Notes under the pieces: model-generated
Told to the model about the DNA's origin: nothing
Databases searched by the model: none
The model's input: only the letters and a program-made list of their open reading frames with translations
In this document: positions 1 to 32,000 of the stretch, piece by piece
How positions within the stretch are numbered: the first letter of the stretch is position 1
How the letters are laid out: each line of letters begins with the position of its first letter
DNA from: Microcystis aeruginosa NIES-843
Lineage (GTDB): Bacteria; Cyanobacteriota; Cyanobacteriia; Cyanobacteriales; Microcystaceae
Direction: 5' to 3'
DNA: 32,000 nt
Assembly (NCBI RefSeq): GCF_000010625.1
Contig: NC_010296.1
Location: forward strand, 4,500,001-4,532,000
Position numbers and translations under genes: made by a program

Positions 1-653
1 AAACTATCAAAAGGATTTATTTCTTCGGCACTGGGGCTATCGGGGAAATCATCCCAGGGTTCGACGATTTCAGTGGTTCGATCATCCACTACCGTTTGGC
101 GGGCGTTTTGTAATTCTAACAGTTGGCTTTGATAACCCTGTTCTAGTTGTTGAATTTGCGACTGATAGCCCTTTTCTAATTCTAGAATCTGCTCCTGTTG
201 ACTTTGACGCAGGGCTTCCATTTCCCCTTGCTTCCCGTCTATGATCTCTTGTATTTGACTTTGATAGCTTTGGCGCAATTCCTCGATTTTAGCTTCGTAT
301 TCCTCTTGAAGTGGCTGAATTTGGGTTTTATCGGCGACTTCCACGGCTTGAGCGGGAGTTGCGCTGGCTATCTCTTGCAAACGTCCTTGGCTATCTTCTA
401 ATTCTTTTTGCAATTTAGCCACTTCTTCTCTATAGGTGGCTTCGATATTGCGAATCCGCTCTTCGGAGAGAGCGAGTAGTTTTAACTCTCCTTTGGTATC
501 TTCTAACTCCGCTTGGGTGTCACCCCAAGCCGCCTGAATTTTCTCATATTTCTGTAGTGCTTCCCTGATTTTTCCCTCTTGGAGGGCATATAAAGCCCCA
601 CCCCCGATCGCACCTCCACCGACAAAACCGATTAAAATATCGAAGATACTCAT
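1..653 (-). CDS. Coiled-coil protein with glycine-zipper/TM-like N-terminus; C-terminal part runs off the window
   Basis: Absent from the ORF track because it has no stop codon in the window. ATG at 653-651 (minus) follows a strong SD (RC of 661-670 = AGAGGAGGAA). My translation MSIFDILIGFVGGGAIGGGALYALQEGKIREALQKYEKIQAAWGDTQAELEDTKGELKLL... stays open to base 1 and is Q/E/L-rich and heptad-like. Confidence 0.6.
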   Translation of the reverse strand, partial: MSIFDILIGFVGGGAIGGGALYALQEGKIREALQKYEKIQAAWGDTQAELEDTKGELKLLALSEERIRNIEATYREEVAKLQKELEDSQGRLQEIASATPAQAVEVADKTQIQPLQEEYEAKIEELRQSYQSQIQEIIDGKQGEMEALRQSQQEQILELEKGYQSQIQQLEQGYQSQLLELQNARQTVVDDRTTEIVEPWDDFPDSPSAEEINPFDS

Positions 654-958
654 TATGGGATTCCTCCTCTAGGAAAATTTACTTTATAATATGCCCAATC
701 TCAGAGGATAATTCACAAGGGGCAAATGTGGTCAGTGTTTTCCGCCGCTCTCTATGCCGATTGCTTTTGATTGTGGCAGCAATTATCAGAAAAAGAAAGC
801 AAATATTCAGTTTTTTATCGGCAAATGTTCACCCTTAGGGCAGTTATCTCGATGGTGAGGTACAAAGTCTCTGGTTTTAGGGAGTCGGTTGTCGATGTCA
901 AATCCAGTCATACCTCGTCTTTGTGAGAAACGCCGTCGGTAGTGTTCGGCAAGACATT

Positions 959-1900
959 TCACTGAAGCTGTATTTCCCGATAAGCTTGATAAACGCCGCG
1001 CACGTTGTACCAATTGAGAAAAATGCGGGCAATTTCTAGGGCTAATTGCGGTTTACCTCGATCGATCAACCATTGTAACAGAGGGGAGAGGCTGCGTTCA
1101 TTCAGGGTTCCCCCTAGGGAAAGTAAACCCCACAACAGTCGATGAATCCAAGTCATTTGAATCATCATCCGCACTTCCCAGGTGGGATGTTTTTGATAAA
1201 AAAGCACTCCCATTCGTCCTCGTTGAATTTCCTTATCGATGAGATTGGGAATTTGAGCGAGATTAAAGGGGGGATGCCAATGATAACCGACGGCTTCAGG
1301 ACATTTGATTAATTTTAGTCCTAATTGCTTCAATCTCACCCCTAATTCCAAATCTTCCCAACCGTAGAGTTGAAACTGGGTATCAAATAATCCCGCCGCT
1401 AATAACCATTTTTTAGCGATCGCCACGTTGCCCGTGGCAAAATAGGCGGCGGAGAAATCGGTGATTTTATAGGGTTCACTGGTGGGATGCTCGAAGTTAC
1501 AGGTATTAATGACACTGCCGTAGGTAAATAAGCGATCGCTGCTGAGACTTGCTGCCCCGGCGGTTAAAGCGTCGGCGTGGGCTTGCAAAAAATTTTCTGT
1601 CACTACCAGATCGCTATCGATAAAAATAATCGTATCACCACTAGCTTTTTCTACCCCCAGATTCCTAGCGAGCGCCGGTCCGCCGTGATCCTGTTGCCAC
1701 AGTTGCAGATGGGGTAAATTAGCCTTTTGACTTTCTAGCCAAGCGATCGTCGCATCGGTAGAGCCATCATCGACAAGGACTATTTCGTAGTTTTCCACCT
1801 TATTATCGGTTAAACGCTGATTTTCTAGGGCTAGTAAACATTTTTTTAAAATTGCTTGGCGATTGTAGGTAGGGATGACAACACTGATCAGCACGGGCAT
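959..1900 (-). CDS. Family 2 glycosyltransferase
   Basis: 313-aa ORF. The N-terminal VVIPTYNR...VLVDDGSTD...IFIDSDL pattern is typical of the GT-A fold of GT2 enzymes. Confidence 0.85.
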   Translation of the reverse strand: MPVLISVVIPTYNRQAILKKCLLALENQRLTDNKVENYEIVLVDDGSTDATIAWLESQKANLPHLQLWQQDHGGPALARNLGVEKASGDTIIFIDSDLVVTENFLQAHADALTAGAASLSSDRLFTYGSVINTCNFEHPTSEPYKITDFSAAYFATGNVAIAKKWLLAAGLFDTQFQLYGWEDLELGVRLKQLGLKLIKCPEAVGYHWHPPFNLAQIPNLIDKEIQRGRMGVLFYQKHPTWEVRMMIQMTWIHRLLWGLLSLGGTLNERSLSPLLQWLIDRGKPQLALEIARIFLNWYNVRGVYQAYREIQLQ

Positions 1901-1984
1901 TCGGGGGTCAAGATTACCGTTTTAGCTTACCAAATAACCTCGGTTCCTTGATTAGACCTCCTGCAAAAACCAACAATCTTCGTT

Positions 1985-2027
1985 CAGGATTCAGGAGACA
2001 GGATTGAGGAGACAGGATTGAGGAGAC
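1985..2027. repeat. Tandem ~14-nt repeat (AGGAGACAGGATTG, about 3 copies)
   Basis: Direct reading: caggattcaggagacaggattgaggagacaggattgaggagac. Confidence 0.8.
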
Positions 2028-2061
2028 TATTTTTATTTATTCTCCCCATCTCCCCACACAC

Positions 2062-2846
2062 GTTACAGTAGAGCAGGAAGTCGCCTTCCCACCCCCTGCT
2101 TCAAAACCGGACTTACGACTTTCGCCGTATCCGGCTCCTGAGTAACTAGGCTACTGTCATTAGTAGAATAATAATGGGAATTATTATTTCCTTGTCTATT
2201 CAACCCTCTTGGCTGTATCCCCACCAGACAAGATTGTTGGTTTTAGGGCGTATATGACCGTTGATTGTTGCTTAGACTTCCTAGTTACCCGTCCTTTGTC
2301 AGCATATCTTTGATATTACTCAAAGCCTTGGCTTTTAAGGACATCCTCTCCCTCTATTGACTTGCGGATGGTTTCCTACTGCCCCGAACGGGCAGAGTCA
2401 ATCAGGGTTACTTCGTTCCCTATAACCATTGGTTGAACCCTTAGGATGATACTGTCCACAACAGAGTAACGGGAATGCCTTACTGATAGTGGTATGAGCT
2501 ATCAGCCCCAACTCTGTTAACTTTTGTTTCGAGCCTGTCAGCCTTTTGGCTCGTGGGTGTTGACGATGGTTAATTCGTATCTTCGCCCCAGGGCTATCCA
2601 TAGGTTCTGGCTCAACGGGTTTCTGATTTAGGCTATCAGATACCGCTTTTTTTTCCTCGCTCACTACCTCAGATGTACCAAGTCTAAAGCAGCAGGAAAT
2701 GCCGTCACTCTAGGCATCTAGAGGACAGGACTAAGGTTATTACTAACCCGCACCTGTAGGGTTATAAAGTTATCAAGGTACTACATTTACCAAGCGGCTA
2801 ATCCTCTAAACGTCTTACTGTCTAGTTTCTAGCCAACGAATCGCAC
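2062..2846 (-). mobile_element. ORF-less group II intron (no reverse transcriptase/maturase)
   Basis: On the minus strand the 5' end reads GTGCG (2846-2842). A canonical domain V lies at 2137-2104. A domain VI-like helix follows (GGAAG-GCGA-CTTCC inside AGCA/TGCT), with an unpaired A 7 nt before a terminal ..AAC near 2062. The domain IV position is a short AT hairpin. The only ORF inside (88 aa) has no RT motifs. Confidence 0.75.
2104..2137 (-). ncRNA. Group II intron domain V (catalytic hairpin)
   Basis: Minus strand reads GAGCCGGATACGGCGAAAGTCGTAAGTCCGGTTT. It has the AGC triad paired to GUU with a G-U wobble, a 2-nt AA bulge on the 3' strand, a GAAA tetraloop, and is 34 nt long. This matches the conserved DV architecture. 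Confidence 0.85.
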
Positions 2847-3080
2847 CACACCCTACACCCTACACCCCACACCCTACACCCCACACCCTACACCCTACAC
2901 CCCACACACCACACCCTACACCCTACACCCCACACCCCACCACCCCATCTCCCCATTTCCCTATCTCCCCATTTCCCCATTTCCCCATCTCCCCACACCC
3001 CACACCCCACACCCCACACCCCACACCCCACACCCCACACCCCATAACCCACACCCCATCTCCCCATCTCCCCACACCCT
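2847..3080. repeat. C-rich strand of a (GGGGTGT/GGGTGTA/GGGGAGAT)n microsatellite-like array; a short continuation lies at 2036-2061 on the other side of the intron
   Basis: Direct reading: ccacaccctacaccctacaccccacaccc...ccccatctccccatttcccc...ccccacaccccacacc. Confidence 0.9.
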
Positions 3081-3176
3081 ATGTAAGGAACCCCGGAAGG
3101 AGGATTAAGGTCAACTGGGAACATTGATTTTAAAAAATCGGTGATCATGTTATCCTCTGATTGTGTCGTGTGAGGA

Positions 3177-4628
3177 ATGGAATCGGCCATGGTAGCTTCT
3201 CTATCTTATCAAAATGGGCAAAAAGCTCGATCGCATCCCCTGTTATCCTTAGCGGGTTTAATCGAATTACCGCCATCTCCCCTGTTTGGCACGGACGGAA
3301 TTCGCGGCCAAGTGGGAGAATTATTAACTGCCCCCCTAGCGCTACAAATCGGATTTTGGGCGGGACAGGTATTAAAAAATCAGGCTGGTGTCACCAAACC
3401 GATAATTATCGGTCAAGATTCCCGTAATTCCAGTGATATGTTAGCCAATGCTATCACTGCGGGTTTAACTTGGGCGGGAATAGAAGTCTGGCAACTGGGA
3501 TTATGTCCCACTCCCTGCGTCGCCTATTTAACCAGAGAAAGCGAAGCGATGGGTGGGATCATGATTTCTGCCAGTCATAATCCTCCCGAAGATAACGGCA
3601 TTAAATTTTTTGACAGCAGCGGTTTAAAATTATCCGGCACTTTAGCCGGACAGATAGAAGCGGGTTTAAGAGGCAATTTAGAATTAGCGGATAACTCAGT
3701 AAATTGGGGAAAAGCGACTTTTTGTCCCGAATTAATCCAAAAATACTATCAAGCTGTGATTGCTTCCGTCGGGACGGATATTAACCTATCGGGATTAAAA
3801 ATAGTTTTAGATCTAGCTTGGGGGGCAGCCGTTAACCTAGCACCTTTAGTATTCCAAACCGTGGGGGCGGAAGTTATCTGCCTACACGATCGAGCCGACG
3901 GCGATCGCATTAACGTTAATTGTGGTTCTACCCATTTAGAAAGCTTACAGGCGGCGGTGATTAATCAGCAAGCGGATTTAGGGTTTGCCTTCGATGGCGA
4001 TGCCGATCGAGTCCTGGCCGTGGATAGTCAAGGTAGAGTAGTAGATGGCGATTATATCCTCTATTTTTGGGGTCGTTCCCTCTTAGAAGCCGGACAGCTA
4101 CCCGATGGGTTATTAGTAGCAACGGTGATGGCTAATTTAGGTTTTGAACGCGCTTGGCAAAAACTGGGGGGTCAATTCTTGCGGACTGCCGTGGGCGATC
4201 AGCACGTTCAGGCGCAAATGTGGGAAACTGGAGCCATGCTAGGGGGTGAACAATCTGGTCATATCCTCTGCCATCATTACGGGGTTTCTGGGGATGGAAT
4301 GCAAACCGCCCTACATTTAGCGGCTTTAGTGCAGAAATCGGCGGTTTCCTTGGCTAACTTAGTCGATCATAGCTTTGTCACCTATCCGCAGATTTTACGC
4401 AATGTGCGGGTGGAAGATAGAGAAGTGCGACGTAATTGGCAGCAATGTGAACCTTTGCGGCGAGAAATCCGCAAAGCTGAGACAGCTATGGCAGAAAAAG
4501 GCAGAATTTTGGTGCGCGCTTCCGGGACAGAACCCTTAATTCGGGTGATGGTGGAAGCAGAAACCCTAGAATTAGCCAATTTTTGGACAGAAAGGCTAGT
4601 GGCAGCGGTGCGAAGCTATCTTTTGTAG
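3177..4628 (+). CDS. glmM: Phosphoglucosamine mutase
   Basis: 483-aa [12 protein letters not shown] at the N-terminus, active-site [15 protein letters not shown], metal-binding FDGDADR, and GEQSGH sugar loop are hallmarks of the alpha-D-phosphohexomutase family as seen in GlmM. Confidence 0.9.
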
Positions 4629-4639
4629 TCGATCGAGGG

Positions 4640-4900
4640 GGACAGGGATTATAATGCCCTTAGCCTAGCGTAGCAAGGGATAATTGTCACTAACCCCGCC
4701 CTAAAAGCGACGGAGCTTGCCTAGACCAATTTAGGCGACGCAAGTAGAGACTACCGCATCGAGACACAATCTGGCACAGACCTCCGAATACTTCCCTAGT
4801 TCGGATTCCCTCTCGGCTTTATTGGTAAAGCGTTGTTAGACAAGACATCTTGATTGTGTTGCGGAAAGGGACTTTAACTTTACTCTTAAGGATTATCTCC
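4640..4900 (+). ncRNA. Candidate omega-RNA (HEARO-type) of the downstream IsrB; boundaries approximate
   Basis: Non-coding stretch directly 5' of isrB in the same orientation. Nested hairpin at 4716-4744 (CTTGCCTA...TAGGC..GCAAG). Hairpin at 4784-4804 (CCGAA...TTCGG). Perfect 8-nt long-range complement between 4764-4771 (ACACAATC) and 4852-4859 (GATTGTGT). IscB/IsrB omega-RNAs are known to lie in the 5' UTR and overlap the ORF start. Confidence 0.55.
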
Positions 4901-5998
4901 ATGGCAAGAGTTCCTGTTATCTCAAAAGACGGAAAGTCGTTGATGCCCACTAAACCCAGTCGGGCCAGACGGTGGATTAAAGAAGGAAAAGCTATCGGTA
5001 AATTCAACGACTTAGGTATTTTCTATGTCCAGCTAATCGATGAACCTTCCGATAGTAAAACCCAACCGATTGCCATTGGTATTGACCCGGGTCAATTATT
5101 CTCTGGAATTGGCGTTCAATCCTCTCTTTTTACTCTTTGGAAGGCTCACTTAGAACTTCCTTTTAAACGAGTAAAAGAGCGCATGGACAATAGACGGTTA
5201 ATGCGAAGAGGACGTAGAAAAAGACGGATTAACCGCCAACTTTCTTTTAATCTAAGAGCGCATCGACAACAACGATTCTCAAATAGAAAACAAGGAAAAT
5301 TAGCTCCCTCAATCAGAGCTAATCGTCAACTTGAACTTCGCGTCGTTTCCGAACTAACCAAAATCTATCCAATTACTGACATTTACTTTGAGTATGTCAA
5401 AGCCGATGTTGATTTAACTTCCGGTAGAAAAGGAGCTAAGTCTGGAAAAGGTTTCTCGTCGGTTATGGTCGGACAGAAATGGGCAATTGAGCAACTGTCT
5501 CAATTGGCAACAGTCCATACTCGCTTTGGTTGGCAAACCTCTAATCTCAGAAAATATTTGGGACTAGAAAAGTCCAAAAATAAAGCAGAACAATCACCAG
5601 AAAGCCATGCTAACGATGGCATTGCTCTTGCCTGTTTTCAATTTTTAGATTATTGGCCATTCCACAATTATAATGGACATGGATATGATTGGAAGGGTTC
5701 TGTTAAAGTAACAAACGCTCCCTTTGCTGTCATCAAACGTCCTCCTATTAGTCGTCGTCAACTTCACCTGATGGTTTTTTCTAAAGGTGGTAAACGACGT
5801 AAATATGGTGGCTCTACCACAAGACATGGGTTCCGTAAAGGAGATTTAGTTTCTTCTCCCAAAGGAATTGGTTATATTAGTGGAGATACCGAAAAACAGC
5901 TATCTGTAAGCGATACCAATGGTCAACGATTGGGACAGATAGCTGTTAGCAAGATTCAGTTAATTCGTCGTTCTAACGGTTTAATTGTTTCTCGCTAA
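4901..5998 (+). CDS. isrB: IsrB-type OMEGA RNA-guided nickase (IscB homologue lacking the HNH domain; 'RRXRR' protein)
   Basis: Track ORF is 4850-5998; the likely start is ATG 4901 (MARVPVISKDGKSLMPTKPSRARRWIKEGKA = PLMP-type N-terminal domain). RuvC-I is IAIGIDPG. Arg-rich bridge helix is RRLMRRGRRKRRINRQ. RuvC-II is IYFEYVK. RuvC-III is SHANDGIALA. There is no CxxC/HNH insert between RuvC-II and RuvC-III. The C-terminal GFRKGDLV..GYISG region looks SH3-like, consistent with a TAM-interaction domain. Confidence 0.85.
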   Translation: MARVPVISKDGKSLMPTKPSRARRWIKEGKAIGKFNDLGIFYVQLIDEPSDSKTQPIAIGIDPGQLFSGIGVQSSLFTLWKAHLELPFKRVKERMDNRRLMRRGRRKRRINRQLSFNLRAHRQQRFSNRKQGKLAPSIRANRQLELRVVSELTKIYPITDIYFEYVKADVDLTSGRKGAKSGKGFSSVMVGQKWAIEQLSQLATVHTRFGWQTSNLRKYLGLEKSKNKAEQSPESHANDGIALACFQFLDYWPFHNYNGHGYDWKGSVKVTNAPFAVIKRPPISRRQLHLMVFSKGGKRRKYGGSTTRHGFRKGDLVSSPKGIGYISGDTEKQLSVSDTNGQRLGQIAVSKIQLIRRSNGLIVSR

Positions 5999-6005
5999 CT
6001 TATAT

Positions 6006-6040
6006 AAAGCCGCCCTCCGTTATCGCTAAAGGGCGGGTTT
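6006..6040 (+). other. Stem-loop just after the isrB stop (candidate element right end and/or terminator)
   Basis: CCGCCCT (6010-6016) pairs with AGGGCGG (6030-6036), with AAA/TTT extensions and a 13-nt loop. A related hairpin occurs at 16120-16155. Confidence 0.6.
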
Positions 6041-6056
6041 CAGACCCATTTTTTCA

Positions 6057-7784
6057 ATGACCGGACTAAGTATCGATCGCCAGAAAAAAAAGCATAAACA
6101 GGGCCAAACAAAAGCTGATAGTCCCCCGCTTAACATCAAAGAGAAACTTGCCCTCAAAAAAGAAGAAAGGCAAAAGAAACAAAAATTAACGGGGTTAATT
6201 GTTTTTGCCATTTGTGTAGCAATTTTGCTCGGATTCCCCCTCAGCTTATTATTTGATGCCAACATAGGAGCTGCAGTAAGTTTAGCCTTAATTTTAGTAG
6301 TTTTCTCCTTTAGCTATCCTCGCATGGCTCTTTGGGCATTTATTATCTATGTCCCCTTCACTGGCACTATTATCTATTGGTTGGGAGGTAGTCCAATCCT
6401 CCAGCTTAGTAAAGATATCTTTTATCTACCCGCTTTAATCGCCTTAGTTTTAGAATGTCGAAAAAAGCAATTACCGATTATTGTCCCCAAACAATTAGGT
6501 ACAACCCTATTATTAATCTTTGTTTTCTGTGTAGTTTGTCTATTAGCCGTCAATTTACAGAGACAATTTCTGCCTACTTGTGCATCTGTAGAAGGACTGA
6601 GAGTTTTCAGCAACGGCTTTTTGTTTCGGGTTCCCTGTCGGGAAAGTGAGCCTTTTCTGCAAGGAATATTAGGATTTAAAGTTTTGCTGGGTTATGTCCC
6701 CTTGATCTTCTGCACTTATTACTTAATCAAAGACAAACCGACCCTATTATTTTTTGGTCGTCTTTTAGTGACTTTAGCGATTATTTGTTGTGTTCTAGGA
6801 CTAATGCAATACTGGATGCTGAAAACCGGTCGTTGTGTAGGAACTAGAGGCCTTGTATCTGAGGCACTATTCAAAGCCAACTTAGAGGCAAGGTGTTTGA
6901 TTGGTGGGGCGTTAGTGTATAGTCCGGAAGTAAATATGATCCGCCTACCGGGTACCTTTGTTTCTCCCTGGCACTGGGCTTGGTTTTTGGTCTCTAGTGC
7001 CGTAGTTTGTTATGCCAGTGCCTTTAGTGAAATTTCCCAAAAATGGCGACTAGCAGCCCTAGTAGGTTTAACCCTAGTTTTTATTAATGCAGTGGTCTCC
7101 GGGCAAAGATTAGCTTTCTTTGCTGTACCGATGATTATTGGTCTGATGACGATTATTACGGGACAAATCGCTAACTTAAAACGATTTTTGCCGATCATTT
7201 TTGCCTCGGCTTTACTTCTAGCTATCGGTTTTTCTTTCCTTAACCCGGATTTTGTCCAACAACGCTACGATAGTGCCATCAGCCGTTGGCAAAGCAGTCC
7301 CCCCACCGCTTTTCTTCAAGAACAGTTGGATTTTGCTATCCGTAATCAGGGCGGTATTTTAGGTCGTGGACTTGGTGTGGCCACGTCTGCTGCTAGGTTT
7401 TTCGGTGATATTTCCTTTGTGGAAACCTATCATAGTAAAGTTTTATTCGAGTTGGGATACATTGGTTTTGCCTTGTACATGATATTCATGACCCATCTAG
7501 TTTATCTGGCCTTCCGCACCTATCGTTCCCTCAAAGATCCGACTCTGCGAGGTTTTGCCGGTAGTTATTGGGTTTTGCTGCTCTTTGTTGCCTATCTTCC
7601 CTATTGGTATGCCCTCGATACAGATCCTGTGGGCGTTTATTACTGGATATTTGCGGGCGTAATTTTTAGATTACCCGTGATCGAAAAACAGGAAAAAGAA
7701 GCCAAAATTCTGGCGGGGGAAACCGCCACAAAATCCTCCAAAAAGGGCTTAAATTTTAAACGCAAAGGTGTTTCTTTAGCTTGA
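6057..7784 (+). CDS. O-antigen ligase/polymerase-like polytopic membrane protein (Wzy/WaaL-type)
   Basis: 575-aa ORF with a lysine-rich cytosolic N-terminus followed by about ten or more hydrophobic segments. It sits inside a glycosyltransferase cluster. The family call is by architecture and context only. Confidence 0.6.
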   Translation: MTGLSIDRQKKKHKQGQTKADSPPLNIKEKLALKKEERQKKQKLTGLIVFAICVAILLGFPLSLLFDANIGAAVSLALILVVFSFSYPRMALWAFIIYVPFTGTIIYWLGGSPILQLSKDIFYLPALIALVLECRKKQLPIIVPKQLGTTLLLIFVFCVVCLLAVNLQRQFLPTCASVEGLRVFSNGFLFRVPCRESEPFLQGILGFKVLLGYVPLIFCTYYLIKDKPTLLFFGRLLVTLAIICCVLGLMQYWMLKTGRCVGTRGLVSEALFKANLEARCLIGGALVYSPEVNMIRLPGTFVSPWHWAWFLVSSAVVCYASAFSEISQKWRLAALVGLTLVFINAVVSGQRLAFFAVPMIIGLMTIITGQIANLKRFLPIIFASALLLAIGFSFLNPDFVQQRYDSAISRWQSSPPTAFLQEQLDFAIRNQGGILGRGLGVATSAARFFGDISFVETYHSKVLFELGYIGFALYMIFMTHLVYLAFRTYRSLKDPTLRGFAGSYWVLLLFVAYLPYWYALDTDPVGVYYWIFAGVIFRLPVIEKQEKEAKILAGETATKSSKKGLNFKRKGVSLA

Positions 7785-7789
7785 AATAT

Positions 7790-7897
7790 GGGTGTTGGGT
7801 TTTAGGGTGTTGGGGTTTTAGGGTTTTAGTGGAAATTCCCCCATTCCCCCACTCCCCCACTCCCCCACTTCCCCACTCCCCCACTCCCCCATTCCCT
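7790..7897. repeat. Composite simple repeat: a G-rich half (GGGTGTTGGGTTTTAGGG...) followed by a C-rich half (CCCCCACT/CCCCCATT)n
   Basis: Direct reading. Its translation produces the proline-rich pseudo-N-terminus of track ORF 7781-8896. Confidence 0.9.
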
Positions 7898-7900
7898 GCT

Positions 7901-8896
7901 ATGAATTTTCCCTCGATTTCTGTGATCATACCCACCTATCGACGCGAAGAGCCTCTTAAAGATACCCTCGATGACCTACTCAAACAAGATTATCCCGATT
8001 TTGAGGTATTAGTTATCGACCAGACCGCTACCCACAGCCCCGCCATACAATCCTATCTGGAAAATCTGGCTAATCAGCACAAAATTAGCTGGTATCGGCT
8101 GGATTGGGCGAGTTTACCCGGTGCGAGAAATTATGGAGTCCGTCGCACCCAAGGCGATATCGTTCTTTTTATCGATGATGATGTGCGGCTACCGGATAAT
8201 TATCTCAAAGCACATAGTGAGAATTTTGTCAAGAACCCTGAGATAGGTGTAGTGGCAGGTCGGGTATTCGATCGCATGAAATTGGGTGACTCCCAAAAAA
8301 TGGTGACAGATACCGGCAAACCCTACGAAATCGACTTTTTACCCCCCCAAGCCATGGATCCAGGCATTGCTTGGTATTACATCGATCTTGTCCACACCAC
8401 TAAACCCCAGCAGGTAATCTCGGCCCGGGGCTGTAATATGTCTTTCCGGAAGGATATATTTACGAAATACGGCATTTGGTTCGATGAACGCTTTCGTGGC
8501 AGTGCCGTGCGCGAGGAATCGGATTTTTGCTTAAGGTTACGCCAGACTCCCTATCATGTCTGGTACGATCCCACCGCTTATCTGGTTCATTTAGGGGAAG
8601 AAACCGGCGGCTGTCATGATATTAGCACTCGTTCTTTGAGTTATCAGACGACTTTTTATCATAATCACTTTCTGATGGCCCTGAAAAATCTCACTCCCGC
8701 TCAACAATTGCGACTCTACGCTAAATTATTTGATTGTCACGTTCTTGGCAATCCTCCCTGTAATAAAGGTGGTTCCCCGATTAAAATACTCTCTAGGGGA
8801 ATTTTTTATAGTTTAGGTTTTCTTGATGCTCTGAAAACTCAAGTAAAGTCCCTCTGGAATGATGGCCAAATTTATACAAAACTAGATCATCTATGA
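7901..8896 (+). CDS. Family 2 glycosyltransferase
   Basis: MNFPSISVIIPTYRREEPL...VLVIDQ...LFIDDDV is a GT2 signature. I moved the start to ATG 7901 because residues 1-40 of the track ORF are repeat translation. Confidence 0.85.
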   Translation: MNFPSISVIIPTYRREEPLKDTLDDLLKQDYPDFEVLVIDQTATHSPAIQSYLENLANQHKISWYRLDWASLPGARNYGVRRTQGDIVLFIDDDVRLPDNYLKAHSENFVKNPEIGVVAGRVFDRMKLGDSQKMVTDTGKPYEIDFLPPQAMDPGIAWYYIDLVHTTKPQQVISARGCNMSFRKDIFTKYGIWFDERFRGSAVREESDFCLRLRQTPYHVWYDPTAYLVHLGEETGGCHDISTRSLSYQTTFYHNHFLMALKNLTPAQQLRLYAKLFDCHVLGNPPCNKGGSPIKILSRGIFYSLGFLDALKTQVKSLWNDGQIYTKLDHL

Positions 8897-10062
8897 AAAT
8901 TTTAGTCGCTAGTCATACATATATAGTTGATCTCAACTGTGAGAAACTGCGCGCCCTGACAAGATTAAATCCCAATATTGAAGTTACTATTGTTGTTCCC
9001 CAACGTTGGCAACCGGGAGGAGTCCAAAATAAAATCATTGAAAGTCAACCGAAAATAGCCGACAATTTCTGCGTCATTCCTATCTCTAATTTTAGCCAAA
9101 ATAATCAATCTTTATTAACTTTTGGCACTGATATAATTCCTTTATTGCAAAAATTTAGACCTGATATTATTCAAGTGGAACAGGGTTCTAAATCTCTCGC
9201 TTATGCTCAATTTATTACTCTGAATCGTCTCTTAAATCTACAGGCTAAAAATGTATTTTTTACCTGGTGGAATCTTCCCTATACTCCTAAATTTCCCATC
9301 TCTTGGTTAGAAGCTTATAACCTGAAAAATACCGATGGTTTAATCGCCGGTAATCAGGACGGGGTAGATGTTTTAAAAGAACGGGGTTACAGGGGTAAAT
9401 ACACCGTTTTACCGCAATTAGGAGTGGATGAAGTCCTTTTTTCCCCTGGCAAGCAACCCGATTTAGCCCGATCTTTAGGCATTGAAAACGATGAATTCGT
9501 GATTGGTTTTATCGGTCGTTTTGTGGAAGAAAAAGGCATTCTAACGCTGATTAAAGCTGCATCTAAATTAACAGGTAAGTGGAAATTATTACTGTTAGGT
9601 CGGGGCATCCTGAAAGATAAAATAGTCAGCGAAGCTAGAGCCGTAGGAATAAGCGATCGCTTGATGATAGTGGAAAGTGTTCCCCACGATCAAGTAGTTA
9701 ATTATCTTAACCTGATGAACACTTTAGTTTTGCCTTCAGAAATCACCTATCAGGTCAAAACCTTAACTGCCGTCGGTTGGAAAGAACAATTCGGTCATGT
9801 CTTAATTGAAGCTATGGCCTGTCAGGTTCCTGTTATTGGTTCTGATTCGGGAGAAATCCCCTTTGTTATTGCTGATACGGGTTTAATTTTTCCCGAAAAA
9901 GATGGGGAGGCACTGGCTAAATCTATACAAACTCTCTTAGATAATCCCAGCTTCGCTCAAGAATTAGGCCAGAGGGGTTATCAGAGAGTAATGACCAATT
10001 ATACTAATAAAGCCCTCGCTCAAAAACAATTGGATTTCTATCAACAATTACTCCCTCGGTGA
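8893..10062 (+). CDS. Family 4 (GT-B) glycosyltransferase
   Basis: 389-aa ORF. The C-terminal EQFGHVLIEAMACQVPVIGSDSGEIP matches the E-x7-E motif region of GT4/GT1 enzymes. The ATGA overlap with the upstream GT2 suggests translational coupling. Confidence 0.85.
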   Translation: MKILVASHTYIVDLNCEKLRALTRLNPNIEVTIVVPQRWQPGGVQNKIIESQPKIADNFCVIPISNFSQNNQSLLTFGTDIIPLLQKFRPDIIQVEQGSKSLAYAQFITLNRLLNLQAKNVFFTWWNLPYTPKFPISWLEAYNLKNTDGLIAGNQDGVDVLKERGYRGKYTVLPQLGVDEVLFSPGKQPDLARSLGIENDEFVIGFIGRFVEEKGILTLIKAASKLTGKWKLLLLGRGILKDKIVSEARAVGISDRLMIVESVPHDQVVNYLNLMNTLVLPSEITYQVKTLTAVGWKEQFGHVLIEAMACQVPVIGSDSGEIPFVIADTGLIFPEKDGEALAKSIQTLLDNPSFAQELGQRGYQRVMTNYTNKALAQKQLDFYQQLLPR

Positions 10063-10063
10063 T

Positions 10064-10172
10064 GGGAAGTGGGGTGTGGGGTGTGGGGTGTGGGGTGTGG
10101 GGTGTGGGGAGAAAAAAGCTGATAACTGATAACTGACAACTGATCACTGATAACTGATCACTGATCACTGGT
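10064..10172. repeat. Composite intergenic module: (GGGGTGT)n at 10064-10110, then a (CTGATAA/CTGATCA)n heptad array at 10119-10172
   Basis: Direct reading. Confidence 0.9.
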
Positions 10173-10230
10173 TATGAACCATTCTTGGCACCCCCTAGTC
10201 TAAAGGGACAAGTAGCTAGGGGTGAGGGGA

Positions 10231-10815
10231 ATGATCGAGGTGATAACCGAGAAGCAAACAAGTGTGAGCGATCGAGAGTTAATCTTAAAATGTCAAAGGG
10301 GTGATCGGGGCGCTTTTCGTCACCTTTACCGTCTTTATCAACCAAAAATCCGCTCTACTCTCTATCAACTCTGTGGAAGGGAATTCCTAGAGGATTTTGT
10401 CCAAGAGGTATTTTTAAGACTGTGGCGCGGGTTGCCGAAATTGCGTTCACCTGAATACTTTTCCACTTGGGTTTATCGGATCACTTGGAATGTGGCGATC
10501 GATGGTCGGCGACAATTAGCCAAAAGACAAATGAGGATGGCCAAAAGCACTGATGAGGAAAACTCCCTTGATAGCGAATCCCGTCCCCAAGATAGTCCCG
10601 ATTTGATGCAATTGCATTATGAGGATGTGGTCCGACAAGGGTTAGAAATTCTCAGTTTAGAACATCGCGCTGTCCTTGTCCTTCACGATCTAGAGGACTT
10701 ACCCCAAAAGGAAATCGCCCAAATCTTAGAAATTCCCCTCGGTACGGTGAAATCACGTCTTCATTATGCGCGTAAAACCATGGGTCAATTTTTGCAAAAA
10801 CAAGGAGTTCTCTAA
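10231..10815 (+). CDS. ECF (group 4) sigma-70 family RNA polymerase sigma factor
   Basis: Region 2-like FRHLYRLYQPKIRSTLYQL...DFVQEVFLRLWRGL and region 4 HTH LPQKEIAQILEIPLGTVKSRLHYARK. ATG 10231 is preferred; the track uses GTG 10222. Confidence 0.88.
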   Translation: MIEVITEKQTSVSDRELILKCQRGDRGAFRHLYRLYQPKIRSTLYQLCGREFLEDFVQEVFLRLWRGLPKLRSPEYFSTWVYRITWNVAIDGRRQLAKRQMRMAKSTDEENSLDSESRPQDSPDLMQLHYEDVVRQGLEILSLEHRAVLVLHDLEDLPQKEIAQILEIPLGTVKSRLHYARKTMGQFLQKQGVL

Positions 10816-11189
10816 TGTCCCCAGAAGATGACAAAGTGGTTAATTTTCTGCGTCGATATCGTCCATCGCTGCCACCTCGACCGATAGATGAAGAAGAACA
10901 GTTAATGCAAATGATTAGGGGAGAAAGGCCGGTAACTCGCCCAAAATCCCTGCCTTTATTGGGGTGGATAACTGGTATTACTGCCTTATCGGTGCTGATT
11001 GTTGGTTCCTATCGTTGGTTTCATCCTTATCCACAACTGGGCCAAATTTCCGACGAGCAGTTAGAAGCTTTTTTAGTGGAGAGTTGGAACCATAGCATCG
11101 CTCCACCGATTGCTGCTCCTAGCGTTTATAGTTCGCCTTGGATGAGCTTAAACGAGCCTCAACTCACCTATTCTACCTATAATCCTTAA
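10815..11189 (+). CDS. Putative single-pass anti-sigma factor
   Basis: TAATG overlap with the sigma gene. 124 aa with one TM segment (LLGWITGITALSVLIVGSY). The call rests on position and architecture only. Confidence 0.6.
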   Translation: MSPEDDKVVNFLRRYRPSLPPRPIDEEEQLMQMIRGERPVTRPKSLPLLGWITGITALSVLIVGSYRWFHPYPQLGQISDEQLEAFLVESWNHSIAPPIAAPSVYSSPWMSLNEPQLTYSTYNP

Positions 11190-11209
11190 TTTCTTTGTGG
11201 AGGTCAATT

Positions 11210-11704
11210 ATGTCCCTTTCTACTCTCTCGATTCTCGGCACAACCATGGCTTTAACTCTGGCGGCTAACCTAGTCCCAACTGCCACTGTGCTATCCTATC
11301 CCCAAGATCGTCTATTTATCGCTCAAACTAGCTCTCCCCAGCGTCCTGAGAGTCGTCGAGTGAATAATTCTCGAGAAAGACTAATCGAACAATTAAACCT
11401 TACCGATGACCAAAAGTCGAAAATTGCCGCTATTCGTCAGAAATACCGGGGACAAATGCAAAAATTGCGAGAAACCATGAGAAGCAACCAACAAGAATTA
11501 AATAGTTTATTATCGAATAATGCCTCCGATCGAGATATCCGTTCTAAACATCAGCAAATCTCTCGGAATCGCCAAGAAATCAGTAACCTGCAATTTGAGA
11601 GTTTTTTGGAAATTCGCCAAGTGTTAACTCCCGCTCAAAGAACGGAATTTTCCCAATTAATGCAGGAACGTTGCCCTAATTCCCGCAATTGTGGGCGACA
11701 ATAA
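11210..11704 (+). CDS. Periplasmic LTXXQ-motif (Spy/CpxP/ZraP-like) protein
   Basis: Signal-peptide-like N-terminus (MSLSTLSILGTTMALTLAANL). Motifs LTDDQKSKIAAIRQKY and LTPAQRTEFSQLMQER. ATG 11210 has a GGAGG SD; the track uses TTG 11195. Confidence 0.7.
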   Translation: MSLSTLSILGTTMALTLAANLVPTATVLSYPQDRLFIAQTSSPQRPESRRVNNSRERLIEQLNLTDDQKSKIAAIRQKYRGQMQKLRETMRSNQQELNSLLSNNASDRDIRSKHQQISRNRQEISNLQFESFLEIRQVLTPAQRTEFSQLMQERCPNSRNCGRQ

Positions 11705-11747
11705 TTCCCATCAGTTCGGATTAAGATCGAGTTTGATTCCGATACAT

Positions 11748-11782
11748 TAGAAAAACGCCAAGGATGGGTTACTACCCCATCC
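11748..11782 (-). terminator. Probable intrinsic terminator of sqdB
   Basis: GGATGGG (11762-11768) pairs with CCCATCC (11776-11782), 24 nt after the sqdB stop. On the minus strand it is followed by TTGGCGTTTTTCT. Confidence 0.5.
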
Positions 11783-11805
11783 TCAACTTATCATTTACTG
11801 ATAAA

Positions 11806-12996
<1,191 letters not shown>

Positions 12997-13046
12997 CTAG
13001 CAGTTTTGTGTCACGCTTTACCAACTTAGTCTGCGTGAACATAGCG

Positions 13047-13222
13047 GGGTGTGGGGTGTAGGGTGTAGGGTGTAGGGTGTGGGGTGTGGGGTGTAGGGTG
13101 ATGGGGAAATGGGGGTGTGGGGAGAATCAATAAAGGCAGTCTATTGACAACTGCTCACTGATTACCACTGTCCACTGAAAACTCAAATCTGATCACTGAT
13201 CACTGATAACTGATAACTGATG
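13047..13222. repeat. Composite intergenic module: (GGGGTGT/GGGTGTA)n at 13047-13123, then degenerate-to-perfect (CTGATCA/CTGATAA)n heptads at 13149-13222
   Basis: Direct reading. The order and orientation match the module at 10064-10172. Confidence 0.9.
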
Positions 13223-13359
13223 AGGGTGTTCTAGAAAACTTGACAAGGGAACGGATTATGGAGAAACTCAGCTTGTAATCAGTGGGCTTTGCTGACGAGA
13301 AAACAAAAGCCAAAAATCTAGATAAAAGGCAGTTTTTTCGGTAACTCAGGGACTATCTG

Positions 13360-13398
13360 CTTTTTACTTTTTACTTTTTACTTTTTACTTTATTACTT
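13360..13398. repeat. (CTTTTTA)x4 plus a degenerate unit, ending 6 nt before the start codon at 13405
   Basis: Direct reading: ctttttactttttactttttactttttactttattacttg. Confidence 0.9.
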
Positions 13399-13404
13399 GA
13401 TCTT

Positions 13405-15255
13405 ATGCGTTGGCAAGCTCGGCAAAAATCTTCGTTTTCTTTGTTTCCCCTATACGGATTTTTGGCATTTATCGTCACTTGTCTGATTATTTGGGCAATT
13501 TCTTTCTATCCTCGTTCTAATGCTCTGGTGGGGGGTGATTCTCTCCCCGCACCTTTTAGGGAGTTTCAACCGGAATGCGCAAATTATGTCCGAGAAAATA
13601 GTTCTTTTAAGGATATATCAAGAGTTTTTGACTGTAAAACCTATAAAAACCTCTCCGATCGAGTGATTCTTTCCCTATCTCTCCAAAAAAACGATATTAG
13701 TCTCGATAATTGGCAAAATAACTCGACAACAGCGATCGAATTAGCCCCCTGGCCGGAAATTCATCCCCGCGCTCAAGAGACAAAAGTACCGATTTTAATG
13801 TATCACGACATTTTACCGGAAAAAGAGGTATTCTTTGACGTTACTCCAGGCGAATTAGAGGCACATTTTCAATTTTTGCAGGAAATCGGGGCAACTCCTA
13901 TCAGTATCGATTGGTTAATTTCCCATCTGCGGACAGGTATCCCCCTTCCCGCTAAACCGGTTTTATTGACTTTTGATGATGGTTATGGGGGACATTACCA
14001 GTATGTCTATCCTTTATTGAGAAAATATAACTATCCCGCCGTTTTCTCGATTTATATCCATAAAATGACTCAAAAAACCGGCAGAACCAGTGTCACTTGG
14101 CAACAACTCCAGGAAATGGCCGCCGATCCTCTAGTACAAATTGTCTCCCATAGTGTTAGTCATCCCCGGGATTTAAGGTTATTATCCGATGCAGATTTGG
14201 AGCAAGAAGTCAAGCAATCGAAACAAATCTTAGAAAAAGAATTGGGTATTCCGATTAATTATTTCACCTATCCGGAAGGGAAGGCGGACGATCGAGTGAA
14301 GGAATTCGTCAAAAAAGCGGGTTATCGGGCGGCTTTATCGATGAATGACCTCGATGAACATTTTGCCGGACAATCCCCCGATTTACTCACTATTGGACGC
14401 TTTGGGCAATCGCGCACGCGAGAAATTGTCCCGCAAGCTTGGGGAGGTGATCCCTTACCCCGTAGGGATGGCGGTTTTAACTTTGCCACCACCATCCAAA
14501 AACGGGAAGTGGAGTTCTCAAGTAATACACTTGTTCTGATTAGTGGCGGTATTCCCAAAACTATCCACGCTGATAGTCGTTATCAAGTGGAGGAAATTAT
14601 CGCCGGTACAGAAGCGATCGCGGCTGTAGATGGCGGTTTTTTCTCTCTCAAGGAATTGGACTCAAATCAGATGATCGGGCCGGTTTTAAGCGAAAATGGC
14701 GGCTTTATTCCGGGATATGAGGGAGAAATTGACAAGTTAGAGGGTCGTCCTTTAGTAATCATTACCGATCGATGGGTGCGTTATCTTCCTTTTGATCCTG
14801 CCCGTCATAATACCCTAGAAGGAATTGCAGCGGAGGCCGGAGATGATCTCAAGGTGACGGATGCTTTTGTCGCGGCCGCTTGGTTAGTCAAAGATGGACA
14901 ACCACAATCCCTGGAATCCTTTGGTACACTTTACGGTTTTGATGCCCTGCGTCACCGGGCTTTTTGGGGGATTAATCAGGCAGGACAGCCAGTAATCGGC
15001 GTTTCCAGAGACCCGATCGATTCGATGGCTTTGGGAGAATTATTAGTACAGGCAGGCTTTCGGGAAGCGGTGATGTTGGATTCAGGAGCAAGTACTTCCC
15101 TCGCTTATCAGGGCCAATCGCAAGTGCATTATACTCCCCGTCCCGTTCCCCACGTTGTCGCTTTATTTCCCCCCACAGAAACCTATATTGTTCCCATTAA
15201 TCATGTGGGGATTCCCTGCGTAATTTTCGCCGATTCCTGTGCTGCGGGGAGTTAG
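13405..15255 (+). CDS. Polysaccharide deacetylase (NodB domain) fused to a C-terminal phosphodiester-glycosidase-like domain; N-terminal membrane anchor
   Basis: N-terminal TM segment (LYGFLAFIVTCLIIWAISF). NodB motifs LLTFDDGY and VSHSVSHP. The C-terminal VMLDSGASTSL resembles the NAGPA/phosphodiester glycosidase family. Confidence 0.75.
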   Translation: MRWQARQKSSFSLFPLYGFLAFIVTCLIIWAISFYPRSNALVGGDSLPAPFREFQPECANYVRENSSFKDISRVFDCKTYKNLSDRVILSLSLQKNDISLDNWQNNSTTAIELAPWPEIHPRAQETKVPILMYHDILPEKEVFFDVTPGELEAHFQFLQEIGATPISIDWLISHLRTGIPLPAKPVLLTFDDGYGGHYQYVYPLLRKYNYPAVFSIYIHKMTQKTGRTSVTWQQLQEMAADPLVQIVSHSVSHPRDLRLLSDADLEQEVKQSKQILEKELGIPINYFTYPEGKADDRVKEFVKKAGYRAALSMNDLDEHFAGQSPDLLTIGRFGQSRTREIVPQAWGGDPLPRRDGGFNFATTIQKREVEFSSNTLVLISGGIPKTIHADSRYQVEEIIAGTEAIAAVDGGFFSLKELDSNQMIGPVLSENGGFIPGYEGEIDKLEGRPLVIITDRWVRYLPFDPARHNTLEGIAAEAGDDLKVTDAFVAAAWLVKDGQPQSLESFGTLYGFDALRHRAFWGINQAGQPVIGVSRDPIDSMALGELLVQAGFREAVMLDSGASTSLAYQGQSQVHYTPRPVPHVVALFPPTETYIVPINHVGIPCVIFADSCAAGS

Positions 15256-15370
15256 GGGACAAAAAGTTGCTAACCAGAAAACGGCTGAAGCGGCGGTTTG
15301 GGTGATTCTAATCATACCCATCTCCTTTTTGATTACTTAAAATTACCCATAAGGAAATTTTGGAAACCTC

Positions 15371-15514
15371 ATGACAGCATTAGATAAATACACAAAAGGC
15401 TTGCTTGCGATCGTTCTGACAGTGATTGTCGGAAATGCTATCTACAAATTTATTATCGATGAAATTGTTTGTGCCGGTAGTCGAGAGCTTCAGGAAGGTC
15501 ACTGTGAATTATAG
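15371..15514 (+). CDS. Small predicted membrane protein (47 aa); its stop codon is supplied by a MITE
   Basis: My translation is MTALDKYTKGLLAIVLTVIVGNAIYKFIIDEIVCAGSRELQEGHCEL*. The TAG at 15512-15514 is the first 3 nt of the MITE. There is no homology evidence. Confidence 0.3.
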   Translation: MTALDKYTKGLLAIVLTVIVGNAIYKFIIDEIVCAGSRELQEGHCEL

Positions 15515-15602
15515 TCATTTCAGATAAGTCTGATACACTCTAGACCAGTTAAACCCTTATGAACTCTGGCATTGATATTCTCAATCTTAATTGAAATGAC
15601 TA
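15512..15602. mobile_element. MITE-A copy 1 (91 bp, TA target-site duplication)
   Basis: I read its 91 bp as identical to 16555-16645. Terminal inverted repeats are TAGTCATTTCA / TGAAATGACTA. It is flanked by TA (15510-15511 and 15603-15604). Confidence 0.85.
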
Positions 15603-15661
15603 TATACAGGAGTTCAGTTATTTTAAACGAAATTAACGGATTGCCCCCAACAGAAAACCCA

Positions 15662-15690
15662 GAAGCGCGCCACAGTTGCTGGTGCGCTTC
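15662..15690 (-). terminator. Stem-loop downstream of the minus-strand 91-aa gene (possible terminator)
   Basis: GAAGCGCGCCA pairs with TGGTGCGCTTC (11 bp, 1 mismatch, 7-nt loop). On the minus strand it is followed by TGGGTTTTCTGTT. Confidence 0.45.
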
Positions 15691-15733
15691 CCGTACTTAA
15701 ATAAATGCCATACACTAGCAAACTCATAGATGG

Positions 15734-16009
15734 TCAAGGATTCCCAGAAAAGAAAGAGCGCCACGATGCCGTAGCGATCGCCCCTCCTAAAAGAATTATT
15801 AACGTCCAGACCTGATTTTTCTGGGTTCCCTCAACCTTTTCGAGCCTTCTATCCATCCCATCGACTTTCTCAGTCAGTTTAGCTTGTCCCACCTCTAACT
15901 TAGTTAGCCGTTCGTCAATTTTGTCGATTTTGTGGCTAACTTCCTTAATACTGTCTTTGATTTCCTTGAGAACAGCTTCTAGGGAATAGGTAACGGTTTC
16001 GTTAGACAT
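15734..16009 (-). CDS. Small coiled-coil protein with a C-terminal TM anchor (XhlA-like architecture)
   Basis: 91 aa. A heptad-rich segment (IDERLTKLEVGQAKLTEKVDGMDRRLEKVEG) is followed by WTLIILLGGAIATASW. The layout matches my memory of the haemolysin XhlA family. This is not verified. Confidence 0.6.
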   Translation of the reverse strand: MSNETVTYSLEAVLKEIKDSIKEVSHKIDKIDERLTKLEVGQAKLTEKVDGMDRRLEKVEGTQKNQVWTLIILLGGAIATASWRSFFSGNP

Positions 16010-16024
16010 TTTGGTAAAATCCTT

Positions 16025-16118
16025 TTGACACTTCCCGCTCTAAAAAGACGGGGATTCTTGGTTCACAGAGATTACTTGCTTAGACAGAATTGCTTCTGAA
16101 GTTGACAACCCATAAATT
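16025..16118 (-). other. Possible remnant of a TnpB (IS605-family) 3' end / right-end RNA scaffold
   Basis: Minus strand reads ...TCTAAGCAAGTAATCTCTGTGAACCAAGAATCCCCGTCTTTTTAGAGCGGGAAGTGTCAA. The GAATCCCC-hairpin-GGGAAGTGTCAA layout (encoding ..VNQESPSF*) resembles tnpB 3' ends as I recall them from cyanobacteria. No tnpB ORF is present. Confidence 0.3.
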
Positions 16119-16119
16119 A

Positions 16120-16155
16120 AAAGTCGCCCGACCCTACACTAAAGGGCGGGGCTTT
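16120..16155. other. Stem-loop related to the isrB-distal hairpin (6006-6040); possible terminator of the Panacea-like gene
   Basis: AAAG..CGCCC (16120-16129) pairs with GGGCG..CTTT (16144-16155). It shares CTAAAGGGCGGG with 6026-6037. On the minus strand it is followed by a T-run. Confidence 0.5.
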
Positions 16156-16812
16156 AACCCAAAATTTTCGGTAAAGCTCCATCTAAATAGGCTTCTCGCT
16201 GGGCTTCTTGGCTAATATCTTCGATTTCCTCCTCCGTTTTACCCATAGATCGCAAAACATCCTCTACTAAAATTGGAATAGCCGAACCATGGGGATCCTT
16301 CCATTCTGGTAAATCGTGAGTCCATTCGGCTACATGAAAGGGATCGAGATGGCCAAAAGTGTTGTAAACCTGTTTAAGAATCATTTCTTCTTCTTCACAG
16401 AGTTCTTCATTGCCGGATATTGCAGCAGGTCAACATAATTAGAATCCCGGAGAGAAATATATTTCGGCCACAGGGGTAAGGCAGAGTCCACGGGTTGTCC
16501 TTTAATCAAATTATAAACACCCCTGAGAACCGGTCCATAATCCATTGATACATATAGTCATTTCAGATAAGTCTGATACACTCTAGACCAGTTAAACCCT
16601 TATGAACTCTGGCATTGATATTCTCAATCTTAATTGAAATGACTATATCTATCCCCAGTAATTGGTTGATCCATGGTTTTTAAAGCAAGACGGTCAGCTA
16701 TATAGAGCATTTTCAGCAACCCTAAATACTTCATCGGTTTGCCGTGCAGCTTTAAGAGTATAGCAGCGGCTTCAACTGCTTTCTCTGGATGAAACCGAAA
16801 TTTGATCGTCAT
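16154..16812 (-). pseudogene. Panacea/DUF4065 (SocA-like antitoxin) domain gene, disrupted by a MITE insertion and a frameshift
   Basis: N-terminal piece (16630-16812) reads MTIKFRFHPEKAVEAAAILLKLHGKPMKYLGLLKMLYIADRLALKTMDQPITGD. Removing 16555-16645 plus one TA restores ...PITGDRYVSMDYGPVLRGVYNLIKG..., which fits the DUF4065 pattern as I recall it. A frame change between 16412 and 16430 is then needed to join the 76-aa C-terminal ORF (16154-16384). Confidence 0.75.
16555..16645. mobile_element. MITE-A copy 2 (91 bp, TA target-site duplication) inside the Panacea-like gene
   Basis: Same sequence and orientation as 15512-15602. Flanking TA at 16553-16554 and 16646-16647. Precise excision restores the host reading frame. 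Confidence 0.88.
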
Positions 16813-16838
16813 AACTACTATAAATTCACTGCTTTTTT

Positions 16839-16866
16839 ATGACACTTTTATGACACTTTTATTATA
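16839..16866 (-). promoter_or_regulatory. Candidate promoter/operator of the Panacea-like gene: a -10-like TATAAT followed by two tandem 11-nt repeats
   Basis: Minus strand reads TATAAT (RC of 16861-16866), then AAAAGTGTCAT twice (RC of 16850-16860 and 16839-16849). This lies about 27-50 nt upstream of ATG 16812. Confidence 0.35.
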
Positions 16867-16986
16867 GTTATTATTCTACATCGGCCATATTTAAGATTTT
16901 GTCCCAGTGGTTGAGGCTTCTAGCCTGATTTCTGAAAGATGCTGCTATAGGTATGATCGAGTTAAACCTTAGCCCAAGATTCTACC

Positions 16987-17760
16987 ATGGAGATCGAACG
17001 TCTTAACGCCCTTTCCGATAATTATATTTTCCTCCTCTACGATCCGGCGCAAAAAATCGCGGCCGTGGTGGATCCGGCGGAACCTGAACCCGTTTTCAGG
17101 CGATTAGAGGCTTTACAGGTGGATTTAGTCGCTATTTTCAATACCCATCACCACGGCGACCATGTGGGGGCTAATCAGGCTTTAATTAATCGTTATCCCC
17201 ATCTTTGTGTTTATGGGGGAAAGGAGGATCGCGGTCGCATTCCGGGCCAGCAGCTGTTTTTAGAGGAGGGGGATCGGGTGGAATTTGCCGGTCGCTGGGC
17301 CGAGGTTTTCTTTGTCCCCGGCCACACTCGCGCTCATATTGCCTATTATTTTCCCCCGGTTAACCCCGGAGATTACGGCGAGTTATTCTGTGGTGATACC
17401 CTGTTTTCTGGGGGTTGTGGTCGTTTATTTGAGGGAACACCGGGCCAAATGGTGGCTTCTTTAACTAAATTGCGATCGCTTCCCGACCAGACCAGGGTTT
17501 GGTGCGCTCACGAATATACGTTAAATAATTTAAAGTTTGCCTTGACAGTTGACCCTAATAATGCTGCTCTGCAACAGCGTTATCGGGAAGTGGAAAAACA
17601 TCGCGCTGAAGATCTTCCCACGATTCCGGCAATTTTGGGGACGGAAAAGCTGACTAATCCTTTTTTGCGCTGGGATAGTCCCGCTTTGGCCATGACCATG
17701 GATAGCAGCGAACCAGTACAAGTGTTTGCACGGCTGCGGGGGAAAAAAGATAATTTTTAG
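16987..17760 (+). CDS. gloB: Hydroxyacylglutathione hydrolase (glyoxalase II)
   Basis: 257 aa. [11 protein letters not shown], metallo-beta-lactamase motif [24 protein letters not shown], and CAHEYT. Confidence 0.92.
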
Positions 17761-17804
17761 CAGTGGCTAAGTAGGGTTTGCTGAAAAAGCTTTTCCTGGG
17801 GGCA

Positions 17805-17836
17805 GGGTGTGGGGTGTGGGGTGTGGGGTGTGGGGT
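17805..17836. repeat. (GGGGTGT)n array
   Basis: Direct reading: gggtgtggggtgtggggtgtggggtgtgggg. Confidence 0.9.
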
Positions 17837-18058
17837 TTTACCAGTTTTGAGGTGGTCAACTACCTAATTTTCAGGGAAAAAGTACCTGAATTTTCCCCCG
17901 ATCCCCGCAATGGCTGGCACTTTTTGAGGGGAAAAAAGTCCAAAAGTCTTATCCAACAAGGTTTTTAGCTTTATTCAGCCAGCCCTAATTAGTCGATGCT
18001 GTCTTTTGAGACTCCGAGCCGCTCCTCAATCAACCTGGAGATATTTCGAGAAATTCTC

Positions 18059-19960
18059 TCAGTCTTCATCGCTGATGATCGGGTAGGGAATCAGTCGTTC
18101 GTAATCTTCTAAACTGGCATCGGAGAGGCAGCAGTCAATAATTGTTTTACCCAGAGGATCGAGATCGGGTTCGAGAAATTGCCGAAGTTGGCCGGCAAAA
18201 AATTCTTTAAGAATCGTAGTCCCCCGGTCAAAGGCCTCATTTCCCACTTCTGGTTGCAGGTTGACACGGAAAAACCAGTTACCGATAGTTTGTCCCTCAA
18301 CCATCATCGAGCGGAAGGTGTAACCGAGCAAGGGACAACGGGAGGGAACAACCTGTTGGCGAGAAAACTTTTCGCCACCCCGACGGGCTAGATATTCCCG
18401 TGCGATCCACTGGGCCATGAATCCCACTTCCCAAGCACCAATATACTGATTGGGACAGAGGGTGTAACGAACTTTGGGGGTGGTGAGAATTTGTTGCAAA
18501 ATCAGATTAGCTTGAATCACTCGCCGTCCGGTGGCAAAGGGCCAGTAAGAGCCAACCCCTTCGGAACTCATCCCCTCCTTCTCGACGATACTGGGATTGG
18601 CATGACCGCGAGGAGCAACTAACCGCCACAACCAAGCCAAGGCGGGGGGGAGAAGATGCAGCAGCCCGATGATGCCGTAACTCGGTCTTTCCTTGGTGCA
18701 AGGAGGAGTGCGCACCCCAAAACTGCGAATATCGACGCTAACTGCCCCGTTAACTACGTTAGGGATGATATCTCTGGGAATGACCACGCGAGGATTGGGG
18801 CAGGGCTTTCCTGGCTCATCCTCGATATGTTGCCAAATCAGAGCGGTACTTTCCGGCCGTGCCTCGATATTGAGAAATAAAAGCGGATGGGGTGGATGAA
18901 TGGTCAGTTCTTCTAAATAGGGATCGGTGCCGTAATGGGTAATGTGATTGAGACGCACAAACCAAGCGTTTTCTGCATCCATTAAAGCCAGTTTGTCTTG
19001 ATTTTTCGGCTGGCGCAGACTGGGGTGGCAGAGAGCCATGTCATCGGTAACAGGACGCAAATCGCAAGTTTTGGGTAAGATTAGGTGGCGTTCATCCCCC
19101 GTGACCAGATTTTTTCCCAATAAGAGACTCCCATCGGGGCGGCGATGAGCCGGTTCTAGCATTTCACTTTTCCCCCCACCACTTGCCCCCTCATGCATAA
19201 AGGTGACTTTGTTATCGTAGGGGGTGATCACTTGAACGGTAGAAGCATGGGCTGTCACCCAGTTTTCCTGCTCTCCCATGGCTAACAGCACGCCATAGAT
19301 TCCTTTTTTGGCAGAAGGACCGGGATAAAGATTGTAGCTGAATAGCTCGTGCAACCCTGGACGGCGGTTATGGACAACCACCTGCTTGCCTTGAAACACC
19401 TGATGGCGAAACGGCGGCGCCACATAGAGAACCGCCCCGGGTAAAAAGTCAGAACCGATTTCACTAGGATCGTCGATGCCTTGGAGTAGAGAAAGCCCTA
19501 ATGCGAAGAAACCGGCGTTAGCGGGGGCGACAACCACAACATCCGGGCCTTTTCCCTTGACTCCGGCTACAAAGGTAAAAAGTGCTAATTCTTGAGTTTT
19601 TAACCACGCGAAGGTCTGTTGTCTTAGTTCTTCAAACTCAAAACCAAAACGAGACTTAAAAGTCGGTTTATTAGTTGGCAAATCGTCGCCAATGACCATA
19701 CAATCGGGATCGCGCCGCCGCATATACGGTTCCGTATAATTAGCACTAATGCCATTGCGAACCCGACACACTAAGGCTTCCACCACTTTACCTCGGTTGG
19801 GGATGTCATAGGCGACTTCATGATAGCCGTTTTTGGCATCTTTAACGGCTAATTCAATTAGTTGTTCGACATCTGCAGCCAGGGTGAAATTCGGGCATGA
19901 TTGCAGAATATCTGTTAATTCTGACGGTAACGAGAAATCGGGAAGGGGATTAACTACCAT
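18059..19960 (-). CDS. Conserved hypothetical P-loop protein (PEPCK/HprK-like GxxGxGKS motif; possibly DUF4914 family)
   Basis: 633-aa ORF with HEGASGGGKSEMLE (Walker-A-like). No other motif is recognised. The DUF4914 assignment is from memory and unverified. Confidence 0.6.
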   Translation of the reverse strand: MVVNPLPDFSLPSELTDILQSCPNFTLAADVEQLIELAVKDAKNGYHEVAYDIPNRGKVVEALVCRVRNGISANYTEPYMRRRDPDCMVIGDDLPTNKPTFKSRFGFEFEELRQQTFAWLKTQELALFTFVAGVKGKGPDVVVVAPANAGFFALGLSLLQGIDDPSEIGSDFLPGAVLYVAPPFRHQVFQGKQVVVHNRRPGLHELFSYNLYPGPSAKKGIYGVLLAMGEQENWVTAHASTVQVITPYDNKVTFMHEGASGGGKSEMLEPAHRRPDGSLLLGKNLVTGDERHLILPKTCDLRPVTDDMALCHPSLRQPKNQDKLALMDAENAWFVRLNHITHYGTDPYLEELTIHPPHPLLFLNIEARPESTALIWQHIEDEPGKPCPNPRVVIPRDIIPNVVNGAVSVDIRSFGVRTPPCTKERPSYGIIGLLHLLPPALAWLWRLVAPRGHANPSIVEKEGMSSEGVGSYWPFATGRRVIQANLILQQILTTPKVRYTLCPNQYIGAWEVGFMAQWIAREYLARRGGEKFSRQQVVPSRCPLLGYTFRSMMVEGQTIGNWFFRVNLQPEVGNEAFDRGTTILKEFFAGQLRQFLEPDLDPLGKTIIDCCLSDASLEDYERLIPYPIISDED

Positions 19961-20074
19961 GTTCCCTCCTCAGGATGAGGCTGTAAGTATTATTACTTAA
20001 TATAGCTTTCCGTCGAGCAACTTAGATTAATCGTTGATAAAAATCAATATTAGACCCGCCGCAAAAGACCTGTC

Positions 20075-20134
20075 ATACTAAATCCGTTGAGTATAGGCTA
20101 CTGATGAAGACAGGCAATAGGCAATAGGCAAGGG
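20075..20134. mobile_element. MITE-B, truncated/variant copy (left half only)
   Basis: ATACTAAATCCGTTGAGTATAGGCTAC matches 28392-28418. A (GGCAATA)n tract replaces the (GGCAACA)n tract. The right TIR is absent. Confidence 0.6.
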
Positions 20135-20162
20135 GTAGGGTTGATTCATGAATCAACCCTAC
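20135..20162. repeat. Perfect 28-nt palindrome
   Basis: GTAGGGTTGATTCATGAATCAACCCTAC. It lies between the adhE stop (20198) and the start of the downstream P-loop gene (19960). Confidence 0.9.
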
Positions 20163-20197
20163 TAGGGGGTAGGGGGGATCAAAGGCAAAATCTATCT

Positions 20198-22864
20198 CTA
20201 CAAGCTCAAGGGTTGCGGATCTAACTTCAAATCGGCAAGACTGACATCACCGTGACCATTTACCGCCACCTCTAGGGGCAAATTGCCGTGATAAGCTTGG
20301 ATTAACAGGGTTTTTAAGTCCTCGATCAGGGGATAACGGGGATTGGCTCCGGTACACTGATCATCGAAAGCTTGTTCGGCTAAATGGTCTAATTTGGCCA
20401 TAAATTCGGCTTCAGTTTCGGGAATTACCTCTTTGATACTGGCCGGAATACCGATTTCCCGTTTTAAACATTCGATCGCTAATACCAATCTTTCCACACT
20501 TTCGGTCTCGCTTTCTCCTCCCAATCCCAAGGAATGAGCGATCCTGGCATAGCGCCACTTCACGTTAGGATATTTGTACTGAGAGAAGGTAGCCTGTTTA
20601 AAGGGGGCATCGGTGGCATTATAGAGGATGACGTGGGAAATCATCAAGGCATTGGCCAGACCGTGGGGAATGTGGAAAATGGCCCCCAATTGGTGGGCCA
20701 TGGAGTGACAGATGCCTAAAAAGCCATTAGCGAAGGCCATTCCGGCCATTGTCGCCGCATAATGGACTTTTTCCCGCGCTTTCGGGTCTTTAGCTCCGTT
20801 ATGATAGGAACTGGGCAAGTATTTAAACAGCAGTCGGATGGCATCTTGAGCAAGAGCATTGGTGTACTCTGAGGCTAAAACCGAGACGTAGGCCTCAAGA
20901 GCGTGAGTTAAAGCGTCAATTCCGCCGTAGGCTGTTAATTTTTTCGGCATATTTAGCACTAATTCCGGATCGACAATTGCCATGCTGGGAGTTAGGGCAT
21001 AATCTGCCAGAGGATACTTAATATTATTACGGCGATCGGTCACGACGGCGAAGGGAGTCACTTCTGATCCTGTTCCCGAAGTGGTGGGAATACAAACCAT
21101 CAGAGCTTTTTCGCCTAAAGGGGGCAATTCATAGACTCGTTTGCGGATATCCATAAAACGCATGGCCAAGCTCTCGAATTCTATCTCTGGATGCTCGTAG
21201 AGTAGCCACATAATTTTAGCGGCATCCATGGGGGAACCGCCACCGATAGCGATAATTACATCGGGATTGAAGGTATTAATGACATTTAACCCCCGTTCGA
21301 CGGTTTCTAGGGAAGGATCGGGTTCCACATCATAAAAGATATTAATCGTGATGCCGATTTCTTCTAAAACTTCCTCTAAAGGTGCGGTAACTCCTAGGTC
21401 AAAAAGAGGTTTATCGGTGACAATAAAGGCCCGTTTTTTGCCGGCTAATTCCCGAATAGCGACGGGTAATGCCCCGTATTTAAAATATACTTTTGGTGGT
21501 ACTCGGAACCAAAGCATATTTTCCCGGCGCTCGGCCACGGTTTTAATATTTAATAGGTGGGTAGGTTCGACGTTTTCGCTGATGGAATTACCGCCCCAAG
21601 TGCCACAACCGAGGGTTAAACTAGGATCGAGACGGAAGTTATAGATATCACCAATTGCACCCTGGGAGGAAGGGGTATTAATTAATACCCGGGCTGTTTC
21701 TACGTTGTCTTCAAAGCGTTTAATATGTTCCCGATTTGAGGGTGCGGTATAAAGCACGGCCGTATGACCTCGACCGGCAAATAAGACCAGTTTTTCGGCT
21801 TTTTTCACCCCATCTTCAAAGTCTTTCGCTCGGTACATAGCTAAAATTGGCGAGAGTTTTTCGTAGGAAAATGGTTCCTCTAAGCCAATATTTTCTACTT
21901 CTCCGATTAGTAACCTGGTATCTTCTGGAACAGAAATTTCCGCTATGGCGGCTAATTTTTCCACTGGTTGCCCGACGATATCGGGGTTGATATGACCATC
22001 TTTTAGGAGAATCTCGGCGACTTTTTCCCTTTCTTCGGGGGAAAGAAGATAGGCCCCGCGATCAATAAATTCCTGTCGAACTTCTTCATAGATGCTATCG
22101 ACAACGATTACCGATTGTTCGGAGGCGCAAATCATGCCGTTATCGAAGGTTTTACTGAGAATAATCGAGGAAACGGCCATTTTTATGTGAGCGGTTTCGT
22201 CAATTAAAGCGGGGGTATTGCCGGCACCGACTCCTAAGGAAGGTCTTCCCGAAGAATAGGCCGCTTTTACCATACCGGGACCGCCGGTAGCAAGGATTAA
22301 ATTAATGCTGGGATGTTGCATTAATGCTTGGGAAAGTTCCACCGATGGCTGATCGATCCAACCAATAATACCGGCCGGCGCACCCGCTTTCACGGCCGCT
22401 TCCAAGACAATTTTGGCCGCCGCGATGGTGCAGTCTTTCGCTCGCGGATGGGGGGAAAAAATGATGCCGTTGCGGGTTTTCAGGGCAATTAGGGCTTTAA
22501 AAATGGCTGTGGCGGTGGGATTTGTGGTGGGTACGATCCCCGCTAAAATGCCCACGGGTTCGGCGATTTTTTGCAGACCAAAGGATTTATCTTCTTCGAT
22601 AATGCCGCAGGTTTTGCTGTGTTTATACTTGTTGTAGATGATTTCTGAGGCAAAATGGTTTTTAATCACTTTATCCTCTATTACCCCCATCCCTGTCTCT
22701 TGTACGGCCATTTTAGCCAGGGGAATGCGAGCGTTGTTAGCTGCTAATGCCGCTTTTTTGAAGATAAGATCTACTTGTTCTTGGCTATAGTTGGCAAATT
22801 GTTGTTGAGCTTTTTTTACTTGTTGAATGAGTTCTTCTAGCTCTTGTCTATTGGTAACTGTCAT
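20198..22864 (-). CDS. adhE: Bifunctional acetaldehyde-CoA / alcohol dehydrogenase
   Basis: N-terminal aldehyde dehydrogenase domain (MTVTNRQELEELIQQVKKAQ..., ..NGMICASEQS..) plus C-terminal iron-type ADH domain (GGGSPMDAAK, HSMAHQLG). ATG 22864 is preferred over the track start at 22891. Confidence 0.95.
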   Translation of the reverse strand: MTVTNRQELEELIQQVKKAQQQFANYSQEQVDLIFKKAALAANNARIPLAKMAVQETGMGVIEDKVIKNHFASEIIYNKYKHSKTCGIIEEDKSFGLQKIAEPVGILAGIVPTTNPTATAIFKALIALKTRNGIIFSPHPRAKDCTIAAAKIVLEAAVKAGAPAGIIGWIDQPSVELSQALMQHPSINLILATGGPGMVKAAYSSGRPSLGVGAGNTPALIDETAHIKMAVSSIILSKTFDNGMICASEQSVIVVDSIYEEVRQEFIDRGAYLLSPEEREKVAEILLKDGHINPDIVGQPVEKLAAIAEISVPEDTRLLIGEVENIGLEEPFSYEKLSPILAMYRAKDFEDGVKKAEKLVLFAGRGHTAVLYTAPSNREHIKRFEDNVETARVLINTPSSQGAIGDIYNFRLDPSLTLGCGTWGGNSISENVEPTHLLNIKTVAERRENMLWFRVPPKVYFKYGALPVAIRELAGKKRAFIVTDKPLFDLGVTAPLEEVLEEIGITINIFYDVEPDPSLETVERGLNVINTFNPDVIIAIGGGSPMDAAKIMWLLYEHPEIEFESLAMRFMDIRKRVYELPPLGEKALMVCIPTTSGTGSEVTPFAVVTDRRNNIKYPLADYALTPSMAIVDPELVLNMPKKLTAYGGIDALTHALEAYVSVLASEYTNALAQDAIRLLFKYLPSSYHNGAKDPKAREKVHYAATMAGMAFANGFLGICHSMAHQLGAIFHIPHGLANALMISHVILYNATDAPFKQATFSQYKYPNVKWRYARIAHSLGLGGESETESVERLVLAIECLKREIGIPASIKEVIPETEAEFMAKLDHLAEQAFDDQCTGANPRYPLIEDLKTLLIQAYHGNLPLEVAVNGHGDVSLADLKLDPQPLSL

Positions 22865-22976
22865 AACAATTTTGTCGAAAAAATTAGGCATTTTATTCTA
22901 CTCTAGCGTTTTTCGGCAGGGGATTCGCTTAATCTTGGGATTTTCTTTATAGTTTCCTAAGCATTGGTATTATAGG

Positions 22977-23091
22977 ATACTAATCCTAAATCCATTGAGC
23001 ATAGGTTACATATCAGGACAGGCACTCATGCAAGAGGCACTCATGCAAAGGGGAGAATAAATAATCAGTTTTTAATAACTGGATTTAGTAT
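22977..23091. mobile_element. MITE-B copy (115 bp)
   Basis: ATACTA(ATCCT)AAATCC...CAGGACAGGCACTCATGCAAGAGGCACTCATGCAAAGGGGAGAATAAATAATCAGTTTTTAATAACTGGATTTAGTAT. The termini are inverted (ATACTAAATC / GATTTAGTAT). It is collinear with 28392-28491 apart from the internal tandem unit. Confidence 0.75.
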
Positions 23092-23517
23092 AAATTAGGA
23101 TTGACCAGTACCTAGAAAAAGTTTGAGGACAGAGACTCAATGATCAAGTTACCAGAAATTCAAGCTGGTGTTCGAGAAGCTGGTTCTATTCCGCACTCCT
23201 TGAGTGAAAAGTTTAAAGTTGATCACAGCTTGGCAACGGATTCAGGGTGAGATTCAACATCAAACTAGGATATCTCTAAACTCTAGAAAATCAATATCTT
23301 CAGAGCCACCGAATCAAAGAGAATTAAATCAGTCAATTTTGATGATACTTTGAATGATTAATCTAAACCCAGTTTCTTGGCGAAATTTTTCCATCCTCTC
23401 TGTTTGTGAAGTCTGAAAGGTAGGCTTTTTGTTATTGGCAATGTAGGCTTTTCTAGATGAATAATCCTCTATACCATGATTTTCAATAAATACCCGAATT
23501 GTGTTTCTTAGTTGCTT

Positions 23518-23838
23518 TTATCCGTCTCCTACCCACCCCGAATTTTTCCCCTTTCGTTCTTTTAATTCTACAAAAATCAAACAATTGGCATAGGTCAGCA
23601 TTCCATCACAGCGTTTATCCATACCACTACCATCGACTTTTCTAATTTCAATACATTTATCAATAGCGGTAAATGTCACTTCAATTTCTTGAGAGTTTTC
23701 CACAATAGCAATCCAATCCCTGGGATTTTCTGTATCTAAATAAGCGGGAGTTTCTGGGGGAGGTGGCCGATCACAAATTCCAAATTTATGCCGATGGGTT
23801 TGACTCTGACATTTTTTATCAAAGAAATTGATCTTCAT
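23518..23838 (-). CDS. Small PD-(D/E)xK-like putative nuclease, partner of the upstream ATPase; it ends at a TAA that is followed by 62 more in-frame sense codons (to 23329)
   Basis: 106 aa. CQSQTHRHKFGIC is a possible Zn knuckle. RCDGMLTYANCLIFVELKERK has D-x12-E-x-K spacing. ATGA overlap with the ATPase stop. The open continuation is KQLRNTIRVFIENHGIEDYSSRKAYIANNKKPTFQTSQTERMEKFRQETGFRLIIQSIIKID*. Confidence 0.6.
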   Translation of the reverse strand: MKINFFDKKCQSQTHRHKFGICDRPPPPETPAYLDTENPRDWIAIVENSQEIEVTFTAIDKCIEIRKVDGSGMDKRCDGMLTYANCLIFVELKERKGKNSGWVGDG

Positions 23839-25073
23839 AACTGTTCTTCGATTTCCAGTAAATCATCAAAAAGCTGATTTGTCTCTCCTAGGGAAAGATT
23901 GAGATAATTTTCATCAGAAGGTAAACCCTTATATGTAGCAAGTTCTCGGATTTCTCCTTGCTCTGTTAATTCATATACAATAGCATCTTCTGCCCCTATA
24001 CAAGAGGCTTTCGGGACAATTTGGTTGAGCTTTTCTTGGAGATAATCGGCGTTAGAAATCGCTGATGATAGGATTTTTTTGATAACTTTATCTGCTTTGA
24101 TAGCTAGGGTTAGATCGTTGATAATATAAGGACTATGAGTAGTTAAAATGAGTTTATTTCCTTGAGTTAAATTGACAAATTCAAATAATTTATATAAAAT
24201 CTTTTTCTGAGATTGGGGAAATAGATTCTGCTCGATTTCTTCCACAATATTTACAAAACACTCATTGCGGTATTTAGAAGATAACACTTCTAGTGCTGCC
24301 TTTTTTAGGTCATCGGAAAGATTATCATTAGAGATAATTTTCTCGATTTCCATTTTTAATCTTTTTTGCTCCTCTCCACTGAGTTCATTGCCGGAAGTTT
24401 CTTGAGTTCGATTAATCGATAAAGCAATATTTCGAGAAACGAGAAATAAAGGAACAAAAGACTGAAAACCACTGGAAGCTTCTGATAGATTTAGTTTATA
24501 ATCACTACCCACAATCTTGGCCAGTCTATTGAGTTTATCAAATTTCAATTTAACCTCACCTACTGGCAAAGTCAAACTGCCAGATAATTCCTGTTGTGAG
24601 CGATCCAATTCTTCCCAGAAAGTATATAATGATTCTGGCAGTCCTTTGAGTTTTTCTGGCCATCTTACTGCACTCAAAAAGTTTCGCTCTGCTGGTACAT
24701 ACATAATTTTTGGTACTCGATACTTTGAATTATCAGTACGCTCGATCGATAATTTAGCATTTTCAAAACTAATTCGATAAACATCTCCATTGTATTCAAT
24801 TTGGGTTTCGGGTAAAAAGTAATTGGTTAAATTTTGGTATTGACAAAAAGATTTAACAAAACGATTATATTTAGTCACATATTTTTCCTCTAAATCTCCA
24901 CGATATAGAGCTTTTTCCAACCAGCTTAATGTTGATATTAATTTAGCAATGCTACTTTTTCCAGTTCCTTGATTACCGATAAAAATCGTTACTTTCCGAA
25001 CGTCGATAAAACCATCATTTTCTAGTAAACCCGCCTTAATTGGACCGAAGTTTTTAACTTTAATTTGGCTCAT
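23835..25073 (-). CDS. ABC/SMC-like ATPase of the AAA_15/AAA_21 type
   Basis: Start moved to ATG 25073 (SD AAGGGGG; MSQIKVKNFGPIK). Walker A is GNQGTGKSS. ABC-signature-like LSEASSGFQS. Walker B-like CFVNIVEEIEQNLFP. H-loop is LILTTHSPY. The track's 24-aa N-terminal extension runs through the apcE terminator. Confidence 0.8.
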   Translation of the reverse strand: MSQIKVKNFGPIKAGLLENDGFIDVRKVTIFIGNQGTGKSSIAKLISTLSWLEKALYRGDLEEKYVTKYNRFVKSFCQYQNLTNYFLPETQIEYNGDVYRISFENAKLSIERTDNSKYRVPKIMYVPAERNFLSAVRWPEKLKGLPESLYTFWEELDRSQQELSGSLTLPVGEVKLKFDKLNRLAKIVGSDYKLNLSEASSGFQSFVPLFLVSRNIALSINRTQETSGNELSGEEQKRLKMEIEKIISNDNLSDDLKKAALEVLSSKYRNECFVNIVEEIEQNLFPQSQKKILYKLFEFVNLTQGNKLILTTHSPYIINDLTLAIKADKVIKKILSSAISNADYLQEKLNQIVPKASCIGAEDAIVYELTEQGEIRELATYKGLPSDENYLNLSLGETNQLFDDLLEIEEQL

Positions 25074-25123
25074 TGTTACCCCCTTGATTGACGATGATAA
25101 ATTTTGGCCAGTAATTTGTCCTG

Positions 25124-25150
25124 AAAAAAAGCTCGTGTTGAACACGAGCT
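25124..25150 (-). terminator. Intrinsic terminator of apcE
   Basis: Minus strand shows a perfect 9-bp stem, AGCTCGTGT / ACACGAGCT, with a 3-nt loop, followed by TTTTTTT. It lies 25 nt after the apcE stop. Confidence 0.85.
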
Positions 25151-25174
25151 AAATTAACTAACTTCAAGGACTAA

Positions 25175-27886
<2,712 letters not shown>

Positions 27887-28054
27887 TTAACTATCTCCCT
27901 TGACGATGTGCTGAGTTCTCCAATCGTGGAGGCGATCGGTCTTAAAACCAGATGTTTAAAAATTTAATCAGCATCTAGATTAAAACTTTTTGCGCTTCCT
28001 GAGATAGTTTATTAAGAATTATATAGATTTTTTTCGCTAAACTTACCGATCGGT

Positions 28055-28393
28055 CTATTCCGACACCCCACCTGTATGGGAGGCTAACCAGTCTAAATAG
28101 GTCTGAGAACCCGCCACAATCGGTAAAGCGATGATTTCTGGGACGGCATAGGTATGAAGTTCCTGTATCTTCGCCGATAACTGCTCAAACTGCTTTAAAT
28201 CGCTTTTAATCGCTAATTGCCATTCGCGCTCGTTTTCAATCTGTCCCTGCCAACGATAAATGGAACGAATCGGGTAAATACTGACACAAGCTGCCAAGCG
28301 CTCGTTAAGTAAGGCGATCGCTAAGTTTTCCGCTTCCGTTTCGCTGGTTGTTGTCACCAGCACCACTCCAAAACCGGTTAATCTTTCAGTCAT
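28055..28393 (-). CDS. cutA: Divalent-cation tolerance protein CutA
   Basis: 112 aa. VVLVTTTSETEAENLAIALLNERLAACVSIYPIRSIYRWQGQIENEREWQLAIKS matches the CutA1 fold pattern. Confidence 0.88.
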   Translation of the reverse strand: MTERLTGFGVVLVTTTSETEAENLAIALLNERLAACVSIYPIRSIYRWQGQIENEREWQLAIKSDLKQFEQLSAKIQELHTYAVPEIIALPIVAGSQTYLDWLASHTGGVSE

Positions 28394-28491
28394 ACTAAAT
28401 CCGTTGAGTATAGGCTACATATCAGGACAGGCAACAGGCAACAGGCAACAGGGGGAATAAATAATCAGTTTTTAATAACCAGATTTAGTAT
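28392..28491. mobile_element. MITE-B copy (100 bp) abutting the cutA start codon
   Basis: ATACTAAATCCGTTGAGTATAGGCTACATATCAGGACAGGCAACAGGCAACAGGCAACAGGGGGAATAAATAATCAGTTTTTAATAACCAGATTTAGTAT. 10-bp TIRs ATACTAAATC / GATTTAGTAT. The left TIR overlaps the AT of the cutA ATG. Confidence 0.75.
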
Positions 28492-28543
28492 AATAGTGAT
28501 GATAACTAGAAAAATGGCTAATTAATCGACAAATAAAAACAAT

Positions 28544-28572
28544 CAGCTGATCAGTGATCACTGATCACTGAA
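28544..28572. repeat. Short (CTGATCA)n-type heptad array
   Basis: cagctgatcagtgatcactgatcactgaat, ending 2 nt before the stop of the Crp-family gene. Confidence 0.85.
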
Positions 28573-28573
28573 T

Positions 28574-29281
28574 TTAGGTGATCACTTTTTCTAAAGCGAC
28601 CAGATCGGGAATAAAGAGGGATTCCTGCTGTCTTTGAATCAGTCCTTTTTTGTGCAATTTGGTCAAGGATCGGGTCACGGTTTCCCGGGCCAGGCCACTA
28701 ATACTACTCAATTCCCGGTGAGGTAAATTGGGAATTACTGTACCCTGGCAGCTTTTTTCTCCTTGACCTTCGGCTAAAAAGAGTAAAGTATCGGCGACTC
28801 TGGAGAGACTATCGGCCTCCCGTAAACGTAAACGCCGGTTAAGTTGACGCAAACGCTTGGCCATTAACTGAGAAAGACGAATTCCCGCTAAAGGTTCCGA
28901 TTGGAGCAGATTAACAAAATCTTGAGCGGGAATACTGCTAATTGTGGCCGTGGTTAAGGTGATAGCATCAGTGGAGCGGGGAGATTCTTCTAAAGCGGCC
29001 ATTTCTCCGACTATTTCCCCTTTACCGAGGATATTTAAGGTGACTTCTTTGCCATCCATATTGTAAGTACGAATTTTCACCCAACCATCCAGAATAAAGT
29101 AAACCGAACCCCCCCAATCATTTTCTAATAAAATCGCCCGATTAGCAGGATGAGTGCGGGTGACAGCATGAGAAGTAACTTGATCGAGGGTTTCAGGGGC
29201 CAAACCGACCAATAAAGTGGCTGTATCTAATAATTTTTGAATCTCTGCTAATTTTTCCGCAGGATATCGTTTTTCTTCCAT
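28574..29281 (-). CDS. Crp/Fnr family transcriptional regulator
   Basis: 235 aa. A cNMP-binding beta-roll (GEIVGEMAALE..RSTDAITL) plus a C-terminal HTH (HRELSSISGLARETVTRSLTKLHKKGLI). Confidence 0.88.
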   Translation of the reverse strand: MEEKRYPAEKLAEIQKLLDTATLLVGLAPETLDQVTSHAVTRTHPANRAILLENDWGGSVYFILDGWVKIRTYNMDGKEVTLNILGKGEIVGEMAALEESPRSTDAITLTTATISSIPAQDFVNLLQSEPLAGIRLSQLMAKRLRQLNRRLRLREADSLSRVADTLLFLAEGQGEKSCQGTVIPNLPHRELSSISGLARETVTRSLTKLHKKGLIQRQQESLFIPDLVALEKVIT

Positions 29282-29315
29282 GGTTTAATATTTAAATTTT
29301 GTTGGTTTTAGGCAG

Positions 29316-30536
29316 GTGATTCTACAATGGAAAGTTGTGGGTATTTTTAATTATCCAGTGACCGATAAACAGGATTTTTCCTCCCTACTGACCGAGATCG
29401 ATCGGATTCTTGCCAAGGTGATTTCCTCTCTAGTTAACCCGCAAGAAGTTACTTCCGAGACAATTATCGCCACTCGTCAACAATTAGAATCGGCCAGAGC
29501 GCTGCTTTCTCCCTTATTGTTGCCCGCTCCAACCCCTGAAGTTGCCCGTTGGTCCCTGGGAATGGAGGTGCAACCAGAGGGGGTAAAAGTTGTCTTTTTT
29601 CGGGAAAGCCGGGGACTGATCGATTTTTATCCTCTTTCTTGGAGTCTGGCAACGGGAACAAGCGATCTCTTACCCTGCTCTCAGGTGGAAGAATATCTAA
29701 TTAGTTGGCTATCTAATCGGGATTTTAGCACCGATTCTTGGCTCTGGGAAGCCCTAGATCGATTAGAAGCTATTATTATCACCGATGACGGGGAAACCCC
29801 CACGGATGACCTGAAAAAAGCCCTTCTCACAGCGCAACTAATACCCCCTGATCGCCTATCTAGTCTAGAAACAGCGATCGCTACTGCTCTGGCCCATATT
29901 CCCACTAGCGATCAACCCCAACCCCAAACCCTACTGGTGATCGAAGGTAAACGAGAGACCACCACTTTAGCAATAGTGGAAGTCCCACCGCAAACTCGCT
30001 CTTTATGCCGTCAAGCGATCGCTCTGAGCCATTTTAACTACGGGGAAAACACCTATGAACAGGCCATACTCTCTCACTTAATTTATCCTCTCTGGCGTTC
30101 TTTTTTGCCTCTTTCCCGCTCCGATCTCACCGATACTAATCCCTTAAAAAAATCTTTACTGGCAGCCGCTAGATTAACCAAATTAATCCTCCAAGAAGAA
30201 AGCGAATTTACCTCCTCTCTAGCCGGTCATACTTGGACGGTCAGTCGCACCGATTTAAATAAGAAGGTGATTATACCATATATAGATAATTTAAGACAAA
30301 AAGTTAATGATTTGTTAGAAAAACAGCAAAAAAGTCTTGAAGATATCGATCGAATAATTTTTAGCGGTAATTTTTTCTTAACCATTTGGCCTTATTTTCT
30401 AACAGAAATACAGCAAGAATTTGCCGGTTGCAATCTAGAGGCCCCCAGTCAGGAAACCTTCTCACCAGCAATCTTGGGTTTGGGTCGTCTCTGTTTATTT
30501 TCGGCTCTTAGAGGTGAGAAGGTCAATAATGCTTAA
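29316..30536 (+). CDS. Hypothetical protein, possibly a degenerate actin/Hsp70-like ATPase fold
   Basis: 406-aa ORF with a GTG start, so the start is uncertain. LLVIEGKRETTTLAIVEV and IDRIIFSGNFF weakly recall Hsp70 phosphate-2/adenosine motifs. Divergent from the Crp-family gene across only 34 bp. Confidence 0.5.
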   Translation: MILQWKVVGIFNYPVTDKQDFSSLLTEIDRILAKVISSLVNPQEVTSETIIATRQQLESARALLSPLLLPAPTPEVARWSLGMEVQPEGVKVVFFRESRGLIDFYPLSWSLATGTSDLLPCSQVEEYLISWLSNRDFSTDSWLWEALDRLEAIIITDDGETPTDDLKKALLTAQLIPPDRLSSLETAIATALAHIPTSDQPQPQTLLVIEGKRETTTLAIVEVPPQTRSLCRQAIALSHFNYGENTYEQAILSHLIYPLWRSFLPLSRSDLTDTNPLKKSLLAAARLTKLILQEESEFTSSLAGHTWTVSRTDLNKKVIIPYIDNLRQKVNDLLEKQQKSLEDIDRIIFSGNFFLTIWPYFLTEIQQEFAGCNLEAPSQETFSPAILGLGRLCLFSALRGEKVNNA

Positions 30537-30564
30537 AAACATCAACCTCAGTAGTAAAACGTAG

Positions 30565-30626
30565 GGTGCGTTAGACGGCCAAAATTGCTGCTTTGACTTG
30601 AAGGTAACAATCCGTCGTAACGCACC
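30565..30626. repeat. Long-loop inverted repeat
   Basis: GGTGCGTTAGACGG (30565-30578) versus CCGTCGTAACGCACC (30612-30626). The arms are complementary except for one indel/mismatch. Confidence 0.6.
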
Positions 30627-30839
30627 ACCTATCATCAACTAAGTAGCCGGTTACAATTAAAGATAAAATACAAAGAACCAGAACCCTGTCCCACTATCTC
30701 ACAATTAATTGAGATTACTTACTTAACTGGTGCGTGGGGCGCGGATTGCTAATTTTTTTTTTTTATTCAAGGTTATTGCCGCAAACACGCCCCCGACATT
30801 ATTGCTAAATGTTAATTTTTATTAGAGGATGCAACATTT

Positions 30840-31655
30840 GTGAGTTTAGAGAGAGTTAAAAATAACTTTTGTCGGGATGCTTTTGTTAATGATGGTAATA
30901 TTCAGGTAGCAACTTTTAGTAACTTAAATCGCGCTCAAGAGTGACAAAAGCACCTAATTAAATACTTTAATCAAGTTAAAATTACCCAAGGTGTCATCGA
31001 TGCCTTACCCAGTCCTGAACCTGTCTATTCACCTGTTCCTCAACAGATAGTTAACTCGGTGGATTTAATCGAGCGCTGGTTAAAGGCAAAAAGAGATATT
31101 TGGCTCTTCGGGACTTGGTATGGTTCGATAGGGGGGCATAAATCGACTCAATCCTTATCTGGCAAGAGATTTAATTGATTAGTTCGCTCCAGATCGCCAA
31201 CAATTGACAAAAATTGCGGCAATGTCTGTCTCTATAAAGGTTTCATTCCTTATAACCCCGTCCATTGCATAAGACAAACCGAAGAACCAGATATTTATGG
31301 TTCCTCCTATCAAACCTATTTAGGAGAAGAATTACTTACAGGTAAAGCTTATAATGACAAAATAAAGCGCTCTGATGGTCAAGAAAGTTCTTCCGAATGG
31401 TTAGCTAATAATGGTGCTTATTATATCTATGGAGTTCAGAGAATAGATTCAGTTAATAATTTTACAGCCTCTGGCGATCAAGCTACAGTGGATGTGGTGG
31501 TTACTGAAGAAAGAACCCTCTATAACAGTCAGGGTAAAATTGATCAAAAGAATAGTGGTTTAAGTACCTTATTGGTTCGCTATAATCTTGAAAATGACGA
31601 GGGAACATGGAAAATAGCCAACTCTAGAACTCTTAAAAATTTAGTTCGTAGATAA
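30840..31655 (+). pseudogene. Decayed gene ending in a DUF4101/ARC6-C-terminal-like domain (multiple stops/frameshifts, no usable start)
   Basis: The last 159 codons (31179-31655) are open but lack a start. They read ...YLGEELLTGKAYNDKIKRSDGQESSSEWLANNGAYYIYGVQRIDSVNNFTASGDQATVDVVVTEERTLYNSQGKIDQKNSGLSTLLVRYNLENDEGTWKIANSRTL. Upstream fragments (..VDLIERWLKAKRDI..) lie in other frames and are interrupted by stops. Confidence 0.5.
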
Positions 31656-31797
31656 GTTTAATTAATTCCAAAAGGGCGAGAATAAAAATCAAAAATAGTT
31701 CAGATAAAAACCCATAGATACAATCATTGCTGTTAAATTTTCATCTTTAGACAGTATTTATAAAGCAACCCTGAAGATAAAGACAACCGAATCGATT

Positions 31798-32000
31798 CTA
31801 TTCAGAATCATCATTATAAATATCTTGGAGAGTTTTATTTTCGTAGCGTTCCTGATCTTGATTTTTGCCGCGACGGGAAGGACGACGATATTTTTTATTG
31901 GCTAATTTGGGTTCGTAGGTTTCTTGACCTGCTTCTTTAATTTTTAACTTTAAACTTGACTCTTTTGTGCTAGTTTTCTGTAATGACTGTTCTCGTGCGA
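31798..32000 (-). CDS. C-terminal end of an unidentified protein (5' part outside the window)
   Basis: The minus frame is open from base 32000 to TAG at 31800-31798. It reads ...KIKEAGQETYEPKLANKKYRRPSRRGKNQDQERYENKTLQDIYNDDSE*. No motif is recognised. Confidence 0.35.
   Translation of the reverse strand, partial: AREQSLQKTSTKESSLKLKIKEAGQETYEPKLANKKYRRPSRRGKNQDQERYENKTLQDIYNDDSE

Follow-up and report, generated by a model that had tools for sequence, protein, structure and literature searches.

A non-autonomous group II intron that looks recently mobile in the G-rich heptamer arrays of Microcystis

Introduction

What is a protein-less ribozyme doing inside an array of G-rich heptamers in the genome of Microcystis aeruginosa NIES-843, and is it a relic or an element that has moved recently? 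The question is raised by a locus within a window of 32 kb (by the window we mean the whole stretch of DNA that was analysed, 32,000 nucleotides), where a group II intron is located between a glycosyltransferase gene and a divergent phosphoglucomutase gene (Table 1). A preliminary description of this DNA had taken the element for an ORF-less intron that either needs a protein acting in trans or is a fossil. It is already known that bacterial group II introns can be ORF-less, that they can be mobilised in trans and that they can home into recurrent, harmless sequences. We have analysed the structure of the intron, its relatives, the sites at which it is inserted and the copies that are found elsewhere, and we have weighed the ways in which these copies could have spread.

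A complete intron without a reading frame

The element is a complete, ORF-less group II intron of 785 nt on the minus strand (GUGCG...AC; Table 1), which begins at 2846 with GTGCGATTCG and ends at 2062 in ...CTACTGTAAC. The GTGCG start that had been placed at 2846 was borne out by the reading of the sequence, and the length first estimated at about 785 nt proved to be exactly that, as shown by the contigs with an empty site and by the ends that the copies have in common. The 3′ terminus is ...AAC (2064-2062), so that the two ends agree with GUGYG at the 5′ side and AY at the 3′ side. The terminal nucleotides are the same in about 20 further copies, which fixes the boundaries independently, and they are fixed once more by six other contigs of the same locus that are devoid of exactly these 785 nt. 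Folding of the whole intron gave z = -5.1 in comparison with shuffled sequences. All the internal ORFs were checked; none is longer than 88 aa and none is similar to a reverse transcriptase (RT), in agreement with the absence of an encoded maturase/RT that had been proposed. A look-up of a 53-aa pseudo-ORF gave no match. The 88-aa ORF is a chance one, annotated as a gene in some assemblies, and copies of the intron were traced through it (by exact and near matches) and through a scan of metagenomes in which the exact domain V served as the query. With a domain IV free of RT or maturase, the intron is not an autonomous mobile element and could only be a non-autonomous one.

The Rfam model RF00029, which covers domains V and VI, matches 2139-2062 of the minus strand along the full model with 55 bits, where the gathering score is 40, and with E = 2.3e-08 over the whole window; it is the sole Rfam match in the 32 kb. 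This match and the fold of both domains (z = -6.4) support the canonical domain V that the preliminary description had recognised with all its hallmarks, and also the domain VI helix with a GCGA loop and an unpaired A. The latter is A2069; every other base in the 3′ strand of domain VI is paired. This A is located eight nt from the 3′ end of the intron and is the predicted branch point. Domain IV had been thought to hold only a short AT hairpin and no RT gene. The second part of this claim stood; the hairpin turned out to be one of the arms of a larger, three-armed domain, made of a long imperfect arm, the AT-rich hairpin and a small hairpin. The 5′ part of the long arm (GGAAG..AAG..ACAA) shows conservation with relatives that encode an RT, as far as the point at which their start codon is located; this is consistent with a retained protein-binding site.

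Rfam had also been suggested as a check on the rest of the ribozyme, and here the outcome was mixed: the domain V-VI model is above its gathering score, whereas the D1-D4 models gave only a partial match of 26.7 bits (E = 0.005), below the threshold of 36. In place of these sub-threshold models, domains I-III were assessed by homology and covariation. Using nhmmer, they align with an intron from a Tolypothrix plasmid (E = 2e-22) and with introns of Hormoscilla, another Tolypothrix and a Binatia (E from 1e-14 to 1e-9). An alignment of nine introns provided a consensus structure of 91 pairs, in which 90% of the cells are paired and 60 of the 91 pairs have compensatory changes, i.e., on both sides. 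When the partners were slid by 1-3 columns as a control, these figures fell to 42-48% of paired cells and 23-27 compensatory pairs, and none of 500 shuffles matched the observed values of pairing and covariation. The helix that closes domain I is 98% paired, with compensatory changes in three of its six pairs. The six-domain architecture, with a domain I closed at long range, is thus conserved in the relatives. In the commonest sequence type, to which the copy in the window belongs, one helix of domain I is weaker than in the family consensus, since the pairing of intron nt 282-283 with 386-387 comprises one C-U mismatch and one G-U pair. The preliminary description had named lack of a covariance-model match outside domain V and lack of EBS/IBS pairing among the arguments that would go against an intron; the nhmmer matches, the covariation and the pairing with the exons that is described below all point the other way.

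Table 1. Position of the intron, its parts and the neighboring features in the window.
Feature	Position	Strand	Description
Glycosyltransferase gene	959..1900	-	
Downstream array remainder	2041..2061	-	GTGTGTG GGGAGAT GGGGAGA, three variant units
Group II intron	2062..2846	-	785 nt
Domain VI	2065..2099	-	Long hairpin, GCGA loop, one bulged A at 2069
Domain V	2104..2137	-	GAGCCGGAUACGGCGAAAGUCGUAAGUCCGGUUU; AGC triad, G-U pair, 2-nt AA bulge, GAAA loop
Domain IV	2142..2288	-	147 nt, no ORF, three-armed, perfect 9-bp basal stem; z = -4.8
Domain III	2291..2342	-	Helices 17-18; compensatory changes in 11/12 pairs
Domain II	2350..2406	-	Mapped from consensus structure (helix 15)
Chance ORF	2398..2664	-	88 aa
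Domain I	2412..2840	-	Closing helix UUCGUU/AACGAA, 2840-2835 with 2417-2412
EBS1 hairpin	2483..2505	-	CUGAUAG-CUCAUACCA-CUAUCAG; stem covaries
EBS2 candidate	2555..2560	-	ACACCC at intron nt 287-292; complement of GGGUGU in the 5′ exon (-14..-9)
5′ splice-site consensus	2842..2846	-	GUGCG; invariant in 9/9 aligned sequences
5′ exon target	2847..2860	-	IBS2 GGGTGT (2860-2855), spacer AG, IBS1 GGTGTG (2852-2847)
Upstream heptamer array	2847..3079	-	(GGGGTGT)n, about 32 units
Second G-rich array	13046..13106		Empty in the window

Closest relatives

By sequence, the closest relatives are the introns of Tolypothrix and Hormoscilla (L160; L012, L053, L085, L120, L122), whose domains I-III align throughout with those of the Microcystis intron, with helices in common that are supported by covariation and with EBS1 and EBS2 at the same positions. 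Over the first 86 nt, the identity is 77% with the intron found in a plasmid of Tolypothrix sp. PCC 7601 (NZ_CP064885, L160, 3501-5926); outside the core, the identity of these relatives to the Microcystis intron is only about 57-63%. Unlike the latter, they are inserted in unique, non-repeat sequence, and the Tolypothrix copy carries an RT gene (a 508-aa RT-type protein) together with its own domain V-VI. The ORF of its family can read through domain V; the full-length members of this family of intron-encoded proteins (IEPs) are cyanobacterial, have ~590 aa with maturase and HNH domains, and contain PF00078, PF08388 and PF01844. IEPs that combine an RT, a maturase (X) and an HNH domain are typical of chloroplast-like introns of cyanobacteria. 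Most of the Hormoscilla relatives are ORF-less and measure 0.85-1.1 kb.

A degenerate domain V pattern, run over genome contigs, provided a wider pool of relatives at more than 120 loci from many phyla, none of them in Microcystis. Among plasmid records there were only partial matches to related introns (the source of the Tolypothrix relative), and no copy was found in phage records and viral contigs. Regarding the subgroup, the relatives reach the gathering score of RF04357, and the Microcystis intron has 41.7 bits on RF04356, for which the cut-off is 61. We place it, as a candidate member, in the cyanobacterial chloroplast-like IIB lineage.

Exon-binding sites and insertion rule

Two stretches of domain I can pair with the 5′ exon. 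EBS1 is CAUACC (2496-2491), complementary to the GGUGUG at exon positions -6 to -1, and the EBS2 candidate is a single-stranded stretch located 64 nt upstream of it. Both blocks are hypervariable among the relatives, and the sequence that surrounds them is conserved. In six of eight relatives, the loop homologous to EBS1 pairs with the last 5-7 nt, up to -1, of the own 5′ exon, and the stretch homologous to EBS2 pairs with 5-9 nt further upstream of the own exon in most of them; in Tolypothrix, the homologous loop UUCUG pairs with the exon end CAGAA. Since the two stretches are hypervariable and complementary to the exon, and the loops of the relatives pair with their own exons, we take them to be EBS1 and EBS2. 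At the other side of the intron, the G at 2061 is the +1 position of the 3′ exon (IBS3). In introns of the IIB type, it is EBS3 in the coordination loop that pairs with the +1 base of the exon, in contrast to the delta position adjacent to EBS1 in IIA introns. A search for alignment columns that could correspond to EBS3 gave weak candidates, such as intron C399 with seven Watson-Crick pairs and one wobble pair out of nine, figures that are confounded by the relatedness of the sequences.

The insertion follows a rule. All the readable 5′ junctions are GGGTGTRGGGTGTR^G (that is, ...GGGTGTRGGGTGTR^GTGCG), and the intron is always oriented along the G-rich strand. The 3′ exon begins with G at all sites, usually as GGGTGT or GGGAGA and more rarely as GTGTGT (the case of the window), GCCCCC, GGGAAG, GGGGGG or GGGTTT. 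The 14 nt that are common to all the Microcystis sites are exactly the stretch recognised by EBS2 plus EBS1, i.e., two successive repeat units that are read in registers differing by one base. Two sites have an A at -1, which amounts to a single C-A mismatch to EBS1. The motif GGGTGTRGGGTGTRG is present 29 times in the window, with 13 occurrences on the plus strand and 16 on the minus strand, and only one of these is occupied.

Copies and empty alleles

A near-identical intron was found at the same point of the heptamer repeats with about 15 different 5′ flanks, a number of sites that is approximate because chimerism at the repeat may affect some of the short metagenome contigs. The copies are 100% identical at seven of the sites, the window included, and 98.6-99.9% identical at the others, with 14 variable alignment columns in all. 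One case, with at least two copies, is an apparent tandem pair at 5.06 Mb of the NIES-102 chromosome (AP019314.1; L138) in which the spacing is 21 nt and the first copy has been disrupted by an 87-nt inverted-repeat insert and an IS. Another apparent tandem arrangement, in L155, has a junction of 0 nt. NIES-102 and NIES-843 are close relatives with conserved synteny (PMC6930136). Some contigs that start at intron nt 662-676 were examined as a possible variant and rejected, since the position is explained by the k-mer length of the assembler.

At the locus of the intron in the window, six other Microcystis contigs have the same two genes and near-identical flanks with the array uninterrupted, so that the presence of the 785 nt in one case and their absence in the others, at the same locus, constitutes an insertion polymorphism. 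In L151 the intron is also at this locus, 21 nt (three repeat units) further upstream in the same array, and the second G-rich array of the window is filled by the intron in another strain (L154). The length of the arrays varies between strains. The near-identity of copies at sites that obey the EBS/IBS rule, together with the empty alleles, argues for mobility, and the intron looks like a recently mobile element specialised on heptamer repeats.

How the intron may move

The explanation that we favour, with a probability of roughly 0.7, is that of a non-autonomous mobile group II intron that retrohomes into (GGGGTGT)n arrays by base pairing, with the help of an IEP acting in trans. We infer that the intron is active in splicing and that it spreads by retrohoming, as follows. 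A copy would be transcribed and the ribozyme would splice as a lariat from the domain VI adenosine, aided by the maturase/reverse transcriptase of another group II intron in the cell. The resulting RNA-protein particle would locate double-stranded DNA in which two successive units pair with EBS2 and EBS1 (ACACCC with GGGTGT at -14..-9 and CAUACC with GGTGTG at -6..-1) and are followed by a G at +1. The RNA would then undergo reverse splicing into the G-rich strand, on the 3′ side of the R that belongs to the second unit, and be copied into DNA. Each array would offer many equivalent, mostly intergenic sites, leading to accumulation of the intron, to re-insertion in the same array and to variation between strains.

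Where the protein may come from

An ORF-less intron has to obtain its maturase/RT from another source, and the analogy with Thermosynechococcus suggests that an IEP may be supplied in trans. The genome of Thermosynechococcus has 17 ORF-less introns that come from one deletion and are mobilised by ‘driver’ IEPs of relaxed specificity; the ORF-less introns outnumber there those that contain an ORF (PMC2882425). As for RT genes in Microcystis, M. aeruginosa NIES-843 has seven of group II type, six of which are near-identical and have an HNH domain (PMC8934634). Microcystis IEP fragments with HNH domains were found by us with a chimeric query containing an HNH tail. They belong to another type of Microcystis intron (L162-L164), the only other one recovered, with different domains V and VI and different target sites, and this type was rejected as the IEP-encoding version of the ribozyme on account of its different domain V.

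It could also be that the real mobile element is an autonomous, RT-encoding twin in Microcystis, from which the 785-nt form was derived by deletion and whose cognate protein, not a foreign one, mobilises it. The ORF-less introns of Thermosynechococcus did arise in this way (PMC2882425), and the stretch of domain IV that has been conserved in common with the RT-encoding relatives also speaks for it. However, every full-length copy that was recovered is ORF-less. One contig (L146) has a different sequence upstream of intron nt 668, with the end of a Lys-rich ORF, and was considered as the ORF-containing parent and rejected: this sequence of 112 nt is found again at the opposite end of L146, and also in L140, with ...GGTGAGGATGTCAA as its end in every case, so that L146 is an intron cut in domain IV by another repeated element. 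The search for a full-length, RT-encoding relative that the preliminary description had recommended came back empty in the Microcystis sequences that were covered. No ORF-containing version of the ribozyme was among the ten matches of the exact-domain-V metagenome scan, and no RT gene was found in the 32-kb window or in the about 258 kb of Microcystis loci that were collected. Nor was there a long protein with a domain V-encoded tail among 1.84 billion representative proteins searched with the peptide read through domains V-VI; in the related family, the ORF of the IEP genes does continue through domain V. With the Tolypothrix IEP as query (8000 matches), none was named as Microcystis among the 120 matches listed. 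These searches were narrow, the scan being that of an exact 33-mer in one metagenome collection and the protein search being one of cluster representatives only. On balance we consider the twin unlikely.

Other ways of spreading

The copies could have spread without being retromobile, by homologous recombination or gene conversion through the heptamers, and transformation between strains could contribute. Most of the copies are flanked by heptamers on both sides, recombination would preserve the phase, and the strain-variable length of the arrays shows that they are recombinogenic or prone to slippage; the fact that no partner IEP turned up (by the metagenome 33-mer, in the ~258 kb of loci or among the protein representatives) would also be easier to understand. 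Against this, the repeat upstream of several insertions is limited to 14 nt, i.e., exactly two units (L132, L133, L135, L142). Several sites have no downstream repeat at all, as in GGGAGATTAAAT, GCCCCCCC, GGGAAGGAAACC and GGGTTTAGTT; the repeat is absent beyond 1-3 G at L135, L147, L148, L149 and L152. Where the repeat is missing on one flank there is no homology for recombination at that side. Furthermore, the 14 nt that are always present are the exact complement of EBS2 and EBS1, something that recombination leaves unexplained. We regard this mode of spreading as quite improbable.

A second possibility is passive multiplication, in which the array would be part of a larger dispersed repeat, similar to a MITE, that carries the intron along. 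Many arrays are indeed preceded by TAGGGTYTGCTGAAAAAGKTTT and followed by GGGGTTTTACCGATTTTGAGG..., and yet these flanking motifs are missing from at least six sites, the motif and the intron are separated by a variable number of units, the array at the window locus exists with and without the intron, and there are two insertion positions in that same array, all of which makes passive spread very improbable indeed. Lastly, the slightly weakened domain I helix of the commonest sequence type could be seen as a sign of decay, but a fossil, the second of the two options initially contemplated, does not fit a copy that is identical to those at six other sites and whose presence varies between strains, whereas the first option, a protein acting in trans, does fit.

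Comparison with known systems

Returning to the non-autonomous intron that retrohomes into heptamers, some of its features have parallels. Class C group II introns are found behind terminators or attC sites, and RmInt1 homes into ISRm2011-2. Another intron, EcKTE56.groEL, is located at the stop codon of groEL (PMC12584367). The strategy is common to all of them and consists in the use of a target sequence that is recurrent, harmless and of multiple occurrence. However, they home to a DNA structure, an insertion sequence or the end of one gene, and they encode their own protein, whereas the Microcystis intron has as its target the unit of a short tandem repeat, with one reading by EBS2 and another by EBS1. 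Among eukaryotic elements, SART and TRAS of Bombyx are non-LTR retrotransposons specific of telomere repeats, and MITEs are non-autonomous elements. The resemblance is in both cases one of analogy only. With SART/TRAS it lies in the insertion into short, G-rich tandem repeats in a constant phase; with MITEs, in the dependence of a short, non-coding derivative on what autonomous elements provide. Both the class of element and the chemistry are unrelated, and no homology is claimed.

The TeI3 introns of Thermosynechococcus elongatus are likewise cyanobacterial, of IIB type and with the domain IV ORF lost (Mohr et al. 2010, PMC2882425). They are mobilised by the TeI4 ‘driver’ IEPs, and they differ in having recognisable ORF remnants and cognate IEPs in the same genome (PMC2882425). 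The TeI3 families have diverged towards different unique targets, other introns included, with no specialisation on tandem repeats (PMC2882425).

We found no description of a group II intron that targets the unit of a tandem repeat, or of this Microcystis family, in the papers on Microcystis genomes and mobilome, and the result was the same in an extensive survey of group II introns across prokaryotes and in the literature on introns associated with repeats, subscription journals being mostly outside the coverage. The novelty of the homing to a repeat unit, and of this family, is therefore provisional.

Implications

It is possible, although we would not go as far as calling it probable, that this is the first described group II lineage that homes to the unit of a short tandem repeat, a protein-less ribozyme that has recently swept through Microcystis by borrowing an RT that may be non-cognate. 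In that reading, each EBS reads one telomere-like, G-rich heptamer, and every array is a landing pad with multiple sites. If true, this would be a concrete case of a bacterial group II retroelement associated with G-rich repeats, and if the driver is non-cognate it would represent natural trans-mobilisation with relaxed specificity in a bloom-forming organism.

There are also practical consequences. The element breaks short-read assemblies at the heptamer arrays, its presence or absence is a marker for strain typing, and the EBS/IBS rule predicts the sites of new insertions.

ORF-less group II introns are usually seen as decaying relics, and here the ORF-less form appears to be the most successful one, a success that we attribute to the target being itself a dispersed repeat. 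The Microcystis intron may thus provide a natural system for the harmless proliferation of introns, for the mobilisation of an orphan or foreign ribozyme by a protein made elsewhere, and for the way in which retroelements and simple repeats together shape the unstable genome of Microcystis.

Heptamer arrays and their surroundings

The G-rich arrays seem to be part of a larger dispersed composite repeat. Many of them are preceded by TAGGGTYTGCTGAAAAAGKTTT, which is found at window position 17774 (+) and in the 5' flanks of the intron loci L132, L135, L140, L142 and L156, and many are followed by GGGGTTTTACCGATTTTGAGGGGG...TTTTCAGGGAAAAAGTNCCTGAATTT, as in the 3' flanks of L134, L140, L154 and L155. 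Beyond the array that bears the intron, the window holds four G-rich heptamer arrays, all of them intron-free (see table). One spacer often contains adjoining G-rich and TAACTGA arrays, the latter being a heptamer repeat of intergenic regions that was described from Beggiatoaceae and has also been noted in M. aeruginosa NIES-843 (PMC4679880). Two adjoining ORFs are located between heptamer arrays. The first matches RRXRR, a domain found in HNH-type nuclease proteins, and the second gave no Pfam matches.

Coordinates of heptamer arrays, ORFs and the repeated element
Feature	Location	Strand	Remark
G-rich GGGGTGT-type heptamer array	window 7790-7896		no intron
G-rich GGGGTGT-type heptamer array	window 10058-10109		no intron
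G-rich GGGGTGT-type heptamer array	window 13046-13106		no intron
G-rich GGGGTGT-type heptamer array	window 17805-17836		no intron
CTGATAA (= TAACTGA) array	window 10119-10170		
CTGATAA (= TAACTGA) array	window 13174-13221		
382-aa ORF	window 4850-5998	+	Pfam RRXRR (PF14239, E = 5e-52)
575-aa ORF	window 6057-7784	+	adjoins RRXRR ORF
Repeated element ending ...GGGAATCACCGTCCGTTTACGGCGGTGAGGATGTCAA	L146 1-112		subterminal hairpin
Repeated element ending ...GGGAATCACCGTCCGTTTACGGCGGTGAGGATGTCAA	L146 14618-14729		subterminal hairpin
Repeated element ending ...GGGAATCACCGTCCGTTTACGGCGGTGAGGATGTCAA	L140 11069-11180		subterminal hairpin

Related introns

In the related cyanobacterial family of intron-encoded proteins (IEPs; seen at 5620-5926 in L160, the RT-encoding intron of a Tolypothrix sp. 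PCC 7601 plasmid, and in proteins P0036, P0060, P0069 and others), the ORF runs on through domain V, so that the catalytic hairpin of the ribozyme encodes ...EEPDEVKVSRPVLKTS... at the same time. The corresponding frame is still readable in the ORF-less Microcystis intron, as ...QEPDTAKVVSPVLKQG.... In Hormoscilla genomes (L012, L053, L085, L120 and L122) the Microcystis intron has several relatives, group II introns that are likewise ORF-less, measure 0.85-1.1 kb and, unlike it, lie at unique, non-repeat sites. The 5' part of the L053 intron is partly duplicated, with two GTGCGAAACGTTCGGGTGTAAACAAG starts spaced 38 nt apart.

Tandem and interrupted intron copies

At L155 (106-1673) two intron copies stand head to tail with no exon bases between them (CTGTAAC followed directly by GTGCGATT), while L157 is the same locus with a single copy. 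Either the assembly has formed a loop here, or the tandem is genuine and falls outside what the EBS/IBS rule explains. The NIES-102 chromosome (L138 5730-8838, at about 5.06 Mb) has two copies in tandem, 21 nt, i.e., three repeat units, apart. The first of these contains an 87-nt insert at intron nt 171 with terminal inverted repeats AAGCTTAGACGCA...TGCGTCTAAGCTT. The same copy has received an IS that encodes a DDE_Tnp_1 transposase, and a 17-nt stretch, intron nt 246-262, is duplicated at the two ends of this IS. The intron itself is a target of other mobile elements. In L146, domain IV of the intron is broken at nt 667/668 by the element ending ...GGGAATCACCGTCCGTTTACGGCGGTGAGGATGTCAA, whose neighboring sequence differs at every occurrence and which could represent one terminus of an IS200/IS605-type element.

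Follow-up and report, generated by a model that had tools for sequence, protein, structure and literature searches.

Positions 4686-6056 of the window (the whole 32,000-nt stretch of Microcystis aeruginosa NIES-843 DNA that we analysed) are very probably a non-autonomous IS200/IS605-type (ISC1/IsrB) element whose first ~190-226 nt, from 4686 to about 4873-4911, encode an omega-RNA scaffold. A sequence-only reading of the same DNA had proposed that the leader upstream of isrB, at 4640-4900, is an omega RNA of the HEARO class. A scaffold in front of isrB is borne out by covariation, by two pseudoknots, and by a 156.5-bit match to a covariance model of the family. The locus is clearly an expected example of an already known RNA-guided nickase system. 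What our analysis adds is the exact boundary, the pseudoknots, a hairpin that covers the start of translation, and naturally occurring alleles with and without the element.

Limits of the element and natural empty sites

We determined the limits of the element (4686-6056, 1371 bp) from independent copies and from nine natural alleles in which the site is empty. A one-genome-per-species scan yielded 63 loci that encode relatives of IsrB, nearly all of them cyanobacterial. Relative to the independent Microcystis copies, nucleotide homology begins at 4685/4686 and ends at 6056-6060. Up to 4685, the flanks of these copies bear no relation to one another, and homology sets in at 4686. To find empty sites, an exact pattern (16 nt of the guide followed by ATGAC) gave no matches in the first search, and a second pattern, which allowed gaps and was anchored on glmM at one side and on the downstream gene at the other, retrieved nine metagenome contigs (L067-L075). 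All nine lack the element and carry glmM, the same 57-nt spacer, and ATGAC. They read ...GGGATAATT|ATGAC..., and the junction is thus 4685|6057. Comparing the occupied and empty alleles, the insertion between ...GGGATAATT and ATGA is seamless and there is no target-site duplication, as in other IS200/IS605-type insertions beside a fixed short motif.

The motif ATGA (6057-6060, + strand) comes directly after the element in all copies whose limits are clear. Here it is both the insertion-site motif and the TAM, and its first three bases are also the start codon of a host gene (6057-7784). HEARO elements reportedly insert next to ATGA or GTGA (a finding attributed to Weinberg et al. in 2009).

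At the ORF-distal end (5999-6056, + strand), homology between copies stops at 6056. By eye, this end contains a subterminal hairpin (6010-6016 with 6030-6036) whose arms change jointly between clades (CCGCCCT/AGGGCGG or CCGTCCT/AGGACGG). Each end may have a subterminal hairpin: SL1 at one end, which covaries (see below), and this candidate at the other, judged by eye only. A terminator scan also picked out a small GC stem (6035-6047) followed by the T-run ATTTTTTCA, which is terminator-like. As a point against this copy, its ORF-distal end differs from that of most copies: a G-run is one G shorter, and it has TTTTTCA instead of TTTTTCG.

We did not find a Y1 (HUH) TnpA in the element or among the window's ORFs of at least 130 amino acids, so the element appears to be non-autonomous, with its mobility dependent on a copy of TnpA elsewhere. 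Most IscB/IsrB elements are likewise non-autonomous (10.1101/2023.03.14.532601). Neither blastn, tblastn, nor the covariance model identified a second copy of the element within the window. Outside of it, Ma-LMM01-type phages carry whole copies (~91% identity over 4685-6060), and in phage Mic1, a copy of the scaffold without the ORF persists (151 bits with model R1, described below). Two loci from other Microcystis strains (L007 and L008) have the same insertion beside the same glmM. Each of these aligns to the window as two separate segments. This suggests internal indels and hints that the glmM-adjacent insertion, and this one in particular, may be ageing.

IsrB lacks an HNH domain and retains its functional residues

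The gene isrB (4901-5998, + strand) encodes a protein of 365 amino acids with PLMP, split RuvC, and TAM-interacting domains (Pfam RRXRR, 4.7e-52). It aligns full-length to DtIsrB (PDB 8dmb; residues 2-361, E = 2e-45), and IscBs match it along the N-terminal part only. It has no HNH domain, either according to Pfam, which finds RRXRR only, or in the alignments with DtIsrB and the IscBs.

We then examined the functional residues. The RuvC motifs (IGIDPG, IYFEYV, and SHANDG) are conserved, and the D/E/H/D residues of RuvC are kept. In DtIsrB, R323 and Q326 read the G3 and A4 of the TAM (PMC9581776). The equivalent arginine and glutamine are conserved in the window's protein (GQRLGQ, as compared to GKRIGQ in DtIsrB). 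The TAM is NTGA/TTGA for DtIsrB and NTG for CwIsrB and DsIsrB (PMC9581776), and the ATGA that follows the delimited copies fits NTGA/NTG.

A covarying scaffold begins at the end of the element

The scaffold lies directly 5' of the isrB ORF (from 4686, with the ORF at 4901), and both are on the + strand. The spacer contains no credible ORF, as had been claimed: apart from an extension of the isrB frame to a TTG, there is just an antisense ORF of 62 amino acids.

Folding energy alone does not tell this region apart from chance: the single sequence 4629-4904 has a minimum free energy of -70.6 kcal/mol, as compared to -72.5 +/- 5.2 kcal/mol for shuffled sequences (z = +0.36). This is uninformative by itself, and the lack of extra stability counts against the omega-RNA reading. 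But the comparative data do separate it. In an alignment of 32 homologous leaders (alignment A1), the consensus structure has 50 pairs, and 40 of these show compensatory changes. (Covariation across other genomic copies was one of the checks that the sequence-only reading had suggested.) Across this alignment, 95% of the cells are paired, but this drops to 30-45% if the partners are slid by 1-3 columns, and none of 500 shuffles attained the observed values. The structure is also strand-specific, because G-U pairs dominate three positions.

As another test, we used a covariance model (R1) of 26 relatives from outside Microcystis. The five most similar leaders, namely the window itself, three Microcystis copies, and L030, were left out of this model. 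In the window, model R1 has a single match, at 4686-4873 (156.5 bits, E = 6.5e-40, model positions 1-190), which we take as the core of the scaffold on the + strand and as the guide-side end of the element. There is no other match in the window and none in the empty-site loci.

The curated family in Rfam gave a different result. In a scan of the window at Rfam's gathering thresholds, HEARO was not reported, and the sole match was a group II intron domain at 2062-2139. Below threshold, HEARO (RF02033) has a full-model match at 4686-4878 (positions 1-211; 31.1 bits, E = 1.9e-4). The gathering score is 83, which was reached by 0 of 20 related loci. So the check with a covariance model comes out for the family-specific model and below threshold for Rfam's, and the label "HEARO-class" fits the architecture and not the Rfam score. 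We rejected a formal assignment to Rfam's HEARO family: the score is 31.1 instead of 83 bits, and the ORF does not encode an HNH domain.

Helices and pseudoknots in this copy

The scaffold begins with S1 (4686-4691 with 4746-4751; helix 1), which encloses SL1 and SL2. Three of five pairs in S1 covary, and its first pair is G-C or U-A across the relatives in a ratio of 16:16. In SL1 (4694-4715; helix 2), four of five pairs covary. In this copy, SL1 has one C.A mismatch (4695/4714), which counts against it; all of the other helices and both pseudoknots are intact. SL2 (4718-4737; helices 3 and 4) is the inner part of a nested hairpin that had been proposed at 4716-4744. All five inner pairs of SL2 covary. 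The outer four pairs of the proposed hairpin, CTTG/CAAG (4716-4719 with 4741-4744), lack covariation support and are deleted in several relatives, so we kept only the inner stem.

S2 (4754-4757 with 4861-4864; helix 5) closes a large inserted domain; all four of its pairs covary and 100% of the cells pair. Next is S3 (4763-4774 with 4849-4860; helix 6), with covariation at 10 of 11 pairs and pairing in 96.9% of the cells. The core of this 11-bp helix is a long-range complement of 8 nt, ACACAATC (4764-4771) and GATTGTGT (4852-4859), that had been noticed by eye. S3 encloses SL4, a 7-bp helix (4783-4789 with 4799-4805; helix 8; five of seven pairs covary), which is the CCGAA...TTCGG hairpin that had been described at 4784-4804. 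In this way, each of the pairings that were named in the sequence-only reading is present where it was placed. SL4 is flanked by S4 (4778-4780 with 4811-4813; helix 7; two of three pairs covary) and is followed by SL5 (4816-4831; helix 9), in which all five pairs covary. A short stem around 4832-4848 is probably SL6. By eye, it is UUG/CAA here and UGGG/CCCA in others, in a part of the alignment that is out of register. All of these features are on the + strand.

Two pseudoknots connect these helices. The adaptor pseudoknot joins the loop of SL2 (ACCAAT, 4725-4730) to the loop of SL5 (AUUGGU, 4821-4826). Five of its six pairs covary and 91% of the cells pair, with swaps such as ACCAAU/AUUGGU to CCUAAA/UUUAGG. 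The nexus pseudoknot joins the loop of SL4 (UCCCU, 4793-4797) to AGGGA (4867-4871) in the single-stranded stretch after S2. Here, three of five pairs covary and 98% of the cells pair; the variants include UCCCU/AGGGA, UGUCU/AGACA, and UCGCC/GGCGA. Considering the two pseudoknots together, 94% of the cells pair and 8 of 11 pairs are compensatory, and none of 500 shuffles attained either the observed covariation score or the observed percentage paired. These are the two pseudoknots, SL2-SL5 (adaptor) and SL4 loop with the post-S2 stretch (nexus), that define the omega RNAs of group-B IsrB proteins (Hirano et al. 2022, PMC9581776).

The putative guide and the probable source of the transcript

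The boundary between the guide and the scaffold is exactly 4685|4686, based on the independent copies and the empty sites. The scaffold thus begins at the end of the transposon, and the guide would be flanking DNA from outside the element. Upstream is a co-oriented host gene, also outside of the element, for a glmM-like phosphoglucosamine mutase (3177-4628, + strand), with all four PGM_PMM Pfam domains and its stop codon at 4626-4628. The intergenic DNA that follows (4629-4665, + strand) is older than the insertion, as it is unchanged in the nine element-free alleles. The originally reported span of 4640-4900 therefore needs to be trimmed: the scaffold holds from 4686 on, and 4640-4685 belongs to the host's intergenic DNA and occurs in empty sites as well.

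The putative guide is TAGCGTAGCAAGGGATAATT, at about 4666-4685 on the + strand, which is derived from the host. Its length assumes that the guide is 16-20 nt, as in characterised IsrB and IscB systems. (DtIsrB has a guide of 20 nt at the 5' end of its scaffold; PMC9581776.) As had been suggested, the guide would be immediately 5' of the scaffold, but it is not within glmM: it lies 38-57 nt beyond the stop codon. Within the window, the only close match to the guide is itself. In the empty alleles, the sequence that matches the guide directly precedes ATGA, which fits the cognate TAM (NTGA/NTG). Each of the nine has 1-3 mismatches to the guide; counted from the junction, the substitutions are at -4, -6/-7, -10, and -16. 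The occupied site would be spared, because there the guide-matching sequence precedes GTCA and not NTGA. Guided cutting of the donor joint is a published model (10.1101/2023.03.14.532601), and the contrast between GTCA and ATGA at this locus fits it.

What is the source of the transcript? Between the glmM stop codon and 4686, we found no terminator-like site on the + strand. A promoter scan called no + strand promoter upstream of the guide, which is a point against the omega-RNA reading; there is a TATAAT at 4650-4655 in the host intergenic DNA, but the scan flags it solely within a site on the - strand. Given the lack of a terminator-like site and of a called + strand promoter, read-through from glmM is the likeliest source of the omega-RNA transcript. 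This agrees with a report that IscB elements are co-oriented with the upstream gene (10.1101/2023.03.14.532601).

Putting these results together, we propose the following mechanism. Transcription would enter the element from the host side, with read-through from glmM or a host promoter as the likeliest source. The 5' end of the RNA would therefore be a host-derived guide of ~16-20 nt (about 4666-4685), fused to the scaffold. The scaffold would fold into S1-S4, SL1-SL5, and the two pseudoknots, and would bind the IsrB that is encoded downstream. The resulting ribonucleoprotein would recognize guide-matching DNA followed by the TAM ATGA, which is the junction that excision would remake (4685 joined to 6057). 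IsrB would then nick the non-target strand, as we propose because it has no HNH domain, and this would favour the re-installation of the element by recombination, and hence its retention.

Is this copy still functional?

The main alternative is that the omega-RNA/isrB element is genuine but that this copy of it is an inactive relic, which is fixed and decaying and has no current function. The insertion is common to at least two other Microcystis strains, and the two-piece alignments of L007 and L008 suggest indels. This copy also has the mismatch in SL1 and the small changes at its far end, and TnpA was not found in the window (among ORFs of at least 130 amino acids). But the ORF is intact, with all of the catalytic and TAM-reading residues, and so are the remaining helices and both pseudoknots. 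Furthermore, empty alleles still segregate in natural populations, and related copies have been mobile enough to occur in several phages. Overall, we consider a relic to be unlikely, and we prefer an element that could still function.

A hairpin over the translation start of isrB

The structure had been described as running up to the start codon of isrB. It does reach the start codon, but it does not stop there: a covarying 3' hairpin (SL7, by its position; + strand) continues into codons 2-4. In this hairpin, 4882-4887 (ACUCUU) pairs with 4906-4911 (AAGAGU), and the downstream strand is codons 2-4 of isrB. Between the two strands lie the ribosome-binding site AAGGA (4888-4892) and the AUG (4901-4903).

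RNAalifold predicted nothing for this 3' segment, because MAFFT had shifted the upstream strand by one column in some rows. We therefore tested the hairpin with permutations and with a script that does not depend on register. The upstream strand changes together with the choice of a synonymous arginine codon (ACUCU/AGAGU, ACUCG/CGAGU, or ACACG/CGUGU). Cognate pairs of strands form helices of 5.46 bp on average and non-cognate pairs form helices of 3.85 bp, and none of 5,000 permutations, in which relatedness was uncontrolled, attained the observed value. Also, AGGATTATCTCC, which precedes the AUG, is nearly invariant among relatives whose proteins are ~50-96% identical to the window's IsrB. 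The folding of the RNA, or the binding of IsrB to it, would probably compete with the translation of isrB.

These features raise the question of whether the conserved structure is a cis-acting 5' leader, which affects the translation or stability of isrB, and not a guide RNA that acts on DNA. That is what a hairpin that covaries with codon choice around the ribosome-binding site and the AUG, and a nearly invariant segment next to it, might suggest. But a leader would not be expected to start exactly at the end of a transposon. The fold also has both of the pseudoknots of IsrB omega RNAs that have been solved and tested experimentally (PMC9581776). And the ORF-less copy of the scaffold in phage Mic1 has nothing to regulate in cis. 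We think it is very improbable that the structure is a leader instead of a guide RNA. A dual role, as both guide RNA and cis-acting leader, is likely.

Less probable still is that the helices act as single-stranded DNA hairpins of the transposon end, which are read by TnpA, and not as RNA: IS200/IS605 ends bear subterminal hairpins, and SL1 (CCCCGCCC...GGGACGGGG) resembles the far-end hairpin CCGCCCT...AGGGCGG, but ~190 nt with 11 covarying helices and two loop-loop pseudoknots is far more than a recognition hairpin for TnpA, and the conserved G-U pairs would become A.C mismatches on the opposite strand. SL1 may well serve both purposes, as part of the omega RNA and as a DNA hairpin.

Relation to known systems

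On every feature that we could examine, the locus agrees with the class of IsrB omega RNAs. The closest known system to this omega RNA is subgroup B2 of group B, which includes CwIsrB from Crocosphaera watsonii and DsIsrB from Dolichospermum. Both of these are active with their omega RNAs: they nick DNA and have NTG TAMs (PMC9581776). Like the window's scaffold, their RNAs lie 5' of an IsrB without HNH. The RNAs, as compared by published description, also share both pseudoknots, the lack of SL3, an NTG(A) TAM, and a cyanobacterial host. Homologues from Crocosphaera have ~70% identity at the protein level and align along the whole scaffold, but they may not be the published CwIsrB locus. Relative to these copies, the sequence has diverged and the window's SL1 is much shorter.

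The DtIsrB complex (PDB 8dmb) is similar in its full-length protein, its TAM-reading arginine and glutamine, its RuvC motifs, and its topology of helices and pseudoknots. However, the Dt scaffold is 262 nt long and includes SL3, SL6, and SL8. In the window, it is 215 nt from the end of the element to the AUG, SL3 is missing, and only one 3' hairpin is present. Rfam's HEARO (RF02033, the omega RNA associated with IscB) has the same order of helices, its sub-threshold match covers the full model, and the first base of that match is also 4686. HEARO takes its name from an HNH domain, which is missing from the window's partner protein.

Other copies of this type of element have been reported in phages. 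In one report, an IsrB-like gene from Microcystis jumped into phage Mic1 at ATGA, together with ~207 bp of upstream sequence and 59 bp of downstream sequence (PMC11237433). The Mic1 element and the RRXRR gene of Ma-LMM01 (gp171) resemble the window's element in having a leader of ~207-215 bp, the ORF, a tail of ~58-59 bp, and an insertion at ATGA. In the Mic1 and Ma-LMM01 reports and annotations, the leader is not called an omega RNA and its structure is not analysed.

More distantly, the RNA of TnpB (reRNA or omega RNA) is likewise a scaffold at the end of a transposon that is fused to a guide from the flank, and it too directs cutting of the excised site (10.1101/2023.03.14.532601). But the TnpB RNA is at the 3' end of its gene, its guide is 3', and the TAM is 5'. 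The tracrRNA of Cas9 is grouped with the TnpB RNA; it is much reduced and works with a separate crRNA.

Insertion at host start codons

A side observation concerns where these elements insert. Of 41 independent sites, 21 have a TAM whose ATG serves as the true start codon of a host gene in the same orientation as the element. Among background ATGA sites, this is the case for 11.7%, and the excess at insertion sites has p of about 7e-10. In 5 of the 10 such ORFs that were tested, a Pfam domain starts within the first 3-25 residues (ThiD, CphA, CobQ, LarC, and RNase III types). At this locus, a reading of the empty alleles shows an in-frame stop upstream of the ATG, with no other start codon between the two.

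We tentatively suggest that the niche of the cyanobacterial IsrB family might be the start codons of intact host genes, between the promoter and 5' UTR on one side and the ORF on the other, and that excision could act as a switch. If this were true, then the host promoter would supply the transcript from outside that an omega RNA with a 5' guide needs, and the guide would be the host gene's own 5' UTR. The hairpin and T-run at the element's ORF-distal end would come to precede the host gene. Its expression could then be switched reversibly as the element is seamlessly excised and, by guided insertion, put back, and the mismatched empty alleles would be variants that escape from guided homing. 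Placement at start codons, if it is general and has not already been described, would link the expression of these guide RNAs with host promoters.

More broadly, the omega RNA at this locus was missed by the curated Rfam family, and the boundary between its guide and its scaffold is now fixed to the base. For tool development, the locus offers a compact cyanobacterial IsrB (365 amino acids), with a scaffold of ~190-226 nt and an ATGA TAM, that is related to the active CwIsrB. And because occupied, empty, phage-borne, and ORF-less copies of a single IsrB element can be found, bloom-forming Microcystis is a natural test system: its alleles allow the proposed role of guide RNAs in the retention of transposons to be studied in the wild.

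Insertion at host start codons

We examined what lies directly behind the element. At 21 of the 41 independent insertion sites, an intact, co-oriented host gene takes its start codon from the ATGA behind the element. By comparison, just 11.7% of background ATGA sites open an ORF of at least 150 amino acids (p about 7e-10). The sites at start codons include the one in the window (6057-6060, opening the gene at 6057-7784), related loci (L001, L004, L005, L022, L034, L035, L041, L043, L045, L056, and others), and the locus from phage Ma-LMM01 (L064:2873). In this phage, the annotated gene gp170 likewise starts at the ATGA after the element. Among ten ORFs starting at ATGA that we tested, five have Pfam domains that begin at residues 3-25 (ThiD, CphA, CobQ, LarC, and RNase III). 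Since the ATGA is the host start codon, the element lies between the 5' UTR of the host gene and its ORF. A search of the available literature, which did not include the 2009 HEARO paper, found no earlier description of this placement.

The far end of the element is closed by a small GC stem followed by a T-run (GGGTTTCAGACCC ATTTTTTCA; 6035-6056). A scan scored this structure as terminator-like, and it directly abuts the ATG of the host gene. No Shine-Dalgarno-like sequence is visible before that ATG in 6035-6056.

Occupied and element-free sites

At its start (4686-4689), the element reads GTCA in the window and TTCA in other clades. Both differ from the TAM NTGA at the third base only, so a single substitution would turn the occupied site into a target for its own guide.

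The inferred guide segment (4666-4685) can also be compared to the corresponding sequence in nine element-free alleles from metagenomes (L067-L075). Each of the nine departs from the guide by 1-3 substitutions in the 18 nt preceding ATGA (positions -4, -6/-7, -10, or -16), and an exact search for 16 nt of the guide plus ATGAC recovered no empty alleles. The guide region is identical among the three occupied alleles. The mismatches in this small and non-independent sample of empty alleles could reflect escape from guided homing, or they could be plain strain structure.

Other features of the window

Domains V and VI of a group II intron match Rfam on the minus strand at 2062-2139 (55 bits, above the gathering score), with no apparent reverse-transcriptase ORF nearby. 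There are also two short tandem repeats: 32 copies of CCACACC just upstream of glmM (2846-3079), and 7.5 copies of TCCCCCAC at the 5' end of a glycosyltransferase ORF (repeat at 7837-7896; ORF at 7781-8896). The unusual antisense ORFs rich in Gly and Trp that appear among the listed ORFs arise from these repeats.

Phage-borne copies and apparent decay

Phage Mic1 carries a miniature copy of about 299 bp that has no ORF (L065:1501-1799; MN013189.1, 23333-23631). It comprises an intact omega-RNA scaffold (151 bits with model R1, our covariance model from non-Microcystis relatives) together with a short spacer and the hairpin of the far end, and its end directly adjoins the ATG of the gene Mic1_19. 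Helix S3 of its scaffold has compensatory changes with respect to the window copy. In phage MaMV-DL01 (L066:990-1835), only a truncated scaffold is left (34 bits), and a 192-amino-acid ORF with an HNH-like motif (CHHCDNPKCCNPDHL) takes the place of most of isrB; this copy keeps the far end and ATGA. In Ma-LMM01, the complete copy is preceded, at a distance of about 25 nt, by a second, partial element end (GTCACTAACCC...; L064:1441-1500), which suggests a leftover of an earlier or tandem insertion.

Two further Microcystis strains share the insertion seen in the window (L007 and L008). Their copies align to the window copy in two parts, with a split in the isrB region that points to indels inside the element. 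In the L004 copy, about 100 nt are inserted inside the scaffold (L004:2835-2936) and the start codon is replaced by ATA. Decay of individual copies of the element seems to be common.

Follow-up and report, generated by a model that had tools for sequence, protein, structure and literature searches.

An IsrB element with an upstream omegaRNA gene at the start codon of hpsL in Microcystis aeruginosa NIES-843

The locus and the limits of the element

The window, that is the whole stretch of 32,000 nucleotides of Microcystis aeruginosa NIES-843 DNA analysed here, contains an isrB gene preceded by a cognate RNA gene and located between glmM and genes for polysaccharide biosynthesis. The following features were defined.

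3177..4628, + strand: glmM (phosphoglucosamine mutase), upstream host gene, co-oriented with the element
4666..4685, + strand: inferred 20-nt guide TAGCGTAGCAAGGGATAATT, host flank directly 5' of the scaffold
4686..6056, + strand: whole ISC1 (IsrB) element, non-autonomous, 1371 bp, 5'-GTCAC...TTTTTCA-3'
4686..4900, + strand: omegaRNA scaffold, HEARO-type, from Rfam HEARO alignment and covariation
4694..4715, no strand assigned: left-end subterminal hairpin, equal to SL1 of the omegaRNA, presumably the hairpin bound by TnpA, for which this is the right end
4901..5998, + strand: isrB coding sequence, 365 aa, ATG at 4901, TAA at 5996-5998
6006..6047, no strand assigned: right-end subterminal hairpin(s), GCCGCCCT...AGGGCGGG, then GGGTTTCAGACCC and a T-run
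6057..6060, + strand: ATGA, host DNA; insertion target (N|ATGA), predicted TAM (NTGA), hpsL start codon and the next base
6057..7784, + strand: hpsL (hormogonium polysaccharide biosynthesis protein)
7781-8896, downstream of hpsL: hpsN
8893-10062, downstream of hpsN: hpsO

The host genes were assigned by profile matches. GlmM scores 588 bits with TIGR01455 (cut-off 447) and also matches the Pfam models PGM_PMM I-IV; HpsL reaches 785.6 bits with NCBIfam EPS_HpsL (cut-off 640), HpsN 616.8 bits and HpsO 702.9 bits with their respective models. The HpsL model alignment begins at residue 9 of the reading frame starting at 6057, and the hpsL start codon abuts the right end of the element. An upstream gene co-oriented with the element is also published for IscB elements. 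A first-pass annotation of this DNA had described the gene as inserted with glmM on one side and an EPS operon on the other, which agrees with the equivalog-level glmM score, the three hps genes downstream and the presence of empty sites elsewhere in Microcystis.

The limits of the element are sharp. Microcystis copies whose flanks are unrelated to each other are homologous from 4686 to 6060, and the empty site, ...GGGATAATT|ATGACCGG..., is present in eight Microcystis metagenome contigs. These contigs read ...gggataatt|ATGA|CCGGAC, which sets the right boundary at 6056. Since the empty alleles retain ATGA, a target duplication is absent and the ATGA at 6057-6060 is host DNA; comparison of the eight empty alleles with occupied ones thus revealed an N|ATGA insertion without target-site duplication. 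Family-wide, ATGA is found 3' of nearly every copy. The empty sites were detected by a pattern derived from the right flank only, while the pattern GTAGCAAGGGATAATT...CMGGACTAAGTAT matched none, as one flank position is either G or C. A look-up with the exact glmM sequence yielded one short contig, in which the insertion is present too. Occupied and empty alleles of the hpsL site therefore coexist in natural Microcystis populations. In 18 of 32 insertions of the clade, a host gene in the same orientation starts with the ATG at the junction, against an expectation of 16% (p=2e-7).

At its 5' end the element carries GTCA, and its 3' terminus is CA in this copy as opposed to CG in the family. The hairpin(s) following the isrB stop codon correspond to the TnpA-defined left end; their DNA fold has -10 to -11.7 kcal/mol (z -2.3 to -3.6), a terminator-like hairpin is located at 6035-6047, and a hairpin with a T-run ahead of ATGA is conserved across the family. 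No Y1 transposase domain was detected in any reading frame of at least 110 aa in the 32 kb window, consistent with the earlier statement that tnpA is absent nearby. A search of the flanks of 77 loci with approximate probes, a weak negative, did not reveal tnpA either.

The isrB product and the omegaRNA

The isrB reading frame is intact and occupies 4901-5998 on the + strand, as first annotated. An in-frame TTG is present upstream at 4850, but it is situated inside the omegaRNA and the N-termini of the IsrB family all begin with M-x-R-V-P-V; ATG 4901 was therefore taken as the start. All motifs quoted in the first-pass annotation were found, namely IGIDPG (D62), RRLMRRGRRKRRINRQ, FEYVK (E164) and SHANDGIALA (H236, D239). 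The profile search suggested there gave matches far beyond chance: Pfam RRXRR aligns with residues 4-181 (E=4.7e-52), and the protein matches the IsrB of PDB entry 8DMB end to end (E=1.1e-57 with a profile; E=2e-45 over residues 2-361 when phmmer was used with the single sequence). Alignment to this protein, IsrB of Desulfovirgula thermocuniculi (DtIsrB), gave 35% identity (E=5e-54). An AF2 model based on a diverse alignment of 45 sequences had a pLDDT of 90.1; a model from 20 close homologs (pLDDT 52) was discarded. The top Foldseek match of the model is 8dmb_P (E=1.2e-30), RuvC resolvases being among the other matches, and the model superposes on the published IsrB complex with TM scores of 0.79/0.88, the structural check that had also been suggested. 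Using the domain limits of DtIsrB (PMC9581776), the following regions were transferred by alignment.

Residues about 1-56: PLMP domain, with the motif SLMP at 13-16
D62, E164 and H236/D239: RuvC-I, RuvC-II and RuvC-III
Residues about 88-110: bridge helix (helix 88-109 in the model)
Residues about 165-190: short HNH-like linker
Residues about 281-313: phosphate-lock/WED
Residues about 314-365: TAM-interacting domain, with R343 and Q346

The PLMP-type N-terminus claimed earlier holds for the domain, as judged from RRXRR and from residues 2-56, which align with DtIsrB and are modelled as four strands and a helix. It does not hold for the motif, which reads SLMP here. The first proline of the motif, position 13, is conserved to at least 90% in the family, and PLMP is retained in two contigs with the same insertion (L068 and L071). 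In an alignment spanning 31-100% identity, D62, E164 and D239 do not vary, and conservation of H236 is at least 90%. All four align with RuvC I-III of DtIsrB, and the catalytic residues are intact, as had been proposed. R343 and Q346 align with R323 and Q326 of DtIsrB, and the C-terminal TAM-interacting region, which is beta-rich and confidently modelled, superposes on 8DMB. V292 aligns with the phosphate-lock residue N265.

Absence of an HNH domain is indicated in several ways. HNH family profiles gave no match to residues 161-365 even at E<=10, the spacer of 71 aa between E164 and H236 is free of Cys and colinear with DtIsrB, and IscB structures align only as far as RuvC-II, around position 165. 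NCBIfam NF040563 (guided_IscB) reaches 113 bits, below its cut-off of 175, and covers only model positions 3-161 of 314. Together with the match to DtIsrB, which is full length in both sequence and fold, the IsrB architecture proposed at first sight is upheld; judged by sequence and predicted structure, the protein is confirmed as a genuine HNH-less IsrB, a class of small nickases that are guided to DNA by RNA and are relatives of Cas9. Its public annotation is 'RRXRR domain-containing protein' only.

The gene had been called solo. This is correct for tnpA, but a cognate omegaRNA gene at 4686-4900 had been missed, as had the precise limits of the element, its ATGA target and the earlier publication of the family. 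The first base of the scaffold is the first base of the element, and the alignment with Rfam HEARO (RF02033) begins exactly there, covering 4686-4878 and model positions 1-211 with 31.1 bits. The E-value is 4e-4 when 2 kb are searched and 0.0067 for the whole window. The score is under the Rfam gathering threshold of 83 bits, and a search at that threshold missed the RNA. HEARO is unmentioned in the 2010 Weinberg paper. The following helices and pseudoknots were assigned.

4686-4691/4746-4751: outer stem
4694-4698/4711-4715: SL1
4720-4724/4731-4735: SL2
4754-4774/4849-4864: long stem
4783-4788/4800-4805: hairpin
4816-4820/4827-4831: hairpin
4890-4892/4898-4900: SD hairpin
4725-4730 with 4821-4826: pseudoknot
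4793-4797 with 4867-4871: pseudoknot

RNAalifold analysis of 37 loci revealed compensatory changes in 40 out of 44 helix pairs; 92.4% of the cells are paired, compared to 67% after shuffling and 30-47% after sliding the partners. Across the 37 loci, covariation extends to both published pseudoknots (88.9% paired versus 70%). The RNA upstream of isrB is thus conserved and covarying and contains both pseudoknots described for IsrB RNAs of cyanobacteria; it is HEARO-like by covariation but too divergent for the Rfam model.

In the published layout of IsrB omegaRNAs, a 20-nt guide is located 5' of the scaffold (PMC9581776), which would place the guide at 4666-4685 in the host flank. In the empty alleles this 20-mer, with one to three mismatches, is directly followed by ATGA; at the occupied site the next bases are GTCA. 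Joined to ATGA, these 20 nt recreate the target at the vacant site, as the published homing model requires. A promoter scan predicted no convincing + strand promoter upstream of the guide; a TATAAT at 4651-4656 is palindromic and scored on the minus strand only.

Proposed mechanism and condition of this copy

Taken as a whole, the locus very probably represents a copy of ISC1-1_MA, a non-autonomous member of the IS200/IS605 superfamily consisting of an omegaRNA gene and isrB only. Ka/Ks of isrB, about 0.1 to distant copies and 0.15-0.32 within Microcystis, counts in favour of this reading. TAM-dependent, RNA-guided nicking of the non-target strand has been demonstrated for IsrB orthologs, including cyanobacterial ones (PMC9581776). 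Following the steps described by Altae-Tran 2021, Hirano 2022 and Meers 2023, transcription would begin in the host flank, and the RNA would contain about 20 nt of that flank (4666-4685), serving as guide, and then the scaffold; IsrB would bind this RNA. Seamless excision by a putative Y1 transposase (TnpA) encoded elsewhere would leave a vacant site composed of the guide match and ATGA. The IsrB-omegaRNA complex would read ATGA through R343 and Q346, whose counterparts R323 and Q326 in DtIsrB read G3 and A4 of NTGA (PMC9581776), and would nick the non-target strand. Repair from a sister copy would then restore the element (homing/retention), and the occupied site would be spared because the guide match there precedes GTCA.

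It is tentatively suggested that IsrB elements of the cyanobacterial clade tend to be located, or to be retained, precisely on the ATG start codon of a host gene with the same orientation. Such a preference is plausible because the ATGA target/TAM equals a start codon plus the common A at the fourth position. In addition, the guide is located outside the element and therefore needs a host promoter or 5'UTR for its transcription; a functional guide, and with it protection from loss, would then be available only to copies that land in a transcribed leader. If true, the preference would link guide biogenesis to the choice of the insertion site and would place elements where they could alter expression of the abutted gene, here hpsL-hpsN-hpsO. 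This bias is the only part of the analysis that might add new knowledge; should it be confirmed genome-wide, it would be relevant to how guides outside the transposon are transcribed.

Whether the present copy is still active or mobile is uncertain, since PLMP has changed to SLMP and the left-end hairpin is weakened. The hairpin shows two destabilising changes. C4695 and A4714 are mismatched in the stem, and the DNA fold has -4.0 kcal/mol compared to -9.5 in consensus-like copies (L015, L008). A stranded, decaying relic, that is a true ISC1-1_MA copy that is immobile, possibly devoid of a working nickase, and persists as nothing excises it, is regarded as possible rather than probable. The P13S change within a strongly conserved motif, a left-end hairpin with less than half its stability, the terminal CA in place of CG and 32 kb without tnpA would all fit decay. 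The condition of related copies would fit as well: orthologous copies at the same locus in other strains are degraded, one (L007) by loss of 28 aa from the region of the Arg-rich helix and another (L008) by truncation through an insertion of about 120 bp, and deletions, insertions, stop codons and the changes D62N and P63Q are seen in Microcystis copies, orthologous or not. Ka/Ks of isrB is also higher within Microcystis (0.15-0.32) than to distant copies (about 0.1). On the other hand, the isrB reading frame is full length, the catalytic and TAM-reading residues are all intact, and so are all omegaRNA helices except SL1. In DtIsrB, SL1 is dispensable for nicking and a role in mobility has been proposed (PMC9581776). 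The polymorphism of the site in populations argues for fairly recent mobility or excision.

It appears improbable that the insertion is kept or lost according to its effect on the host, by altering expression of hpsL-hpsN-hpsO from a position between the promoter/5'UTR and the hpsL ATG. Its exact location at this ATG, the hairpin and T-run just ahead of it, the natural coexistence of both alleles and the frequent occurrence of clade elements on start codons are in line with such a role. However, the nuclease residues are intact, in contrast to known nuclease-dead domesticated relatives, and the ATGA target together with the need for a transcribed flank can explain the start-codon bias without host benefit. 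That the protein is an IscB hiding a cryptic HNH domain, or else a RuvC/RRXRR nuclease of the ordinary kind without guide RNA, as could be read from the public annotation and from an IscB model as the sole NCBIfam match, is extremely improbable and was rejected, since this model and all IscB structures match the N-terminal half only, HNH profiles gave no match at E<=10, the best structural match in Foldseek is IsrB, not IscB or RuvC, and a covarying omegaRNA adjoins the gene.

Comparison with known systems

The ISC1-1_MA copy favoured here belongs to a family already described in Microcystis in 2016 (PMC4810608); element family, ATGA target, protein class and mechanism are all published, and the finding is real but already known. 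The locus provides a fully delimited natural example of IsrB, omegaRNA, guide and TAM, for which wild Microcystis populations supply the matching empty alleles. It indicates that public 'RRXRR domain-containing protein' entries in bloom-forming cyanobacteria are IsrB nickases, and it documents a polysaccharide operon whose first codon is polymorphic for an insertion, with possible consequences for the phenotype of colonies or mucilage.

ISC1-1_MA was defined in M. aeruginosa NIES-843 by Kapitonov, Makarova & Koonin 2016 (PMC4810608) as an element of low copy number with a single HNH-less IscB1 (=IsrB) gene and no transposase gene, starting with 5'-GTCA and ending with ...CGATGA, for which N|ATGA insertion without target duplication was verified by empty loci. 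The criterion for family membership in PMC4810608 is more than 75% nucleotide identity with the family consensus. The present element shares 93-96% identity with the copies of eight further Microcystis genomes or MAGs. Genus, lone HNH-less gene, GTCA start, N|ATGA target and lack of target duplication are common to both, but this copy has CA|ATGA instead of CG|ATGA, SLMP instead of PLMP and a weakened left hairpin.

With the DtIsrB-omegaRNA complex (PDB 8DMB; Hirano 2022), the present system shares domain order, fold, catalytic residues, the TAM readers R and Q, an NTGA TAM matched by ATGA, a guide 5' of the scaffold and an SD sequence within the terminal hairpin. It differs by about 17 extra residues after RuvC-III (246-272, a beta-hairpin), a longer RECL, a scaffold of about 215 nt instead of 262 nt and a phosphate-lock Asn that is not conserved (V292). 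CwIsrB of Crocosphaera watsonii and DsIsrB of Dolichospermum, tested in vitro by Hirano 2022 (PMC9581776), are from the same cyanobacterial clade and use an NTG TAM; their omegaRNAs contain the SL2-SL5 pseudoknot and the pseudoknot of SL4 with the 3' single strand, both of which covary here. Homologs in C. watsonii WH 8501 are 68-71% identical to the present protein and are not equated with the published CwIsrB.

IscB (for example OgeuIscB, 7XHT/7UTN), the HNH-containing sister group, has PLMP, RuvC-I, bridge helix and RuvC-II, a HEARO-type omegaRNA and the IS200/IS605 context in common with IsrB. With its HNH insert after RuvC-II it cuts both strands, while for the protein described here only nicking is expected because this insert is absent. 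Finally, the Microcystis TnpB element IS605B-1_MA, present in 46 copies in NIES-843 though none was seen in the window, has a Y1-binding terminus and the ATGA target in common with ISC1-1_MA (PMC4810608), and because of this shared terminus and target the two are presumably mobilised by the same TnpA. The two differ in that TnpB is encoded on the opposite strand and the guide is located at the other end of the element.

Identity of the isrB product

The isrB reading frame extends on the plus strand from the ATG at 4901 to the stop at 5996-5998 and specifies 365 aa, in agreement with the first-pass annotation (4901-5998). A longer version starting from TTG 4850 was rejected, since this codon is located within a conserved RNA and the homologs all open with M-x-R-V-P-V at the position of 4901. 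The motifs quoted in that annotation were all found except for the N-terminal one, which is SLMP and not PLMP. Residues 4-181 matched Pfam RRXRR (E=4.7e-52), and the only full-length match among PDB sequences was IsrB of Desulfovirgula thermocuniculi (DtIsrB, 8DMB), with E=2e-45 for the single sequence and 1.1e-57 for the family profile. Alignments to every IscB structure stopped at about position 165, the site of the IscB HNH insert, and the NCBIfam IscB model was matched in its first half only (113 bits, cut-off 175). The proposed absence of HNH was upheld, as a search of residues 161-365 for a cryptic domain matched no HNH family even at E<=10. Pairwise alignment with DtIsrB residues 6-341 (35% identity, E=5e-54) assigned the functional residues listed below; the DtIsrB sequence was rebuilt from the PDB-search alignment and its numbering checked with Pro17 and Pro20 of the paper.

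Functional residues of the isrB product and their DtIsrB counterparts
RuvC-I: D62, aligned with D65
RuvC-II: E164, aligned with the RuvC-II Glu
RuvC-III: H236 and D239, aligned with H226 and D229
Readers of the target-adjacent motif (TAM): R343 and Q346, aligned with R323 and Q326, which read G3 and A4 of the NTGA TAM

Across a 45-sequence alignment (31-94% identical to the query), no variation was seen at D62, E164, or D239, and conservation is 90% or higher at H236 and R343. An AlphaFold model with a diverse alignment reached pLDDT 90.1 and pTM 0.86, compared to pLDDT 52 with a shallow one. Foldseek against the PDB placed 8dmb_P first (E=1.2e-30, TM 0.79/0.88, rmsd 3.5 A) and IscB complexes second (TM 0.53-0.69 by query length), followed by RuvC resolvases and Cas9s. 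By profile match and predicted structure, the initial observation of an IsrB protein is confirmed, and its interpretation as a split RuvC with D/E/H/D in place is supported. In a database of 1.84 billion representative proteins, related clusters numbered 1,489 with E<=1e-3 and 99 with E<=1e-30. The nearest homologs are from Microcystis, with protein identities of up to 95-96%.

The omegaRNA and the limits of the element

An omegaRNA gene upstream of isrB was absent from the first-pass annotation. Rfam at the gathering threshold reported nothing in this region, but in a sensitive scan the whole HEARO model aligned to 4686-4878 on the plus strand with 31.1 bits, the gathering score being 83 (E=4e-4 in 2 kb, 0.0067 over the whole window). 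From reference genomes, 63 related loci were taken and 37 non-redundant upstream regions aligned. Compensatory double changes were detected in 40 of 44 RNAalifold pairs; 92.4% of the cells were paired on this structure, compared to 67.0% in column shuffles and 30-47% with partners slid by 1-3 columns, and the covariation score was 0.68 versus 0.22. Two covarying loop-loop pairings were spotted by eye:

4725-4730 (+), ACCAAT, pairing with 4821-4826 (+), ATTGGT
4793-4797 (+), UCCCU, pairing with 4867-4871 (+), AGGGA

These were paired in 88.9% of cases versus 70.0% in shuffles and are the two pseudoknots of the CwIsrB (Crocosphaera watsonii) and DsIsrB (Dolichospermum) RNAs (Hirano et al., PMC9581776). 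The terminal hairpin, 4890-4900, contains the ribosome-binding-site GGA immediately 5' of the ATG, and this location of the GGA inside the last hairpin is common to DtIsrB (PMC9581776).

Comparison with unrelated Microcystis loci defined a shared sequence starting exactly at 4686 (GTCAC...) and stopping at 6060 (...TTTTTCGATGA), with unrelated DNA outside. In strains T1-4 and BLCC-F210 the flanks are also shared, and these loci therefore represent the same insertion. Scanning metagenomes for the right flank alone recovered 12 Microcystis contigs of the locus, four occupied and eight empty. Since the empty alleles read ...GCAAGGGATAATT/ATGA/CCGGACTAAG, the element proper comprises 4686-6056 (1371 bp), there is no target duplication, and ATGA at 6057-6060 is host DNA. 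Across the wider family, ATGA directly follows almost all copies; the window contains one copy. The surrounding genes and the empty alleles in other Microcystis bear out the proposed insertion between glmM and an EPS operon:

Upstream, same strand as the element: glmM (TIGR01455, 588 bits)
Downstream: hpsL, hpsN, and hpsO, each exceeding its NCBIfam cut-off

The vacant site consists of the 20 nt preceding the scaffold (TAGCGTAGCAAGGGATAATT), the predicted guide, followed by ATGA; the eight natural empty alleles differ from the guide at 1-3 positions. Where the element is present, GTCA, which is no TAM, comes directly after the guide match. With its predicted guide and ATGA, the vacant site has the geometry that the retention model of Meers et al. 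requires, a model of nuclease cleavage at the donor joint that excision by the Y1 transposase TnpA leaves behind. According to these authors, the right end, as defined by TnpA, is the one with the omegaRNA, the TAM adjoins the left end, tnpA is nearby for only about 1.5% of iscB/isrB genes, and the elements tend to share orientation with the upstream gene. These features fit here, because glmM is located upstream on the same strand. No Y1 transposase domain was present in any window ORF of at least 110 aa, consistent with the earlier statement that tnpA is absent nearby.

Start codons as insertion sites

The HpsL model alignment begins at residue 9 of the ORF from 6057, and the empty site has a stop codon in frame four codons upstream of the target ATG, which makes this ATG very likely the start codon of hpsL. 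Many right flanks of other copies translate as protein N-termini from the junction ATG. Right junctions of related loci (L001-L062 and L078-L087) were examined as 32 rebuilt empty sites and six further independent insertions. For 18 of the 32, an ORF of 100 codons or more has the junction ATG as its first ATG; the expected share is 5.0% when every ATGA site in these loci is counted (p=1e-15) and 16.0% when only ATGA sites that would leave genes undisrupted are counted (p=2e-7). By third-party gene calls, the start of a co-oriented gene coincides with the junction ATGA in four of the six further insertions (L078, L079, L082, L083); for the remaining two, the next one is called ~60 nt (L080/L081) and ~370 nt (L086/L087) past the junction. 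The target ATGA in this IsrB clade is very often the start codon (plus A) of a co-oriented host gene. No mention of this bias was found in the searchable literature, a scope that does not extend to the original 2009 HEARO paper.

The placement may reflect the need for guide transcription from a host leader: the guide being outside the element, host transcription would be needed, and copies in transcribed leaders would be protected from loss. Target availability or a preference of TnpA are alternative explanations for the bias.

In the glmM-hpsL spacer, a palindromic ATTATAAT is located at 4648-4657, 29-34 nt 5' of the insertion point, and is kept in the empty alleles. In a consensus scan it scored as a -10 box on the minus strand only. 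It could be the -10 element of the hpsL promoter and hence a candidate driver of the guide.

Other features were detected in the window. A match to group II intron domains V/VI at 2062-2139 (-) exceeds the Rfam gathering score (55 bits, E=2e-8); it has no obvious reverse-transcriptase ORF nearby and is flanked by a gene for a GT2 glycosyltransferase (959-1900, -) and an array of heptamer repeats. Short tandem repeat arrays with periods of 7-8 nt (2846-3079, 7837-7896, 10058-10170, 13046-13221, 17805-17836; units such as CCACACC x32, GTGGGGT, and CTGATAA) resemble cyanobacterial STRR repeats; several are intergenic and one lies within the 5' part of the hpsN ORF. Between adhE and apcE, a 436-aa ORF (23835-25145, -) with AAA_15/AAA_21 ATPase domains and an AbiEii/OLD-like family signature may be a defence-related gene.

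Condition of the copies and relation to described elements

The isrB ORF is intact, as are the RNA helices apart from the left-end hairpin SL1. Several features are indicative of decay. Residue 13 is Ser, a position with Pro in at least 90% of the sequences and in the same insertion on two other contigs (L068, L071). SL1, the presumed TnpA-binding site, carries two changes, and its folding energy is -4.0 kcal/mol versus -9.5 in consensus-like copies; it is dispensable for nicking in DtIsrB (PMC9581776). The final two element bases are CA in place of CG. Judged by its sequence, the NIES-843 hpsL copy is probably nuclease-competent, and its mobility may be impaired.

At the same locus, strain T1-4 (L007, about 5254-5285) has lost 28 aa of the repetitive Arg-rich helix region through an in-frame deletion, and in BLCC-F210 (L008, about 5965-6088) an insertion of ~120 bp in the TI-domain region truncates the protein. 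D62N, P63Q, or stop codons occur in other Microcystis copies. Pairs of distant copies have a Ka/Ks of about 0.1; among Microcystis copies the range is 0.15-0.32. Our conclusion is that purifying selection acts on the family and that individual Microcystis copies decay.

Inactivation routes differ among the Microcystis copies L007, L008, L004, and L022/L032: L004 has ~100 bp inserted within the omegaRNA (about 4836-4935), and in L022/L032 a 157-bp segment is swapped for 271 bp of unrelated DNA (5727-5997). L032 (M. aeruginosa M131) combines the left flank of L004 with the right flank of L022, both from Microcystis sp. M015S2. This arrangement points to recombination between two copies of the IsrB element that rearranged the chromosome in one lineage. 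In Crocosphaera watsonii WH 8501 (L014), a second right-terminus-like sequence, hairpin plus TTTTTCG/ATGA, is located at ~8581 (-), ~2.5 kb from an IsrB copy on the opposite strand; no IsrB gene accompanies it. A TnpB element or PATE with a shared terminus may account for this sequence.

The IsrB element at hpsL is correctly recognized but already known, since ISC1-1_MA is published and IsrB nickase orthologs were tested. The HNH-less IscB1 proteins later received the name IsrB and proved to be nickases guided by omegaRNA, and the cyanobacterial orthologs tested (Crocosphaera, Dolichospermum) have an NTG TAM (PMC9581776). ISC1-1_MA was described in M. aeruginosa NIES-843 with four copies and consensus termini 5'-GTCA...CGATGA-3'; empty loci identified GT as transposon end and ATGA as target (N/ATGA) without duplication, and 3' terminus and target are common to the 46-copy TnpB element IS605B-1_MA (Kapitonov, Makarova and Koonin 2016, PMC4810608). 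The same element limits, the same target, and the lack of duplication were derived independently here.

Follow-up and report, generated by a model that had tools for sequence, protein, structure and literature searches.

Two overlapping genes on the minus strand of Microcystis aeruginosa NIES-843, encoding an ATPase (gene A) and a small protein (gene B), were delimited by open reading frames and translation in a window of 32,000 nucleotides, by which the whole stretch of DNA analysed is meant. Judged by profile similarity, the pair belongs to PDC-M29, a predicted anti-phage system in PADLOC. The locus is probably a PDC-M29 cassette made by a PtuA/SMC-head-like ABC ATPase and a putative PD-(D/E)xK nuclease, a candidate for defence in which the NIES-843 copy of the effector is probably dead. 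The exact proteins encoded by both genes are present in NIES-843 by database match, and are currently labelled 'hypothetical protein' (MAE_49350) and 'AAA family ATPase' (MAE_49360); they can now be annotated as a PDC-M29 candidate defence pair with the effector pseudogenised. Features are listed below by position in the window.

23835 to 25073, minus strand: gene A, intact, a 412-aa ABC-type (AAA_15/AAA_21) ATPase, PADLOC PDC-M29A, MAE_49360, BAG04758.1.
25073 (ATG) and 23835 to 23837 (TGA stop), minus strand: ends of gene A, from the sequence.
23518 to 23838, minus strand: gene B, truncated allele of 106 aa, MAE_49350, BAG04757.1, with the ATG at 23836 to 23838.
23518 to 23520, minus strand: premature TAA at codon 107 of gene B, from translation and comparison with intact alleles.
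23329 to 23517, minus strand: rest of gene B, no longer translated (codons 108-169 and the former stop), from in-frame translation.
23835 to 23838, minus strand: ATGA overlap, 4 nt common to the gene A stop and the gene B start.
25079 to 25085, minus strand: Shine-Dalgarno-like AAGGGGG, 5 nt upstream of the gene A ATG, from the sequence.
25130 to 25150, minus strand: intrinsic-terminator-like hairpin found by scan after the apcE stop, with a 9-bp stem, 5 GC pairs and a T-run.
23243 to 23328, strand not assigned: stretch downstream of gene B still common to other Microcystis genomes, by blastn.
22983 to 23091, strand not assigned: MITE-like repeat of ~109 bp, with 12-nt terminal inverted repeats ATCCTAAATCCA / TGGATTTAGTAT.

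The ATG at 25073 is preferred as the start of gene A because AAGGGGG lies 5 nt upstream of it, and the GTG at 25145, also considered, falls inside the terminator stem. Homologues of gene A, which measure 409–427 aa, and the PADLOC profile, aligned from residue 1, begin at the same ATG. Past the TAA the frame of gene B is open to 23329, and would span 169 codons if the TAA were read through. The overlapping minus-strand genes, the ATPase motifs, the D-x12-E-x-K motif, the in-frame TAA, the low GC content, the MITE-like repeat and the apcE terminator, all noted in an earlier sequence-only reading of the locus, are present.

Gene A matches PDC-M29A with an E value of 1.9e-192 (638 bits), residues 1-411 being aligned to positions 1-409 of the 410 in the profile. 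Gene B, repaired to 169 aa, matches PDC-M29B at full length (E 1.4e-73, profile 1-163 of 164). The real 106-aa product matches only profile positions 1-100 of 164 (E 8.7e-46); it corresponds to the N-terminal 63% of the PDC-M29B protein, and keeps D78, E91 and K93. PDC-M29B was matched by all of 106 diverse gene B relatives. The genes are adjacent, on the same strand, and ordered A then B, as in PDC-M29. The locus thus shows both families end to end in the same arrangement, and no difference in kind from PDC-M29, the NIES-843 copy having a premature stop at codon 107 of ~169. The sequence-only reading had held that the pair matches no named family, and had itself named a clean fit to a described system as evidence to the contrary; that claim is abandoned, the ATPase-nuclease pair being already known as a candidate defence system and catalogued in PADLOC. 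PDC-M29 is one of 145 predicted phage defence candidates (Payne et al. 2024, bioRxiv 10.1101/2024.01.29.577857). It first came to light within loci for BREX, DISARM or type I R-M, and corresponds to cassette CAS_00123 (FAM_00005>>FAM_02872), with 110 RefSeq instances and the entry 'Assign as candidate' (bioRxiv 10.1101/2024.01.29.577857). A literature search for experiments on PDC-M29, or for a description of its fold, returned none, and the name was in no main text found.

In each of the 81 loci compared, which come from Cyanobacteria, Bacteroidota, Ignavibacteria and a few Proteobacteria, gene A lies on the same strand as gene B and directly upstream of it, and 58 of the 81 preserve the 4-nt ATGA overlap, which bears out the earlier expectation that the two genes are conserved together. 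The nearest neighbours of the pair are otherwise heterogeneous, which argues that the pair is self-contained; across all taxa, recognisable defence genes make up a minority of the immediate neighbours. A GNAT ORF found downstream in several Nostocales loci was considered as a conserved third gene and discarded, as it appears lineage-specific and neighbours elsewhere are heterogeneous. When phage and plasmid records were searched, the pair was found in no phage and in one plasmid; this near-absence suggests that it is not cargo of those elements. Members of the gene B family normally measure 162–177 aa.

Gene A scores above the Pfam cutoffs for both AAA_15 (55.1 bits, cutoff 32.1) and AAA_21 (35.0 bits, cutoff 27). 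Four motifs are conserved in 64 orthologues: a Walker A (G33-N-Q-G-x-G38-K39-S40), a signature-like motif (S200-S201-G202-F-Q204), a Walker B / D-loop (I276-V-E278-E279-x-E281-x-N283-L284-x-P286) and an H-loop (T311-T312-H313-S314-P315). For the AF2 model (pLDDT 83.8, pTM 0.86), PtuA proteins of Septu and retrons rank first among PDB folds (Foldseek E 4e-8 to 1e-6, prob 1.00), and SMC heads come next. A loop at 381-394 (GLPSDENYLN) is invariant, though modelled poorly. Pfam match, structure model and motifs agree with the earlier description of an ABC/AAA15-like ATPase coupled to a small nuclease-like partner. No effector domain was recognisable in gene A by Pfam or in the structure model, and neither protein matched TOPRIM in Pfam or PADLOC.

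PtuA is the closest solved structure to gene A (8sux, 8eea, 8ee4; Foldseek E 4e-8, TM 0.40-0.46), and Septu, including retron-associated PtuAB, is likewise a two-gene operon in which an ATPase precedes a nuclease, there the HNH protein PtuB, here a putative nuclease that is not an HNH protein. The resemblance is structural only: gene A scores 39.9 bits against NCBIfam PtuA, where the cutoff is 500, its sequence match in the PDB is confined to the Walker A and Walker B / H-loop segments, and gene B has no HNH or PtuB match in Pfam or PADLOC at E≤1. PARIS (AriA plus the TOPRIM/DUF4435 protein AriB) and Gabija (the ATPase-TOPRIM GajA plus GajB) share with gene A an ABC ATPase core of the AAA_15/21 type. 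Gene A, which matches 64 PADLOC families, hits AriA with E 4.7e-17 and GajA with E 2e-7; however, the best-scoring AriA stretch covers only ~45 C-terminal residues, and the NIES-843 pair has neither a TOPRIM domain nor a helicase partner.

The motif D78-x12-E91-x-K93 of gene B is almost invariant among the 106 diverse members (D78 98%, E91 100%, K93 99%), and the signature D23/N48/D60/D78/E91/K93/Q109/N135 is complete in 101 of 106 relatives. An intact orthologue, modelled with AF2 (pLDDT 94.9, pTM 0.91), features, in this order, a strand at 79-83, a strand at 86-93, a helix at 101-120 and a strand at 128-135. D78 lies just before the first of these strands, and E91 and K93 within the second. 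The N-terminal half is all-beta, with short strands standing where a PD-(D/E)xK core has its canonical N-terminal helix. Almost all top Foldseek matches are PD-(D/E)xK proteins (EcoT38I, Nt.BspD6I, Hjc, RecU, OkrAI, HincII, VRR-NUC), with best E values of 0.13 in the PDB and 0.059 in BFVD (TM 0.29-0.40); no match at E≤0.001 was obtained in either set. Single-sequence and profile searches against PDB sequences found no solved relative. Gene B has no significant match in Pfam, and is without a Pfam family; sub-threshold matches of family members include NERD, SduA_C, HSDR_N_2, PDDEXK_9, NucS_C and Hjc in Pfam, and Cas4, HEC-02B, PDC-M56B and PDC-M47B in PADLOC.

Topology, the conserved D78/E91/K93/Q109 and the weak matches all point the same way, and gene B is therefore best read, on model and sequence, as probably a divergent PD-(D/E)xK nuclease whose similarity to members of the superfamily is below significance. 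The PD-(D/E)xK likeness claimed earlier for the small protein stands to this extent, as the best reading, short of a significant match. The best-supported description is that of a compact, ~168-aa single-domain protein with D78, E91 and K93 as putative catalytic residues, assisted by Q109. That gene B is not a nuclease, its conserved acidic and lysine residues serving ligand or protein binding, for instance in a sensor or adaptor of the ATPase, and the effector residing in gene A or elsewhere, is improbable. In favour of this reading, the all-beta N-terminal half is an unusual addition, and neither the folds nor the sequences searched link gene B significantly to a nuclease. Yet the invariant D…ExK…Q residues fall exactly on the strand-strand-helix elements of PD-(D/E)xK active sites, three independent lists of weak matches, from PDB folds, from viral folds and from Pfam/PADLOC profiles, all lead to this one superfamily, and gene A has no recognisable effector domain.

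The C-x4-H-x-H-x4-C knuckle described in gene B by the sequence-only reading is literally there, but does not hold as a conserved zinc knuckle, H15 being found in 3% and H17 in 2% of relatives. All four cysteines are kept in only 64 of 106 relatives; their loss is not joint, and a hydrophobic residue often takes the place of C22.

HEC-02, an ABC ATPase plus NERD nuclease system, has been validated for defence, both genes being required (bioRxiv 10.1101/2024.01.29.577857). Its logic is the same as that proposed here, with a small effector of the PD-(D/E)xK superfamily encoded separately, after an ABC ATPase; the combination of such an ATPase with a PD-(D/E)xK partner is not new. About 10 of the 106 gene B relatives match HEC-02B below threshold (best E 7e-5), and 10 match Pfam NERD, also below threshold. 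In contrast, NIES-843 gene B has no HEC-02B or NERD match at E≤1, and HEC-02A is not among the best 25 of the 64 PADLOC families matched by gene A; PDC-M29 and HEC-02 are distinct families at the sequence level. The very probable PD-(D/E)xK core of gene B would place PDC-M29 beside the validated HEC-02 type. Among other PADLOC candidates, PDC-M56 and PDC-M47 are weakly matched by gene A (PDC-M56A, E 3e-15; PDC-M47A, E 2.8e-7) as by gene B relatives (PDC-M56B and PDC-M47B). Both candidates are matched much less strongly than PDC-M29, and the families are separate; the similarities suggest a wider group of cassettes pairing an ATPase with a small nuclease.

Codon 107 of gene B is glutamate in all 11 intact Microcystis alleles examined, and the NIES-843 TAA is consistent with a single GAA→TAA change. 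Precisely this 106-aa product was found on at least 11 independent contigs, sequenced in separate runs, and a sequencing error is discarded for that reason. The nonsense allele removes 63 conserved residues, which in the AF2 model of the intact orthologue, from which the secondary structure was taken, comprise a conserved helix that carries Q109, a strand that carries N135, and an alpha/beta unit at the C terminus. Since the protein loses its second core helix and its fourth core strand along with its C-terminal third, the NIES-843 copy is most likely non-functional, and leaves an intact, orphaned ATPase. The TAA, viewed earlier as something to be repaired, is a genuine and most likely inactivating allele. 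Deletions or small insertions in gene B, including a 113-bp deletion and a 101-bp inverted-repeat insertion, were found in other Microcystis contigs; disruptions in the genus fall mostly in gene B, gene A staying intact. Frequent breakage of the effector gene in wild Microcystis populations adds to what the catalogue entry holds. Frequent decay in Microcystis could simply mean that the genes are dispensable. Within the genus, dN/dS values of 0.27 for gene A and 0.49 for gene B indicate purifying selection. A further reading, doubtful at present, is that PDC-M29B founds an undescribed minimal branch of the restriction-endonuclease fold, in which an all-beta N-terminal module replaces the first helix, and is a self-harming effector repeatedly disabled in natural Microcystis while the ATPase is kept. 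Such a branch would point either to ongoing selection against autoimmunity or to an effector-independent role of the orphan ATPase.

The analysis shows membership in the family, the order and coupling of the genes, conservation of the motifs, the fold models, the truncation and the variable site. Nuclease activity, complex formation, trigger and anti-phage function of PDC-M29 are inferred, by analogy with Septu PtuAB and HEC-02, from which the mechanism is drawn. Overlap of the stop and start codons would let the products of genes A and B be made jointly, and the two would assemble into a complex, in which the ATPase may act as a nucleotide-dependent sensor and regulator. On a cue from infection, the ATPase would license the nuclease to cut DNA, and cutting would either block the phage or abort the infected cell. 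Intact alleles from Microcystis, Nostocales and Bacteroidota are the material for any functional test, with K39, E279, D78, E91 and K93 as target residues; intact pairs are present, for instance, in M. aeruginosa LEGE 91341 (JADEXY010000004), M. ichthyoblabe FBCC-A1114, Geminocystis herdmanii and Flavobacterium branchiophilum.

Some of the same traits could be expected of a toxin-antitoxin or addiction module, in which gene B would be a toxic nuclease and gene A its ATP-dependent neutraliser, the pair being kept by post-segregational killing or selfish maintenance. Tight two-gene operons with overlapping codons are typical of such pairs, and Pfam labels its AAA_21 domain, which gene A matches, 'putative AbiEii toxin, Type IV TA system'. 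The prevalence of disruptions in gene B, with gene A intact, is what a harmful gene B would leave in Microcystis, and a weak ParE-like ORF is found near the site in contig L099. The module is nevertheless unlikely. A large ATPase comes first and the small effector second, and the closest structures are the PtuA proteins of Septu and retrons, both of which fit defence better than classical toxin-antitoxin pairs; the cassette is absent from phages and nearly so from plasmids, where addiction modules thrive; and PDC-M29 was originally found inside BREX, DISARM or type I R-M loci. Toxin-antitoxin and abortive-infection functions are not mutually exclusive.

A candidate defence cassette remains the preferred reading, and the genomic setting agrees with it. 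The pair is flanked by a full-length Aldedh + Fe-ADH protein of the adhE type and by ApcE. GC content is 0.345 for 23329-25073, against 0.465 for adhE, 0.480 for apcE and 0.441 for the whole window, and the AT-rich islet between adhE and apcE described earlier is confirmed, at a variable and defence-rich site. The terminator-like hairpin after apcE marks the upstream edge of the islet: contig L099 is without the pair, and its homology to the window stops at 25121, directly after the hairpin. On the other side, synteny with five Microcystis loci (L001-L005) breaks off between 23243 and 23293, as determined by blastn of the window. In a metagenome scan for the site, a 27-nt pattern from the apcE 3' end gave nothing, and a degenerate pattern worked.

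In Microcystis, the site downstream of apcE either holds the pair, holds R-M systems instead, or is without the pair. A type I HsdM gene lies ~0.7 kb from the pair in L002, L003, L094, L097 and L103, accompanied by HsdS in L002. The same HsdM is found in L099, where a weak ParE-like ORF is nearby. In L095 the same site is occupied by a type IIG/ISP R-M enzyme (E 4e-301), and in LEGE 91341 a Cas4-like nuclease and a NACHT NTPase adjoin the pair. The Microcystis cassette is an accessory insert of ~1.9 kb directly after the apcE terminator, at a site otherwise holding R-M genes. A variable site behind the apcE terminator, near type I R-M genes, at which the cassette can be replaced by a type IIG enzyme, likewise goes beyond the catalogue entry.

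The same polymorphism bears on the notion of a housekeeping or repair module, in which a RecF/RecN/SMC-like ATPase and a structure-specific nuclease or resolvase would act on host DNA. Gene A is named in one source 'Endonuclease GajA/Old nuclease/RecF-like AAA domain-containing protein', SMC heads are among its fold matches as the resolvases Hjc and RecU are among the weak ones of gene B, and both genes are under purifying selection in Microcystis. Distribution is patchy, however, with clean presence/absence and replacement polymorphism inside one genus; the pair is low in GC relative to the window and adjoins R-M genes, and in natural populations it is repeatedly hit by deletions and insertions. 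Loss as free as this is not expected of housekeeping repair, and this reading is very improbable.

The MITE-like repeat at 22983-23091 sits between adhE and the gene pair, and is not part of the two-gene system. Three matches to it were found in the window, against 0 expected by chance; further copies start at 20075 and 28392, the latter (28392-28493) being 83% identical.

Two overlapping genes on the minus strand, encoding an ABC-type ATPase (gene A) and a small partner protein (gene B), reside between an adhE-type gene and apcE, as follows.

20198-22891: adhE-type gene, GC 0.465
23518-23838, minus strand: gene B (MAE_49350), ORF of 106 codons, from ATG at 23836-23838 to TAA at 23518-23520
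23835-25073, minus strand: gene A (MAE_49360), ATPase, 412-aa ORF, from ATG at 25073 to TGA at 23835-23837
25150..25130, minus strand: terminator-like hairpin and T-run, directly after the apcE stop
25175-27880: apcE (MAE_49370), encoding ApcE, GC 0.480

The overlap of the two ORFs noted in the sequence-only reading is confirmed, as the A stop and the B start share ATGA. Translation keeps the B frame open for 62 more codons past the TAA, to 23329. The AT-richness of the islet also stands: GC is 0.345 over 23329-25073, against 0.441 in the whole window and the higher values of the adhE-type gene and apcE. The islet had been described as bordered by a MITE on one side and by the apcE terminator on the other, which is fair, because both a ~109-bp repeat (22983-23091) and the hairpin were found. 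A GTG at 25145 was discarded as the start of A since it begins within the terminator hairpin, whereas the ATG at 25073 is preceded, 5 nt upstream, by AAGGGGG, and A homologues all measure about 412 aa. Just past the end of gene B, several independent assemblies annotate a 36-codon ORF (MIKLPEIQAGVREAGSIPHSLSEKFKVDHSLATDSG; 23140-23250, plus strand) as a gene; it matched nothing in Pfam or PADLOC, and could be a gene remnant.

The pair had been proposed as a defence system outside any named family, a view to be given up should it map onto a described system. The PADLOC comparison suggested at that time was run against PADLOC-DB, and the claim does not hold. Protein A matches PDC-M29A (E 1.9e-192), and B read through the TAA (repaired B) matches PDC-M29B (E 1.4e-73), both over the whole length, and therefore the pair maps, by profile similarity, cleanly onto the catalogued candidate system PDC-M29. 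The 106-aa B matches PDC-M29B (E 8.7e-46) at profile positions 1-100 of 164 only. The cassette is a textbook match to an existing PADLOC candidate, in a decayed copy. PDC-M29 is one of the 145 'phage defence candidates' of Payne et al., derived by 'guilt-by-embedding' within BREX, DISARM and type I R-M loci, and put into PADLOC explicitly as candidates only (bioRxiv 10.1101/2024.01.29.577857). The supplement lists cassette CAS_00123, FAM_00005>>FAM_02872, with 110 RefSeq instances and the remark 'Assign as candidate PDC-M29' (bioRxiv 10.1101/2024.01.29.577857). A literature search found PDC-M29 by name in the main text of no paper, and later studies testing PDCs picked other candidates. Past the catalogue entry, the present data add a probable fold of B, a variable site adjacent to apcE and a B gene disrupted repeatedly in wild Microcystis, a useful, incremental gain.

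Relatives of B were searched in one genome per species. The 80 loci returned reside in Microcystis, Nostocales, Snowella, many Bacteroidota, Ignavibacteria and a few Proteobacteria; one locus fetched earlier brings the set to 81. Conservation of the pair, a check proposed with the sequence-only reading, was found throughout: an A homologue lies immediately upstream of B, on the same strand, in 81/81 loci, and the 4-nt overlap is kept in 58. The pair is a strictly coupled operon, ATPase first. B measures 162-177 aa in nearly all loci (exceptions are L015, L054 and L079). The genes nearest to the pair differ between loci; besides ordinary ones they comprise a few type I R-M subunits, DarG and MADS components and some helix-turn-helix proteins, and on neither side of the related loci checked does a third gene accompany the pair. 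B was matched in none of 50,697 phage records and in one of 72,556 plasmids.

Protein A falls within AAA_15/AAA_21 above the Pfam threshold. The nucleotide-binding motifs are intact, and the earlier motif calls are upheld by 64 orthologues, in which Walker A (GxQGxGKS), the signature-like SSGFQ, Walker B/D-loop (IVEExExNLxP) and the H-loop (TTHSP) vary little or not at all. In the AlphaFold2 model (pLDDT 83.8, pTM 0.86) the closest solved folds are Septu and retron PtuA (E 4e-8 to 1e-6, probability 1.00, TM 0.40-0.46), followed by the retron Eco8 effector and SMC heads. Sequence likeness to PtuA is limited to nucleotide-binding segments, and A reaches 39.9 bits on the NCBIfam PtuA model, whose cutoff is 500; for these reasons A is best viewed, on its predicted fold, as a PtuA-like ABC ATPase and not a PtuA. 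One C-terminal segment stands out.

About 23892-23933, minus strand: A residues 381-394, G-L-P-S-D-E-N-Y-L-N, invariant, low pLDDT

Residues G383, P385, D387, N389, L391 and N392 are invariant across phyla, and the segment is modelled at pLDDT below 50. It would fit a candidate interface, with B or for oligomerisation, which forms only in the complex.

B falls outside all Pfam families, and PDB sequences yielded no relative, even when searched with a profile of 106 sequences. Among 1.84 billion cluster representatives, scanned in full, 552 relatives stand at E≤0.001; of the 150 that were listed, nearly all measure 160-175 aa, and the family is therefore compact and single-domain. The signature D23, N48, D60, D78, E91, K93, Q109, N135 is found in 101 of 106 diverse members. 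An intact Microcystis orthologue, 93% identical to repaired B, was confidently modelled with AlphaFold2 (pLDDT 94.9, pTM 0.91), with the following elements.

79-83: strand, D78 at its start
86-93: strand, bearing E91 and K93
101-120: helix, bearing Q109
128-135: strand, ending at N135
C-terminus: one helix and two strands

This order corresponds, in the model, to the strand-strand-helix-strand layout which bears PD-(D/E)xK active sites, and the conserved D…ExK…Q set is predicted to sit on a restriction-endonuclease-like core. Foldseek gave no statistically significant match (best E 0.13 in the PDB, 0.059 in BFVD). The top of both lists, none of it significant, is almost entirely made of PD-(D/E)xK enzymes: EcoT38I, Nt.BspD6I and its small subunit, Hjc, RecU, OkrAI, HincII, MGME1, VRR-NUC and 'restriction endonuclease' entries. 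Independently of the fold search, the commonest sub-threshold Pfam matches of B members are NERD (10), SduA_C (6), HSDR_N_2 (4), PDDEXK_9 (3), NucS_C (2) and Hjc (1); in PADLOC they are Cas4, HEC-02B, PDC-M56B and PDC-M47B. The PD-(D/E)xK partner first proposed is thus backed by D78, E91 and K93 conserved on a matching core and by the fold lists, and lacks a significant fold match. That B is not a nuclease is a main rival reading, which the missing match would suit; it fits the combined evidence less well than a defence role, and the case for B as a putative, divergent restriction-endonuclease-fold nuclease is fair but not conclusive. The C-x4-H-x-H-x4-C zinc knuckle also proposed for B was rejected: the two histidines are retained by 2-3% of relatives, and cysteines are missing singly, often in favour of hydrophobic residues.

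Codon 107 of B is glutamate in all 11 intact Microcystis alleles examined, and TAA in NIES-843, a single-base change from GAA. The TAA allele is real: at least 11 contigs, which stem from separate runs and projects, encode the identical 106-aa B. Truncated B keeps D78, E91 and K93. Missing from it are the part of helix 101-120 that starts at residue 107, with the invariant Q109, the fourth core strand, which bears N135, and all beyond; it is unlikely to give a folded, active enzyme. Gene A is intact. Since its effector is truncated, the NIES-843 system is probably inert, and A an orphan. In one contig carrying the truncated allele (L082 3949-6321; ENA ERZ25039512 contig_36405) the adjacent adhE-type gene is called as two genes, Aldedh (402 aa) and Fe-ADH (at least 439 aa), versus a single 897-aa ORF in the window; this could be a frameshift or assembly difference.

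Other Microcystis genomes are syntenic with the window from about 23243-23293 across the pair and apcE and further on; on the adhE side synteny is broken. Scanning metagenome contigs with the conserved apcE 3' end gave 17 contigs, 16 of them informative, and in 7 of the 16 the pair is uninterrupted. In L099 the apcE terminator is joined straight to the far flank; the pair is therefore a ~1.9-kb presence/absence unit, with its upstream edge at 25121. A deletion in L092 leaves just the last ~52 nt of B. In L095 everything from the A start codon on has given way to two genes: one encodes a type IIG/ISP restriction-modification enzyme (PADLOC E 4e-301; Pfam Type_ISP_C 2e-101), the other an M78 peptidase. 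B is interrupted by a 113-bp deletion in L105 and by a 101-bp element with inverted ends in L108. Homology stops just before the contig end in B (L100, L107) or in A (L096, L102), by insertion or assembly break. These contigs show that the cassette is readily lost in Microcystis. Within the genus, gene A has a median dN/dS of 0.27 and gene B one of 0.49, few substitutions underlying both.

About 0.7 kb past the pair, L002, L003, L094, L097 and L103 carry a type I R-M HsdM gene, and the same HsdM is present in L099, where the pair is absent. In M. ichthyoblabe FBCC-A1114 (L002 7206-12252) HsdM is followed by HsdS and a PDC-S09 candidate, so that a type I R-M locus adjoins the pair. Several small ORFs lie between or beside the R-M subunits there; one is the match to PADLOC PDC-S09 (E 1.8e-25). 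In M. aeruginosa LEGE 91341 (L001 10716-14905) the intact pair is followed by a Cas4-like PD-(D/E)xK protein (234 aa) and a 1109-aa NACHT NTPase, which may be a further defence gene pair; the NTPase carries NCC-H/NCAB1 C-terminal modules. Presence/absence, replacement and R-M neighbours thus mark the site behind apcE as a variable, R-M-rich and defence-rich spot, which supports by context a defence role for the pair.

For the architecture of an ABC ATPase with a PD-(D/E)xK partner there is a validated precedent, HEC-02, in which defence needs the ABC ATPase as well as the NERD nuclease (bioRxiv 10.1101/2024.01.29.577857). By analogy with HEC-02 and Septu PtuAB, A and B would form a complex, in which the variable inserts and the nucleotide state of A may serve to sense an infection cue, and A would then free or activate the putative nuclease of B against phage or host DNA. 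The other main rivals, a toxin-antitoxin-type module and a repair module, each account for the combined evidence less well than this defence model.

Small dispersed elements were found in the window and, at the pair locus, in wild Microcystis.

22983-23091, 28392-28493 and 20075-~20140, intergenic: three copies of a ~109-bp repeat with 12-nt terminal inverted repeats, ATCCTAAATCCA…TGGATTTAGTAT
L094 141-246 and L097 7581-7723, between apcE terminator and A start: 106/143-bp element, TAAGTAGGTAGG…CCAGCTACTT
L108 4988-5088, inside gene B: 101-bp element, ATAGCAAA…TTTGCTATA

The three window matches of the ~109-bp repeat compare with none expected by chance, and the copy at 22983 features an extra tandem 15-nt duplication (AGGCACTCATGCAA x2). 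The L094, L097 and L108 elements are other small insertions with inverted ends; their coordinates have apcE set on the plus strand, all three contigs being stored in the opposite orientation. Window 17879-17979 is 81% identical to the sequence replacing gene B after codon ~34 in contig L100, and is therefore another dispersed repeat. At 2062-2139 (minus strand) lies a match to the group II intron catalytic domain (Rfam RF00029, 55 bits, gathering score 40, E 2.3e-8); none of the ORFs beside it was recognised as a reverse transcriptase, and the adjoining one (959-1900) encodes a family 2 glycosyltransferase. An ORF at 4850-5998 (plus strand), amid glycosyltransferase and sugar-metabolism genes, matches the RRXRR family (Pfam PF14239, E 5e-52) and may be a gene of mobile or selfish-element type.
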